A stretch of 64,000 nt of DNA from Cirrosporium novae-zelandiae (taxonomy: Eukaryota). The stretch spans positions 868,001 through 932,000 of the forward strand of contig JAPETS010000002.1 in NCBI GenBank assembly GCA_026023565.1, given 5' to 3'. Position 1 is the stretch's first letter, and the number at the start of each line of letters is the position of its first letter. Both the position numbers and the translations under genes were made by a program. Shown piece by piece: positions 1 to 64,000 of this stretch. Under the pieces are notes generated by a model. That model ran no database searches. It worked only from the letters and a program-made list of their open reading frames with translations, and had not been told where the DNA came from.

Positions 1-1092
1 GCAGAACTTGTGGAAACAATGGATCTTTTCCTTAAATCAAACAATCGGGAGGTTGTGCGTTCAGTTCTCGGCTTCGTTAAGGTCTCCATTATTAGTCTCC
101 CTATGAACCTCATGCTACCTCGATTGGAGACCATGATCCCCAACCTCTTCGTCTGGAGTCATGAACACACGGGCCACTTCCGACAGAAGATAAAACACAT
201 ATTTGAGCGGATGATCAGGAGGTTCGGATATGAAATTGTAGAGAAATGGTGTCCGGAGGAGGATAAAAAGCTACTCATTAACATCAAAAAGACCCGAGAG
301 CGAAACAAAAGAAAGAAGAATGACAACCCTGATGGTGAGGATGGAATGAGTGATGATGATTCATTGACCAACACCTCAAGACGAAGACCCGGTCGTTACG
401 ATAATGAATTCGATGAGGCAGTTTACGGCTCTGATGCCTCCTCATATTCCGGCTCTGATGCGAGTGACGACGAAGTGCTCGGCCACAACAAACAGCGCAA
501 AGGCAAATCAGCGAGTGCCCGAAACCAGCAATTCATCGTGGAGGATGACGACGAACCACTGGACCTTTTGGACAAAAGAGCCCTTGCGAATATCTCAACG
601 ACGCGGCCGCGCAGCACACGCACGGGACAGATGCCAGTGCAAAAGACCAAGGCCAAGGTTGATGAGGATGGAAGACTGGTTCTGGGAGAGGATGATAGCG
701 ATGATGAGATGATGGATTTTGATGCGGATTGGGCACACCATCGCGAGCCGGGAGATGGGTCGCTGGAGGGTGGTATTAATGCATATGTGGCAGCGATTAA
801 AGGCAAGGATGCTGTCAAGAGGGGCCAGAGAGGCAAACTCAAGTTCAGCAACAAGAAGGGGCAAGAAGAGGCAGATGATGATGAGGAGGAGGATCGGGAG
901 ATGGAGGTGGACCAGCAGCAGCAGGATATGAAGAGGAATAGGATGAAGGCGCAGATGGGGGGTAAAGGGAGGAGCCCGGGGAAGAAAGGGACGTTGGCGC
1001 AGAGGAGCGGAAGAAAGGGGTTAGGAGCCATGAAAACGAGGGGAGGGAGGGTCATGAAAGCGGGTGCGGGGAGAGGAGGAGGTAGGCGTTAA
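1..1092 (+). CDS. RRP12: Pre-rRNA processing protein Rrp12, C-terminal part (5' truncated by window)
   Basis: SNNREVVRSVLGFVKV...HFRQKIKHIFERMIRRFG...EEDKKLLINIKK, then acidic DDDEPLDLLD, AKVDEDGRLV and a basic Gly/Arg-rich tail typical of fungal Rrp12; stop TAA at 1090-1092. Confidence 0.9.
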   Translation, partial: AELVETMDLFLKSNNREVVRSVLGFVKVSIISLPMNLMLPRLETMIPNLFVWSHEHTGHFRQKIKHIFERMIRRFGYEIVEKWCPEEDKKLLINIKKTRERNKRKKNDNPDGEDGMSDDDSLTNTSRRRPGRYDNEFDEAVYGSDASSYSGSDASDDEVLGHNKQRKGKSASARNQQFIVEDDDEPLDLLDKRALANISTTRPRSTRTGQMPVQKTKAKVDEDGRLVLGEDDSDDEMMDFDADWAHHREPGDGSLEGGINAYVAAIKGKDAVKRGQRGKLKFSNKKGQEEADDDEEEDREMEVDQQQQDMKRNRMKAQMGGKGRSPGKKGTLAQRSGRKGLGAMKTRGGRVMKAGAGRGGGRR

Positions 1093-1293
1093 AGTTTGAA
1101 TCAAACTTTTTTTCTTTTTTTTCTTTCTATCTATTCAGGAAGGGGGAAAAAGTTCTCGTTTATTATTTGTTCATAAGGTATGATTTCGAAAACTAAGGGT
1201 TTTTTTTTGTTTTTTGTTTATTTTTTTTATGCTTTCTTTTTATGGTATAGAATGAATGAATATACATATGACGGAGCATGTATATGAAATGCG

Positions 1294-1294
<1 letters not shown>

Positions 1295-1344
<50 letters not shown>

Positions 1345-1345
1345 A
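1295..1345. repeat. (GTT)n microsatellite
   Basis: About 17 tandem TTG/GTT units read directly. Confidence 0.95.
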
Positions 1346-2250
1346 TCAAGATGTCTACCTACCTCACTCACTCCCAATTAATCACCCACAACCCACACAA
1401 CCCACACAACCCACATGGACGAATCATCATCATACATTATCCTATCCTCCATTGACCTTATCCAGTACAGTAAATGCGAGTAAGCCCGTTCCCATTACCA
1501 GGGGACTGTAGTGGTGGTGGTGGTGGTTCGGTTTGGTTTGATTTTATTTTGTTGAGGGTCGAGGGGAACTGTTATGTTTCTTGCTTGGTCTAGATAAGTT
1601 GGTCTTGAAAAAGCTGGTGTAGAGGAAAAAATAAGTAGGAAGTAGGGAATTTTGGGATTAGTGTATGTTAGGTGTTAGGTGTTAGGTTAATGGTTAATGG
1701 TTAATCTTCTTGTGAGGTCCCTTTTGTAGCTGGGTAAGCTAGGTATTTGATTGCCTTTTTTTTTGAGGTAATTGTGTGTTGGAGAGGGGGATAAATCAAT
1801 ATGGATAAAATTGTTAAAGGTTGTCAAGATGGGCGTAACGCAACGCAGAAGTCATAGTGGTGGTGGTGGTGGTGCTTCGGAAGAGAATAATGGGAATTCC
1901 AGTACTGAGTCAATTGAAATAAGTTAAAGGTCAAGGATGAAGAAGAAGAAGACCGTAATTGGATCAATAATGGGAAAGAAACCTTTGCTTCTTTCGTTTC
2001 ATTACCTCACGTCATTGTTTTCTCTTCAAGATTTTTAACCCGTGATAATTAGTGGACAATGGTATTTTTTTTAATGAAACGATTCCCTGTTCATTTGCCA
2101 ATCCATGGAGAATGTACCTATAGGCAAGCCCCCCCCTGCGTATTGAAAACCATTAAAGATAGGAAAATTTCTTTCAATATCAATGCCAAGTGGATAAATA
2201 AACCTTCCGCTTTTCTTATTCTTTCGTTGATTTTCATCAAAGCTTCCTCC

Positions 2251-2897
2251 TCATTCCTCCTCACTGGAGGTAGCCTCGATATTCTTCTTTGCCACCTTCT
2301 TCTTGAGCTTCTTCTTGGGTTGAGGCTCCTCCTCTGATTCCTCTTCTTCTTCTTCTTCCTCCGGTTCTGGGGTTGAGTCGAAATTTTGACCGTATGCCGG
2401 CCGAGGAATGCTGTCGCCTTTCTCTTTGAGTGTGGATTCAAGCTCAGGAAGTGTTTTTATTAACGTGGAGAATTGGTCAAGAGAGAGGGAGATACCCTAG
2501 ATGTAAAAGGTAAGCATGTCTGTAATCGATTGCAATGTTGTATGAGTAGAAAATGATTGGGGTGGTCAAGACCTTCTTTCCTGGGAGGGTTTGTCCATCT
2601 TTCTCGTAGTATTCCCTTATGCTAACAAGGGTCTTTCCTTTGAACTGTGAAATTGTGATGCGACGTTGATTTGATATCTCCTAATATTTATTACATCATC
2701 TTGTTAGCCATTCGTTGTTTCTTGGTTATGATAGTGTATGGTGAGATGAACAAAACCACATGGCATACCCAGTACTTGTCACCATTTGAATCTACCCCCT
2801 TTCCACTACTGCTAGCCTTTGAGCTTGAGGTTTTGGATTTTTTAGTCTTGGGGGCTTCATCAGACGAGTACCCAGCTGTACGTTTGGGGCGGGGCAT
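2251..2897 (-). CDS. SUB1: Transcriptional coactivator PC4/Sub1 (ssDNA-binding), 3 exons
   Basis: Exons 2897-2769, 2680-2573, 2496-2251 splice (GT..AG) to ...[52 protein letters not shown]..., the PC4 domain signature. Confidence 0.92.
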
Positions 2898-3020
2898 GAT
2901 TGGTTAGGCAACTGGAATTTGGTAGAATAGGTTGGTGGAAATGATGGTAGCCTAGCTTTTTGTAGTAGACGGATTGTAGATGAAGTTGAAGAATGAGATT
3001 GACGAGTGAGGTTGAGGAAG

Positions 3021-3073
3021 ACGCGAGGAAGGACGCGTTTGGGATGATGTAATTAATTAATACGGGAACGCGT
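3021..3073. promoter_or_regulatory. MCB-like elements upstream of SUB1
   Basis: ACGCGA 3021-3026, ACGCGT 3033-3038 and 3068-3073, 125-175 bp upstream of the ATG. Confidence 0.5.
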
Positions 3074-5252
3074 AAATTACATTGTCGCTTTACCTATACA
3101 GGATTTGGTGGGCTGGCTGGTAATTATTATCTTATTTCCATATTACTTATCTGTCAAGATGGCATTTCAAATATTAATATCAACAGCAGAGGTGAGGTTA
3201 TAATTCTAGCAACACTACATCATATTGAAATGAGATTTTGGAGGATATTGATGGTAAGGCTCTATGATTGTTTTCATAGGTATTACAATAAGCTGGGCTT
3301 TTAATGTAGATATATCTAATTACTCCTCACAACCAATCATCTTCAAAGATACTGTATTACTTTGTAGCGAAGCTCTCTCGCTCACGGGGATTGATTGAGC
3401 CCTCGGCCCGGCCCGGCCCATCCTATCTTATTCAAGGCCCAGGACCATCAAAAAAGCGAAAGAAAATGTATATCGCATGCTCATACTCATAAAAATTGAA
3501 TTTCATAGGCTTACTTATTTTTATTGTTGTCCTATCACTTGCGGTGCGAGGTGCGGGGGGCTTTGTCTATTTTATCACAAGGCACAGGATGTGGAGTTAG
3601 TTTGGTTGAGTGTTTTTGAGGTTTGAGATTTGGGAGTTTAGGATGAGTATGAGATAATTAAGTATCCCGAGGGGGTATAGGGGATAGATGGAAGTGGGAC
3701 TGCATGAGGTAAAAATAATATTGAGGCTAAAATATAAGAAGGCCAGGAAATAATAAGATCTGTGATCCCACATCTAGGCGCTTAAGCTCGGCGGGAAATT
3801 ATTCTTGACGTCTGTGGATAATCTGAAGTAGATATTGGGAGAGGGTTAGGAGCTGGAATCTAGGTTATGTATATGATCTCCGTCCGTCGATACTTGCTAA
3901 AAAAGGTGGATGGATTCCCTAGAGACGTAGCAGATTAATATCACCCAGCAAATTTCAAACGAATCAGAAATCCACTTATCTAGCCTTCATGAGTGCTAGC
4001 AGACGTATTTTTCGAGATCGATAGCTTCAATACCGAAGCAATTGATTCAGAGAGCAGAGATATGACTGTATTCATGAAAGGGGGCTCATTAGTTTAGTTC
4101 TTCATCGGGGCACCTTGCATAATAATATCTTTGCTTTCTTTTCCAATCACTGTCTTCGGTAATTTGATTCTAATAGGGTAATTCGAACATAAATTCTGAA
4201 ATTAAGCAGTTCTTTCGAATATTGTAAGTCGGGTATTAATTTTTGGCGATCTCAAGTTCACCGCTGATGAATCTCACGTGTTCAGTTAATAAACTTCAGT
4301 TCTAGGCGAATCCTGCATCAAAGTATATCAATGACTAAAAATCCAAGAAGAAAGCGATTCGATGGAGTAAAGGTGTAGGAACTCTAGACGGAAAGACACG
4401 TTAACATCTCGGCTGGTAAACTTCTCGATGTTATGTGGACACAACAAGACATGAAGGATGAACTGTGTATAGTAATACATTGCGAGATTCTCGAAAACTC
4501 GGGATTAGCATGATATCAAGTTTTTGCTAAGGATTAGTTTTCGTTGGGAGACCTTTTCTCCCCATTTGTAAGTGTTCAAGGTTCTTGCACACTCATGAGA
4601 ACCAATTCAACCACATACGTTATATCCAGAAATCACATATAGATAATATAGCAACAGGGGGCTCATAGATGTACATAAACACTAATCCCATGACCAAAGA
4701 ACATATATGACACGACGAATACCGAATCTTAGCAGCTGGTTCCCATATAACTGGCAGGATTGTAATGCAATGGAAAAATAATGGAATATAGGGTACACAA
4801 ACAGGGTACCAGATATAGGGACTAAAGCTCTCTAGCAGAAATCCCCTTGGAATTGGTAGATACTACACAACATCAGCCAATGATTTAAATATTTAATTAG
4901 TTGTAGCGATTATCAAGTGGCCTAGAGACCTCTCAGAAGTCTGGAGTGAAGATGAGCTAGGATAGACACGAAAATAAAGGTCAGGTTGGTACGACTGTGG
5001 CTCAATGACTATTCATGCAGGTATATTGCAGAATAATGATGTCCAAAGAAGCATTGCATAACAGCTAGGGACCATATAACAGGTATATATGGACAAGGCA
5101 AACCAAACATGAGGATTGTGTTAACTATTACCGATCAGCAGCAAATACCCGATGAGCATTAGTATTCGGAGGTAGCCGTTATAAAAGATGATGACCAGTG
5201 GCAATTTTAGTAGAAATTTTTGAATTTTCTTTTGCTGTAGGTAATAATGCAT

Positions 5253-5724
5253 ATGAGTCAAGTGTGGAGGTGGCAGATGATTCCATAGAATATGTAGAAG
5301 GCTGAATGGAGAGAGGAGGGGCTGGAGGAATCAATTTTCCGTCTTTACTCAAAGAAGATGAAAAGTCCGATTGTCGGATCTGTGGCTGAAATATACTCCT
5401 AATTGGCCAATCAAAATACCTTAAAACCCCGCACTGAATTTTTTTCGTACAGGCACAGCTGGCATAGCATCAGGATTCAGGAACTTTTCTCAAAGGCTTT
5501 GGAGTTGTTACTAAGTACTAAGTAGGTGTTATGAAAGTCCCGGTCAGTGTGGATCCCTGCCAAGCCCAGCCAACTTTGGGAGGAATTACCTCACACTCTC
5601 GAATGAAGTCAAAAAAATTACAAACCGTTTGAGTTAACCCCGAAGGACATTGTCCAAAGAATCCAGGTCCCAGGAAGTGAAGAGTCATACTCACCGCAAG
5701 GTCCCTCAATATATAGATTGACTC
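5253..5724 (+). promoter_or_regulatory. Gcn4/CpcA response elements upstream of homocitrate synthase
   Basis: ATGAGTCA 5253-5260, GAGTCA 5682-5687, TGACTC 5719-5724. Confidence 0.6.
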
Positions 5725-5852
5725 CTCTCATCTTACACTTAACTTTTCCATTCACTATTCTTTATCTGCATTCTAACATCGATTGCTCTCATCATCATCA
5801 TATCCCAATTTAACTTGTTCCCTTGCGTTATACTAATACCCACTTATCCACA

Positions 5853-7694
<1,842 letters not shown>

Positions 7695-8603
7695 AGAAAA
7701 TGATGGGTATTCGAATTTGGTTTTTGGATATGGATAGTCGATAGACCTGATCTCCATCTGCCATGAAGCATATCCGTCTTTCCTATGGATTCTTTGGGAT
7801 CTAATTCCTTTTGTTCTGTTCCGCCTGCATTAACAGGAAAATCAAAAGACAAAAGTGTTTTTTATGCCATATATGCATGTGGGAAGCCTCGGCATACTGA
7901 CGTGTACGATCTAAACGAGTTTGCGGTCGAGGTTTTCTGTTGAATACGAAAAGGGGTTTGGCATGCATTTGTGTTTCTTGGAGTTTACGAGAGATACCTT
8001 GATGGTGGAAATCTATAGTGACGATTTCAGGGGCCCATTACATGTATTCACATCCTCTTTAATGCATTATACAAAAGCTAGTAGACATGAAAATTTGAGG
8101 TCATTTTGCTGTGAACTTGGTAAATTCTGTGGGTATTTCACGCTGTAGGCTAGATACAAGGGAATCGAGAGAACTATGAATTTGATATTTGTTCCCTTCA
8201 CGTGTCTTGTAATTGAGTAGACGACAAGACAAGCATCGTGAGAACGGACCGCCAAAGGATCTGAGACTTTATCGGAACGCCAATCCAATTTGACAGCTCT
8301 GCTACTCCATACCATCATCCATAATTCCTTTTCCACTCCCGCTTCCTATTGCCCGTTACGATAACACCATTGCTCGTAAATAATGAAGAATTGCTAGAGT
8401 TTGTAATTGATGTTGTCTTGTTGACCTGTCAATCGTTCTCTACCTTTATCGCTTGCGGACCCTCTCTATTCTTGAGCCTCCTCCCTCCTGAATATTCCAT
8501 ACGCCGCGCCCGCAACCTAGGGCTCCATTCCCTCCTGAATATTGAGAACAACACTCTGCTGGAACGGGCGAGACGCCCAATTATCCTTTTCGACCTCGTC
8601 AAA

Positions 8604-9636
8604 ATGCATTTCGCCCTCCCACCTCGCAAAACATCTCACCCTCCTCCATATGCTCTCCCAGCTCGAAGTAACCCAACACGTGGGCGTAACCCACTACACT
8701 ACATCGGGGGGATAGCAGTATTCCTTATAATTGTATTCCTTCTCCGAGGAGGTTTCAGTGGAGGTGGCTCTCAAGTTGATTCCAAACAAGGTGTTGTCAT
8801 CGTAACGATGTTCGACCGAAGCACAATGAGCGAGGGATATATAAAGAAGATCAAACAGAACAGAGAGGACTACGCTCTTCGCCACGGTAACAACATATTG
8901 TGTCGATGAAGAAACCAAGGTGGCTAGGCTAATAGCAATTGCAACAATAATAGGCTACGGGACATTCTACACCGATGCCAGTGACTACAAATACAAATAT
9001 GAAAACCACCCAGCATCGTGGGGCATGATCCCATCAATGCGGCATGCCTTCAAAAATCACACCGACATCGAATACATCTGGCAACTATCCGCCCACTCTC
9101 TCATCCTAAATCCCGAGCTATCTCTGCACGAGCAAATTCTTAAAGACGAGCGCATTTCATCTATCATGCTCCGAGACCTCCCCGTGGTACCTCCAGACTC
9201 GGTTATCCACACCTTCTCCCACCTAAGCCCGGACCGAGTCTCCATGATCATATCCCAAGATCACGAGGGTCTCTCTGCTACTTCCATAATCCTCCGCAAC
9301 GACGACTGGTCTCAATTCTGCCTGGACGTCTGGTTCGACCCATTGATGATCAGCTACAATTTCCAGAAAGCGGAGGTGCACGCCCTCGAACACATCATTC
9401 AGTGGCATCCCACGATCCTGGCCCAGGTGGCAGTCATCCCGCAAAAGGCCTTTAATAGCTATGCCGTGGATGTCCCCAACGCAAAGGGACAGGGCTTATA
9501 CGCCGACGGCGATTTCGTCGTCACCCTCAACGAATGCGGCGCCCACGGCGAATCTCGCAATTGTGAAAAGGAAATGGATCCGTACTTCAGGCTTTGGGTG
9601 AAAACTATAGAGATAAGAAAGAAACAAGTCGTCTGA
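8604..9636 (+). CDS. MNN11: Golgi alpha-1,6-mannosyltransferase subunit (GT34, Mnn10/Mnn11 family)
   Basis: MHFALPPRKTSHPPPY start, type II TM helix, intron 8887-8953, motifs VVPPDSVIHTF, WFDPL..SYNFQKAE.HALEHIIQWHPTIL. Confidence 0.88.
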
Positions 9637-10137
9637 ATGAAAAAAGAAAATAAGTAGAAAAAAGAGAGAGACCCAAGTACCAAAGTGACCAATATATGGC
9701 CCGAATTCGGAGTTTGATTCTATTTTTTATTTTATATTCTCTAGCATGGATCTTTTCTCTCTCTCTCTTACTTGATAGGGTTTTAAACTAGATAAATAAA
9801 GGGTACCATCGGTTAGGGCAAAGGGGCAAAAAAACGCAAGAGAGCAAAGAGCAAAGAGCAAAGAAGGTATGCTTTGATTGCTTGATTGATAAAAGGGGTA
9901 TCTATATCATGTGTCTTTCCACTCGTACTACTTTTACTTGCTAAAAGTGAAAGATCCGGGGCGGGGAGGGGAGCCGTTTTATTTGTTTGTTTGTATTGTT
10001 TGTGCCCTCTCTCTCTTTCTCTCTTATTTGCATTTTTCTAAGCCGAATCAATTGGCGAATCGGGGCGTTTTTATAAGTACCTAGGTATTCGGTTATTTGT
10101 TGTTGTTTGTTATCGTTGGATAGCTATAACCCTATTA

Positions 10138-10182
10138 CATCATCATCATCATCATCATCATCGTCATCATCATCATCATCAT
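10138..10182. repeat. (CAT)n microsatellite
   Basis: About 15 CAT units with one interruption. Confidence 0.95.
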
Positions 10183-11417
10183 ATTTATCTACTCTATGAA
10201 GATGCAGGTCCAGACCCTGTTCGTTCCGAGTCCTTTCTTTAGACGACAGAGAAGTTTCGTTTTTTTAAGAGAGAATCGAATCGAATATACGTATAGCTCG
10301 CGAGTAGTCTAGTTACCTAGGTAGTTAGTTAGTTGGGACCTCCCCTTTTTTGTGGTGTGGTTTATGTTCATGATCTTGTATATATATACCTCATCCCCTA
10401 CCCTACCTCACTACTCTTTCCTTCCAGAAAGAAAAAATATATATAACATATCTCTCTCTCTTTTTTTTCTTCTCTCTCACACATACATACTCCTATGTCC
10501 TAATTATAATTATAATTTAATATTTATTCATTTCGGGTTCTTTAATCTGCCCTATCTGCCCCTGTTTGCCTTGTTGTCTGTTATTGTTTCTTCTGCTTGT
10601 TCTGCCCTATTTCTACCTTGTTCTGCCTGTTCGGTTCTGCTGCTCTGCTGCTCTGCTGCTCTGCTCTCTGTTTGATGGCTTGCCTTTTTCTTCTTTACCG
10701 GACTGGTATGCTTTTTTCTTTTCCTTCTTACCGGACCGGTGTACGCTCTTTTTCATGAATCTTGCCAACACAACACAACAGAGATAGATGGATGGGGTCA
10801 GACGGACAGATATGCAAGGCAAAGGCAAAGCAGGGCAGGGCAAGAGAGGCAGATTATACGTAAAGGTTGTGTAACGTAAGCTAATGTTACAATTCTGATT
10901 CCAAATGGGAGAGTGCAAAAAAAAGGTGATTATCCATGAAGGAAGAGGGTTTTTAGTTTTGAAAGGGCAAAGCAAAGGGGGTAGGGAAGAACCAACTCCC
11001 CCTCCCCCACACCCAAAAACTCCCTATTTCAAGTTTCCCTTCGGGATAAAAGAGCAAAAAAGTTAAAAGTAAAAAAAAAGAAAAGGGCAAAAAACAATGT
11101 TTCCTTTCCTTTCCTTTCTCCATGATCCATGATCCAACCAACCAACCACCACGCACAACACACATAAAACTCCCCGATCCGATGGAAAAAACCAAAACCC
11201 AAAGCTATGTCAAAAAAAAGGGTCCATATACTTACCCAAAACCGAACCGAAACCAGAACCTAACAATGGAGACCTTGCAAAAAAACGCCAATATAGCATC
11301 TTTTTGGTTGGATCTTTTACATTCGTATGCGGTTGTTGCAACTCCACACTCCACACTCCGCCTTCCGTGTTCTGTATTCCGAACCATATATCTGCCTGCC
11401 TGCCTGTCCTAACCTCC

Positions 11418-13240
11418 CTAATTCTCCCCCTCAATCTCCAAAACCGTCGGCTTTGCTGATTCCCCTCCAACAATCCTTGTTTTGCCCTCACCAGCATGAT
11501 ACACCATTTCAAGCATTTTCTCTTTTTGCCCGGCGCGCACACCTTTCAGGGTCCCTAACCGCTCCTTCAACCCTATAATTTGCTCCCCAACACTCGCGCT
11601 CGTCGTCGTGCGTCGGTTCAGCAACGGCGTCACGAGCTGCCGCCGTAGGTTCTCCAGCTGGTATTGCACCTGTACCAGCTGCCCATTGTGACGAAGGACT
11701 AGCTTCGCGTTGGCGATCGTGCGGGCGCGAACGGATTCTAGTAGAGCGCGATTGCGCTCATACTTTCTGAGTTGCGAGGGATTGGGACCCAGGACGCGCG
11801 TCCAGAGAGAAGCGAGATTCTCAGACTCGGCTCGAGTTTGCTCGTCCGTCTCGCGCGCGACGATGCGACCGAGGTTTTTAAATTGGTTTTCTACGTCCTG
11901 GAAGTAGACGAGGAGTTTGTTGCTGTGGGTGATTTCGCTGTTGATTGTTTCTTCGAGCACCGAGATGAGCTCGTTGAAGGTTACCTGGACCTTTTGTCGC
12001 GTGCGCTGCGTGCTGCTAGCGCCGAGAAGCGTGTTGACGGCTGCGCCGAGTGGGGTAGGGACGCGGGTGTTTTGGTTTTCGAAGAGGACACTGTTGGAGA
12101 GGTGGGCGTGGAAGTTATCGATCATGGAGAAGGGTGAGGCAGTAGGCGCTGGGATGGAGGATAGTTCGCGGATGGCCCAGTCCATAACTAGAAGAATACC
12201 GTCGACGTCGCCGTTGACGCTAGATAAGAATTCGGTGAGCAAATTAGAGAGAGCCTTGAGGTCGCCGCTAAGGCTGTCAAGGCTCTCATAGATCTGCACC
12301 GAGGAGGTCATGTTTGAGGTTCGGACGGACTCGCCCAGATCCCAGACCGCAACACTGGAGTCTTGGAGCTCAACTGCTTGGTGGTAGCCGTTTGCGGAAG
12401 CAGCGACTTGGTCATCGAAGCCCTCTGTCATTTTTGCGATTAGGACGAGGTCAGGAACGGGCGGGAGGTCTCGCGGGGGCTGAAAGAGTTTGGGGATTGT
12501 AGAAATTGAGAGAAAGAGAATAAGTATGGAGAATATAGTGGAAGTCCATGACTTCGTAGCTTGCTGGAGCTTTGATTGAAAATAGTCAAGCGCATTCTCG
12601 AAAGGGAGTGTCCGATGTTGAACTTCGGCGCGAACTTGAATACGAATATCTTTTGAGCATCAGTACAACGGAAACCAAGTCTTCCAAATCTAATCATACA
12701 ATTTTCTGAGTTTGTATGCTTCTCAGGATCCAAAGGCTTTTTCAGGCCTATGTCTTTAGTCGGAGACTCTTCCTTGACGACAGGAAGGACCGAAGCAGAA
12801 GCAGCCTTTTGTCGCAGAGGTTCAGGCTCAGGCGATCTTTCTTTTAAAGGAGAATCCGAGCCAGCGGGCAGAGGTATGCTTGCGGGGAGAGTGACATCAA
12901 ACATGGATTTATTATCTTCTTGTTTCATTATATACGCTGGGCTTGACTCGCGCGACTTGGATGGATCCTTGTAAGATCTTAAATGTAGAGGAGTCTGAGC
13001 ATACGGGTTATGTCGATACCAGCCACTTCCTTTCCACGCTGGAGGCGACCAGACAGAGCCAGAATCCGAGTCGGGTTCAGGATCAGTATCAGTTTCTTGA
13101 AAGCCAGAATGTTGAGATGGCATGTCAAAGATAGGCGATTGATTATCACCATGGCTGATGTCTTCTAGTTCGGAAAGGGAAGGGTGGTCATCGAATACGT
13201 GGTCTAAGTCATCTAGATGTGAAGCCGCCATTGTCATCAT
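11418..13240 (-). CDS. Hypothetical protein: disordered N-terminus, single TM helix, long helical/coiled-coil C-terminus; 2 exons
   Basis: Intron 12650-12699 (GTATGA..CTGAT..AAG) joins the 266-aa and 337-aa ORFs via NYIRIQVRAEVQHRTLPFE; hydrophobic TIFSILILFLSISTI precedes PVPDLV and heptad-rich helices. Confidence 0.8.
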
Positions 13241-13947
13241 GTCTTAAGATCTCAAAGAAGATCTAAAAGAGGGACTGATGGCGACGTTCATAGGTGGGAT
13301 TTGGGGGGGACAAAGGGAGTTGTATAGGGGGATAAGAGAAGAGCGAAAGACTGAGGAGGCTGGCGGATGGCGGTCAGTGTTTCTATGAATGATATCAAAA
13401 GCAATCAATCAATCAATGGTGGTCATTCAGCCCTATCGCATATTTCATTGTTATCATAAATGAATTCCTTATCGGGGGATCAGAAGTATATTTGGGAGAT
13501 GGGGTCAGTAACAATTGTCAACAGCAGCAGAAAGTAGTAAAGCGTGAAGCGCAATAGTTTTAGGTGTAGGTTGAAAGTTGAAGAAGGAAGGGAAATGATT
13601 TAGCTAAAGCGATTATTAGAAGTGATGCGATGGTTGATGGGTTGATGGGGTTGAGGTACTGGGCATCAATACCCCTCGTCTGGAGCCAAAGGTTGCGACC
13701 ATTGGACCATTGGTCTGTTGCTAAATGAAGTTTGGCTGGCAAGGTAAAGCTGGTGGCTGGGGTACCAATCATAGCGAAGAAGTCCCCCATCACTTGCTTG
13801 TCTTACCCTTGCTGCCGCTGCAGGTTCAATCACATCTCCAACATTAATTCTTGAATCATATATCATCTCTATCCCTACCATACCATCCATTTGCGTCACT
13901 GGTGATTCGGAACCAGTCTTTGATATAAATATATATATATATATGCG

Positions 13948-13982
13948 CAACATACCCAACATACCCAACATACCCAACATAC
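13948..13982. repeat. (CAACATACC)n 9-mer tandem repeat
   Basis: About 4 copies next to an (AT)n tract. Confidence 0.85.
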
Positions 13983-14471
13983 ATATCATCTTTACGCCAG
14001 CAAGGTGCCCAGATAATCCCATGACCTAGGCAACACTTCGGCCTATTTTACTCCGATTATTTAGCTTCAAAGTTGAACCATCATCTGACTCGTGCTAGAA
14101 TGCTAGACTACCATAGTGTCATGGTCCTATATAGTGCTATCTACATATCCTAAGGCTAATCCATGGTGCTGAAAATAACTTTCAATTGGTAATATCCACA
14201 ATAATGTAAGTCGTGTCTAGAGTAGAGATTCTATTGCAATTCATGTACCCACCCCAAACGCTCCAGCTATCCTCGGGGTCATGCAGCAGAGCTAGAACAA
14301 AAGGAGATTCATGTACATAATTATTCGGTATCCAAAGCGAGGTTTGATATTTCTGAAAAGCCGAATTCTATGGTGGTAGTGGTACAGACCGACCGTCCAT
14401 GCCATCGAGCCGAAGCTACCATGCGCGGAGCGGCCGATTAGGTAGGTTCATGAGGAAGAGAATGGATGCAT

Positions 14472-15177
<706 letters not shown>

Positions 15178-15449
15178 GATGAATTATAAGTTATTAAAAA
15201 GACTGATTAGTCTAATGCTGAGAGGAGAAGAGAGATGAGTGAAGAGTAGAGAGGAGAGAGGAGAGAGGAATGATTGAAAAAATTGTTGGCAGACGGTGAA
15301 CAAGTTAATATACTAAGTATGGTTATGTATGGGGTAGAAATACGAAGCAAGAAAGTGAAGGGCCGAAGGAGAAGAAAATAGACGGCCGGATGACATAGAC
15401 TTTGGCGGCGGAATTTTACGGACCGGGAGGCCTGGGAGAGTCAGCGCTG

Positions 15450-15469
15450 ATTAACTGACATTTAATTGG
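15450..15469 (-). promoter_or_regulatory. Bipartite CBC/HapX site (CCAAT-N12-RWT) upstream of cytochrome c
   Basis: Minus strand reads CCAAT TAAATGTCAGTT AAT CAGC, about 275 bp upstream of the CYC1 ATG. Confidence 0.65.
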
Positions 15470-15750
15470 TTATAATCTATTCAATATCCCACATCATCCC
15501 CCATCATCCCCCCAATAATTCGAACCCTTTAAACCCCTTGTGGCTTTTCTGCCAACCTTTGGTCCCCTTGGCCACCTTTCAGCCGCCCCCGGAAGTCTGG
15601 AAAGATCGAAAAAAAGAAAAGAAAAAAAAAACAGGGAGAAAAAATCATAATTAATATCGACACCTAAGGTGTTCATCAACTTGTCATTCTCCTGATTGTG
15701 CCACTGAACATTGAGATATTATTAACAACACAATCCTCTCCTTTCAAAAA

Positions 15751-16902
15751 ATGCCAACTTGGATCATCGTTGGTGCCAGTCGAGGCATCGGTCTTGAATT
15801 TGTCAGACAGCTCCTTGCCCGGGGAGATCGTGTTATTGCCACCCTTCGGAATAAAGCCCGAGCTACCCAGCTGGTATCGTTGGCCGATAATGCCCCTAAA
15901 GGAGCTTGTCATCTACTCCAATGCGATCTGACATCTGAGACTAGCATCACCGTGGGTTGCTTGTTCATGAATCGGCTGGATATGTCCGTCTAATTATATA
16001 TTCCTACCACTAGAACTTTGTTAAAGAGATACCTGCTCTTGTCCAGGGCACGATTGATTATGTTGTTCTCAATGCTGGCGTTTTGAAGTATCCTAATGTG
16101 AGCGTTGAAGTATCAATTCACCTCAGTAGCCATCTGCTAACCCGACCAGAGAGCTACTGAGATGTATCTCCCAAAAAACCCCTTGTGTTTTTCTTCTTCT
16201 CTCTAATCAAAACCAGTTCATATGGCGATTTCGTGTATCATTTGAAAACAAATACCATTGGTCCAATAATCACAGCACAGAAGCTTCTCCAGACACAAAT
16301 CCCTATTGGAACCATTGTCTTTATGTCTAGTGACTCTGGGTCCGCTCAAAGAATTCGATTATTCGAAGATGGGTGCGTTAAAAACTTATGCAACAGCTGC
16401 TACTACTACCGCAAGGAGCATCTCTGACTGATGTAGATTTGCCGCATATGCCGCATCAAAATGTGCTTTGAACCAAATGCTCAGGGTATCACCATCCAGC
16501 AATCTTCTGTTCTTGCCTTCCCTGGCTATCATACTAACAGTAACAACTCCTAGAACATGGATTCCGAATTGAAGAAAAAAGAAGTCAGAACCACAATTTT
16601 AGCAATGCATCCAGGGGAAGTTGAAACGTAAGAAGTCGCCTCCCCCCATCCCCAAATCCCATCCTTCTAGATCGATATTCAACCCAAACAGGGATATGGG
16701 CGCCGAGGCAGATATAAACTGGGAAGTTGAAGGCGTCATGCAGCCCGAGGAGTCGGTATTGGCTATGCTTAAAGTAATCCCCTCCAAGACGATTGAACAG
16801 AGTGGAACCTTTTGGACCTGGGAAGACAAGGTAACCAGCTATACCTCCCCTTTTACTTATAAATAACCCGTTCCTGATATAACCAAGGAATACCCATGGT
16901 AA
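15751..16902 (+). CDS. Short-chain dehydrogenase/reductase (CsgA/C-factor-like), 8 exons
   Basis: IVGASRGIGLEFVRQL Rossmann motif, VLNAGV, catalytic YAASK, MHPGEVETDM, terminal EYPW*; seven GT-AG introns. Confidence 0.92.
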
Positions 16903-17177
16903 ATCTTCTTACCCCCCCCCCAAAATAAAAGGAATTTTCGAGCATTAGTATAATCTACGGCGGGCTCCTGGATTGACCCTAGAGTGAGTCTTAAAATTCA
17001 TGACGGCTTCTATATTTTTCATCTAAAAGACCTAATTACCACTTCTCCGTAGCAATATTCCATTCGTAGAATGGGTATACGCTTTTAAAGCCAACTCTGT
17101 ACAGACAATTTGTACAATCATGTCAATGACAAAAGACAGGATTTTTTTTTCTGACCATGATCATAAGAGAAAAGGAC

Positions 17178-18318
17178 CTACCAAATCCCCAACCACTTTT
17201 TCAGTGGTCTCTGCTTCCCTTCAAAGTCATTATAAGTCCTCTCATCCTCCTCCTCCAAAGCAGTCATCTGTGCCTTCGGAGACGCCATATCAACTTCATC
17301 CGCCTCCTTCTGCTTCAGTTTCTCCTTCTCCTTATACTTCTCCTCCGCCATTTCCCTCGCTCTCCTGATTCGCCTCTCCTGCTCCTGCTCCTGCCTCTCC
17401 TTTTCCTCCTGCTCCTGCCTCTCCTTCTCTTCCTGCAATTTCTTCGCTCTCCTCCTCTGCTCTAAAATCGCCGGCCTATCCTTTACCTTTATCGTTTGCA
17501 CACCTACCCTCTCATCTTCAGTCTTCGCCGTCCATCCAAACATTCCATCCTTTTCATTTAGCCCATGCACGTCCCTGTATTCTGCGACCTTCTGCACATC
17601 CTCCACACCCCGCCTGCGCAAGCCCTGTGCCCATGTGGTTCTGTAATCTGTTTGCAAGATTACCATATCCATAAGCTGATTGAGGGAGGACCAAGGGTGG
17701 AAGATTATGTCCTTTTTAGACGGCAGTAGGTGCTTGAAGGGACTGCCGTGTACATAGCCTACCCATGAAGCGTAAAGCCCGAGAGTCGTGAGTACGGACT
17801 ATATATAACACATAAATGTAGTAGTTAGCCATAACCTTAGAACCACCGCCACCACCATAAAAAACAACCATCCAATTGAAGACGAAAAAGAAAAAGAAAA
17901 AGAAAAAGGTAGACACCAATAAACAAACCCTCATATTGTAAAGCAAACAAAAGTAAAAAAAACCTACAAAAGTAAACCAAACATGCAACGCCTTACTAGT
18001 CAAAAGTAAAAATATCCAAGTCCCCTTCTTCGGCATCGTATGGGGATACCGTCTTGCCTCCTGCGCCTCTTTCTCCGCTTCTGAAACCGGTGGTCCTGGG
18101 TAGTTTTGCGGCGTGTGGTTCTTCACCAGACGTGCAGGATGCGAGGGTGGTCGAAATTTAGAGGGCTTTTCCAGCACGAGAGGTTTGGTTGAGGTGTGTC
18201 GCCGGCTTGTGAGGGGATTAGGTGTAGTGGGGTGGGCATTTGGCCGGAAGATGGTACGGCCGCCGCCACTGCCACGTGATGAAAAGAGGAAGCGGGGAAT
18301 TGGACGAGTGGGATTCAT
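17178..18318 (-). CDS. Hypothetical membrane protein, probably mitochondrial; 2 exons
   Basis: Arg-rich, acid-poor N-terminus, LEKPSKFRPPSH motif, hydrophobic segment; intron 17799-17967 joins to the 164-aa ORF (RRGVEDVQKVAEYRDVHGL). Confidence 0.75.
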
Positions 18319-18736
18319 TATTCATAAGGAGATGGGTGGGAGAGGGGAGATGGTCGGTGTGGTTTTTATTTCTTAGATATAGAAGGTGATGAGTGTAATC
18401 GGATGAGCTGGAGAGACTTGTGCGTGGCCGTAGTGGAGGGAGCTTCTAGTTTTACGGGTAATGGAATGGACCTGTGAGGCAGTTCATTTGGGGAAACCCT
18501 AGCTGCGGCTTGGAGAATAGTGTGTAGAGTCAGTATCTGAGGATGACCTGGTGTGTAAATTTAATAGCAGCAACGGTTAAAAATGCTATGGGTTTCGTAA
18601 GCAGGACTGTACTGTACATGTACATGGTTTACAACCAGAACTTTTATATAATCGCTCTAGTCCCATGCGCCGTCATCTGTGAATGTATCCTATGCCTCAC
18701 CGTCCAGGGTATCAATCCATGATCATAAAAGTTATT

Positions 18737-20001
18737 TTAGATTCTCACTCCTTCCAAGCCCTCCAGTCCCTCAAGTACCTCCTCCGCTACACCTCCCTTC
18801 TCCACCACCAGACCTACCATCTTCTTCAGAACCTCTCTGTTCATGCCTCCCCTTGGTGGCCTCCACACACCCTTTTCCGTTGCCATCATTTCCCTCATTA
18901 AAACTCCTTCCTCCTCACTCTTGGGTGCCACACCCCCTGTTGCTGTATTCATGCTGTTGGGTATTCCGGGATTCGTCAACCGGCCTGGGAGATCTACGGT
19001 GCGTAAAGCGAGGATGGAAAATTCCCTTGATGTTTTTCCTTGTATAGTGGAGGTGGAAGTAGTAGGTGTAGACAGAACGGATACGGAGACAGCTAGGACG
19101 GCATCTGCGACTGCAAGTTCTTCGCGAGTAGGATCGAAAATGATGTTGTCGCCCACAGACATAACTAGTAGTGTAATGGGTGGGTTTACTGTCCAACCAT
19201 GTACCATTTTTTTCCCATCCGTAACATCTTGCATTTCCTCATCGTTGTCACCGTTCCTCCATTGCTGTGGCCTCGAAGTGGGTGGATAAAGGTCCTCCGC
19301 GGCCTCCCAGTCGTCATCGAATAGGGGATCTTCATCACCCTCAGACTTAAGGCGCGGTACGCGAGTTGTACGGAGAGCAAGGTAGGTTGTCAGGGAGAGA
19401 AGTGGGAGCGGGTATGAAAGAGCGGGGGATAGAAGAAGGATCTATTCTAGTATGAGTAAAAATCGGTTGGCATCCAGCTATCATCAACACTCACATCGAT
19501 ATATATCCTCCAATTCCACCTTGAATTGATTATCAATCTATTGACCAAGCCTCCGTCTGCCAGAACCGCCTCTCGCAGCATCTGCGCCAGGAAAACAGGT
19601 ACCGAATCATCGTCACGGAATCCAGGTATCTCAATTGAAACTTCCACCCATCTATCCCTCCCCTTTCCAGATTTATTTTCGCCAGACCCATTACCAGCAT
19701 CTTCTTCATCGCCTTCCCCGCCCCCAGAACCGGCTCCCGAGTATACACCTACAGCCGAAGTCACCCCAAAAGACTTTTCCACTTCGAGCTTGATACCGAC
19801 TACGGCTTCTGTCCCATCGGCGAAGCATACGCGGGTACTTCCATTCGTACTAGGTAAGACATCTGTCTCAGCAATAAGAGGGCGAAATTGAGTCGAAGAG
19901 CGTCCATCAGGACGAACAGGTGGGTGTAACGAGAGTGAGGAATGCAGATAGGAAAGTTCGGCGGGGGAGAGAAGAGTCTGGGTAGCTGAGATTGGAGCCA
20001 T
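18737..20001 (-). CDS. RRP42: Exosome complex RNase PH-like subunit Rrp42
   Basis: RPDGRS..FRPL.AETDVLPSTNGSTRV..DGTEAVVGIKLEV, WRIYID/ILLLS (intron 19442-19494), IIFDPTREELAVAD. Confidence 0.9.
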
Positions 20002-21130
20002 TGGAGGTGCCCCTCTAGGTAGATTCTGCTTCCTTGTAAATTAGCGATCAGGAGAATGCAAGAACGCGACGACTGCAGCTGATGGAAATTGAACGACGTC
20101 TATCGCCTTGGCATTGTCATATCAATCGCGTTTACTTGGAAAGATCAAAGGTCTGGTATGAAACAAGGTGCATCTTGAGCTGTTGACACTGCATCACTGA
20201 TGTCAAACTTTCTCAGATCGGATAAGGGCCTCTGCCCTAGATGCCTAGCTTTAGATTAGAAATAAAAAAGAGCCATCTACTTGTGCTAGGTAATTTAATA
20301 TTATCCAATTCTAACCAGGTACTCTCACATGCAACCAAGGCCCATTGGATCTACAAAATATTTTTTTACTCAGAGGTAACATCAATTTGCCCTTATGTGT
20401 CACAAATCCTCACCATCCACAAGCCTAATTTTTGATACGACGCGATTCAGAGACCTAACAAGCTAATTTAAATACCTAAGACAAACGAAACGGATGGTGT
20501 CCATGACTTAGATTGAATTCAAATGTTTAATGAAATTGCTTAGTGTGGCATCTTAGGCCTGACCATTTCCCACCCCCATCGCCCATCCTATATACAGAGT
20601 AAATACCGATGCAATGATAATCCTGAGAAGAACCTTCCGTGGTGCTCCGACTAGAAAGAGTGTATGCCACCAAAAGATGAAAACATAGGAAATTTTGCTG
20701 CTGTAGCTGTGGGGCCTGTCTTGTGTATCAAATCCCTTTAACACTAGATCAGGTAAAATAGTTCGGCAGATACGCCAAAAGAATAAATCAGAACATGGCC
20801 AGAAAATCTATCATGGCCTTTGGGGTATGAAACAGGTAAAAGCAACCAGGGTATCGAAGGCCATCGAAGTAAAGAAGAAGGTATTAAAGGTAGTGTTAGA
20901 TGAAAGCCACGAGACGCCAGGGTCAAACGCCAGACCCATAGAACTGCCAATTTGTCTTTCCCATGCCTCAAGCCGTACCAGACGAGCACTTTTCAGAAGC
21001 ATCGAATCTATCATCCCTCGTGTGCAATCCATATATTAAAGCACTTTTCGCCCACCTTCATCCCAGTAGATCTCTATTTGTACAAAATCTGGCTTTTAAA
21101 AAAATATAGTGCATGAAAGAGAAATAGATT

Positions 21131-23633
21131 TTATCTGTACCCGGATCCGGCAGCTAATATGCTCGCCTGAGCCGACGATGCCCACTCATTCTCCTCAGAT
21201 GGAGGAGTGGGCCAGTGTGGTTGACAATCTCCTGGATTTGAAACATCCTTTTTTATGTTCATCGGAGTCGCTGGGTCGGCTTGAACTTGACCAAAGAAAC
21301 CACTATTACGCTTGGCTGATGGAGAAGGTGTCGGGTAAGGGTTTGTAATGCCGATGGTGCTGGTGGATCGTTGAACGATAGCCTTTGGCTGGTCCTCAAG
21401 GCGTTTAGCAGCTTTGTGGGCGGAATTTAGGGCTTCGCTCAAAAGCTCGTCTTCTTCATCAGGAGTCTCATATTGATTGACCGGATGTACCGACATTTGC
21501 AGAGCTCGTCGGGTGCGACTAGAAATAGGGCCACCATTGTGCATGTTTCCAATGTTTTCGGCAGATTGTCGCTGGCCCAAAGAATGGTTTCTCTTTAAGG
21601 CAGACTTGATCACTGGAACAGAAGGAGAATGACGTGGAATAGGATGCATTTGCCCTGAAGGTGATGGAGTTTCGAGGCCATACTTAGCATTATGAGAAGC
21701 TCGGTCGACTTCGGAAAAATCGGCGTTCGAGGCATTTAATGGAAAGGGATCTAGAGCCATTGATGACCGATTGCTAGCCCAAGGAGCACATCCAACATTG
21801 GCTTCCATATCATCCATATTGGGAGAAAGTGGGGTTTGATGCCTGCCCGAAAATCTACGGGCCCGCTTTCGGAGGTGGGAGAAAAAGCTTTCTCTGTGGC
21901 CACTCGCTGGAGAAGCAATATGGCCAGTTTGTCCATTCAAAGCACGCTCGGCTTCCAGCCTATGTGCTTCAATTTGTTGATTAGTTGAATTTGTCGATAA
22001 TTGTCGACCTATTTTTTTCGACCTATGTCCAGATGTCTCGCCATCTGCAAGTCTAGTATTTGCTTGAGCAGTAACTGTATCGGACAAGGGTGAAATTGGC
22101 CGGATAGAAGGAAGAATGGGCATTGGAGCTGCACCCGATTGCGTTGTTCCGTTGGTCCAAGTAGCTCTCTTACTGGTATTCTTTGCTCTCGGCATGGTAG
22201 CTCCAGTTACAGTGTTAGAATGTACAGGTATTTGGGGTCGGCTCGAAGTTGTTGAACCGGTCGAATTCGCATGTTGTGGAACGGCCGGGGCACTACTGTC
22301 CCTGCCGATTAATGACTTTCTGAACCAGGATGACTTCGATGATAGAGCGGGCGAGTGGTCGCTTGAATCTCTCGAGCCACCTTTTCGACTAAGATCGGAT
22401 TGTTTTCGTCCAAGCAGACGCGAAGCAGATGATTTTGGACGCAATGGATCGACTGCATCGGCGAAATATTCATGGTTGAGGGCTTGCTGCGAGGTTGGTC
22501 TGGTCTTAGGATCCCACATCAAACACCATGTCACAAATTCACTCAGGGCGGCGGGCCACTGTGGAGCCTGCAGAATCGTATCAATTGAATGCGGTGCCAT
22601 CTTTGTCTACAGTTAGCTATGAAACTTAAAACATCCGATCTGAAGCTTGCCTTTGGGAACGAGAATCCTAGTTTCGATGCAAGTCTGATACCCTCACGCC
22701 AATCTCCTCCCCCAACTCTTACACCTGCTTTGTTATACCAGTTTCCAGGGCTTCCCATAATCTCGCATACTCGCCATACTTGATCTACCTCGTTACTGCC
22801 TGGGAACAATGGCTTTAATGTTGCAATCTCCACTGCCATGGCTCCAATAGCCCAGATGTCTACCGGGGCAGAATATTCCCCAGCCCGCAACAGCACCTCT
22901 GGCGCTCGATACCATCGTGTGGATACGTATGTAGTATATGGAAGTTTTGACTGAGTTTCTCTGGCTAGGCCAAAATCTGCAATTTTCACCGTATAAACAG
23001 GCGGAGTGGAAGGCGGAGTAACGAGTGAAGAATATCGGCTGAAAGTCGATGCATTATCATGAGGTGCAGACGTTGATACTAAAATATTTTCCGGTTTGAT
23101 ATCGCGATGAAAGAACTGGTGAGCATGAATATGGTCGAGGCCTGAGAGTATCTGGAATAAAATGCTTTTTACTGTCCTGCCATCCAGGCATTTATGATCT
23201 CGGGCCTTCATCAGTTGATAGAGGTTTCCATCCATATACTCCATAGCAATGTGTAGTTTCTTGCTGTAGGGATCTAGAAAGATGTCCAAAGCAGGTACGA
23301 TGTGGGCATGCAACGGTAGGTTTCTGAGGAAGATAACCTCCCTTAACTCGAGACACGGGGCGAATGATTCAAAAGTCTTTTTCATCGTCTTGATAGCAAT
23401 CTAATTGACACGTCAAAATCCAATCCAGGTATTTATACCCTCGGTGATCTTACCAGAGAGCCTCTTCTAGCAACATGTGCTCCACCACTTCGTACCCTTG
23501 CCAGTACGACACTTCCAAAACTTCCATCCCCTACTTCTTTGATGACTTCAAATCTGTCTTCTAATGGGTGCGTGTGTGAGTTTGGCCCGTTTTGAGAACC
23601 ACTCCTATGAGAGAAATCATATAGAACAGTCAT
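21131..23633 (-). CDS. IME2: Ime2/MAK-family Ser/Thr protein kinase, 3 exons
   Basis: GDGSFGSV, FFHRDIKPENILV, DFGLARE, activation loop PYTTYVSTRWYRAPE (TxY); introns 23401-23453 (GT-AG) and 22601-22650 (GC-AG); long Ser-rich C-terminal tail. Confidence 0.95.
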
Positions 23634-25008
23634 GGTGGAAATAATTAGAATCCCCAGGCCAAAATCTGAATGACGGTATTCAACGTAGGAGCTTGGTTAT
23701 GACTCAAGGCTAGGGAAGTAAAGTATTATGTCCCTAGAATTCCTTTGAAGCTGCAACCATCTCATGCAAGTAAGGTTTCTTGGTATTAGTGTATTGTGCA
23801 GAGGATATGAACTGTCAATATGCTGCAAGGAGGACCTGTCCTTCTCTTGGATTTCGTGGTCGATACAACGATAGGGTTTGCTGTATATGTCGAGGATTGT
23901 GTTTGTGTGTATGATTAATGAAGAAGGATAAGATAATGGATGAGGTATTCAATCAGCAATGAACGAGAGACATTCGTGTTTGTACGATGAGGGGAACCAA
24001 AAGAAAGGGTCGGTGAGTTTGTTGAACTTGTGTGGAAGATGGATAGGGAGTAGTGTGGGTCAAGCTTGGGCGCTGTCAGGAGGTTTAGATCTCTCCAAGG
24101 TCCGGAGTTTAACTAGGGACTAAATCTGAGGACGCCAATCTGTTTTTTTTTTTTATTTTTTTTTTTTCAGATAACCCTCCGCGCTCCTCACAGGCGCACA
24201 GCAATGGCGCTGTCAAAGATGTGCACGCGCTTTTTGACTTTTGTTGTTTGCGGTGCTTCTGATGATGATGCTTTCTTCTCAAGAGATTTCTTCTAGCAAC
24301 TACCCTGGGTTGTCTTGGGAGGTTGATTCTCGAAATTTGATATGGCCGTGGTTGAAGGGGTGTATCAGTCCACAAACTGCAGTAACAGAATAATAACGAA
24401 TGGAAAGAGCAAGGCTTTGGAGGACTAGAAGAGAAGCTGCCAACACATGCACAATACGGAGTCTTGTGTGTAGTCAGCCTGGACGCGAATTAGTGCACTT
24501 GGGATTTAGAGACGACAGGGGGAGGCGGTGGAACAGTCGAATTGGGAAGAGTTCAAGTTGTGGTCAATGACCTAGAAGGAATGAAGAAGTTCATTTCGGC
24601 AAAAGCCTTCTCAACGAAGGAAAAGAGCTAGATTATTATTTTGTGGGTGCTAGGCTTGGTATAGCTTCTATTTGATTTATTTGATTTGAGAAAATAGTGT
24701 CCAAAGAGAGGAGAGCCATAGCAAGCCTAGAAAAGATGGGCTCAAGATGGCGGAGCCGGCGGCCGAGGAAGGTTGGGCTTTTTTTTGGGGGGGAGGGGGA
24801 GAGGGGGGGGATGGGTGGGCGGTACTCTACTCTACTCTACTCTACAGTCTACCACAACAACAGTACCAAGTGTACAACTATGTAAAGTAGAGAATGGATA
24901 GAGAATGAGAGAAGTTACTTGAATTATCCAGGGCAGGGTTTAGGGAATTTTCTCATTCATGGGTTTCATGGGCTGGCACTTTTAGTTTTACTGTACTCGA
25001 GTAGTTAA

Positions 25009-25088
25009 GTTCCAAGGTTCTAAGGTTCCCAGGTCCCTAGTTAGTTAATCCTCTTAATCCTCTTAATCCTCTTAATCCTCTTAATCCT
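25009..25088. repeat. Adjacent 8-mer (GTTCYAAG-like x4) and 9-mer (TTAATCCTC x5) minisatellites
   Basis: Read directly at 25009-25040 and 25045-25088. Confidence 0.85.
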
Positions 25089-27736
25089 AGTACGTTCCTA
25101 GTATTTTAGCAAGGTTCACCTGATTCGTGAAATTCGAGAAGAATCCTGCCCGAAACCCACTCCCTTAACTACTCGAGTACAAGTTACAAAGTACCAGTTC
25201 AACTAGTCAACTAACTCGAATCGACTGCCTGCCACTTCTCAAACCCCTCCCAGCAAACTCCAAAGGTCCTGATTCTTCCACGTCGTGCCACATTTCAGCG
25301 GAAGGAAAAGAAAATGTCACTATTACTTACTGTCACGGTCACGGTCACTCGGTCACTCGCTGTCGCTAAATTCTTGTACAGTAACCATCTACCATAAACA
25401 GTAGGACAAATACCGAGTTAAATTACTATTTGAGAATCCGAGAAGATTTCAAAACCCCAAGGTCGCATTACTATTCCACCTGTCAAATCTGCCTTTGTGT
25501 GCCTCTGTGCCTTTTCTTCCTTCATGCCGAGCTCCCTGCTTATGCACATGAATTTCAGGAAATTTATCTTTCATCTCAAGTCTCACTTGTAACTTATAGG
25601 CCAGTCTTCTGAATCGCTACTCGAACCAACAAAATACATTTGATTTTACAAGAGTAATTTCAGGACCAAGACGGTCAGTCCTGTGTGCTGTGTAATTAGG
25701 GCATTTCATCTGTCCTGGTTTGTGTTTTACTATGTTTAGATGACCCCCCCTCCCCATCCTCCATCCTTGCTCTCCCATCTCAGCAATTGATTAATATGCA
25801 CAAATAAAAAAACGACAGGGCTTATCACAGCTGGAATGATCCATAAGTAGCCCTTGGATGTTGCCCGTGATAACTTTTCTTTTTTTTTCTTATCCTCCCC
25901 ATGTCTCAAAATCGGCTACTAGGAAATATTTGGTAGGTATTTATTGAGTGGATATTTGGCTCAATAACAAAAAGGGAGTTTAAATGCTTAATAACCGCCT
26001 TCAATTTCATTGTGCGTATCAACTCATCCATCACAATGTGCTCTCCATCACAAATTTGACACAGGTAAACTACCTAGGTAATTAGTTTACCCCCCTTGTC
26101 CCTTTTGCTTTTCGCTTGCTTGCTTTTTTTTTTTGTTTTTTTTCCTTCGCAGCCGTTAGAAAAATTGGAGCCGGAAGAGGAACCGCGAGCTCCCCAGCCG
26201 GTTGTGGTGGTGGTGGTGAGTGGTGGGTGCTCAATGTGCTTTTTCCAATCTTACTTGGGCGGATCAAAACAGGGAAGTAGGCTCGAGAACTTCCAACAGG
26301 CTTCAGTCGGCTCCAACCGGTTCCCAACTGACTCTAGCAGCAACGTGATTTGTTCCTGAGCTATCCTTAGTGTGTCTAAGTTACTTTTTGCCAAGGTGAG
26401 TTTCAATTGGTGGGGATGATAAGTACCACTCTTTGAGTGTCGGGGCAACCAGTTAGGTTCCCGTTGAAACTTCCATCATAGCGGGGAAGATGGTAGGACC
26501 CGCAGGAGTGGATGACCCGAACAGAGAAACAGGATGGAAGAATTCATGACGATCAACCAGTTTGACAATTGATTGACAAGAGTTGAACTGGTCCATTCCT
26601 TCAAATCTCAAATCTTCCATCAGAGTTGGTTGATTATCCACATTTTATCCACCTTAATATGTATTCTTATCACCATCCATTCCAATCCACGTCACACAAC
26701 CTGGTCCTTGACTTATTCTTTTTGTAAGCTCATGTTTTCCATGAACTACCTTGAAGAAACGCAATCAGAGTTCAGTCTTTCCACTACTCATAGTTAGCAC
26801 TTTTAAAATAAAAGAAAGCGGGATCCTATTTGGTCGCTAATGTTTCCTTCCGTAAATGTATATTCTAATGTTTTTTCCAACTTCAAATAACATTCTATTT
26901 GCTAAATTTACAAACATTTTGATACCCAGAAAAGTGAGATTTATAGATATCCTCTATACTTACTGTTATCCTCAACTAAGCAAAGATATGAATACAGTGG
27001 CAAGGCCATATGCTTAAAGAGACAAGGTGGAAAGCTGCAGGTTCCCAAACGGGTTGCTAGACAGCACTTCATGTTGGTCTTATTAAACTATATTGGTGAA
27101 GACAGGAAGCTCTGCCTCTCTACTAATCATTGGATATAGATATAAAGCAGAAATAGAACTACAGAATTTCATATGCTGCAAACCATCTATCTCATTAATG
27201 GGTAGGCTTTAAGCTGCATATCAGTCTTCCAGGAGACTCAGCATATTGTCCTGGCACACCCCAATCTATGCAACCAGCCTTAATTAAGAAATAACATCAA
27301 CAGCTTGCGGGCATAGAGATTTGAGATGTATCCATTCCTCTTCAGTAGATAGAGGTGACTGTACGTAACTGTACGTATGTCTTGATGCGTTAAAAGATAA
27401 TTTCTTCCTCGCCATCTTCTCTTCCGTATTGTTATATCAGGGAATGTTTAATTCAATTTATCTACCCTAGGCCTCACCAGCTATCAAGCCATTTATTTCC
27501 ATTTGCTCTTTTATTCAACTCAGCTTTCCAATACTCAACACCTTATCTCTCTCATATCTCTTCTCCCTTCTCTCTTTCTATTTTCCTATTTCCTTCCTAG
27601 GTTCCCACTTCCCTTGACCCATTCAATAACCTTACTTCAGAAAGTCTAATTCCCAAGGTGAGCTCAACTTGACCTGGTTAACTAGATATATACGGCTACC
27701 TGAAGTCAAGTCTGCTTACCCTAATGCCTTAAACAG

Positions 27737-28992
27737 ATGGCACATCCCTATAGGGAATTTGGTGAAAGCAGTAGGGGTAGTTTCAGTGGCTATACCTCTG
27801 AATCGTGGGTTATGTACCTTTTTCTCTTCACTCGTTTCTAACCCTTCTTAGACGCAAGAACATCTCTCTTCCAGCCAAGTTAACCCCTCATCTCTCTTTT
27901 GCATTATTCTCGCTAACTCCACTAGGATAAAATGCAAAAATTGCAAGAAGGTCAAACCCAATACCAGCTTCTCCAACAAACAGCTGAACGACTTGCGAAA
28001 CCACATCCACCGCTATGGCCAGATCTCAATTCATGAAACAATGGTCCGCTGCCGGAACTGCACTGGTGGTCAGACCGTTGAGCTTCAATGCAAATACTGC
28101 AATCTTTGGAAAGACTTGGAGCTCTTTGGCAAGGCACAGCGAAGAAATCCTGAGGATGCCGTAAGTATCCATCCCATCATTACACTATTGATCATACGGC
28201 TAACATATGGGTGGCACCATAGATATGCAAGCTGTGCAATGATAAGAACAAGATCCAGGACACTGAACCCGTCAAGGAAGATGAAGATGACTTTGGTAAC
28301 CTATCTGACACTGAAACCCTCCCAAGCAACATCTACGAGAGTTCTGAGTTGGTAAGTAGCACATCTGACATCCATAAATCCCCATATTAACTCTACGTTA
28401 TCCACATCTCTCATGAGATCTAGCTAATCAAACCCTCAGGACGCCTTGAGCGACGATGGTCTCAACAGCGTAGCTGGAAACTTGAACATCCATGACCACG
28501 CTCGCCCCAGTTCACCAGCCTCCTCAAGTGGCGGCGGAGTGGCTCTAGACAAAGGTAAGCAGAGGGCTAGAAACACCACTGTGTGGGTCGTCCAAAACCG
28601 CCCTGCCCACCAAGCTCCTACCACCAATAGGGGCCAGGCTTTTGCAAATGACTACAATTCTTCGCGCGACACCTCTCGCATCAATACCGTCAAGGCTTCA
28701 AGTGCCACAAACTCCTGGACTAAGTTCAGCTCTGCCAACTCCGCTGCATCCGGAACCACCAATGTTCCTCGTCCCAAAGTGACTGCCGCAGAGAAGCATG
28801 GCTTCGCGAAGGTCGGGGTGAGTACTGGCGATCAACAAATACTTGTGTGAATATTAACATCTCTAGGCATATCGGGATAGGGAGGCAGAGGCCACCTTGT
28901 TGGAAGATAGTTGCTCTGACAATGATGATACCGACGACGATGGTGACAGTGACGGTTCTGTTGACGAGAACAATCCAGCTCGCTACTACTAG
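27737..28992 (+). CDS. Stc1-domain zinc-binding protein, multi-exon
   Basis: Spliced LPAKIKCKNCKKVKPNTSFSNKQL..RCRNCTGGQTVELQCKYCNLWKDLELFGKAQRRNPEDAICKLC: four CxxC pairs with FSxxQL and FxKAQRR motifs; acidic tail. Confidence 0.82.
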
Positions 28993-31228
28993 ACTAGAGT
29001 TGGACGTATCACCCTCTACCCTACTTTTCTGTCAAGACACTCTAGCTTGTTTTAGTGGAACATTCTTGCTAGATGGATGGAATGGCGATTACCCTGAGAT
29101 GGAGATTTGTAGTAGTTAGGCCACTTACTTTAAGATACAGGTAATCCCTGTTAGGTGAATTAAGCAACCCTTTAAGAGAGACTCCTTGAAGAAAGTAAGT
29201 CAACGAGTAACTGTGCATTGAAGTCTAGACTTAGTATTTTTTCTCCTCTAGTACCACCACCTCTCAAGAAGAGCCACTTAATTATGCTGGACCATCAACC
29301 AAGCATCTACTAACTTGAACCAAGAAAACGTAGTGACAAAGAAGGCTCCCTTGATAACGGCAGCCCATGTGTTAACAAAGGAACTAAAGGGATTTTCATG
29401 TACCTGAATCCTGCACTGGGCGTTCGGCGATACTTACCATTCCAATGTTATGTAACCTAAATAGCGCCATTGACTGACTCATTTTATGGTCAAGCTGGTC
29501 AATAACTATGACGCTACAGACCAAGACCTTGACCCTGGAAATCTCTTAATCTCCATGTACTGTACTTCCATATCAGCTTTAACCTTAGAAGTATCGGTTA
29601 AATTCCTTGTCAAGGAGCTTTGCTACCTTGCTCCGAGCACCCATGTTGCAGTCCATAATAAGTAGAAACAGCCCCCTACAGCATGTCCCAACCCGGTATA
29701 TCTTCATTGTGCCAGCATAATCTTTGGCTTATGGAGTGCATCGTTATACATCTCTGGGTTGAACACATGCCATGATATACCACCATCTGCGCGTCTTCGT
29801 GGATATACAAGACTCAGTCCCATGTTCTAAGGTTTCGGCCTTGGTTAATCCTGTCGAGTCTGCATCATTTAGTAGCAGTACATTTTGGATGACAGCTGAG
29901 TGGAAATGGAAAAGTCACATATTCTCTGTCTGAAGTTCATGTTGGTCGGGAGTAGAAGGAGATGTGGTGTTAGGAATAGTTTTGACAGGTGTTAGTAAGG
30001 TCGCGACTAATCAGCCTTCCTATAGGTAGGTTGCATGCTGTTGAGTTAACGGTAGCTAATGGATCGACACGGACTAAGTATATAGACGGGAATGTTGTGC
30101 GACTAACTACCAAGTACCGTGTATGAAGATGCAGGATGTAAATAGAGATGATCTAAATAAAAACCTGATCGGCCAAGGGCGGTAGCAATAGGGGTGTTTG
30201 ATATGTAAGAATGTTCAAGGTGGAGATAGGAGATGAATGAGGGATTTCAAGGATAGATTTTCAACCTGGGACATTCTGCTCGTTTTTTTCCTGTTCCTAC
30301 TAAAAAATACCTAAATGTTTTCTCATGGGTTGATTAGATAAAGCAAGGCGTCAAATCTCCTGCCTAATTAGAAAGCTTTTACCCTGTAACAATGCAGCGT
30401 AGTGCAGTGCAGAACGGTGCAGAATGAGGGGGGCAAAGATGATGGCGCTAAAATATCCCAATTGGCAATCTGTTGATCATAATGGGAGGGAATGGAGGGA
30501 ATGGAGGGGCGAAAACCAATCGAAGGTTCTTCTAGAAAGTGGAAACCAACGATAAGATGATGGGTGGGAGGGGGGTTGACGTATGTGGGGTATTTTAAAG
30601 TATTTTTGGAAGTATTATTTGGTATCAATGCATCAAGATTATGCAGAAGAATTGTCATGGTAATTAATTTGGAGGGGCTCTTTGGCCATAAATCCCATAT
30701 CGTGTGTGTATCGCTTGTGGCTGAACCAGTAAAATAAAAAACAAGTCCGGTCCGGCATGACAGGTGCTTCTGACTGGCAGTAACAAGGACCGGATGACGA
30801 GACTCAGTTCGGACTGATGATGAGCCTTTCACTCACCTCACTCTCAGCCTGCAGCTACCCAAGATTTTTGAGCTTTTGCAACAAATTATCCTTCCGAAAC
30901 TGTTTCATCGACCCTGCCTACCACTAATATCCAATAGTTGGATAGTGAAATCCCCTACAGAAAATATTATCTATTGTCTATCCACTGTCACTGAACCGGA
31001 TTTCTTGCTCTGACGTACTCAGCCTTGCACACAAATTCGTTCCACCTCATCCTCTCAGGCCTTCATCGACTTCGAATCCTGAACCATCAACAACAACACC
31101 TAGGCAAATAATCTCATACTTAATTTTTCCTAGAACGCCGCCTGCAACAACTGGACTTGCTGCCTCTGGCAGCTCCCAGAACCCCCAAAGAAGGGAGTTG
31201 CTATCTACAAAATATTCTTCATCTGAAA

Positions 31229-33218
31229 ATGTCGCATGACGATTATCACCACCCTCTTTCGACAGAACAGGCCGACTTTTTCAACTCTAGCCATCTTGAC
31301 CCTCGAAATTCCTACTATCCTACAACTAATTCACATTATGATCCTGCAGGCAGACGGTCAAGAGCGTCATCCAACACTAGAAGTGAATACAATATCGATT
31401 CTTCTCGCTACCCCTCATCTCGTCAGCCCATTAATGAGGCTGTGACAAATGAATTCAATAAAACCGATGCACCCGGCTATGTATCGCCAGAGTTGATTAA
31501 TCAAATCACTGAAACTGTCATCAAGCAACTGACGTCTCTTGACGGCGCTGCACCCATCGCTCAGCCGCAGCCTATGGCAGCAGATCATCCAATCTACCCT
31601 CCCTCTACATCCGGATCTTCGCCCAAAATGCCTACACGTAATTATACTCCACCCTCTCCAAGGCCAAGGACAGAGGAGCGTGGCCGTCGTACCTCTCCAT
31701 CGGCTCAGAGTAAAGGGACTTCCACCCTTCATGTTCCCTCTGAATATACCCAATCATCCCAACCAGAAAGAAGAGGAGTTTCTCCAGCGAGGGGTCAGCC
31801 AGGTGATATCGGACAAAACTCAGTTCGACCAAAAGGCCCGCCTCGACTGTCAACAACCAATGATGCTACAACGCTGGAAAAGATTTGGGGTGCATTATTC
31901 GATCTTGATGGAAATGCAACCCCGAGGCTGGGACAGTTTTTGCGTGGACTTGCTGTTCATATAGTAAGTTAACTTTAACACTCACTTTCTGGATATATAC
32001 TAAACGTTTTCGAAGATTGAAGACTTTGAGCCCCGGCATAGTATCGTTGTTACACCCTCAAAGCTTCAAAAATATTACCAGCAGACAAGGCTATCATCCG
32101 AGCAATATCCTTGGCAGGGTCGGTATCACCTCATGTAAACTACAAAGAGATAAAAACTAACTTCCCTAGATGTTTTTGATGACCACTCTTCGAGCATCTC
32201 GAGGATGTTTCGTGAACTTGAATGCTCACATCATTTAATTCAGGAAAGGCCATCCGAAAGGCCAGACATCCCGGGCCTTACACCAGTTGGGTTCGAGCGA
32301 TGGGTGACCCTTTTGATACAAGCATATCCAGAACAAGAGTACGAAAGACTTACCAAGGCTGTATTAGATATGCCAATTAGCAACCCTGATGACAAAAAGG
32401 AGAGGTTTCCTAAAGAGATATCAAAACGATTATTTCCAACTGGGCCAGACCATGAGGTCAGAGCTCGGATTAAACATGCAATTGACGAACATGCAAATCT
32501 TGAGTCGATGACAACACCAATGCCAACCCCAACGCCTAAGCCCGCCCAACAAGAAACAAATTCTCATTACCATACAGACACCACAGTTCACTCACCGCCA
32601 GCCTCAAAGCGAATTCCTACTCCTCTCGAACGCGAGCGACAGCCATATTCCAACTCGCAACCCCCATCAGAACCATCCGAGGCTTCTCTGGAGGACAGTA
32701 ATATGTCTGCTAAGCCTATTGAACGGGAGAGAAAGCCATATGTTGGTAAAGAGGGAAGCGGTAAGATTTATGACAGCACTTTAAAGCCAGCCCCAACCGC
32801 CAAACACGCTCGGTCAAACTCCACAGCTACAAGAGCACGCCCTGTGGTTATTAATGAGACAAATCACCGGCATACTGGAAGTGCAAGTACCGCTTCAACA
32901 GGAGGAAGACGTCGTGTTCACAGCCCTCCACCTAGTTCTGATTATCGCCGGTCCGATGGTGACTTACTGTATGGGTCTACTTATCCAACTTCGTATGCTA
33001 CTGAGACTTCATTTGATGACCCATATACACGAGAAACTACAACGACATCTCGGAGACCTTATGATGAAGACCCACGCATCTACGATAGTCCGGCTCCATA
33101 TGACTACAGTGCACGGGGAGCCCTTTCAGGCGATGAAGACTATTATAGGAGTGCTGGAAGGGGCACTACCGGTAGTGGATATGATTACACACAGAACTAT
33201 CCTCCTAGATATTCCTAG
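31229..33218 (+). CDS. Pro/Ser-rich protein with central DUF7514-like domain, 3 exons
   Basis: WGALFD..GNATPRLGQFLRGLAVHI/IEDFEPRHSIVVTPSKL, ISRMFRELECSHHL, IPGLTPVGFERW; GT-AG introns near 31964-32016 and 32119-32169. Confidence 0.8.
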
Positions 33219-34457
33219 GCTTTATCGCTCTTTAAACTTGGAGTTTCTTTTTTGGGTGGCAGTTTTGCTTTTCAGTTTGACACGATACCGATAAGAACGC
33301 ACGTTGGGATGATTCGATGATGCTGATGATGATAATCCACCCTTCCTTTGTTGACCATGGTTGTGTTTGGAAGAAGGGGAATTACAATCACTATGGAGAA
33401 GTGCCTCTTGTATCATTTTGTGGTGGCGGTCTGGACATTTTGATGAGATGGCATTTCTTTCATGATCACTCCTCGGTGATTGGTAATTGGTGACAGGCTG
33501 TATCTTATTCATTTGCTATTCTTTGTTTTTACTATAAGCATGCCTACTTCCTTTTGTATTGCTTTAATTTTTTGTGGGAAGTGGGCTTTTCTTGTTGATA
33601 CGTTTGACATAAAGAGAGATGTGATGAACGAAACCATTGCATTATTCCACTGAACGGTGCAACTATTCTTTGACGAGATGGAGGAGAATCGGCAAATTCT
33701 TGTCATAGAATCCATTCATTTACTTCATTCTCATTGCACCTACCTACCTTACCTTACCTTAGTTTGGTGGTTTTAATAATGCCTGTATTTGTAGCCCTTT
33801 TTCTTCTCTCTGTTCTTAATGCAAATTGATTTTTTTTATTGGTCATTATCATTTTGTTGTTATGACAAAGGCACTTAGGTGTATATGGGTTGTTTTTTAT
33901 TACATACTCATACTACTGGAAAGCAAGCTCCCCTTTCTTTTTGGTTTGATGATGGGACAGAAACTTGTGTGTTGCCTTTTTTTTTGAACATACCAACCAC
34001 TACTTCATCGGCGGATCGGTAGGATTACAGGGTGGATTGGTGTATCTGCCATTGGCTATAGGATAGGATAGTATGAAAAGGAAAAAAAAAAAACATAAAT
34101 ATAATTAATTAATGATTATTGAACTGATGAATGTTTAGTAATCTGTTGTTGTTGTTGTTTTCTTTGATAGGATGGATGGCTAGTCTTTTTGTACTTGGTA
34201 AAATATCATGGATGAATGGAATCAATGAACGGGGGTATCTATCGTAAAGTTAAAGTAGAAGTAAAAGTAAAAAGTAGATGATTTGGTAATTTGGCAAATG
34301 TATAAGTAGCCGCTGGTATAAGTACCTAGGTAATTATTAACGATAATGATGATGATAATGTCGCATCTCGGGGCTCTCTGCCTTTGTCTTTGTCCTACCC
34401 TACTTAATAAATAAATATTTCCCCTCCTTTTTTTCCAGTTTATTTCCATGTGATTAA

Positions 34458-35900
34458 TTATGTATTCCGATGACGTAGCAGTTCTAGGATGTCGTCTTTG
34501 CTCCTTGCTTTCGCTTTCGCTTTCGCGTTCGGTGCCATCATAAACCGATCCGAGCTACTTTTTGTACTTCCACTTCGACAACCTTGATTTATATTTGTAT
34601 CTCGTTGGAGGAGGAGTTTGAAGGATGTGGAGGGTGGTGGTTGTGGTGGCGGGATGGATTTTTTTGGGAGGTCGGGATGGGGATGGGGGCAGTGTCGATG
34701 GTGATGATGATGTTTCCTTTGGTGTTTAGTTGTGGTGGATTGGTTTTTGGAGGGGGGAGCGGCGGGGGGTTGGTGTGGAGAGAGGGGGAGGGAGACTGAG
34801 GTGGAGGTGGAGGAGGGGTCGTTTGGTTTGCGGAGGGGTGGTGGAAGATGTGGGGGGTTGTTGATCGAGGTGGGATGATTGTGATTTATATGACTGTTAT
34901 TGCCATCATCATCATCGTTGGTTGTATACCGCTTTTCGTCTATCCACCTAACCCGTTTCTTCTCCAAGTGCTCATCCCCATCCCCATCCATCTTCCTCAG
35001 CTCCCCCCTCAACGCCCTCTCCACCTTCTCCTGTCCCTCCCACCTCCTCACCAGCCCATCCAGCGCATTAACCCTCTCATCTTCCAGAAACAACTTCTGT
35101 TCCCGCTCATACTCCTTCTGGCCTCTCTTACATCTCTGCTCTAGTACCCTCCTTCTTTTCTCTTCCCTCACCTTCTTTCGTCTGGCTTTTCTCGCCTGTT
35201 CCGATTGATCACCTGCGAATTTATCTCGCAGGCGATTCTGCTCCGCCTCGGAGAGAACCCAGGGGTGCGAGAGGACAGATTTGTAGAACTGCGTCTGCGA
35301 GCGCCAGGATGCAAGTTCCGAGGTTGTGGAGACGATGGGCGTGAGCCGTGCGAGAGCGATTTGGCGCGTGTGTCTGAAGACAGAGATTGTGCCCTTGGCT
35401 TTTATGAGGGTACCGGTTTCGAGTCCGGTGAGGGAGATTCCGTTTTCGGTTACGCTGGGGTTGGGGTTGATGGTGTTGGTGGGTTCTGGGAGGAGGATGT
35501 CGGTTGCAGGGTCGGGGGATGCGGGTGCAGGGAGGGGGGCTACGAGGTCAATTGTATAGCCGCTGAAATCGTCCAGGGTTAGGATTAGGCGGCGTGGGTA
35601 GAAGGTTATGGAGACTAGGAGGCCTTGGAGGCAGAAGTAGCGGATGGGGTAGTTGAGGTAGAAGTATGTGTTTTGGCCTGGATTTGGAGCAAGGTGTTAA
35701 TCAGATGAAAATTGGGGGGGGGGGGGTAGTGTATATATATTATATATGCCCATACCTTCAGATGCAGGTCTGGTCGTCAGCCTGTTGTGAACATCGTCGG
35801 CCGTCAACTTCACCCAGTGCGAATTATCGTATGTTGGTGCCGCTGGCCAGCAGTATGCTGGATAGAAAACCAGGCTCTTTTGGTCATCATGGTTGTTCAT
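34458..35900 (-). CDS. STN1: CST complex subunit Stn1 (telomere-capping OB-fold), 2 exons
   Basis: FYPAYCW.AAPT...WVKLTA.DVH; intron 35678-35755; then GQNTYFYLNYPIRYFCLQGLLV..RLILTLDDFSG, IKAKGTISVFRHTRQI, LSHPWVLS, open in frame into the 237-aa ORF. Confidence 0.82.
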
Positions 35901-36748
35901 GTCATCTTAATTGAGGCCATAGCAATCGATGGCGCTAGACGGTTAATCATGAATTGCATCCGTGATACATATCTAATATCATCGCGGGTCGGACTTGAGT
36001 TTGAGTGGGGACGCGACTGGTTTAGCACGGAGTCACATGACGGCTGGACTGTTACAAAGTACTCGCCTATGTTACTGTACTGTACTGTACTGTGCAATTA
36101 TGGAAAGTTGTTTAGGTATGCACTACATGTATATATACTGTACCATGTATTTTTTATTCTTCATTACTAACAGTCGACTGGGGTTTCTGGGGGTTTCTAA
36201 TTGACACATGAAAAGCGTTATCCAGGATGAAATTATGATTCTAATAAAGAATCCTATCAACCACTTTGTTACCTCTATCCGTGGGTCCCTAATATACCAT
36301 GTCACTGACTATCCTCGATAGCCAAAGGAATGATGCACTGGATATTTAGGATATTAGAATAATGCTTAATTTTCATCCTTGCAGCTCCGGTGAATTACGT
36401 GGGTTTCTTGAATCCTTATATGGTTTCGCAAGGCATGAGTACAAGAGAAGGACAGCTTCATCCCTCATTACAATCGCTAGGTCATACGGTGAACGATGAA
36501 TATTTGGGAAATCCCAAGGACATAATAAGGCAGTTAAATATTTGAATCCGTGTTAATGGCTCGTTAGGAGCTTTTGGGTAATATCCTTTTTACAATAGCA
36601 TTCCAATGCAGATTAAGATTGACCCTTCATATATTCCCTTGCTTAGGGAATGGAATGCAAGCTCTGCTGTCTAGAATGATTTCCCAATTTTTTATTTTCT
36701 TTCTCTTGTTCTCGAATTCATGAATCTATCTATTGCCTTTGTCACAGG

Positions 36749-38209
36749 ATGAAAGCAGTTGCCATATCTCTGCTACGGTACGAAAAAGAAATCGACGATA
36801 AGCTTTGCTATGGCGCCGGCAGAATTCATACTGCCCTCGGAGCCACTCTATCGTCCTACTTCCCCAGGCTATGTCGAATTAGCTTGATATTACTTCCCAG
36901 CTACGTCCAGAGATGGATACGCGGCGAGCCCCATGAACCAACCAAACTACACCCAACATCGGCTCTTGACGGCCTTCGTGGATGCGCCGCCGTTGTTGTA
37001 TTCATATTTCACTTCGTTTTCACGTTCACCTGGACTATCCAATTGGGGTATGGATTCCAGGAAAACTGGTGGATAATCCTCTTTCCTTTCATCCGGCTCT
37101 TCCATCATGGGATGTGCATGGTCCTCGTGTTCTTCTTCGTCTCTGGATATGTCATATCATATAAGCCGCTCATGTTGATGCAAAGGGGCTCCTGGGACCT
37201 TCTGCTTCATACGCTTGCCTCATCAGCTTTCAGGCGAGCGTTTAGGCTCTTTATTCCGTCCATCGTGGCCACGCTGATCGTATTGGCCACCGTGCGAATG
37301 GGTTTCTGGGAATATCCACGACAATTTGCCTTTGACGGCGTGGTAATGACAGGAGTCCAGGAACCATACCCTCCACGATTTCCGACCCTATCCGACCAAC
37401 TAACCCACTGGGGTCTCACTCTCAATCTGATGACCTCTTGCTGGCACTGGGACAACTTTTACCCAGAGTATGATCCTCATCTCTGGACTATTCCAGTCGA
37501 GTACCGTAGCTCCCTAGTCCTTTTTCTTGTCCTCCTGGCCCTTGCCAAATGTCGTGTCGCCGTCAGACTGGCACTTCTATTCGCCGCAATATGCTACTGT
37601 ATCCACTGGGACCGCTGGGAAATCTTCCTTTTCCTAAGCGGCATGTTCATCGCTCAGGTCGATCTCATTCTACTTGGCCGACGGGAGAAAATCTCTACCC
37701 CCAATTTCAACAACGCTAACACTAGCAACCACTATCGCTGGACCTTCCTCTTCATCCTCGGTGCCTACCTGATGTCTTCTCCAAACATCTACATGGAATA
37801 TGCGCCGGGTTACAAGACCCTCCATAGTCTAGCCCCCTCTAGCATCACCCAAAAACACCGCTTCATCCAGTCCATAGGTGTGGTCCTTCTAATACACTCC
37901 CTAAATAACCACCTGCCCCTCCAACGCCCCTTCCTCACCCCAATCGCCCAGTACCTTGGTAAAATCTCCTATAGCTTCTACATTGTTCACGGTCCTATTC
38001 TCCACACTCTGCACTACAGCCTGATGCCGAGCATCTGGGCTTGGACGGGCAGGGAGCAAGTATTCGGGTATGTGCTTGGCTATTTGATGAGCGCAGTTGT
38101 TTGCATTCCCATAGTGCTTTGGGCAGCGGATTTGTTTTGGAGGGGTATTGATGTGCCGACTGTGAGGTTTGCGAGGTGGGTTGAGCAGAGATGCTTCGTT
38201 AGGAGTTGA
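36749..38209 (+). CDS. Acyltransferase-3 (OafA/YrhL-type) membrane O-acyltransferase, intronless
   Basis: ALDGLRGCAAVVVFIFH, FFFVSGYV, RRAFRLF, HLWTIPVEYRSS, YLGKISYSFYIVHGP; multiple TM helices. Confidence 0.92.
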   Translation: MKAVAISLLRYEKEIDDKLCYGAGRIHTALGATLSSYFPRLCRISLILLPSYVQRWIRGEPHEPTKLHPTSALDGLRGCAAVVVFIFHFVFTFTWTIQLGYGFQENWWIILFPFIRLFHHGMCMVLVFFFVSGYVISYKPLMLMQRGSWDLLLHTLASSAFRRAFRLFIPSIVATLIVLATVRMGFWEYPRQFAFDGVVMTGVQEPYPPRFPTLSDQLTHWGLTLNLMTSCWHWDNFYPEYDPHLWTIPVEYRSSLVLFLVLLALAKCRVAVRLALLFAAICYCIHWDRWEIFLFLSGMFIAQVDLILLGRREKISTPNFNNANTSNHYRWTFLFILGAYLMSSPNIYMEYAPGYKTLHSLAPSSITQKHRFIQSIGVVLLIHSLNNHLPLQRPFLTPIAQYLGKISYSFYIVHGPILHTLHYSLMPSIWAWTGREQVFGYVLGYLMSAVVCIPIVLWAADLFWRGIDVPTVRFARWVEQRCFVRS

Positions 38210-39057
38210 GGGGGAGGTTTCGTAGAGCAGTTTGTGGAATATTTGGGTTGGTTAAGGCGATGAGATATCTGGCTTGATTTGTCGCTTGTTCTTTAGATTG
38301 TCTTTTCTCGATTCGTGGAAGTCGCCGTGAACATGAATCATACACCGTAGGGGAGGGTCAGAAACTCTTTTCTTTGAGTTATATTGTTTTTGGAGTGGAG
38401 AAGAGGAGTTGATCCTTAGTTGGGATGCTATAGAATTTTGAAATGTGACGAAACGACGCTTAGAATTACTTGGAGGTAGTTCTTTTATTACGCATATCCA
38501 ACGGGCCTCTTCGTATTTCTTCGTCTCTTTTTTTTAGGTTAGTGTTGTACAGTAGCTCGCCATTTGAGGTTGATAAAGATTATATATCCACTGAAGGGAG
38601 AGCGCAAAGAAAAAAGTATATATATATAGAAGAACAAATAAGTCCTAGGAGCCGTCATTCTGATCTGATCAAGGAAACATGTAGATAGTAGAAATGATTT
38701 CCAAATCGAAGTTCATAGCTAGACACCGAGAAAGAATGCCGCTAACCTTCAGCATTGAGGAGGACTTGTTGTGATAAAGCCCTGGTGATGGTGGATAGGT
38801 GTTTGACATCCAGATTTGGATGAAGGTCCACATAAGGAATCGATGGAGGATGTAATGATGGCTGTTGTTTTTTTTTTGAGGAATATGTTGCAAGGCCTTT
38901 TTGCGGAGATGACCCTTTTGTAATTTCATGCACATATCTATTGAAACTCAAGATCTTATCATTGGGCCAATTGACTTTTTAGTTTTGCCCCCCTGTCAGT
39001 GGTAACCATTGGAAGACGCTCTAGGAGATTGAAAACTAATATTAATTATTTAAAAAC

Positions 39058-39122
39058 CCGAGGATGAGTCGCCTATTTGAATATATATTCATTCATATTC
39101 AAAACATACGACTCACCTTCGG
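39058..39122. repeat. Imperfect inverted repeat / hairpin
   Basis: CCGAGGATGAGTCG pairs with CGACTCACCTTCGG (12/14 identity to its reverse complement); inner TTGAATAT/ATATTCAA is perfect. Confidence 0.7.
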
Positions 39123-39552
39123 CCTCCGAAAAATCATTTTTGCGCAAAATTATTATTTTTTATTAATTGTAGTTACTATATTAGAATTAATTTTAAATAT
39201 AAAGCTTTTTTGCGGAATATCTAACCAGTACTTCTTTCTCTACAGATCTATATCTTTTTTATATCACACTTTTAATCCCCAACACAAATAGTGAAGATCC
39301 GAGTTTGTGAGCCCTGCTTATTTTGGGACCAGCGTGGGCATATACTAGATAGCCTGTTATATTACCTTACAATTCCTTAGGCGAACATCGAGGATTTAGT
39401 TACTGAGTTTGGTACAGTACGTTGATATCCCTCTCTAGTTGGTTGTTACTGACCGCATTGATTAAGATCCTACGCCAATTAAATATTCGAGTTAGTATAT
39501 ACATAGAGTATTCGATTTACAAATTAAAGAAATCTTCTTCTTAAATCTCCCG

Positions 39553-40463
39553 TCACTCTGCACTTGGTTTCGGCCTTGAATCCATTTCTGAAACCACATG
39601 CGCTTCCAACTCTGGCATGGGCTGTGGCTGTGCTTTTGGTATGGCATTTGCGTTGTTTCCTGTTCCGTCCACATATCTACCTTGCATCAGGTACTGTTTT
39701 TCATTGTCGAGCTTCTTCGAAATCGCCAGCCGGTTCTTCCTCTCCCAGATTGCCCAGGCCAATGATGCTAGTGCGACTACGCCGAGGGGAACGCCAACAC
39801 CCACTCCTATAGCCGTTTCTTTGGATGAACTACTTCCACTGCTACTCGAGCTTGAAGATAGAGTGCTTGTTGCGGACGTGTCCGAAGAGCCTGAACTACT
39901 CGAGATGGTAGCGTTCGCGAGAGCTGCACGCCCTACTATAATAGATCCAACATCCAATTCAAATGCGCTTTCGCTGTTAGGGCAGACTAAACTGTTGCCA
40001 TCTTTAGATATCTCAGGCATACCACAGCACCAGGTTGATACTGTGGAGTTGCGGGAATGAGTTATAATAGGGATGCTGCCACTAGGATTGTCAGAACCTA
40101 TTTTAAAGTGACATGTCAGTCAAAATTTCCTTCATCTTTCATATAAAATGGTAGACGCGTAGGTTCTCACTTACTCCCATGACATATCTGTGTACAATTA
40201 CTTCCCCAACTCTGGTCTGTGCAGCTTCCTCTTGCGAGATGATTGTCAGTCAACTGGGTAAAACAGAGGCCATTAGTGAGACATGTAGCAGTCTCGCCAC
40301 AGCAAGATGTATACTGGTTGTCACTGCAAGGAACGTCGTTCTGGGAAACTTTGCCGTTGGGGTAATAACATGTTGCAGTTGAGGTGGCGGCAAACACAAT
40401 GCTGGGTAGAGAGAGGAGGGCGAAGGTGGAAATGGGTATTATGGGTATTAGTATTGATCGCAT
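39553..40463 (-). CDS. Single-pass cell-surface protein (signal peptide, Cys-rich ectodomain, Ser/Thr stalk, TM), 2 exons
   Basis: Signal peptide, CYYPNG..DVPC...SCC...ATCLTNGLC...RGSCTDQSW..C...C, GT-AG intron near 40099-40172, AIGVGVGVPLGVVALASLAWAIW TM followed by ERKNR. Confidence 0.85.
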
Positions 40464-41743
40464 TTGGAGTTATACATGTATTGTTCTCTCTGTAATTAAA
40501 GCTCAGAGTATAACAATTTGGAGGAGATAGGACATAATAACGAAGCGCGAGATGCATTCCCTTGAAGAGGAGTAGTAGTGGAAAGAATAGTTAAGCTACG
40601 GACTGATGAGGATGGATCATGGCTAGGATCATCCTCATTCTCTGTAATTTGCAAGGCAGAGTTGGTTTTTTCATGTATAGATTAAAGCTTACCCTAAGGA
40701 GCATGTAGACTCCGATAGAGGTATCATCTATCAGCTTAGTCGGAGATGGTTTGACGTTGGGATAGCGGAGGAGCTGGATGCTTGCTAATTCTGAGTTTAT
40801 AAATAATTACATGGCTCAAGACTTGGAGGCTTGGAGGGGAGGTTTGGAGCTCACAGTAGTTGGGTATGCCACTATCCGTATGATTGGTATTGATTTGTAT
40901 TCACTGACACTGTTTGCCCTGCATGGTCTCACGACGACATCCGGTTCCACCCGATTTGGCTAATTTTATTTATTAATCAAAACTCCAAGATATATATACA
41001 CACAACTTCTCGCTCTCCATTAGTTTGATTTAAATCTATGCATGTTAACCAGTACTATTCCATCTTTATTTTCAGTTGATTGTTTTGTTACGAGAATGCC
41101 TTGACGTTTCGCATGAATCATTTAGCACAAACCTACTTTGAAAGTAGGCGTATGGTAGATATGCCGACTTGAGGCCTATCTACCTACAGTAGGTAGTCTA
41201 AGGTTTGAGCTTAGGCAACCTATATAAGGCGGCATCCGTGATATTATTATTTTTTATCGATGTGTAGGGTAGTAGGGGAGTGGACGGCTACGTAGACGCT
41301 CTGATTCACAACATCTTATCTTATCTTAAACTTTCTTTTATCTAATCTAAGCAAAATCAAACATATAACCCTATCAAATATATATCTTTCCTTCCCTGAC
41401 AGTGTTTTCGTGGCATGGTTCACTGCCATAGAAATTTCTATAAACACCTTTTTTATTTCTTAAAACGTCAAATGTATGCGTGCATGCTCGGCCGTCTACG
41501 ATGTCTTCTCGGCTTTCAAAAATCTCGCAAAAATATTTCCATCTTAAATAATGATAACACCTTAACTTGATAACTATATCATAGATAGCAGGGACAGAAA
41601 AGTGCTCGGACAAAATGAGTTGCCTTGTAACTACTATTGTTGCTTCCTGACTGACCGTGCTTGAATCTTTCTGCTGTTTTCTGGATCACGTTCAAACCTT
41701 CTGAAGAAGTTTCAACAGCTCAGCGAATGGATCCATTCACAAT

Positions 41744-41840
41744 TCTAGCTGTGTTTAAAATCTGGCAGCTCCCTCCTCTAGTTGTGTTTGAAAACTGGCA
41801 ATTACCCCTCCAGTTGTATCTAAGATCCGACCACCCCCCC
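41744..41840. repeat. Three degenerate 32-33 bp direct repeats
   Basis: Copies start at 41744 (TCTAGCTGTGTTTAAAATCTGGCAG), 41777 (TCTAGTTGTGTTTGAAAACTGGCAA) and 41809 (TCCAGTTGTATCTAAGATCCGAC). Confidence 0.75.
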
Positions 41841-41996
41841 CTCCATTCTCTATAAATTTGCCTCCTTGCCCTGTACTTTTTCTCCTCATTCTCTACTTTT
41901 CTCCTCATCTTTTATCTTCACTCCCCATCCTCTACCTTTTCACCTTTTCTACTTCGTTACATTTGTCCAGCCTTTTATTTTACCCACATCACCAAA

Positions 41997-42515
41997 ATGG
42001 CTGGTCAAATAGTATATATGAATAATGTCGAGCGAGGGGATGTTCTATATCTTAGAAAACTGCAGGAGGTGGTACTTACCGGACACATCAGGGACTTGTT
42101 CTATGATTCGGGGATCGAGGACTTAGGAATGAACCACCCGTGTCTTATCGTTGACACGAACGCGGTGACGGGGATGGTTGATATTCTGATCCTGACATCG
42201 TTTGGGGGTTGTGGTATCGAGACGGGTTGGCAATCTAGGGCCAAGTATCTCGTTCCTACCGTGGGTAGCAAGCTCCACAAACCATTCTCCCAGCACATTC
42301 AATACCAACCAACAAAGCTGGGATGGAGGCCAGGATACTTGCAAATCGATCGAATGTACAGAGTCCGCAGAGAATTACTTCGCCATTATGACGCCAACAA
42401 CGCACATGAGCGCTTTAGTCTCACGGAAGCGTCATTCGAGTTCGTCCAAAGGCTCGTGGAGAAACGCGGACTCCAGATCGAGAAACCAAGGTCAACCAAA
42501 GCAAATTCCATCTAG
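41997..42515 (+). CDS. Hypothetical protein with MazF/PemK-like motif pattern
   Basis: Intronless 172-aa ORF with CACCAAAATGG start context, TATAAA at 41851-41856 and a CT-rich leader; motifs VERGDVLYL, HPCLIVD, ILILTS, GYLQIDRMYRV, SLTEASFEFV. Confidence 0.65.
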   Translation: MAGQIVYMNNVERGDVLYLRKLQEVVLTGHIRDLFYDSGIEDLGMNHPCLIVDTNAVTGMVDILILTSFGGCGIETGWQSRAKYLVPTVGSKLHKPFSQHIQYQPTKLGWRPGYLQIDRMYRVRRELLRHYDANNAHERFSLTEASFEFVQRLVEKRGLQIEKPRSTKANSI

Positions 42516-43038
42516 ATAGATTTCATCTAGATAGGAAGGCCTCCTACTGGTTCAACGAAAGCATCGGCCCCCTTACCACCTCGTCGCCCTACCTGCCATT
42601 TCTCCTCAATGTCGTACCCTTCACACGCCCTGCCCTTATTCCCAATATTCTCATGGGAGCCCATTTCAATACCCTCAGTACCCTCCTCGACCTCACCAAT
42701 ACAGTGCACACCAATATCCAGATGGCGGATATTACCAAATTCCCGTGCCACTCAACAACTTATACAGCCGTCAACCTTACTATTAGCGCCCAGCGACCTG
42801 GGCATATTTTTTTCGGCTCATCTCTATACCCTCCGGAGCCGAACTACAAACTTTTGGTTGCATGTCTACATAAAAACCAAGTGACTTTTAGGAGATCGTG
42901 GAGTTTTGGATTTGAATATTTTCGCAAAGGAGTTAATGTTTAGGCCTAATGGAATGGCCACTACTGTATATAATTATCGCTGCTTTAGCTGCATATGATA
43001 ACTGTTAGGGGGGTTTCTTGCTAGATTTTTCCTTATGA

Positions 43039-43181
43039 ATGAAAAAACAATGATGATGATAATTCATTGTTCTATGTCTGCATGTTACTTAAGAGCTATG
43101 ACGGACAAAATGAAAAAAACAATGATGATGATAATTCATTGTTTTATGTCGGCATGTTGCTCAAGAGCTATGACGGACAAA
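43039..43181. repeat. Tandem duplication, about 71 bp x2
   Basis: ATGAAAAAACAATGATGATGATAATTCATTGTT..AAGAGCTATGACGGACAAA at 43039 and 43110, about 4 substitutions plus one indel. Confidence 0.9.
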
Positions 43182-43414
43182 AAAAATATTAAAATACAAC
43201 TCAATGTGCCAGATTTTTAAATTGTACCGCTTATGATGCTCCTCACCACTCTAAGAATATAGTAGCTGCGACACCATGAGGACTAAGGTAGTATTAATCA
43301 TCAAATTCATTTTCGTAGAGAAAGAAGGGTGTTGAAAGAGCTGGTAGGGCTATTTTGGCCCCGCTGATAGGGCGAAATGCCAAGCTCCGGGGTAAAACGG
43401 GCCACCGCGCCAGC

Positions 43415-43430
43415 ACGCGTCAACACGCGT
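43415..43430. promoter_or_regulatory. Tandem MCB elements upstream of the kinetochore gene
   Basis: ACGCGT at 43415-43420 and 43425-43430, about 165 bp before the ATG. Confidence 0.6.
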
Positions 43431-43590
43431 CAACAACTTATAGAGTGCGATACACCATCTTGCACGAACCTACTTGAAATCACTCTACACAGTACCAACA
43501 GATATGGTAGGCTCAGCCATGTGATTGGATTATTGTGTAGGTATTTTGCAGAAAAAAGCTAACTAACTCAACTAGGCAAAGGCCAAGCGC

Positions 43591-44946
43591 ATGAGTTTCG
43601 CTCGCAAAAAGCAACGGAAACCCATTGTCGTCCCGTCGCCTCCCGAACCGGGGGAAGAAGATGGGTCGCCACAGGTTGAAGATTTGACGGAAGAGGAGAA
43701 CAGAGAACAAGAAGACAGCCAGGAGTCTCTAGAAGTAGAAGCCCAAGAGGAGGAGGGTGACGAAGAAGACCTAGACCCTTCACGAGAACCCACCAGGACC
43801 TCCAAAAAGCGCCGGCGGGAAGAACCCTCACCCGGGGATAACGACGATGAATATTCCTCTAATGATCCAGAAGAAGAACAAGAACCTCCACGCAAAAAAC
43901 CATATGCCTCTCTCGTCCCCCGCACTCGCTACGTAACCAAAGACATTATCTCTCGAAAATGGAAGGCCCTGTCAGAGCCAGCGTGCCAGAAGATCGGCGA
44001 GGTCTTTAAGCTGGCGGCTAGACCAGTGGTGATTGGCATGAGGGATGAGAAGAGGAGAGCCGAGGCTCAAACGGTAGTTGGGATGATGGAAAAGAGGTGA
44101 GTTCTTTGCCATACTATACTGTATACCAACGGGAGAGAAATCGAATTCGACGCTGATATAGGTGGGGGGTTCCATATAGGTTAAGGAAGAAATTACCACG
44201 AATGCCATTCCCGCCTACGACGAAAGATGACCATTTTAGCTACGAGGCTATTCTGAATGCGAATGTAGGACCAACCCTACGCCTTTCCTCCCATGGATAT
44301 CCATATTCCAAATCCATAGCTACATATGTACACTCATAACTAACTGTACCTCTTTCTTTCTGTCAGCATTCCCTAGAAAGCCAGCTCACCCCTGCGATCC
44401 ACTCAATCGCTCTCCTCCACGCTGAAATCGAGAAAGAGAAACGAGCGCTGGAGGCCGACCGAGCGGTTCTTTTAACCTTAAAACAGAATGCGAAACGCGA
44501 GGAGGCGGCAAGGAGGAAACAAAAAGGGGTAAGTTTCATCTTCTTCATCTCTCTCTCATACACCCCCCTCCCCCTCCCCCTGTCCCAAACACCCCAAAAG
44601 ACGAACAAAACAAGACTAACCCCCTGAACAGAAACATCCCCTCCTCCAAAAAATGGAGCTCGAATACCCTCCTCCCACTTCCCCCTCACAACCAAAACTA
44701 AATTTCAACCTTGATGAAACCTCCCCACTACCTCTATCCTTTCTCGATGATGATCCTAAAACCATGGACCCGGCACTCGCACCCCTGGTACAGCAACTCC
44801 AGGGCCATTTGCACAGCTTGAAGAATAACATGGCGCAGGTTGCGGGGGTGGGGGATGCGATGAGGAGGACGAGGGCGGCGGTTGAGGAGGTGCTTTGGAG
44901 GGGGTTGGATGGGGGGAGGTATGCTAAGGTTTTGGGTGGGGAATAG
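43591..44946 (+). CDS. Kinetochore protein CENP-Q/Okp1/Fta7, 4 exons
   Basis: PYASLVPRTRYV..II.RKWKAL, LRKKLPRMPFPP..KDDHFSYE, LESQLTPAIHSIALL.AEIEKE coiled coil, HPLL, LQGHLHSL..N; introns 44097-44180, 44265-44367, 44529-44631. Confidence 0.82.
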
Positions 44947-45255
44947 GCCATAGGGAGGGATAAGTGGATGGGTAGGTGTAGCTCGTTTTGTGCCCTTTTG
45001 TTTTCAATTGGTTGGAATGATGAGTTTACGAATTAATGTTTGTAATGAATGTTTACTGGTAGCTGAAGAGAGATAGATAGGTTTGTATTTTGAACTAACA
45101 AATTCGTTTGTACATGTAATATAAAATAGTCATTAAAAAAAACCTAGTTTGCAGGACTGACCGGCATTATCATCATCATCATCATCATCACATTTGCGAG
45201 GGATGGATGGATGGATGGATGAAGAAGCAACCAATAAAATTTCATCATCATCATA

Positions 45256-47320
45256 TCACATACCTACGCCAATGTCAATCACACTCTCCATATTATTCTC
45301 ATCACCCTCTGCTTTTCTCTCATTTCCATTTTCATGCCTAATCCCAATCCCATTCGCAACCCCAACCCCCGGAGCAGCCGAAGTTATCGAACTGGAAGAC
45401 ACATCTCCTCCATTCCTCGGCCTATCCATAACCCTCACAATAGTCCCCATCTTACACTCGGTGCCACTGACCATCCTCCAAGCTCCCTCATCCAACCCCT
45501 TCCCCCCGAACGCTTCTTCCTCCTCCCGATCCCTCGCCATCTCCGCCTCCCCGACCCCACCCGCAAGCCCACCCCTGGGCCCCCCCCCACTTCTCCAAAA
45601 ACCCTTGGGGTCCTTCACCGCGGTAACGAACCAGGGGCGTCCGGCTTTCCAGCTCCAGTATTCTTGGCGCTCGGGATCGATGGTTTGGATGCGGCCGCCG
45701 GAGAGCTTGTAGGTTAGGTAGGTGAGGCCGTTTATTAGGGCGTAGGTTACTAGGCCCGCGATTAGGCCGTAGGCGATGCTATAGGTGAAGGGCATTAGGG
45801 TGAAGGTTACGAAGGCGGGGAGGGCGTCGCCAACGTAGGACCAGTTTATGAGCGTTATTTGACGACACATTGTTCCGCCGACCTGGTTGGTGGGGGGTTA
45901 GTGTGAGAAATATAGGCTGGAGAAAGGAGAGGCAAGAGGGAGGGAGACTTACGAGAATAAGTGTGCACCCCGTGGCCCAGGGTGGTACGCTGGCGAAGAT
46001 GGGCGCAAAGAATATAGAGACCAGGAAGCAGACGCCGACCGTCATGGCCGTAAGACCTGTTTTGCCGCCCTCGGCGATTCCGGCACCCGACTCGATGAAC
46101 GCGGTAACGGGACTCGTTCCCAGGAGCGCCCCTATCGAGATGGAACTCGCGTCGGTGCAGTAGGCGATTGTGGATCTGGGGAAATCGCTCGTTTCCGGGT
46201 CCACGACGCCGCTGAATCGTGCCATGCTGTAGAGTGTTGCGGTGCAGTCCAAGATATCCACGTAAAGGAGGGTGAAGAGCGCGAGGGTGAAGTGCGAGCC
46301 TGCAGTAGAGAGGTTCCAGTCGAGAGCATTGAGGGTATGCCTTATAGGGTTGAAGGTTACGATTTTTTTGAAGAATTCAAAGCGGGCTTCGCCGTCCGGG
46401 GTGTATGGGAAGTAGGTGAATGACGTGGTGCGTGGCCAGGAGACGATGGAGACGATGAGGATGCCAATAATGAAGGAGGATTTGACTTTGTAGGACATTA
46501 GGTATGCGGTTAGAACGAAACCGAGAAACACTCCGAGCCAGAGTTGGGGGTTTTGCATTCTGTGAGATGTGCAAGCTCCGGTTACTTCGTCCAGGTATTG
46601 GGGAGGACAGCCTGCTATCTCTAAAGGTGCGGTTGTTGAACCTGTTACGAGGCCAATTCCAGCACTATAGCTCAGACCAATCAGGGCCAGGAATAAACCG
46701 ATCCCACATGCGCTGGCTATCTTAACGGAGACAGGGATAAGTTTCATGAGCCAGTGTCGCATCCCTGTAAGTGAGAGTAAGATAAAGATCAAGCCTTCCA
46801 GAAAGACGGCTGTAAGTGCAAGGCGGTAGGGGATAGGTCCTGTGCCATGGAACCCAACCACCTGGTAGGCGAAGTAGGCATTAATGCCCATCCCGGGTCT
46901 GGGGGACTGTGAGAAAGCTGCTGCTATGGAAGGAGGAGAAACTTACGCGAGGGCAACGGGAATGTTGGTCAGGAGGCCAAACATAAAGCTACCGATGCCA
47001 GTGATGGCTGAGGTAGCGGTGATAAGGTCCCGATGTACTTCTAAGAGACATTGGCGGTAGTCGGGATCTGTGGTACAGGTGGGATCCTTAGCATCGTTGC
47101 AGACACAGGTGGCCCCAGAGTCGGTGAGGACAAGTGCGTTGACTGAAATGATATATGCCATTGTGAAAAAGGTGGTTAGTCCAGCTCGAATTTCTGTTAG
47201 GAATGTCGAGTTCTTGATTTCATGCTCGTGGCCAGAGGTCTCCAAGTGGAAGAACCTCCCGAAGGCGGACGGCGCGACTGCATTATCTATCCTGCAGCCA
47301 AGCTGTCGAAAACTTTCCAT
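45256..47320 (-). CDS. AzgA-family purine (adenine/guanine) permease, 3 exons
   Basis: EIRAGLTTFFTMAYIISVN, PVALAPGMGINAYFAY, GTSPVTAFIESGAGI.EGGKTGLTA, MPFTYSIAYGLIAG; start codon choice (47320) uncertain. Confidence 0.93.
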
Positions 47321-47730
47321 AGTCGAGAGGAAGTAAATAAATGCAGAATCAAAGGCTGAATAGCGAGTAGCAGACAGAAAGACAGATGGATATCTTGAAA
47401 TGGAAGAGAAGAAACTAGAGGTAGACAATCCATGGCAGACATCATGATAAATGAACTGGTATATTGGTATATCCTTTCAGCTCCTAGGGGAGGCGGCGGA
47501 GAATGAGCACGACGGAAGAGATAGCCGGGAAGCAGGAGGGAATCAGGACAGCAGATCTAGATCAAAGATTATGCACGGACAATATGATTATAGGAAAAGG
47601 CTGGCGACCACCGTCAACGAAAGAGAAAGGTCTAGGAAAGCAAAGATGGTCGAGGGTGACAAGATAGCCGAATAATCAACGGATATAAGATAGAATTCAA
47701 GGTGGTGGAGCTCCTTGAGGAGAAGGCGAA

Positions 47731-47788
47731 GAAGCCATCGAAGCCATCGAAGCCATCGAAGCCATCAAAGCCATTGAAGGAAGCCATC
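47731..47788. repeat. (GAAGCCATC)n 9-mer tandem repeat
   Basis: About 6 copies, last ones degenerate. Confidence 0.85.
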
Positions 47789-49031
47789 CGTTACAGCGGT
47801 AGAGGCCTAATGGACAGACTCATATGAGGTCCCCAGATGAGGTCAATGCAACAGGGTTTATGTATTGTCTATGGGTCTGTCTACAGGCCTACAGGCCAAC
47901 AGACCTGACAGATGCATAAACGAGATGCAATTTGATCAATCCAATTCTTATTAATTCGTCTAATTATGTATTTTATTGAGGGGGACCGGATCGAGGTGCC
48001 AGGCAGATGCATTAATTAAATAGCATAAATTAAGCCTTGCATAATCACAAGCAGATTTATTGTAATACCCATCGTACCATAATTACCACAGCTAATAACT
48101 CATATTGGCCATCCAATCTAGCAGGTAAACACCAACAAGCCTTAGAATGATGATTAAAAAATTTGAAACCTTTCCACTATCATTATTATCAGCTTAATCA
48201 TCTACTAATTAACTTACTCATCATTGAAAAATCCAACTTTGTTGAAAAAACTTCTTGTTTTGTGTATCAAGCTAGAATACCCGAAGAATCAGGCAAACTT
48301 TGATTTGGTTCATGACGCCACCACCCCAATTTGTCAGGGAGAGAGTAACCAAAAGTCCCAAGAATGAAATAATAATCGTTTTTAATATCTGAATTAAGTA
48401 TAGTCCCTTATCAGACGTGGAATATTAAAATTAAAATTAAAATTAATAAAAAAAGAAAAAAAAAAGAAAAAAAAGAAAGAAAGAAAGAGAAAAAGAAAAA
48501 GAAAAGAGATATGATATGATCACCATGATCATCACCATGATCATCACTCACTGTTCGTCTTATCGTTTCCACTTTCCACATGGCTGATTTTCGATAGACG
48601 GACCATCTGAAATCTGGATCTAAGACATCGGGTTGTCCTTCGCTTTCATCCTAAACTCCTCTTCCCGACTTCCGAATCCTCGCCCTTCATCTTGTTCCCA
48701 CATAGACACTTTCGAAAGTATAGTTTGCGGGGATCGGAATTGAATTCATTGAATTCATTAGAACCATGGAAGCACAGGCCGCTAGAACGTGTCAAGAAGG
48801 CCTCACTACCCACTCCCTCAAGACCCCCCAGGGCCCCCAAGGCCCCTGATCATCTTGACTTCAAACCTCTACACATACCCTCTTTCTTCAAGCCAGTCTT
48901 TGCTGCGAGCCATAATCATCTTTTCATAGTATCCATTTACTTCCCTCCCCCCCCCTCCCCCTCCCACCACACACCCCACCACAACCATTATTTAACATCC
49001 GACCTTTTTACTCTATGAAATATTCTTCGTC

Positions 49032-51338
49032 ATGTTTACAGCAGACTTGTCCTGGGCTGACCCCAATGAGGAAACCATTGGCCAGCGACGTGAGCGCAAA
49101 GCTCATCAACGGGCGATGTCCAAGGCCTCAAGCTCGAATTCCCATGGGATATCTCAACGTCCTTTGGCTAGAGGACCCACAAGTAAATATGGCTTTTCAA
49201 TCTTTGGTGGAAAAAAGAACGTTCATGCTATTTCAATCAAAGAGATGACCTGGGATGATGATCTAGCCTCACCAAAAACTTCTGTTAACAATTATATACC
49301 CCTTCCCATATTCGAAAACGTTTACCCCCAAACGCAAAGGCAACCATCTCCGGGATCATCGAGCTCAAAAGCATCTGCACCTTCTACACCATCCTTATCG
49401 CCATCCTTGACTTCCCCTTGGTCGGACGCTGTTGAGAATAGGGGTCGTAATTTGTCCAAGACATCTGTCAAAAGTGCATCTTCCCAAGATATGCCAAATT
49501 CAGCAAAACTTATAGCATCTGGAACTATCACAAATTGGGACAGCAAAACAGTACCTGCTAGTTTCAAGGATAGTCGCAAAAAGCCTGAAGAGGAATATGA
49601 AGCTGAGAAGATAATATACAAGGTACAAGCTTCTAGCGTTGGATCGGTGACGCAGACTAGGGAGGTAGGCTTAATTGACCTATGGACATCGATGTGCCTG
49701 ACTGATAAACCTAGACACGCACGACAGCCGAAGGTTACAAGACAATAGTAGAGCCAACGGTGGAGCCGTTGCTATCTGCATCTGATGAGTATGTTTTCAA
49801 ATATTCCCTCTATATCTTCGCCAGCTCTGACATATTCATAGTGAAAGAGCATGTGAAGCTCCCTCGGATTTTCGACGCAGAAGTTTTCTCCCTTATGCGG
49901 ATCATGCCACCGAAGTACTTTCACCATTAGAGGATCCAAATTCTGTTCTCAAAGGCCCTGGTTCCCCTGATTTGTCAACCTGGAAGGTTGCTGTCTTACC
50001 AGTGACTTCGTTGAAAGTTCAACCATCTTCCCCATCACGGACCCCTTTAAGCCCTCAGTCTTCTTTATCTAATATCGGGGGCCCGGCCGCACCATCCACG
50101 TGGAAACCACCAACAGACTGGGAAACAATCACTGAAGAGGAGAGGTGTTACGAAGAAAATGTTAAGGTTCGACCAGCCAGGAAAAATAGCCATACTCCTA
50201 TTATAGAAGTGAGACCTCAGGACGAGAATTCTTATGTTCGATCAGTCACCAAGATATGCCATACTCCTATTGAAGAGGAAAGCCAGGAGGACCTTACGCC
50301 TTTCCAACGCTTCATTCATCGAATGGAAAGCGCAGGGTCAAAGATAATACTTGATGCGCTGCAAGAAGAATGGGACGAACCAGATGAGGACGCACGAGAT
50401 GAAATGGAGCTCGAAAAGCAGCTGTGGGCTCTGACGGCCCTCCAGCTCTTATCAGTCAAGGCTTCGCGACCGATGAATGGAGATCAAACTGAGCCGCACG
50501 CTGATAATATTGTGAATGGGAGAGGAAAGATTTTGGAGTTGTATGGAAATCGAGGTAAGCTGGATTTTGGACGTCCCATGCTGATGCTAGCCGATGAGCC
50601 TTGCTATCCAGATTTTTAAAGCCTGATACTGATTCCTTTCTAGCCGAAGCCTATCAGATATCTGCCATGGCTCCTTCATCTAGAATCCATTACCTTTCCC
50701 CAAACCCTCCAAACACTATTCCGTTACCTTCAAACCTTTCCTACCTCACTGTCCCCAGCCCTGATATCCTCCCATTTCCCTTCCCCGAATCCTCCTTCAC
50801 GCACATTCGCTCTACCGCCCTCCCTTCTTTGATCCAATCAAATAAGTTCCCCCCTCTATTCAAAGAATGCCATCGGGTCCTCGCATCAGATGGTGTCCTT
50901 GAGTTACGCATATTAGATCCAATGCCTATTAAGAGTACTACGGGTCCAAAATTGCGTGCCTGGATTGAAGAGCACGTGCTTGTCAATCTAGAAAAGAAAT
51001 TCCGATGTTCAAGACCAGGGATTCTAGTCCCATCATGGATCAAGGATGCTGGCTTTAAGATATCACCCTCACTGTCCGATTCAAAGGAGCGGGCTCAGAG
51101 GTTTCCAGCAATGGTGAAGAAAAAAGGGGGAAGCAAATGGGACCTTGATGAGGAGTTGAGGATGGTGGTTGGAAGAATACTGTGGAAAGATTTATGGGGA
51201 TCATTCGTTGAGGGAGAGAAATATTGGTGGGAAGAAAAGGAATTGACAACAGAATGTGAACAGATGGGCACAATGTTTGAATGCTTCAACTTGTTTGCTA
51301 CCAAGGACATGAATAACGACGACAGCCCGTGCTGGTAG
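49032..51338 (+). CDS. Hypothetical protein with disordered N-terminus and C-terminal class I methyltransferase-like domain, 4 exons
   Basis: MFTADLSWAD..ETIGQRRERK start; LPFPFPESSFTHI, FKECHRVLASDGVLELRILDP, FRCSRP, ECEQMGTMFEC; three GT-AG introns link the ORFs. Confidence 0.75.
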
Positions 51339-51571
51339 CGGTGTTGGATGATTAAATGCGTAAAATGTATAACGTGGATAAGTAAAATTAGATTCCAGAC
51401 AAAACTAGCCTGAAATGGTTAAGGTTATTTATGCATTCAATAGGTAATGAATGATGAATGAAAACCATCCTTACTTGAAATATTAATGACATAGGATCTA
51501 AACCACAAATCATAACATCCATAGTTGGATATAAAAGGCTAACAATACCTTCTGGGCTCATAATTTAAAAA

Positions 51572-53774
51572 TTACCCTTCTAGGCTGCTCCAGATGGTAG
51601 CGGCAGCTGTGGCAAGTTCAGTCTTATCCGCACAAGCAGCGAAGACGAATCGGTCGGATCTTAGGATTATATATCGTTTTCCAGGAAAGTCTTTGCGGAT
51701 CCTATCCGCATCGTAATACAATGGAGCTGGCCGAATCCTTGATTTTGGAACGGCGCTGTATTCCTCTGCGCCGATAACGCGAACGATGTTCGTATTGCTT
51801 GAAGAAGAATCCGCCACTGCTGCTTTGAAGGGACTCTGCTCGTGGATTATGAACGTAGCTTCGGTTGCATCCAGCTCGCTCTTCGAAATTCGATCAATAC
51901 CTTCTAATTCACTTTTCGCGTCAGGAACCTCATCAACGGAGCTGAGAAGCACAACCACCTGGAACAACTTTTTCTTCTTAGCATGGAAAATGGTGTCGTC
52001 AGTGAAAGCTGGGACAACTGGGGCTTCGCCATCGATAGGAGCACAGAAGACTTGCGGGAAATTGACACCTCCACCTAATGCCGCCACGAATGGCATGGAA
52101 GCTTGCCACTGATAGCGGGTCATGCCCTCACGACGGGCACCCATTTCCAACTGATGTTTCCAAGACGGGACCAGCTGCAAGGCCCACAGATGCCATTTTC
52201 GGAAAAATACCTTGAGCCAATCCCTTTCGGTGACGGCCTGGCCGTTTTCGACCGTCGCCGCCAAAGACTTTTCCAGTTGTTGTTTTCGCTCCATGTACCA
52301 GCCTTCGAAAAGCTGTTGTTGGTGAGTATCGTTTCCTGGACGGCAAGCGATGGCGAGTCGCCAGGCCAACGAAACAGCATCTCGAAAGCCCGATACTATG
52401 CCTTGGCCGCCAACTTGGGGTGTTTTTAGCCTATCGGTATCTTACTCTCATACACTACACGGAGTCACTTACAAGGTGGGAAGACGTGAGCAGCATCTCC
52501 ACACAGAATCACTCTCTTGAGCGCCCATCGATTGCAGCTCCGGGCTGAAAAGTTAAAAGGCCGGCACCTCAGGACCTCAATACAGTCCTCAGGGAATTGC
52601 ACGTCTTCAGAAAGACTGTTTAGCATTAGCGTCTTTGTGTTCTACGCAGTAGGCATATCTAGTAGCTCGATGATTGTTGTGACTGACCCATAACGATGTC
52701 CTGGATGCGTCAGGAACGGGAATACAACTTTTTTTGTCATTTCCCATGCTGACATAGCCTGTGGATCCTCTCCTTCGTTTACAACGAACTCGAATCTCCA
52801 TAGGCGGTCTTCTGGCAGGCCAAATCGGCCACACACAGATGGTCTATCTGGATCACAGATAAACCGAAAATTGACCGGGAAGAATAAACCGAAGACGTCT
52901 TCTGGCGAATACCCAAGCTGCCAAAGCGGAAAATCAGGATGTGTAGCTGGAGTTGGAAGAGACAACTTCCAGTTCATGGCCACCCAGATCGCTTCGTAGC
53001 GGAAGCTAAATTGGACCTCGATATTAGAGTCTGATATTGAGAGCCTAAACCACACCTTGGAAGTTTTACTTATCGCTTCTCTCGAGCCAAATTCCTCTTG
53101 GCTCTAAATATTTCTTTCTGGTAAACCCCGTTTTGCCATCGGCGCCTACTAGGAACTTTGCAGAAATCTCATGCTCCTCGCCTCGTTTATCGACATAGGT
53201 GACGTACACAGCCCCGTCATCTTCTCGGATTTGAGTAACAGTGGAACCGGCCCTCAAATCTCCATACGTCGGGTCAATGGCACTTCGAAGATATTTTTCC
53301 AGGACCGGTTGCTTTTGGGTCATAAAACCAAGGTGACTTGTACCACCTTCAATCTAGGGAAATATCAATAAAGCCACTTCGTCTTGATTTTTTTTTGATA
53401 CAAATCACTCATACCGTGTTGTGGTTAAATTTCATAAACGGCGGAGCACTCAGATCACCTCCTCCCGGGATGAAATATATATATCCTATCCCTTAAAGGG
53501 AGTATATAAGCATTGGAGAGAATCTGGGCTGGAAAACGGTTGGCTGCAACATACCTTGCCCGATTTCAGTGTACAACTTATCGTATAGACCCAACCCCTG
53601 TACCAGTCGAATACCATCTTCATCCAAGGCAATTCCACGAGGATCGGTGGTAATTCCATCTTCCTTTTCAATAATTATGTGCTTGACTCGGGCTCGCGAT
53701 AAATAGCCAGACAACATTGCCCCTGTCGGTCCGCACCCGCAGATAATGACATCGCAATCCTCATCAGCTGCCAT
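51572..53774 (-). CDS. FAD-dependent aromatic monooxygenase (MhpA/PheA-like), 6 exons
   Basis: [54 protein letters not shown], C-terminal ILRSDRFV. Confidence 0.93.
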
Positions 53775-55798
53775 CTTTGTATTATTTTCCAATAACTATT
53801 AAGGTTCTTTCTTTCTTTAATTATGGTGTTTTTTTATCCCCCGCTCAACACTTGTGAACACTTATTATTCCAATCAACAACGCACAAAAGATTTAGAGAA
53901 ATCACTTATTTAACTTTCCCTTGGAGACTCGGGAACTGAAATGGAAGATAACGAAAAGACACAACAAAATCAAAGGTTCTAAAGAAGAAGAAGAAAAAAA
54001 GAGAAGAAAAGAGGAGGCATCATGGTTTGAAGCCCCGACGAAACCAATTGTTGTAAACCCGGTCTCTCCAAACAAAAAGCCCAGATGTGAGACCCCAAAC
54101 AAAAAGTCGTGTTACCTTGTGGCCTAATTCGTTGTCATCGGGGTTCTTTCTTGGGTTCTTTTCGGTGCTACTGACTGTGTTTGCCAGCCTTCCTACGTAC
54201 TCGAGTAAATCCCATATCTACCCCACGATCGATCATTAGTCGCTTGCCCCGCATCTCCGCATCCTAATCCAATCCTTCTCGCTTCTCCCTTTGAATTTTC
54301 GCCTGGGATCTTTATTTGCTCCACAAGTTCCGAATTACTACTGCTCGGCCTCCCTTTATCAGAACAACAAAGAAGAAGAGGGAAAAAAGAAATAAAAGAA
54401 AAAGAAAAGAAAAAGAAAAGAAAAGAAAAGCTTGGTTCAAACTCCCTTCTATGTGCCTATTAGCTTCTTCTTTCTATTATTCTTTTAATATATCTATTTA
54501 TAACCCCAACACCAATTATCTCCCCATGAAAATTCGCTTCGTTTCGTCCATATCCAATGAAAAATTACCGATGACCCATGGTTTCATTTTGATTGGGTCG
54601 ATTGATCGATACAATGAGATAAAAAGTCTATGTTATTGATGATATTTCAGAAATGGAATGACCGGTATAACTTATCTTTCACGGTGATCAAGCATGTTGT
54701 TTCCCTATTTCCTTCTCTCTTGTCTAATTCGTCTTTCTTCAATTAATTAATTATCACTGTACTGTACCCCCATCTCTCATCCCTAGTACAGATTTTCAGC
54801 CACCCACCACCCATTCTCTCAACTAAAACAACTACAACTACAGCTATATATAAATCCACCTAGGTACAGTACACAAGAGAATCTAATCCAATCCAATCCA
54901 GCATATTGTTTCACCTTTACCACACACATGACATTCCTTACATCCCTAACATAATTATTTTTTTAAAAAAAAGCCCAAGCAAGACAAGCAAAAATCTCTC
55001 CCCCTAGGTCTCAGATCCCGGATTCTCTCTTTCCCTTTCCTTTCACCCCACACAAGCCTTGGTCGGTACAAGTATTTTTTAAAACTTAGCTCGAGGGCAA
55101 GGTTAAAGGAGGGATCTAATATGGGATTTAAGATGGGATGGGATGGGGGTGTGATTATATTTGTATTAGATATAGATAGCACTAGTAGAATTAAGTATAA
55201 ATAAATACAAATACACATATAAATATATATAAATATACATACAAAATAGAAAGCCGAAGCTGAACCAATTTCCTTTAATTACCTAGATACATAGATAGAA
55301 GCCGAGGCCGACGTCCCTTTAATTACCCAACTACCCAATTGTACTGCACCTCAGACTAATTAAGTAATACAAGAACGAGAACGAGAATAAGGAAACACCT
55401 TGGACTATCTAATTAAAACCTAGAAGTGTATCGGCATACCAAAAAAGACAACAACCAACAATCAGACTTATTGTGACTATTGTAATTGTAATTACGAAAA
55501 TTACCAAAGGGACATGTCATCTATAAAAATGAAAGTTTTTTTGGTTTTACGAATTCCCATTTTTTTTTTTTTATCTACTTGGGTCATTCATTATTGGTAG
55601 ATTGGATTGGATTAGATTGATTATGTGTTTTTTTTTTTTTAATAGGGAAATGGAAGGGATGGAAGGGATGGAATGAAGGATGAGAGGATGGATGGGAGGA
55701 GAGAGGGTTCATTGTATATATATTTGTATATTTTCTGTACGCCATACATACATACATAAGTACTTAGTACCAACCACATATCTACCTAGGTACCTAGA

Positions 55799-55857
55799 TA
55801 CTCACTCACTCACTCACTCACTCACTCACTCACTCACTCACTCACCCACTCACCCAC
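55799..55857. repeat. (ACTC)n microsatellite within an SSR-rich intergenic region
   Basis: About 12 perfect units followed by degenerate units. Confidence 0.95.
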
Positions 55858-56512
55858 CAATAAAAAAAAACACCGAAACCGGTAAAACCGAAACTACTGT
55901 ACACCGAGGGAAAAAAAAAAAAAAAATACATACACACACACACATAAATTCCTAATAAATCGTTTAATCCTTAGTCTAATCTCCAAGATATATAGATATA
56001 TACCTATGTGATGATATGTGGTGGTATTAAAGGTAAGGAAAGGCAAAAGGTAAGGTAAAGTGAATCACAATTTCATGGATTATTTCGATTTGTATAGTAG
56101 TAGTAGGTTAAGGGTAATTTGATGGTAATTATGTATAATACGTCCAACATATCTAACATTCAACGTCACTCACTCACTGCATGAACTGAACTGAACAGGA
56201 CTGCTTGTTTAAATGTGTACATGTACAGTACGTATGAGTGTGTGGGTAGGTGGGTAGGTAGGTAGATACCTATATAAAGAAATAGTAAGTTGTTGTTGTT
56301 GTTGTTGTTGTTGCTTTTTCGTTCTTCTATTTCTTTTAACTAGCCGAGATGGAAAAGTAGGTAGCTATGGGTTGTTTTGTTATAGCCACATGTATGATTT
56401 TTCACATCCACATCCACATCTATGTGTATATTTTCTAGCAGAAAAAAAAAGCATGTAGCAGCAACAACAACAACTACACGAGTCCATCTACCCTTTCCCT
56501 CTCCACAAGCCC

Positions 56513-59500
56513 TCAAACCCCCAAACTCTTATACTTCTCCCTCAATACCCTTTCCAAACCCCTTCCATCCCCATCCCCATCCCCACCACCAATAACCCCA
56601 CAATCCCCTTTAACCAGCCCCGCAAACTCCAATGCCATTTCGGCCCACCGCCGACACCCAGAATCGTCACCCACGACATATAAATCGACGGCGTGGTTGA
56701 AGGCCGTGGTGCTTAGGTATGTGAGTTCGTTGGGAGGGTAGGGGGGTAAGGTTTTTTTTGGAGATGGAGATGGAGATGGGGGAGGGAGGGAAAGGGTGCG
56801 GGCGGTGGTGAGGGTGTTGGTTAAGAGGGTCAAGGCGAGGGCGTCGGGGTTAAGGTCTGGAGTGTCTGAGGGGTTTGCTAGGGTTGAGGTGGGTGTGGTG
56901 GGTGTGGAGATAGAGATGTAAAGGTCGAAGAGGCAGCGTGTCCATTTTGCAAGGTTTGATACTGTCGCTGCTATTCCCACTTCATCACTACCACTACCGT
57001 CTTTTTGTTCTTTTTCTTCGTATTTGTTCTCGTTAGTTGACACCAGCCCGGATTCTGCTTGCAGCAAACTCCAAGTACAGTTTACAATCTGCTGTAACGA
57101 CTCCACTTTATCCTGCGCGGGTATATCGTCCTCGGCGCATAATACGATACCCGCAAACTCGGTGAGGGTTTTTAGGGCTGCGGTGGCAGGACGGCAGATA
57201 TTTGGAGCGAGAGTTATGAGGGTAGGTAGGGAGGTGTAATGGTGAAGGTGAACAAGCGCTTCGAAGCCAAAAGTGAGGAGGGGGGATATTTGGTTCGCGA
57301 GGTTTACGAAGTCGGAGGACGAGGGAGGGAGGGCGTCTAAGGTTGGTGGTAGAATCGGGGGGAACGCCGTGACATGCTTGTTGAGGTTGAGATAGTGTTG
57401 GAATTTTTCCGCCGTGGTGGGGGACGACCACGCCAGTGTGGTTAGGACACCTGTTGAGATGAATAGGGTGTGTAGCCGGCGCGTAGATATTGAATTGAGG
57501 GGTTCGGCGTCTAGGTCCGAAGTATGGAGAGATATGAACTGCAACATGCTTTCTAGAAGACGTAGTGATTGAGATAGGGGCCAAGATGTGCTGTGCTGGG
57601 TTATGAGGTTGTACCCGGTTTGAGAAAACCAGTCGAGTTCCGATATAGGAAAGGCACTTGGTTGCTGGTTTGGGGAATTGAATCCTCTGGCTCTCTTTGC
57701 TTGTGTGGCCGCGCTTTCGAAGAGCTTGCAAATGTTGGAAATAGCTTTGTCTGTGGATGGGTCGTCAGGCTTTAGTTCCGAGATGAGAAGTTTGGCTATG
57801 CAGTGAAGAAGTGCGGTTGGGTGAACGCCTTCTGGAGGTCTGTAGTCATATCTCTCAAGGATACGTTGCAGTATTGTTGCCGCTTGCTGTTTTTTCTCTA
57901 CACGTTCAGCTTCGAGGATACAATCGTACAGCAGGGAGGTATCTTCTGAAGATTGGGCGCATATTGCTTCCAGGCATTCAGTTGCTTGAAATGGTTGTTA
58001 GCCTGAAATTTTGCCAACTGGATATATGGAAGCAAACCCAATTTATCATCATCCGTCCGTGCTGCCACTTTGTACATGAGATGTTTAGTTAAGGGGTTTT
58101 TGTTTCTAGGCTCTGACATCTTTTCATATGCTTCCCGGGCTGCTCCAAAATCTTCTCTACCCAAACAGCAGAGAATCAATGTCCTATGCGATAATCAATT
58201 AAATAGCCGCATGTGAATTTGGTGGTATATACCTCTCGATCTTTGCAAGATAGGAATTGTCAGATTGAGACAATAGCGGATGCAATGCCAATCGACACAA
58301 CTGTTCAGCAACTGGAAACCGATTTTCATTATAAGTAGACTCGATACGTTTTAAAAGAAGCTGGATCGGTTAGGAAACGCGACAAAAACTACTAGGCGGA
58401 CTTACAATTTGTACAGCGAGTGTAGCATCTGGGCTTAATTGGCTTGAGGAATTGCTAGCCATATTATTGAACAGGGCAAAAAGAAGCTGGGGGAAATCTG
58501 ACGCTTCTATGATACTTGCTACGAACCATACTCTTGTAACTATAACCTTTTCGATCCATTCTTGTTTTTTCGATGATAATAATCTTTCGCAGAGAAAGTT
58601 GTCGAGGGCTTTGCATGCTAGTAGGATACTAATAAGAATTAATTTGTCATACCTATAATAATGGATTGGGATACACTCACTCGGCCTCTCTGAGTCTGTA
58701 TACATGATACAACATGCTACTATCTCATTAAAAATCGGGTTATAAAGATACAAAGACATACGTACGTTTTTAAACTTGGCCCAGTAAGATGGACGGTCCG
58801 CATGATCCTGGATAAGACTACAAAACGTAATTAACGGTTGAAATTCCCATTAGACAAGCTTCTTACCTACCATCATAGTAACGCTGACTATCGAATTCTT
58901 TTTCAATAGCTAAAAGCTGTAACTCTAAAACCATGACGACTGGTTTCGTTCCAAAGTCCTATTGAGATTAGATCCAAAAGGAAGAAGAAAGCACATCAAG
59001 GCTTACATTCTCCATTATACTAAGCATATCATGCGCTTTTCGGATAGAATCTTCTGTCTTAACCCCAATTAAGGCCTTGACTGCGCTTGCATTAGGTCTC
59101 AAAGGCTGCATCACATTCTCAGGGTAGACTGTCTATACCGAAGTAGTGCATGACTCTGGATCGCAGCTCTCTGGCATCATTGCTCAACTTCTCTAATTCT
59201 TGAGCAGATAAGATCCCGTATGCTCTTCCTAGCCACTTGATAGCTATTTTAATTTGCTCTTTTTCTAATAGGTCCTTGCCCATCTGGCAAAGAAGGCCGG
59301 AAAGGATTTCTGCAGCTTTGGAATCAAGCTCCCTGTCGGAAGATATTAATTTGTTGTACATATGTTCAGCGAACTCGAGTCTATCCTGGCGCCATGCCTG
59401 TTATCGGTCAATCGCTGTACACCAGACTCGGATTAGTCAAGGAACATACCAAGGTAATTCGTAGAATAAGATACTCATTTGACAGTTGATGATAAAGCGC

Positions 59501-60200
59501 AGCATTCTCGGATGATGCATATATCTCGTCTTTACCCAGCGTATCGTTATATTCCGCGATCCTTTCCAAGATCTTCAGAGACAAGTCTAATTCTTTTTGT
59601 TCTAGCTTTCACTATGAGTAGGGTCTATATATAAGTTAAGGGCTAACAAACCTAGACAGGCTTTCGTAGTTTTAAGCGCAGCCTTAAATACCCTAACAAA
59701 ATCTATAGTGACTGTCAGAAACCTGCAATCATGGGGACCGTCCAGGAACTCGTATACTCTGTGAGATTTCCCAATGTGTACGCTGCGCACAATCAAGCAA
59801 CAGAAAGGCAAACACGCATACTACAAGGGTTAGTGCCTATATCGATGCCAAGTGCTAGGAACTCACCAATGGAGAAAAAGCGAATTTCTTCAATGGAGTC
59901 GCTCTGCCATTTTAGCTTGGTACACAGATTCCACAACTCGATGCCTTTGGTATGTATTTCAGTATATACTGAGGTTTCAGTCGCAAAGTGACCAAGGGGA
60001 ATATTCTCAATCTGTCTACGCAAACCAGATTCTGTTCGTGGATTATTAGCCGTGTTAGTCGATAAGGATTGTTGGAGGTTCGAGGCAAAGCCTAGTGGTC
60101 AGTAAGCCGAGTTGCAACAGATGTAAAAGCAAGTGATAATACTCAGAGTTTCTTTAATACGGATTTCTCGATCTGTTCTATTAGGTCTTGATGGAGACAT
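56513..60200 (-). CDS. SPO22: Meiotic ZMM protein Spo22/Zip4 (TEX11-like TPR protein), many exons
   Basis: Spliced motifs GIELWNLC, AWRQDRLEFAEHMY, AIKWLGRAY, EWIEKVIVTRVW, ELDWFSQTGYNL, C-terminal YPPNELTYLSTTAFNHAVDLY...CRRWAEMAL. Confidence 0.88.
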
Positions 60201-60511
60201 CGTAAGCTGGGCGGAGATGCAAATACAAGACTAGCCGAATATAGCCAACAGCGGCATTCATGTTTTTTATGCACTTCAAAACAATAATACCATATTCATA
60301 ATTCATCCATCCATCATACCTTACACGAAAATAGCAGGCCACCATTCTTCAGGACGGTCTACCTACCCACGAGGTCCACCTCGTGAAACTGCCACCCCAA
60401 CCATGTAAACCTAATATGTATATATCAAAGTACCAGAACAATAACGACCCAACATGCCAATGCCTCATCCATTGAAGCCTTCATGGTACAATCCACCTAG
60501 CCTCGGGTATA

Positions 60512-62589
60512 TCACTTTTTTCCGGGAACGACAGGCAAGAAATTGCCAACAATAATCGCAGGGCTAGAAAAGAACGTCAGCTAAGGATTAAAGAATTATG
60601 AAATTCTCAGAACACTCTTACATGTTATGGGGATCTCGACGGATAGTAAAGGAAAAACAGCAGTGGATTTCGGGGAAATTAGAATTAGGGTCCGGGTTTT
60701 TAACCATACAGGTTGTTAGCATCGCTTTCTGGGTTGGGTCAAATGCGATAGCTCCAAACTTTTCCCAGTAACTGACAAGCTGGTCCTCGGACATGATTTC
60801 GTGTATGGCCAACTTTCCCTGTATAAATTTGTTGGTTGGCGATACATTCTGTTCGGATGCTCAAGACACTTACCTCACGAAATGTCTCAATTGGGACATG
60901 AATAAGTTCTGCCATTTCCCTGTTCCCTCTAAATATCTCTCCGGTCCGTCTCCAACAACAGGCCGGGATTGCCATACTCGCAAATACGCGATCATACTCC
61001 ATCAAACTCCGCTCAAACCACATTTCCACAAGCACCAGTTCAATATCCGTCAATGCCTTCATTCTCTCCCGGAATTTTGGTCGGAAGATGCTTAGCTGCG
61101 TAAGAATCTTTTTGCGAGATTCGGGCTTTAAATTGTGCTCCATGTATGAATTGAGCCGCGCGTAGCCCTTGACATAGTTAAATGGTTTTAGCATGCCCGC
61201 ATCATATTTTGCTTTCAATAACCTGGTCATACGCTCTTCGGGGGCATCTAACCCTGCGGGGTCAGCAGCTGTCATGTAGTATTTCTCTCGTGCTTTGTCA
61301 GTGGGCACAGACATCGCTGGCTGTGAGGAGGCCGGGTCGTGTGTTGCTGGAGGAGGAAGCATGAGGCCTGCCTGTTGGCCGTGGGGTAGCAGGTTGGCAT
61401 CGTTGCCAGCCAAGGCCATAGAATTCATGAGATTTGGGTCGGAGTAGAGTCCGCGGACATCTTCATTATTTGCATACATGCCGTCGTCTATAAGGCTGTT
61501 GCTGAGAAAGTCTCCTAGTAGGTTATACTCGTTCGTCACCTCCGAAGTATTGAACATGTATGAGGGATGGAGATGATGCATGTCCTGAAACTGATTTTGA
61601 GGACCAGCACCCCAGTCGCTATAACCCAGCACTAGGTCATGTTAGGATTATATATTGGTGCGAGATGTCCCCACTTACATGCACTATTTGGTGGGTTGGT
61701 CGAAGCTGCTGTGACCGGCGCAGGCTGTGTGATGCTGGTTGTCGGTACTGGGGCAGAGGAGGAGGGGAGCCCGAGACCAGATTCTTGCAGCAATTGTCTA
61801 TCTGCTTGCTGTTGGTCTAACTTCCAACCTAGGCCATCAACAAGTGTGTTTGAAGTTCCGTCTTCCACCGCAGGCTGGTCAGCTTCGCTTTTCGCCTTCT
61901 TGTTGTTTTCTCGAGGTTCATCATGACAGAGGTGGCCGATATCTCGTTTTATACATCGAGCGCAGGGCCGTTCCTATGGGAAAAGCAATGCGCATGTTAG
62001 ACCGAATGCCAATATGCAAATTTAAGGAAGGGTAAACCAGTCCAGAGCAGGTTCCCTTACAAGGTCACAAGTCATATGCTTTGTTACGCGCACATTGTCC
62101 CAGTTAGCCAATGTCTTCACAATCCAAATATGGTAGACGGAAGGGTTGTTTCGCAGCAGATATGCATTGTGGGTAGTTCAAGTACTATGAGACGGCAGCT
62201 CACCGAACGTCGACAATAAACGCAAGCTGGACAGTGCAAGTGGTCAGTTAAGGGTCTTTATAGGGCAATATAAGGCGCAATGTTGAACATGTCCTACCAT
62301 GATTGACCTTTCTTCGTTTTCGCGGACTACTGCTGCTGTTGGCTGCACGCGACTGCGTTTCCGCCTTGACGGGAGGGGAGGAGGCCCCTGTAGACCCTGC
62401 CGAAAGGGAATCTTTGGCAGACTTGCCATTTGCCTTCTTGTCGGTGGAGATTTCCTTATTGATTTTTCCATTTTCCTTGTCGCCCTTGTCATCAGAAGCA
62501 TTCGAGGTCATCGTGTCCTTTTTTCCATCGCTAGTATTGGCAGTAATGGAAGACGCGGATTGCTGGTCAATCAGGGCTGCTGCAGTCAT
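60512..62589 (-). CDS. acuM: Zn(II)2Cys6/PAS transcription factor AcuM (Rds2-like)
   Basis: RKRRKVNH/ACVYCRRS/HMTCDL/ERPCARCIKRDIGHLCHDEPRE zinc cluster; YYMTAADP, LKPFNYVKGYARL, IPACCWRRTGEI, HCCFSFTIRRD, IVGNFLP. Confidence 0.92.
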
Positions 62590-63596
62590 TGGTAGGGACG
62601 GGGGGGAGGGGGGGGGTAGAACCTGTAGTTCTTTTTTTTTCCCCCAGTGCTCAATAATGAAAAGCGGAGTACCAAAAAACCCAAAGAGCCCAAAGTAGAC
62701 CCAAGCTGAAGGCGGGAAGCCGCAGGAAATTCTGGATTAGGTACTGGATTTGGAACACATTTGTTGCACAACAGATGCCAGAAGCATGATGAAGTCTCGA
62801 TCCATTTAGATTTGTTGTTCAAGCCATTCCAAAGTTTTTTTTTTCTTTTTATTTCTTCTTTACTTCTCTTCTTGAATGTATGGAAAGAATGGTGGATAAT
62901 GACTGGTGTGGAAAAATGCCTTTGATCCTTTTGACTTTTTAGTTTCCTTTGACTTCGGTCTTTTCGCTTGAAGGAATAGAATTGTTGCCTTAGGAATCAA
63001 ATTTACCCCAGCCAAGGTCATTCCCCTTTCCCCTCCATTTTGTTTCTCCGCCTTCCCGTCGAATGCCGTCCACCGCCCTGTAGGGTGTGGCCCTCTCTCC
63101 ATTACGCCTAACCTTTCCCTTTCCCCGTCCTCTCATCGCTCGTTTCTTCTCTGTCATCACTCTACCACTCTCATCGCATTTCATCCTATTGCTTTTTTAA
63201 CCCTCGGCTTCTTGTCATAGTAATCACTCATTATAATTCTATTTATCAATACTAAGACGAAAGAAAAATCAATAGACCGTTTTTATCAATAATACTTGAT
63301 GTATATTATCATGCAGCCAAGACGAAATACATTTTTTTTCGATTGTCTCATCTTATTGTAACACGAAATATTCAAAAAAGAAAATGCAAAAATGCCCAAT
63401 TCATCAAAGACACGTGACCTTGCATGATATGTGGTTATAGAACTACTTTTCATATAGTCAAGGGACATTTTACCCTGGACCCCACTTATAACAAGACAGA
63501 ATACAGAAGCCTCATTATTTCATGCTGTCACTATTGTCATCTCCGCCTTAGCCACGTTCTGAGTTCTCTAAGCAAGGTCCACATAAAATATAAAAT

Positions 63597-64000
63597 TCAC
63601 CATTTGTTATCAAACACCTTTCCTTTTACATAGTTGACTATTTCCTGCACCGCACTCGATTTATCCCTTTCCATTCCAATTTCTACTCCTTTTCTCATTA
63701 CTACTCATTAGTTCCCCCCAGGGCTTCCTTTCCTAACACAAACTCCCCCTTAGTCTCTACCCGCATTGGCACTAGTATTGATCTGCCCATCATGACCTCT
63801 ACACCTTGGCATGCAAATGTAATAGCCTCCCTCACACCTGCTGGTATTCCTGCTTCGTCCAGCATCATGGTATTAGTATCTGGATACTTTTTCTGAATAA
63901 AGATTGTAATATCAGGGTTGTTGTTGTAAGCGCCACTGCTACATATGAAGATCTCTGCAATTGTCATCTTAGGAGAAGTACATCGGTGGAAGTGATCTAC
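63597..64000 (-). pseudogene. Levoglucosan kinase / AnmK-family pseudogene, 3' part
   Basis: [32 protein letters not shown]...GRSI.VP.RVET, then a frame switch near 63725 and TAA TGA before VMRKG...VQEIVNYVKGKVFDNKW*. Confidence 0.8.

Follow-up and report, generated by a model that had tools for sequence, protein, structure and literature searches.

A coding ORF with MazF-like motifs

An ORF of 172 codons (P0001; positions 41997–42515, forward strand) in the 64000 nt stretch of the Cirrosporium novae-zelandiae genome analysed here (the window) raises the question of whether a fungus carries a native protein of the MazF/PemK toxin type and, if so, whether that protein is an RNase. C. novae-zelandiae is an ascomycete, placed in the Xylobotryomycetes (PMC6712537). 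The preliminary description of the locus had listed motifs in the order seen in MazF, preceded by a TATA box, a CT leader and a strong start, and all of these were found. Every quoted motif is present in the ORF, a TATA-like box of putative function (TATAAA; 41851–41856, forward strand) lies 146 nt before the ATG, the leader at 41861–41990 on the same strand is pyrimidine-rich (83% C+T), and the bases at -3 and +4 of the start context are A and G, respectively. The MazF-like motif pattern was found in 1 of 200000 shuffles of the window protein, but this overstates its significance because the pattern was written after the protein had been inspected.

The domain is not interrupted by an intron, and a 3-periodic coding model trained on 16 long ORFs within the window gave +1.4 bits per 100 nt for the ORF's own frame and -8.2 and -5.5 for the other two forward frames (background of 205 non-training windows: median -8.7, 90th percentile -2.1). 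Contigs of DNA run X1, which is possibly the source of the same assembly, differ by no letter over the ORF, and the locus is single-copy in the genome at the DNA level. The N-terminus of NCBI protein M1834_002962 (P0002) is 99% identical to the window protein over 97% of the latter's length. The gene at 41997–42515 is real.

Relatives in ascomycete genomes

The gene had been described as an orphan; five relatives were detected by sequence and profile search, and the label does not stand. A phmmer search of 1.84 billion representatives returned four matches at E 0.001, namely the NCBI model of the window gene, a paralogue in the same genome (P0003), and proteins of Ptychographa xylographoides (P0004) and Circinaria calcarea (P0005). 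A four-sequence profile then brought in a JGI protein (P0008) and a protein of Trapelia coarctata (P0009) among 3599 candidates. The three named species are ones we take to be lichen-forming Lecanoromycetes. The domains of the relatives are 25–28% identical to the window protein in the six-member domain alignment. As the nearest ESM Atlas cluster (score 0.94) has 50 members, 98% of them eukaryotic and mostly ascomycete, the family is probably wider than six; a word-based search for relatives of similar length confirmed none of 31 candidates.

The paralogue P0003 (contig C59, about 280.9–282.0 kb; L002, 1139–2208) has a MazF-like domain, followed by a linker rich in Thr, Pro and Gln and by a C-terminal membrane helix rich in Val. 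It contains a canonical intron of 65 nt, absent from the window copy, located two codons before the Thr of a Met-Thr-Ser-Phe motif, and the family is therefore native to eukaryotes and not a contaminant. P0003 is more likely than the window copy to represent the intact form of the family in C. novae-zelandiae. A third contig (C37, about 534020–534310; L015, 1430–1720) was found to hold a frameshifted, truncated copy of P0003 that takes in the end of the intron and exon 2 but no visible first exon, and that gives way to unrelated open frames.

No relative was confirmed in viral, metagenome or prokaryote genome contigs or in phages using short-pattern scans, which are insensitive to distant or intron-split genes, and the family profile, run with no positive control, matched none of the genomes in two phylum samples of prokaryotes (0 of 401 in each). 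A bacterial donor was not found in the prokaryote contig scan or in these two profile scans.

Predicted fold

A domain with a predicted MazF/PemK fold covers residues about 9–160 (42021–42476, forward strand). AlphaFold2 run on the six-sequence domain alignment gave a model with pLDDT 78.5 and pTM 0.78 (range of pLDDT over five models 75.9–78.5); a single-sequence fold of the window protein was useless (pLDDT 31.7). In the model, an SH3-like barrel with a C-terminal helix spans the whole domain, as in the MazF/PemK/CcdB structural superfamily. When the model was compared with 48161 PDB representatives using VIA-align, ranks 1–12 were all PemK, MazF, Kid, CptN, CcdB or TA toxin chains (Z 9.4–7.2), the best being 7ewi_C (Z 9.4, rmsd 2.7, 103 residues aligned), and the first unrelated chain scored Z 5.7, with ToxN and AbiQ at Z 5.0–5.5. 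The best 30 rows of a Foldseek search of the PDB were all from the MazF/PemK/CptN superfamily (best E 1.2e-3, none at E 0.001), the best 50 rows of a second structural search were all MazF, PemK, Kid or CcdB (Z 8.3–9.8), and the best match in the viral library BFVD was PemK-like (E 4.5e-4). Identity in the structural matches is mostly 10–23%, and these structural searches all use the same model and are not independent of one another. The MazF/PemK fold suggested in the preliminary description is nevertheless what the model and these searches returned, with the barrel of MazF, PemK, Kid, CcdB and CptN at the top ranks.

Evidence that does not use the model points the same way. A PemK cluster was reached at 0.92 by language-model features, and the MazF-like family phrog_1936 was matched by three of the six members (best E 0.011). 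An hhalign comparison of the family profile with MazF gave a probability of 68% (E 4.8e-5, score 33.7), 60 column-shuffled profiles reaching at most 19.95, and a second, overlapping MazF set gave 83%, though the sequence-profile match spans only 27–37 columns. The Pfam model for PemK-type toxins, PF02452, was reached below threshold by P0004 and P0008 (E 0.013 and 0.17; best relative 16.2 bits); its cut-off of 23.1 bits was reached by neither P0001 nor its relatives, and no PF02452 match was found in the genome. P0001 had no match in Pfam and nothing relevant in NCBIfam, and PDB sequence searches with the family profile returned noise or nothing. A homodimer prediction run without using the alignment scored 0.01 and spoke neither for nor against a dimer. 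We consider the predicted MazF fold of the window protein well supported.

A histidine at the position of the catalytic arginine

The preliminary description had also proposed, from an alignment by eye, that the catalytic Thr of MazF is kept and the Arg replaced by His, and this was upheld by profile alignments, the register coming from these and not from residue-level superposition. His47-Pro48 (42135–42140, forward strand) is in register with Arg29-Pro30 of Escherichia coli MazF, and Thr67 (42195–42197, forward strand) with Thr52. Both are invariant in all six members, each of which has His in place of the Arg, and the domain alignment has 14 invariant columns in total (His47, Pro48, Thr67, Lys21, Gly113, Tyr114, Arg129, Tyr131 and six others). 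The Arg is kept in 79 of 80 close relatives of E. coli MazF, a set pre-filtered for an Arg/His-Pro motif and so not a sample of the whole family.

Histidine is a standard acid/base in RNases, and the invariant His at this position would be explained more readily by a rewiring of the catalytic site than by decay. According to the sections of the relevant reports drawn on here, the MazF Arg acts as dual acid/base and the Thr stabilises the transition state (PMC8887465, PMC11394972, PMC10893535). ToxN is described as requiring Lys33, Thr52 and Lys55 (PMC8860590, in part), and the MazF fold thus appears to tolerate other catalytic residues. However, the RNase reading is weakened by the loss of cleavage on changing Arg to Ala in one MazF homologue (PMC10893535, in part) and by the retention of Arg among the pre-filtered relatives, and further by the same fold in the non-nuclease CcdB (Z 7.8), by the lack of a Foldseek PDB match at E 0.001 and by the short profile match of 27–37 columns.

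The alternative that survives best, though we consider it unlikely, is that the domain is non-catalytic and serves as a membrane-tethered adaptor for RNA or a protein partner, in which case His-Pro and Thr would be conserved for structural or binding reasons. The canonical Arg is missing from all six members, no antitoxin was found at the locus, and CcdB, which shares the fold, is reported in PMC5086642 (in part) to be no nuclease and to bind gyrase. However, the polar residues conserved without exception fall exactly at the two catalytic positions of MazF, and the sequence-level matches are to PemK/MazF models and none to CcdB.

The C-terminal end of the protein

In the relatives, the domain is followed by a low-complexity linker, and P0003, P0004 and P0008 then have a hydrophobic C-terminal helix (19-residue means of 2.9, 2.5 and 2.6, respectively) and no signal peptide evident by eye. 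Judged by sequence, these three are organised like tail-anchored proteins whose domain faces the cytosol. A transmembrane tail is absent from P0009 and from P0005, the latter marked partial, and its absence from two of the five relatives weakens a tail-anchored reading of the family. A dileucine sorting motif was considered for the tails and rejected, being clear in only one of the three anchored relatives.

The window copy ends 15 residues past the last helix (residue 157), at a TAG within a 15 nt tandem duplication (42505–42519 and 42520–42534, forward strand) that carries one in-frame TAG per copy. The duplication lies inside a 44 nt intron implied by the NCBI model (42491–42534, forward strand), which has a weak donor and no clear branch site. 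If this intron is spliced, the product would reach 300 aa by way of a possible 3′ tail read in the -1 frame (42535–42943, forward strand; frame open over 42419–42943). The ORF's own frame is open beyond both TAGs to 42884, and the match to P0005 continues in this frame through both, possibly for compositional reasons; the coding model found the -1 frame tail more coding-like than the own-frame continuation. No clear transmembrane helix was found in either tail, and the 3′ end of the window copy is uncertain. With its domain free of introns and no anchor clearly present, the window copy looks like a derived, soluble paralogue.

The same features could indicate that, within a functional family, the window copy arose by duplication, possibly through retroposition, and is now unused and decaying, a premature stop or frameshift having truncated it and removed its tail. 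The missing intron, the two in-frame TAGs followed by long open frames, the P0005 match across them (possibly compositional) and the presence of the frameshifted paralogue fragment elsewhere in the genome are in keeping with such decay. However, no part of the domain is missing up to and including the last helix, every invariant residue is retained at less than 30% identity to the paralogue, and promoter-like features and a coding signal are present, making decay improbable.

Gene neighbourhood and the CENP-Q gene model

An acyltransferase-3 gene and a membrane-protein gene are located upstream of the MazF-like gene, and genes for CENP-Q and a xanthine/uracil permease downstream. These are housekeeping neighbours, and nothing at the locus picks out antiviral defence, incompatibility or drive. 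A divergent gene 1.5 kb away (39553–40463, reverse strand) appears to have two exons and encodes a Cys-rich N-terminus, a Ser/Thr stalk and a membrane helix, with a weak SKG6 match. Further away are an Stc1-domain ORF 13.6 kb upstream (27852–28352, forward strand; PF12898, E 6e-22), from a family linked to RNAi-directed heterochromatin and probably unrelated, a DUF7514 gene (31124–33215, forward strand) and a weak match to the telomere protein Stn1 (34461–35696, reverse strand).

The preliminary description had seen no recognisable antitoxin gene next to the ORF, and this was confirmed. A search for a MazE/PemI-like antitoxin found no ORF of at least 80 aa between 40464 and 41996, where ORFs of 40–78 aa were inspected by eye and intron-split candidates are possible, and no Rfam match at E 0.1 was found in 40400–43700. 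A type III-like RNA antitoxin was rejected, as there is no upstream tandem repeat and the only long one is downstream and dispersed genome-wide. It consists of two tandem 72 nt copies (43042–43185, forward strand) between the MazF-like gene and CENP-Q, with a core of about 58 bp for which the genome, this locus included, gave 31 matches (77–100% identity), and is possibly the remnant of a transposon end.

That the protein is the toxin half of a fungal toxin-antidote system, acting in meiotic drive or heterokaryon incompatibility with an antidote that is unrecognised or unlinked, would suit a toxin-derived fold and a family of few, fast-diverging members with duplicate and pseudogene copies in one genome, but the housekeeping neighbours, the single-copy locus (at the DNA level), and the lack of a partner ORF of at least 80 aa in 40464–41996 or of an RNA family nearby make it very unlikely.

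The deposited NCBI model (M1834_002962, 587 aa) joins the MazF-like gene to CENP-Q via an intron of ~870 nt, implying a kinetochore fusion protein. The CENP-Q gene (43504–44946, forward strand; PF13094, E 2e-40) has its own ATG at 43504–43506, apparently as a lone-ATG first exon, followed by a canonical 69 nt first intron (43507–43575). A genuine fusion is scarcely credible, as the ~870 nt intron has a weak donor and spans the dispersed repeat, its acceptor is served by the canonical donor 69 nt upstream after an in-frame ATG, and a fusion-length search (proteins of 302–2000 aa) returned only M1834_002962 among 431 candidates. The NCBI fusion is thus probably wrong, with CENP-Q a separate gene, and the correction would mean that CENP-Q of C. 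novae-zelandiae is probably not a fusion protein.

A proposed role and its implications

Our preferred reading, held tentatively and at somewhat less than even chances, is that the gene belongs to a fungal, often tail-anchored family of MazF-fold endoribonucleases that use His as acid/base. The window protein would be a metal-independent endonuclease for single-stranded RNA, in which His47 would take the general acid/base role of the MazF Arg and Thr67 would stabilise the transition state, with cleavage leaving 2′,3′-cyclic phosphate ends. In the typical family form, the low-complexity linker and C-terminal transmembrane helix would hold the domain at a membrane, on the cytosolic side. Such a tether could confine its action to membrane-associated RNA and so do the work of the antitoxin that is missing. 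RNA-level defence or regulated growth arrest would be the likely role.

A broader scenario, which we regard as doubtful, is that the bacterial MazF barrel was domesticated in ascomycetes and gave rise there to antitoxin-free, membrane-tethered, sequence-specific RNase families (His/Thr, and possibly the Arg/Thr DUF6590) for antiviral defence or programmed cell death. If true, a toxin from a toxin-antitoxin system, its active site rewired, would have become an immune effector in a eukaryote.

The literature found regards MazF-type RNases as prokaryotic, and a full-text search, judged by titles and the starts of abstracts, turned up no description of fungal proteins with the MazF/PemK fold among the papers listed. 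The link to fungi may already be present in large structure-clustering studies or in automated superfamily labels; what appears to be new is the His-type variant with a membrane-anchored family architecture. A family of this fold that is native to fungi, has one catalytic residue altered and bears an anchor would extend the bacterial conflict domains recruited by eukaryotes, and offers a natural His-for-Arg active site that is directly testable.

Comparison with known systems

The closest resemblance is to MazF/PemK/Kid (PF02452; E. coli MazF, Staphylococcus aureus PemK 7ewi and Bacillus subtilis MazF 4me7), with which the family shares its predicted fold along the full length of the domain (Z up to 9.8, rmsd 2.2–3.6, about 100 residues aligned), the motif order, and Pro and Thr at the catalytic loop positions. 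Unlike these toxins, the fungal proteins carry His in place of the catalytic Arg, are longer by about 40 residues (about 150 versus 110 aa), have a C-terminal linker and transmembrane helix in three of five relatives and no MazE-like partner, are encoded by a fungal gene with an intron in the paralogue, and fall below the Pfam cut-off. The window protein may work like MazF but is not a member of PF02452, as it has neither the Arg, the antitoxin nor a score reaching the profile cut-off.

The type III toxins CptN, ToxN and AbiQ have the same core with insertions, a similar size and a Thr/Ser near the active site, and CptN was the first Foldseek PDB match (126 residues aligned, Z 8.1, rmsd 3.9). 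However, no tandem-repeat RNA antitoxin was seen upstream of the fungal gene, and ToxN and AbiQ score lower (Z 5.0–5.5). The gyrase poison CcdB resembles the predicted fold (Z 7.8–8.5) but shares only 7–10% identity and gave no sequence-level match, and the fungal family, unlike CcdB, keeps residues at the RNase positions.

DUF6590 (PF20233), an ascomycete domain of unknown function, is a neighbour of the window protein by language-model features, and has Arg and Thr, by eye, at equivalent positions and in the order of the MazF catalytic residues. In the genome, nine exon-level DUF6590 matches were found at about six loci (contigs C41, C46 and C78; L003–L011), three of them clustered at 304–316 kb of C41 and one (L005) with an internal stop. 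The window protein, in contrast, has no PF20233 match and its locus is not among the nine; profile comparison with the in-genome fragments did not reach significance (E 0.11 and 0.56), and a search of PDB sequences with one DUF6590 copy gave no match. DUF6590 is nonetheless a candidate for a second fungal MazF-fold family, and the family described here may suggest a function for it.
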